Shown: positions 1 to 402 of the stretch, piece after piece | Position numbering within the stretch: position 1 is the stretch's first letter | How the letters are laid out: the number at the start of each line of letters is the position of its first letter | Program-made: the position numbers and the translations under genes | NCBI RefSeq assembly: GCF_003334335.1 | Contig: NZ_QOWQ01000198.1 | DNA length: 402 nucleotides | Strand: one strand, 5' to 3' | DNA from: Escherichia coli | GTDB taxonomy: Bacteria; Pseudomonadota; Gammaproteobacteria; Enterobacterales; Enterobacteriaceae | The notes under the pieces: model-generated | The model's input: only the letters and a program-made list of their open reading frames with translations | What the model was told of the DNA's origin: nothing | Databases searched by the model: none

Positions 1-402
1 AATGGCTTTAAGCTGTTCCGCGAAAAACTGGATACCCGTCGCGGCTCAAATTCACAACTCGAAACGGCAGTGAAAGACCTGGGGTCGGTGGTGTCTTTCA
101 AGGGGTATTACGGTGATCTGGCCATTGTGGTGGCGAAAACGTCTTATGTGGCAGAGGACGGTACCGAAAAACGTTATCTGCCGGAGGGCACGCTGGTCCT
201 GGGAAATACGGCTGCTGAGGGCATCCGTTGCTATGGTGCCATTCAGGATGCGCAGGCGTTGTCCGAAGGTGTGGTGGCCTCTTCCCGTTATCCGAAACAC
301 TGGATGACCGTGGGCGATCCGGCCCGTGAATTCACCATGACGCAGTCCGCTCCGCTGATGGTGCTGCCGGATCCGGATGAGTTTGTGGTGGTACAGGTGA
401 AA
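1..402 (+). CDS. Phage major capsid protein, lambda gpE-like (Phage_cap_E family); internal fragment, truncated at both window edges, covering roughly the last 134 residues before the C-terminus
   Basis: Seen in sequence: frame 1 on the + strand is open across all 402 bases (134 codons, no stop), which is why it is absent from the ORF track that lists only bounded ORFs. Codon usage is enterobacterial in style (ctg, ccg, gcg, cgt, gaa and aaa preferred). Established knowledge (from recollection, not a search): the translation aligns co-linearly with the C-terminal region of bacteriophage lambda major capsid protein E, sharing blocks such as EKLDTRRGSNS-LETAVKDLG, KG-YGD-AIVV, LVLGNT, YG-IQDA, RYPK-W-T-GDPAREFTM-QSAPLM and PDEF-VQ. 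Inference: lambda gpE ends a few residues after the PDEFVSVQLA-like motif, so the stop codon probably lies just beyond base 402. Confidence 0.9.

What the first reader, a model, noticed from the sequence alone, without database searches (positions are those of the whole stretch)
1..402. Diverged lambda gpE-like major capsid gene marks a lambdoid phage or prophage head module
The translation is clearly homologous to lambda major capsid protein E but is not identical: by eye against my recollection of gpE there are many substitutions between the conserved blocks (for example SVVSFKGYYGDLAIVVAKTSYVAEDGTEKRYLPEG here versus the KAVSYKGMYGDVAIVV... region of lambda). I cannot compute an identity figure. 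This places the window inside the late structural operon of a lambda-like phage, most likely an integrated prophage in an Enterobacteriaceae genome. By synteny with lambda (Nu1-A-W-B-C-Nu3-D-E-FI-FII), a head-decoration gene (D-like) would be expected immediately upstream and an FI-like head-completion gene immediately downstream. This is a well-described gene family, not a novel system.
Basis: partly seen in the sequence, partly recalled or inferred. Interest (0 to 1): 0.3.

Follow-up and report, generated by a model that had tools for sequence, protein, structure and literature searches.

The report
Phage 21-type lambdoid major capsid gene
The window is the last 134 codons of an ordinary, already-annotated major capsid protein gene of a lambda-like E. 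coli phage or prophage, much closer to phage 21 than to lambda itself; nothing about it is new.

Summary
The finding is confirmed and is ordinary. Frame 1 is open across all 402 bases. It encodes residues 209-342, the C-terminal 134 residues, of a 342-aa major capsid protein, and a TAA stop follows the window directly. It matches Pfam Phage_cap_E (PF03864, E = 3e-25) and PHROG 6020 "major head protein" (E = 8e-69). In the window it is 69% identical to lambda gpE residues 211-340. The full gene is 61% identical in protein and 63% in DNA. It is 95% identical in protein (91% in DNA) to the phage 21 major capsid protein, so "phage 21-type allele" describes it better than "diverged lambda E". Of the 35 nucleotide differences from phage 21, 29 are at third codon positions (dN/dS about 0.07), so frame 1 is under purifying selection. 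The sequence is 100% identical to Escherichia phage PhiR5_1 and to six complete E. coli chromosomes, all annotated as major capsid protein. Matches of at least 90% identity occur in 1565 of 5426 complete E. coli genomes. In those records the gene sits in the predicted order: Nu1-A-W-B-C/Nu3-D-E-FI-FII, then the tail genes. In strain EC2 the prophage also has an integrase and excisionase. No RNA family, repeat or credible overlapping gene was found. Novelty: already known. Interest is low.

The parts
1..402 (+). Codons 209-342 (the C-terminal 134 residues, up to the last sense codon) of a 342-aa lambda gpE-family (Phage_cap_E, HK97-fold) major capsid protein gene, phage 21-type allele
   Evidence: Open frame 1. 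PF03864 E = 3.1e-25, model 200-329/329. PHROG 6020 E = 8.4e-69. 69% aa to lambda gpE 211-340 and 95% aa to the phage 21 major capsid protein 209-342. 100% nt identity to the annotated CDS of PhiR5_1 (L001 11377-12405) and of E. coli EC2 (WP_000522645.1). TAA stop immediately after the window; 29 of 35 differences from phage 21 at codon position 3; dN/dS 0.07.

Best explanation
The window is the 3' 402 bases of the coding sequence of the major capsid protein gene of a lambdoid siphophage or prophage of E. coli. The gene is the lambda E equivalent and corresponds to gene 7 of phage 21. By homology to lambda gpE, whose capsid structure is solved, the protein adopts the HK97 fold. It assembles with the portal and a protease/scaffold into a procapsid shell, which expands during terminase-driven DNA packaging. 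Trimers of a D/SHP-type decoration protein, encoded directly upstream, then stabilise the shell at the three-fold positions by augmenting a beta-sheet formed by the E-loop and N-arm of neighbouring capsid subunits. Those decoration-binding elements lie in the N-terminal part of the protein, outside the window. Shown here: homology, reading frame, purifying selection and gene context in identical-sequence records. Inferred from lambda and phage 21 biology: fold, assembly pathway and decoration.
For: Frame 1 is open. Pfam Phage_cap_E E = 3.1e-25. PHROG major head protein E = 8.4e-69. The best solved-structure match is lambda major capsid protein 7vi9, E = 7.8e-55, residues 210-340. 69% aa to gpE and 95% aa to the phage 21 capsid protein. 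dN/dS 0.07 versus phage 21, with 29 of 35 differences at third codon positions. 100% identity to annotated major capsid CDSs in phage PhiR5_1 and six E. coli chromosomes. Context Nu1-A-W-B-C/Nu3-D-E-FI-FII-Z-U-V-G-T-H-M-L-K-I-J, with integrase and excisionase at the prophage end in EC2. The neighbouring W, B, C, D/shp and FII proteins are 91-99% identical to phage 21. The gpD/gpE staple mechanism is described in PMC5701804. SHP of phage 21 as a gpD homologue binding at three-fold sites is described in PMC7602432.
Against: Nothing contradicts it. There are three limits. The window holds only 39% of the gene, so the intactness of the 5' part and the flanking genes are known only from records with identical sequence, not from the window's own unknown contig. 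No structure was predicted and no expression or virion data exist here. The EC2 prophage carrying the identical gene has a frameshifted I-like tail assembly gene, so some carriers may not make infectious particles.
Confidence: 0.97

Rival explanations
1. The gene is a capsid gene remnant in a defective (cryptic) prophage. It is homologous to a capsid gene but no longer contributes to virion production in the genome the window came from.
For: The window's source is unknown. Matches occur at 2320 places in 1565 E. coli genomes, up to 5 per genome, and many E. coli prophages are defective. The EC2 prophage with the identical sequence has a frameshifted I-like tail assembly gene and a truncated DUF1327 gene.
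Against: The ORF is intact through to its natural stop. dN/dS is 0.07 versus phage 21. The identical sequence is in a deposited complete phage genome, PhiR5_1, whose record gives E. coli C as host. All examined carriers have the complete head-tail module.
Confidence: 0.12
2. The functional feature is something other than the frame-1 protein, such as an overlapping gene in another frame or on the minus strand (for example the 82-aa ORF at 300..52, or the 64-aa ORF at 113..307), or an embedded structured RNA.
For: the ORF listing gives an 82-aa minus-strand ORF and a 64-aa +2-frame ORF. Two sub-threshold Rfam matches appear: v-snoRNA-1 at 17.4 bits and mir-71 at 16.6 bits.
Against: Substitutions relative to phage 21 concentrate at frame-1 third positions (29 of 35), which is the signature of a single constrained frame. 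The Rfam hits are to eukaryotic and herpesvirus families, at E = 0.39 and 0.97 and far below gathering scores of 75 and 50. No repeats or inverted repeats were found. No annotation of any overlapping gene exists in any record examined.
Confidence: 0.01
3. The capsid gene belongs to a phage satellite or gene-transfer-agent-like element rather than to a lambdoid phage.
For: None specific. It is considered only because capsid homologues occur in such elements.
Against: Every identical-sequence record examined shows a full lambda-type late operon with terminase, portal, protease, decoration, tail and lysis genes. EC2 adds integrase, repressor-like and Q antiterminator genes.
Confidence: 0.01

Closest known systems
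Phage 21 major capsid protein (gene 7; UMO75423.1 in OL657228.1, also M81255.1)
   Same: Same length (342 aa) and the same C-terminus ...DPDEFVVVQVK. 95% aa and 91.3% nt identity in the window, and 96% aa over the full gene. Same position between the shp-type decoration gene and FI. The neighbouring W, B, C, D/shp and FII proteins are 91-99% identical.
   Different: There are seven conservative substitutions in the window (A237S, I258V, I263T, D270E, M272T, D281E, L310M, written as phage 21 residue, position, window residue). The surrounding module is mosaic: Nu1 is 64%, FI 57%, Z 67% and V 67% identical to phage 21.
Lambda gpE major capsid protein (NP_040587.1; PDB 7vi9, 7sj5)
   Same: Same Pfam family (PF03864). 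69% aa identity in the window, collinear with one single-residue gap. Same gene order D-E-FI-FII. Presumably the same HK97 fold and the same decoration-dependent stabilisation.
   Different: Only 61% aa and 63% nt identity over the full gene, too low for megablast to find lambda. The partner decoration protein is SHP-type, 50% identical to gpD. SHP is reported to be a trimer in solution, unlike gpD (PMC7602432).
Escherichia phage PhiR5_1 major capsid protein E (XSB41322.1) and E. coli WP_000522645.1
   Same: 100% nucleotide identity over all 402 bases. These are the same gene.
   Different: None within the window.
E. coli CFT073 prophage putative capsid protein, PDB 3bqw
   Same: A member of the same family with a solved crystal structure; E = 6.4e-34, chain residues 219-350.
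   Different: A more distant relative than lambda gpE. It was not examined further.

Membership tests
Phage_cap_E (PF03864), lambda gpE-like HK97-fold major capsid proteins | Significant match to the family profile HMM | tested here: met
   PF03864 i-Evalue 3.1e-25, score 89.4, query 3-133 on model 200-329/329. PHROG 6020 'major head protein' E = 8.4e-69.
Phage_cap_E (PF03864), lambda gpE-like HK97-fold major capsid proteins | Collinear sequence homology to the founding member, lambda gpE, whose capsid structure is solved | tested here: met
   BLASTP 69% identity, E = 1e-64, to gpE 211-340. Full gene 61%, E = 6e-155. phmmer to PDB 7vi9 gives E = 7.8e-55.
Phage_cap_E (PF03864), lambda gpE-like HK97-fold major capsid proteins | Intact coding frame under purifying selection | tested here: met
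   No stop in frame 1. TAA follows the last codon. dN/dS is 0.07 versus phage 21 and 0.27 versus lambda in the window.
Phage_cap_E (PF03864), lambda gpE-like HK97-fold major capsid proteins | Location in a head-morphogenesis module (terminase, portal, protease/scaffold, decoration, capsid, FI, FII) | tested here: met
   Met in the records holding the identical 402 bases: PhiR5_1 and the E. coli EC2 prophage. It cannot be tested on the window's own contig, which is not available.
Phage_cap_E (PF03864), lambda gpE-like HK97-fold major capsid proteins | HK97 fold of this particular protein | not tested
   No structure prediction was run. The fold is inferred from 61-69% identity to lambda gpE with solved structures.
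Phage_cap_E (PF03864), lambda gpE-like HK97-fold major capsid proteins | The protein is the principal shell component of assembled virions | not testable with these tools
   This requires virion proteomics or cryo-EM.
Phage 21-type head module (record taxonomy of phage 21: Jouyvirus) | Head genes near-identical to phage 21 across the module | tested here: inconclusive
   A 91%, W 99%, B 99%, C 94%, D/shp 93%, E 96% and FII 91% aa to phage 21. Nu1 is only 64% and FI 57%. The capsid gene itself is 21-type, but the module is mosaic. No genus assignment is claimed.

The most novel reading that the evidence does not exclude
The seven amino-acid differences from phage 21 gp7 in this C-terminal segment, or the allele as a whole, could be adaptive. 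They might change capsid stability or SHP compatibility, or allow escape from a host defence system that senses major capsid proteins. This would make the allele a natural variant worth testing.
Probability: 0.03. Interest if true: 0.3.

Novelty: already known. Interest (0 to 1): 0.05.

Why it matters
It matters little beyond annotation. The window flags a lambdoid (phage 21-type) head module, so the source contig very likely carries a prophage or is a phage genome. That helps with prophage delineation and strain typing. This allele group is common: matches of at least 90% identity occur in 1565 of 5426 complete E. coli genomes. It does not open any unresolved biological question.

Tried and rejected
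(1) Embedded RNA. An Rfam scan at a permissive E-value gave only two chance-level hits to eukaryotic or herpesvirus families, at 17.4 and 16.6 bits against gathering scores of 75 and 50. Rejected.

(2) Repeats or inverted repeats in the window: none.

(3) Alternative ORFs (82 aa on the minus strand, 64 aa in frame +2). Rejected because substitutions fall on frame-1 third positions and no record annotates them.

(4) Megablast against phages did not return lambda itself. This is explained by 63-68% nt identity, not by absence of homology.

(5) A literature search for the PhiR phage panel returned a bioRxiv paper (10.1101/2025.11.03.685801). Its only 'PhiR5' match was PhiR55.1, a different phage. 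I do not use it as evidence that PhiR5_1 forms plaques.

(6) Same-offset identity between PhiR5_1 and the EC2 prophage collapses after the tape-measure gene. The cause is a length difference in that gene, not divergence of the head module.

Full report
OBSERVATION. The 402-base window is open in frame 1 of the + strand. The other ORFs in the window are short and mechanical: 82 aa on the minus strand, and 64, 33 and 23 aa on the plus strand.

HOMOLOGY. The translation matches Pfam Phage_cap_E (PF03864) at i-Evalue 3.1e-25. It covers model positions 200-329 of 329, the C-terminal 40% of the family model, right to its end. Against PHROGs the best family is phrog_6020 'major head protein' (E = 8.4e-69), followed by two further major-head-protein families. 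Against the PDB sequences the top hits are the lambda major capsid protein (7vi9 and six related entries, E = 7.8e-55, chain residues 210-340; 7sj5). Next come an E. coli prophage capsid protein (3bqw, E = 6.4e-34) and the more distant YSD1 capsid protein.

The window is 69% identical to lambda gpE by BLASTP (90/131, one single-residue gap), aligning to gpE 211-340. The full 342-aa protein from records with the identical sequence is 61% identical to gpE. At the DNA level it is 63.4% over the gene and 67.7% over the window. That explains why megablast did not return lambda. The window is far closer to the phage 21 major capsid protein: 127/134 residues (95%) and 91.3% nt, with the same C-terminus DPDEFVVVQVK. 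The seven differences are conservative: A237S, I258V, I263T, D270E, M272T, D281E and L310M. 'Diverged from lambda' is therefore true, but the gene is the known phage 21-type allele.

IS FRAME 1 THE FUNCTIONAL FRAME? Of the 35 nucleotide differences from phage 21 in the window, 4, 2 and 29 fall at codon positions 1, 2 and 3. Nei-Gojobori dN/dS is 0.07 in the window and 0.06 over the full gene. Against lambda it is 0.27. This is the pattern of a single protein-coding frame under purifying selection. It argues against an overlapping gene. An Rfam scan found nothing credible, and no repeats were found.

IDENTICAL COPIES AND CONTEXT. The 402 bases are 100% identical to Escherichia phage PhiR5_1 (PV340545.1, CDS 'major capsid protein E'). 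They are also 100% identical to six complete E. coli chromosomes (CDS 'major capsid protein', WP_000522645.1 in strain EC2). Matches of at least 90% identity occur in 1565 of 5426 complete E. coli genomes, at up to five places per genome. In PhiR5_1 the window is bases 12001-12402 of locus L001, inside the CDS at 11377-12405. The next triplet is TAA. The window is therefore codons 209-342, ending on the last sense codon.

In EC2 the element also has a tyrosine integrase and excisionase next to chromosomal genes (DUF72/yecN/cmoA), a LexA-family repressor-like gene, replication genes and a Q-family antiterminator. It is an integrated lambdoid prophage of roughly 43 kb. The window's own source is unknown, so phage genome and prophage cannot be distinguished for it.

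MODULE TYPE. Compared gene by gene, the PhiR5_1 head proteins A, W, B, C, D/shp, E and FII are 91-99% identical to phage 21 and only 50-69% identical to lambda. Nu1 (64% to phage 21, 62% to lambda) and FI (57% and 28%) match neither well. Z and V are about 67% to both, although lambda and phage 21 are 97-99% identical to each other in Z and U. This is ordinary lambdoid mosaicism. The capsid gene itself lies in a 21-type block.

MECHANISM. Shown here: family membership, reading frame, selective constraint and head-module context. Inferred from established knowledge of lambda and phage 21: the protein has the HK97 fold and forms the icosahedral shell. The shell expands during packaging and is then stabilised by trimers of the decoration protein at three-fold positions. 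The decoration protein's N-terminus adds a strand to a sheet made by the E-loop of one capsid subunit and the N-arm of another (PMC5701804). Phage 21 SHP is a gpD homologue with 49% identity, trimeric at three-fold sites, and can bind lambda capsids (PMC7602432). The E-loop and N-arm lie in the N-terminal part of the protein, so the window does not include the decoration-binding elements. This placement is my inference from the HK97-fold order and was not tested here.

COMPARISON AND NOVELTY. The sequence is already deposited and correctly annotated in several public records, and its family is among the best studied in phage biology. Novelty: already known. The only non-excluded 'novel' reading is that the few substitutions relative to phage 21 have adaptive significance. 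The low dN/dS and the conservative nature of the changes make that unlikely (about 3%).

VERDICT. The refinements are that this is the phage 21-type allele and the exact C-terminal 134 codons, and that the window's own genomic setting cannot be established from 402 bases. Interest 0.05.

Noticed in passing
L001 12413-12433 (8 nt after the capsid gene stop; just outside the window's 3' end): There is a GC-rich terminator-like hairpin (9 pairs, 7 of them G-C) followed by a T run in the E-FI intergenic spacer. It is identical in phage 21. Lambda has a hairpin of different sequence (GGCCC-TTCG-GGGCC core) at the same place. A second terminator-like hairpin lies between the D-like gene and the capsid gene (L001 11327-11348). 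These may be mRNA-stabilising or attenuating elements within the Q-antiterminated late operon.
   Followed up: partly
L001 5213-14867 (PhiR5_1 head and proximal tail genes): The module is mosaic. A, W, B, C, D/shp, E and FII are 91-99% aa identical to phage 21. Nu1 is 64% and FI 57%, and Z and V are about 67% to both lambda and phage 21. The small terminase subunit and FI diverge together while the genes between them are conserved.
   Followed up: partly
L002 28038-28618 and 10367-10612 (E. coli EC2 prophage): The prophage carrying the identical capsid gene has a frameshifted I-like tail assembly gene and a truncated DUF1327 gene. This copy may therefore be defective for producing infectious particles.
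   Followed up: no
L001 15741-18313 versus L002 23741-26263: The tape measure gene is annotated as two CDSs in PhiR5_1 (15741-18074 and 18074-18313) but as one 2523-nt CDS in EC2. The length difference causes the apparent loss of same-offset identity downstream.
   Followed up: no
L002 4030-6421, 7466-9427 and 35487-40402; L005 14867-16559: The EC2 prophage carries or adjoins possible accessory cargo. Between Q and the lysis genes there is an opposite-strand block (a 404-aa hypothetical, a nucleoid-associated protein and a further hypothetical). There is also a SASA-family carbohydrate esterase. Just beyond the tail-fibre genes lie a YadA C-terminal-domain protein and an S6-family (SPATE-type) peptidase. 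The early region holds SPFH-domain, ORF6N and ParE-like toxin genes.
   Followed up: no
window 1-402 (population level): This allele group is very common. Matches of at least 90% identity occur in 1565 of 5426 complete E. coli genomes (2320 places, up to 5 per genome, 6 on plasmids), but only 19 records are at least 99% identical.
   Followed up: no

Follow-up and report, generated by a model that had tools for sequence, protein, structure and literature searches.

The 3' end of a phage 21-type major capsid gene in Escherichia coli and its C-terminal tail

INTRODUCTION

The major capsid protein of phage lambda, gpE, is known from several atomic models (PDB 7vi9, 7sj5 and 8k39). In lambda the N-terminus of the decoration protein gpD joins the E-loop of one gpE and the N-arm of a neighbouring gpE in a sheet of four strands (PMC5701804); the C-terminal tail of gpE goes unmentioned in that account of gpD binding, and our literature search on the gpE C-terminus in atomic models found nothing specific. 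Phage 21 (genus Jouyvirus; GenBank M81255) encodes the corresponding capsid protein gp7 (AAA32346.1), with shp upstream of the capsid gene and a homologue of FI downstream. Shp is able to bind lambda capsids, yielding particles of varying stability, according to a review citing Wendt and Feiss 2004 (PMC7602432). A further relative of solved structure is a putative capsid protein from a prophage of E. coli CFT073 (PDB 3bqw).

Here we analyse a stretch of 402 nucleotides of E. coli DNA, referred to throughout as the window. A preliminary description of its sequence had placed the probable end of a gpE-like gene just beyond the last base and had called the C-terminal tail a variant of that of lambda. 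In our reading, to which we assign a probability of about 0.96, the window is the 3' 402 bases, stop codon excluded, of the major capsid gene of a lambdoid phage or prophage in E. coli. The gene is one of the phage 21 lineage of head genes, of the gp7 type, and its product is an HK97-fold shell subunit homologous to lambda gpE over its full length.

RESULTS

The window ends at the last sense codon of a capsid gene

Translation of the window showed that frame 1 of the + strand is open across all 134 codons, without a stop between bases 1 and 402, while the other five frames hold short ORFs only. The final 13 codons, at bases 364-402, encode LPDPDEFVVVQVK, so that the preliminary description was right both about the tail and about the frame being open at base 402. 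The features of the window are as follows.

1..402, + strand: the final 134 sense codons (209-342) of the gene for a 342-aa major capsid protein of phage 21 type, similar to lambda gpE (HK97 fold, Pfam Phage_cap_E); assigned from the PhiR5_1 CDS match, the Pfam match and the PDB lambda gpE match
364..402, + strand: C-terminal tail LPDPDEFVVVQVK, protein residues 330-342, from the translation; the same as the tail of phage 21 gp7
385..396, + strand: codons V337-V338-V339-Q340, predicted final beta-strand, from DSSP on the AlphaFold2 model and family conservation
400..402, + strand: AAA, which encodes K342 as the last sense codon; the next three bases, outside the window, are the TAA stop

The whole window is 100% identical to positions 32492-32893 of Escherichia phage PhiR5_1 (PV340545.1), which fall within a CDS (31868-32896) annotated as 'major capsid protein E'. 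Six complete E. coli chromosomes also carry it at 100% identity, in prophages where the annotation is major capsid protein, and other phages, phage 21 included, are 91-98% identical to it. The presence of the identical gene in an isolated phage suggests that its product, which as a gpE-type protein would assemble into a T=7 icosahedral shell, is functional.

At the gene end the DNA of PhiR5_1 reads ...GTG AAA TAA (AAATAA at positions 4400-4405 of locus L001), and TAA stands directly 3' of base 402 in PhiR5_1, E. coli EC2 and phage 21 alike. The annotated capsid CDS ends at position 4405 in L001, 3405 in L002 and 2405 in L003. Since TAA comes next in the records that match at 100% identity, the last sense codon closes with base 402, and the protein ends in K134 of the window. 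A comparison by script gave the same result: without its stop codon, the gene has the window as its final 402 bases. The PhiR5_1, EC2 and phage 21 genes each encode a 342-aa protein that ends in MVLPDPDEFVVVQVK followed by the stop, from a gene of 1029 nt, without a C-terminal extension. The stop codon had been expected within a few codons downstream, and in the matching records it is the very next triplet rather than lying beyond tens of further open codons; the protein, at 342 aa against 341 aa for lambda gpE, is of gpE length, as had been proposed.

To cover the junction with the next gene, we used a 131-base probe running from the end of the capsid gene across its stop and the intergenic region into the start of the next gene. 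This probe was at least 95% identical in 1,494 of the 1,555 matching E. coli records. Among the gene-end matches listed, every one is annotated with 'major capsid protein' and then 'gpFI', that is, with separate capsid and FI genes.

The product belongs to the gpE family

The similarity to lambda gpE that had been noticed is far beyond chance. The window translation matches residues 210-340 of 341 in the PDB lambda gpE chains at E = 7.8e-55, and it matches Pfam PF03864 (Phage_cap_E) at E = 3.1e-25 over model positions 200-329 of 329, with the alignment reaching the last model position at window residue 133. The same Pfam family is precomputed for all of the homologues listed. Further support comes from PHROG major head protein families (E = 1e-187 to 1e-127) and from PDB 7vi9, which is matched over residues 1-341 at E = 5e-134. 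The lambda gpE sequence used as a query was itself checked and is 100% identical to phage Lambda records. No NCBIfam family matched either the full protein or the window at E <= 0.001, which is a gap in the NCBIfam library and not evidence against capsid identity; the assignment to the family accordingly draws on Pfam, PHROGs and the PDB sequence and fold matches.

We built an AlphaFold2 model of the full protein on a 46-sequence family alignment (pTM 0.74). Residues 52-69 and 220-245 are loops of low confidence, and the tail is modelled confidently. A Foldseek search of the PDB with this model returned the crystal structure of lambda gpE (7sj5; TM 0.88, E = 3e-42) and 3bqw (TM 0.86) as best matches, with the YSD1 and Chi capsid proteins also among the top ones. 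The protein is thus predicted to adopt an HK97-type fold. Every defining feature of the Phage_cap_E/gpE family that we tested is present, namely the HMM match, full-length homology, the predicted fold and the gene context. The features that define the gp7 sub-lineage of phage 21 are all present as well: the protein has the same length and tail as gp7 and is nearly identical to it, and its partner is of the Shp type.

Divergence from the phage 21 gene is mostly synonymous

Compared with the phage 21 gene, the codon differences are 55 synonymous to 13 non-synonymous in the whole gene; of these, the window accounts for 26 and 7 and the tail for 2 and 0, respectively. By this pattern of substitution the capsid gene is under purifying selection, and so is no decaying pseudogene. 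Identity is not uniform along the gene. At the nucleotide level L001 (3377-4405) and phage 21 (L003, 1377-2405) share ~98% identity in the first ~270 nt and in the final 39 nt of the gene, and 88-96% between those ends; the gene is a mild mosaic of the kind typical of lambdoid recombination.

The tail is a short predicted strand with a variable last residue

The preliminary description had the lambda protein ending in VQLA. This is correct, the end of lambda gpE being PDEFVSVQLA and the lambda locus translating to MLLADPDEFVSVQLA followed by the stop. The lambda tail LADPDEFVSVQLA differs from that of the window at 4 of 13 positions (A/P, S/V, L/V and A/K, lambda/window), and to that extent the tail is indeed a variant; it is, however, exactly the tail of phage 21 gp7, which belongs to a known sister lineage, and not a new one.

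Among the best 120 database homologues, all that retain the C-terminus end exactly 6 residues past the PDxF motif, and in the full-length relatives sampled these residues follow the pattern V-x-V-x-[V/L/I]-x. F336 and V337 are the same in all sequences of the family alignment (46/46 each), position 339 is V or I only and position 341 is V, L or I only. The intervening positions are permissive: position 338 varies among V, S, I and T, within the 342-aa lineage too, and position 340 among T, Q, K, M, E, H and N. Least conserved is the terminal residue 342 (A 22, K 9, G 7, S 5, Q 2, N 1; n = 46).

An alternating pattern of this kind is expected of a beta-strand with one buried face. DSSP assigns residues 337-340 (VVVQ) of the AlphaFold2 model to a strand (E), and the last residue blocks of the model have a mean pLDDT of ~91. 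The aliphatic residues V337, V339 and V341 would be buried, and the terminal K342 would make no specific contacts. The last six residues of the tail may be pictured as a short beta-strand of alternating buried aliphatics, followed by a free and variable K342. All four differences from lambda (P/A, V/S, V/L and K/A) fall on permissive positions or exchange one aliphatic residue for another. On our reading they are conservative substitutions between long-separated capsid lineages and no functional innovation.

Gene neighbourhood, downstream hairpin and prevalence

In the annotations of PhiR5_1 and E. coli EC2 the gene order is portal, S49 protease/Nu3, decoration, capsid, FI, FII, Z, U, V, G, T and H, which is the canonical lambdoid head-tail module. 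The decoration protein encoded upstream (115 aa) shares 93% identity with phage 21 Shp and 58% with lambda gpD.

Beginning 8 nt past the capsid stop and ahead of the FI ribosome-binding site there is a GC-rich hairpin with a T-run (GCGGGGGCGAAATGCCCCCGT plus GTCTTTTTTC). It occupies positions 4413-4443 of L001, outside the window and 10-40 nt past base 402. Lambda has a hairpin of unrelated sequence (ATGGCCCTTCGGGGCCAT plus TGTTTCTCT) in the same position (L004, 1629-1655). RNA folding gave -22 kcal/mol for the hairpin of the window lineage and -16 kcal/mol for that of lambda, both with z of about -2. An Rfam scan of the gene and the downstream hairpin found no family that covers the hairpin, and the single Rfam match, to a snoRNA model elsewhere in the region, was discarded as a sub-threshold chance hit (E = 0.11). 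A promoter and terminator scan found 3 terminator-like sites where 1.5 are expected in shuffled sequence; such sites are about as frequent as in shuffled sequence, and hence the scan alone does not establish a function for the hairpin. The hairpin follows the most highly expressed of the head genes, where it could act in mRNA stabilisation or attenuation, and a functional role could lie in setting the ratio of capsid to FI expression.

We also asked how common the gene end is, using window positions 1-402 and the lambda counterpart (L004, 1225-1626) as queries against complete E. coli genomes. The 21-type capsid gene end is present in 1,565 of 5,426 genomes (~29%), with up to 5 copies each, and the lambda-type end in 3,213 of the 5,426.

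Capsid-FI fusions on other contigs

Metagenome and Logan contigs contain capsid-FI fusions of 441-467 aa with at least 3 different junctions. They include P0005 (L005, 1207-2550) and P0100 (L006, 1731-3056), as well as P0105 and P0110. In each of them an internal deletion has taken out the capsid stop, the hairpin and the FI start, and in L006 the junction lies at an 8-nt microhomology, AACTGGCG. These contigs are probably defective prophage variants. A different arrangement is seen in P0101 (470 aa, Logan-derived), in which gpD (PF02924) and gpE (PF03864) domains occur in one protein, suggesting a decoration-capsid read-through or fusion, or else a sequencing or assembly error.

DISCUSSION

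The preliminary description of this window was correct, but what it found is ordinary. The protein and its tail were already known from the phage 21 head operon deposited as GenBank M81255, and we found nothing new in them. Where it had left the choice between a functional difference in the tail and neutral drift, the evidence favours conservative divergence between lineages, and the suggested role in decoration-protein binding found no support, the literature placing gpD binding on the E-loop and N-arm. We also considered recognition of the tail by a defence system. In the Avs8A preprint lambda gpE acts as a trigger; recognition there is at the level of the HK97 fold and the tail is not mentioned, and we rejected this candidate.

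Had the frame run on past base 402, the window would encode part of an extended or fused capsid protein, for example an E-FI fusion, and proteins in which capsid and FI are joined do exist in the database: P0005 (447 aa), P0100 and P0105 (441 aa) and P0110 (467 aa). These fusions, however, are on other contigs and arose through internal deletions that removed the stop codon and the FI start. At the DNA level they depart from the window at the tail or within it, L005 after ...GAGTTTGTGG, and P0005 has VVQVK replaced, whereas the window still encodes it. TAA follows base 402 in every identical or near-identical record examined, and ~1,500 E. coli records retain the junction, with capsid and FI separate among the matches listed. 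The TAA directly after base 402 refutes an extension or fusion of this sequence, and we give that reading practically no weight. We regard it as very improbable, too, that the window is a decaying capsid pseudogene of a defective prophage, in which relaxed constraint has altered the tail. Most of the matches are prophages in E. coli chromosomes, and truncated or frameshifted copies are found in the database (entries of 231-317 aa, for example), as such a reading would have it; yet the identical sequence is carried by the isolated phage PhiR5_1, whose named propagation host is E. coli C, the ORF is intact at canonical length, synonymous differences from phage 21 outnumber non-synonymous ones by ~4:1, and the tail keeps all invariant residues of the family.

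It is also unlikely, in our view, that the tail differences from lambda (P331/A, V338/S, V341/L and K342/A) are adaptive, whether through capsomer contacts or through a match to Shp as opposed to gpD. The published contacts of gpD are with the E-loop and the adjacent N-arm and not with the C-terminal tail (PMC5701804). The substituted positions vary freely in the family, with six residues found at 342 and V, S, I or T at 338; tail length and the aliphatic pattern are unchanged; and the V/L and V/S exchanges are conservative or lie at alternating, presumably exposed, strand positions. On the other side, the decoration gene that accompanies the capsid gene is of the Shp type (93% identity to phage 21 Shp against 58% to gpD), and Shp on lambda capsids gives particles of varying stability (PMC7602432), so some lineage-specific differences on the capsid surface do matter; nothing points to the tail among them. 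As a speculation that we rate as having a small chance, P331, V338 and K342 might evolve together with the Shp-type decoration protein or in step with contacts between capsomers and, separately, the hairpin past the stop might be a functional mRNA element. If such co-evolution of the tail were true, swapping the tails of 21 and lambda would alter capsid stability.

A 21-type capsid gene whose tail has diverged conservatively from that of lambda is the reading that we prefer, and none of our results spoke against it. Its significance is slight, since this is a canonical and well-characterised type of capsid gene with close homologues of solved structure. The fixed six-residue tail after PDxF, with its variable last residue, is relevant to C-terminal tagging or display on gpE-like proteins.

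Among known systems, phage 21 is the nearest. Its gp7 has the same length (342 aa) and 96% identity (329/342, no gaps) to the protein described here. Of the 13 amino acid differences 7 lie in the window and none in the tail, and the last 13 residues of gp7, LPDPDEFVVVQVK, are identical. Given this degree of identity to gp7 and the identical last 13 residues, VQVK is the standard tail of the phage 21 lineage. The TAA stop and the hairpin that follows it are shared with phage 21 too, as are the flanking genes, shp upstream and the FI homologue downstream. Lambda gpE (341 aa) is more distant but homologous end to end, with 61% identity (208/341, E = 6e-155) and one internal gap, YV-ENG in lambda against YVAEDG in the window protein. 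The difference between 342 and 341 aa is due to this internal one-residue insertion at YVAEDG and not to the C-terminus, where the architecture is the same (PDEF, six residues, stop), as is the gene order; the decoration partner differs, lambda gpE being partnered with gpD and the window lineage with a Shp type. The prophage protein 3bqw has the same family and fold (E = 8e-94, TM 0.86) at ~46% sequence identity in the fold search. It carries ADIRKF in place of the PDPDEF motif and, like the window protein, ends one residue past an F-V-x-V-x-I strand, in its case FVTVKI.

Follow-up and report, generated by a model that had tools for sequence, protein, structure and literature searches.

The 402-base stretch of DNA analyzed here, hereafter called the window, holds the 3′ part of gene E, the major capsid protein gene of a lambdoid phage or prophage (Table 1). 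Its reading frame continues without a stop across 134 codons, which is the whole length of the window, and covers codons 209–342 of the 342-codon gene, beginning at base 625 of 1029. In the records of Escherichia phage PhiR5_1 and RefSeq E. coli EC2, both of which annotate gene E as a major capsid protein, the stop codon stands directly after base 402 of the window. The gene E product is a member of the Phage_cap_E / lambda gpE family of major capsid proteins. The full protein matched the Pfam model PF03864 over its entire length (positions 1–329 of 329; residues 5–341; E = 4.8e-66) and was aligned end to end with the solved structures of lambda gpE (7vi9_A, E = 5.3e-134, spanning residues 1–341; 7sj5_A, E = 4.8e-132). 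Based on this homology, the protein would be expected to adopt an HK97-like fold and to assemble into an icosahedral shell. The genes around gene E were annotated in a lambda-type order in PhiR5_1 and in the EC2 prophage (portal B-C/Nu3-D-E-FI-FII-Z-U-V-G-T-H, where C/Nu3 stands for protease and scaffold and D for decoration), and gene E occupies the same slot as in lambda, with D on one side and FI on the other. The window segment also has C-terminal motifs in common with lambda gpE, such as GDPAREFTM and DPDEFV. The identity between the two is approximately 69% in amino acids and 68% in bases (273 of 402), and lambda itself was missed by megablast because of this low base identity. A much closer relative is gene 7 of phage 21, encoding its major capsid protein, which is identical to the window at 91.3% of nucleotides across its full 402 bases (M81255.1, OL657228.1) and belongs to a phage whose head genes follow the same order as those of the PhiR5_1 and EC2 head modules. 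Given the distance from lambda at both the protein and DNA levels, the gene can be placed by sequence on the branch of the gpE family that holds phage 21, not with lambda itself. The phage 21 allele still differs from the window at approximately 9% of nucleotides, while the exact allele was found in PhiR5_1 and six E. coli prophages.

Table 1. Location of the features described in the text. Positions are those of the window or of the named locus.
Feature	Location	Strand	Frame	Source
3′ part of major capsid protein gene E, phage 21-type lambdoid phage/prophage	window 1..402	+	1	
Antisense ORF (rejected)	window 52..300	−		
GTGGTGG heptamers	window 127, 271, 385			
Head-tail module	L002 13252-32389			
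EC2 prophage-end features	L028 11378-12691; L029 5524-7442			NZ_CP058571.1
Two gpE-family matches	L014 3941-4912, 7611-8393	one strand		Kosakonia sp. S29
Pattern match by chance (rejected)	L017 3181-3207			Deltaproteobacteria MAG

Other elements of the window were also examined. An antisense open reading frame of 82 amino acids with a GTG start was rejected as a by-product of codon bias, and it is unannotated in both PhiR5_1 and EC2. Its frame is aligned with the sense codons, for which stops can appear only opposite the sense codons TTA, CTA, and TCA; these occur 0, 0, and 2 times in the window, respectively. The antisense frame hence stays open because the sense strand contains no TTA or CTA codon, and it ends exactly opposite the TCA at 52–54. 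A search of Rfam on both strands at a permissive threshold detected no RNA element, where the matches obtained were at chance level (17.4 and 16.6 bits against gathering thresholds of 75 and 50; E = 0.39 and 0.97). No Chi site (GCTGGTGG) was present on either strand of the window. The heptamer GTGGTGG appeared three times, each time generated by a Val-Val pair (gtg gtg g).

The initial annotation described a strong preference for six kinds of codons in the window, together with a moderate GC content, and took both as typical of Escherichia-, Salmonella-, or Shigella-type genomes. Three of the six preferences were significant when evaluated against uniform synonymous use, namely ctg for Leu (9 of 11 codons, p = 4e-6), ccg for Pro (6 of 6, p = 2e-4), and cgt or cgc for Arg (7 of 7, p = 5e-4). 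The preference of Lys for aaa was present (6 of 8), at the same fraction as in typical E. coli genes (0.75), with p = 0.14 when taken alone. The term "strong" does not apply to the remaining two: gcg and gcc account for 7 of the 12 Ala codons (gcc 4, gct 3, gcg 3, gca 2; p = 0.39), and gaa for 5 of the 9 Glu codons (p = 0.5). The strongest bias in the window was absent from that list, which is the use of gtg in 13 of 15 Val codons. Further choices were tat (5 of 6), gat (6 of 8), and aat (3 of 3). The description of the GC content was appropriate, as the window contains 56.0% GC, with values of 0.63, 0.43, and 0.62 at the first, second, and third codon positions (GC3 = 61.9%); these are somewhat higher than the GC of 0.533 and GC3 of 0.569 evaluated for a sample of typical E. 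coli genes. Neither AGC nor AGT was used for any of the 9 Ser residues; these two make up 37% of Ser codons in typical E. coli genes (p = 0.03 before multiple-test correction).

The fit of the window to E. coli was evaluated using codon tables prepared from the K-12 genome. Both tables were constructed from small samples of annotated genes, the typical table from 39 genes of the leu-mur-fts-sec-ace region and the high-expression table from 28 genes (ribosomal-protein genes, rpoA, tufA, and fusA). The gsp cluster, which is poorly adapted and putatively foreign, was used for contrast. The score was defined as the mean of log2 P(codon|amino acid) and expressed in bits per codon. The window scored −1.404 on the typical table, followed by −1.560 on the gsp cluster, −1.722 on a table reflecting GC3 only, −1.738 on the high-expression table, and −1.758 on the uniform table. 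Among 159 native E. coli windows of 134 codons, which exhibited a median of −1.502 and a 5–95% range of −1.78 to −1.23, this window was located at the 69th percentile. Not one of 10,000 simulated sequences that preserved the amino acids and chose codons uniformly matched its fit to E. coli (z = 7.9), and the same was true of 10,000 simulations in which third bases were drawn at the frequencies of the window itself (z = 7.6). This indicates that the E. coli-like pattern is real, exceeding both chance and what GC content explains, so that the codon usage reported earlier was E. coli-like overall even where single preferences were overstated. The window falls in the "typical gene" class of E. coli codon usage. 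Its codon adaptation index (CAI), calculated against the highly expressed set, was 0.496, which places it at the 75th percentile among typical genes but below the 5th percentile of the highly expressed class (0.57–0.79 between the 5th and 95th percentiles). All of the 31 native high-expression windows scored better than this window on the high-expression table, and its choices of tat, gat, aat, and gtg are unlike the codons of the ribosomal-protein, EF-Tu, and EF-G class. The window is thus outside the highly expressed class and resembles average to moderately expressed genes. Since its CAI is below that of the highly expressed class, translational selection on the segment, if present, would be modest.

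The resolution with which codons point to a host was examined by using relatives of the gene in other genera. A codon-degenerate 27-base pattern for the motif GDPAREFTM was scanned against 100,044 species, each represented by a single genome, giving 17 loci, of which 16 were real gpE genes or fragments with 57–76% protein identity to the present gene E. All 16 belong to Enterobacterales, and they were found in E. albertii, Citrobacter, Kluyvera, Klebsiella sp., Pluralibacter, Leclercia, Kosakonia, Phytobacter, Dryocola, Trabulsiella, Erwinia, and an Enterobacteriaceae bacterium; no Salmonella match was obtained among the species representatives scanned. The other locus, in a Deltaproteobacteria metagenome-assembled genome (MAG), matched the pattern exactly but exhibited no gpE similarity by tblastn, and was discarded as a chance match. 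By our own estimate, approximately 0.5 such matches are expected for a 40-bit pattern over both strands of 298 Gb, and this case illustrates that matches to a degenerate pattern need confirmation at the protein level. In Kosakonia sp. S29, two gpE-family matches of 43% and 61% identity lie approximately 3 kb apart on one strand, where they may represent remnants of neighboring prophages or the duplication of a capsid gene.

Codon tables of the neighboring genera were prepared from the long open reading frames of these loci, which were called mechanically. The same procedure applied to the K-12 typical locus gave a window score of −1.404, identical to that obtained with the annotated genes. The tables of E. 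albertii, Kluyvera, and Trabulsiella differed from that of E. coli by 2.9–5.4 bits, where 0 lies within each bootstrap interval, and the table of Citrobacter MGH106 differed by 9 bits, with an interval (1.4–17.0 bits) that barely excludes 0. The codon table of phage lambda was also compatible with the window (7.4 bits, interval including 0). The non-enteric tables, for which phage genomes carrying the same capsid family were used as proxies for host chromosomes, were worse by 35–56 bits for Vibrio, Xylella, Burkholderia, Aeromonas, and Proteus phages, and all of their bootstrap intervals exclude 0. The GC3 of the capsid segment in these phages was 0.41, 0.91, 0.87, 0.80, and 0.48, respectively. 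Codon usage alone therefore specifies a host among Enterobacteriaceae of approximately 50–57% GC and excludes the distant hosts, where E. coli was not separable by bootstrap from E. albertii, Kluyvera, or Trabulsiella, and was barely separable from Citrobacter. In other words, a 134-codon fragment is sufficient to place a phage gene in Enterobacteriaceae, while the name of the genus needs nucleotide matches.

Such matches were abundant. A megablast search against GenBank phages gave 20 records, all of them Escherichia phages and all with nucleotide matches of at least 90%. The best was PhiR5_1, which is 100% identical over a feature named "major capsid protein E", and whose record was submitted as that of a complete genome, with E. 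coli C given as the host; no paper on the PhiR phage names was found in the literature collection searched. At the protein level, 21 of 21 phage records with at least 90% amino-acid identity were Escherichia phages. Copies of the window with at least 90% identity were detected in 1,565 of 5,426 complete E. coli genomes (29%), and 100% identical copies in 6 complete E. coli chromosomes. The E. coli copies are nearly all chromosomal, with up to 5 per genome, and are annotated as major capsid protein among the matches listed. The host of the window phage is hence Escherichia coli, for which the genus is fixed by nucleotide identity and not by codons. Of the Escherichia, Salmonella, or Shigella-type host proposed initially, the enterobacterial part was borne out, and E. 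coli was reached through nucleotide identity; codons themselves resolve only Enterobacteriaceae. A separate observation concerns the record MW057783.1, "Campylobacter phage CJLB-4" (48,361 bp, listed host C. jejuni), whose identity and score equal those of the phage lambda records at lambda-like coordinates, and which may represent lambda DNA under a wrong label or from carry-over.

One could suppose that the natural host is another enterobacterial genus, such as Salmonella, Citrobacter, or Kluyvera, and that the copies in E. coli are secondary. The prophage-locus tables of E. albertii, Kluyvera, Trabulsiella, and Citrobacter, lying within 3–9 bits of E. coli, are compatible with such a host, as is the window GC3, which is slightly above that of the E. 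coli sample (0.62 versus 0.57). This is nonetheless very improbable, because every nucleotide match of at least 90% in the phage collection was an Escherichia phage, copies are present in 29% of the complete E. coli genomes, and the relatives in representatives of other genera reach only 57–76% protein identity, with no Salmonella species representative among them.

The chromosomal surroundings are consistent with E. coli as the host. In strain EC2 (NZ_CP058571.1), the prophage contains a capsid-gene segment identical to the window, and E. coli core genes are present on both sides of it, in agreement with the enterobacterial host inferred in the initial annotation, which proposed the flanking sequence as a check; neither the flanks nor the best matches pointed to a non-enterobacterial host. 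On one side, the integrase adjoins a DUF72 (yecE-like) gene near yecN-cmoAB-torYZ-cutC-argS, and on the other side, past cargo genes and IS3, a truncated ompW is followed by yciEFG and the trp operon. The argS-torYZ-cmoAB region and the ompW/trp region are far apart on the K-12 map, and this distance suggests that recombination or inversion between two prophages brought the two flanks together. The cargo at the ompW end includes a gene of a YadA-like adhesin, a gene of an S6-family (SPATE-type) autotransporter peptidase, and IS3. Some of the EC2 prophage genes are decayed, among them a tail assembly gene with a frameshift and coding sequences that are partial.

When the 33 genes of the EC2 prophage were compared, gene E was ranked at the top, both in CAI (0.495) and in its fit when scored on the typical table (−1.385), while the remaining genes reached down to a CAI of 0.284 and a fit of −1.958. 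The earlier suggestion that the sequence is adapted to its host is in line with this ranking, whereas the companion suggestion, that it belongs to a prophage long resident in the chromosome, was not upheld. The latter would ascribe the host-like codons to the amelioration of one prophage over a long chromosomal residence, for which one may cite that the window sequence is mostly found as prophages and that the EC2 copy has partly decayed. Against this, the identical 402 bases are present in PhiR5_1, a phage entered as a complete genome, and the codon table of free-living lambda fits the window about as well as that of E. coli. The fit moreover varies strongly from gene to gene with the capsid gene at the top, a pattern different from that of uniform amelioration. 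We therefore regard a history of amelioration as highly unlikely.

Lucks et al. (2008; PMC2266997) reported an enrichment of host-preferred codons in the head and tail genes of lambda and of many other phages, which persists after controlling for amino-acid sequence and GC3, and attributed it to translational selection on proteins of high copy number. The present observations follow the same pattern, in that the capsid gene has the best fit in its phage genome and the fit of the window survives the control for amino acids and third-base composition. There is no substantive difference from the published cases, to which our result adds one more, based on 134 codons of a gene and on reference sets of small size. 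Phage structural genes have thus been known since at least 2008 to use host-like codons, and the codon pattern of the window is ordinary for such phages, as was already recognized when it was initially noted as context and not as a discovery. Its value lies in fixing the identity of the window, a capsid gene of a phage 21-type lambdoid phage, and its host, against which other findings in the window can be read.

A simpler explanation of the resemblance to E. coli would be a by-product of similar base composition and mutation bias, which involves no selection for host-preferred codons. It gains something from the CAI of the window, which is far below that of the highly expressed class, and from an excess of G-ending codons across the head-tail module that looks compositional (see below). 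The null model that keeps both the amino acids and the third-base frequencies was however rejected by 10,000 simulations, and the GC3-only table fits the window no better than the uniform one. Gene E is also first of 33 genes in CAI despite the one mutational environment they share, and the published GC3-controlled test gives the same result for lambda (PMC2266997). Composition by itself is accordingly an unlikely cause, and translational selection, rather than mutation bias alone, most likely produces the fit to E. coli.

Taken together, the window is best read as ordinary coding DNA for the C-terminus of a gpE-family capsid protein in a temperate lambdoid phage with a head module of the phage 21 type and E. 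coli as its host, whose codon fit would arise through translation in that host, to which we assign a probability of approximately 0.93. By this mechanism, the phage lineage would replicate in E. coli-like cells and have its genes translated by them. The capsid protein is also made in greater amount than any other virion protein, so that translational selection, in addition to a shared mutational background, would favor the codons that E. coli reads well.

A part of the codon pattern is however phage-specific. G occupied the third position at a frequency of 0.40 for the window codons and 0.375 for those of the head-tail module, as compared with 0.295 in typical E. coli genes. This phage-wide excess of G-ending codons is compositional and not a host signature, so that the corresponding part of the codon pattern represents the composition of the phage rather than mimicry of the host. 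One may tentatively ascribe the excess to a constraint specific to the phage that is superimposed on host adaptation, for example, mutation that differs between the strands, or selection tied to late transcription or replication in one direction, though we consider this rather doubtful. If it were true, such a constraint on G would limit the inference of hosts from codons for lambdoid phages. The use of gtg for 13 of 15 Val codons exceeded not only the fraction of 0.37 in typical E. coli genes (p = 1e-4) but also that of 0.55 in the phage's own head-tail module (p = 0.017), and the GC skew along the window was zero or positive throughout, ranging from 0.00 to 0.29.
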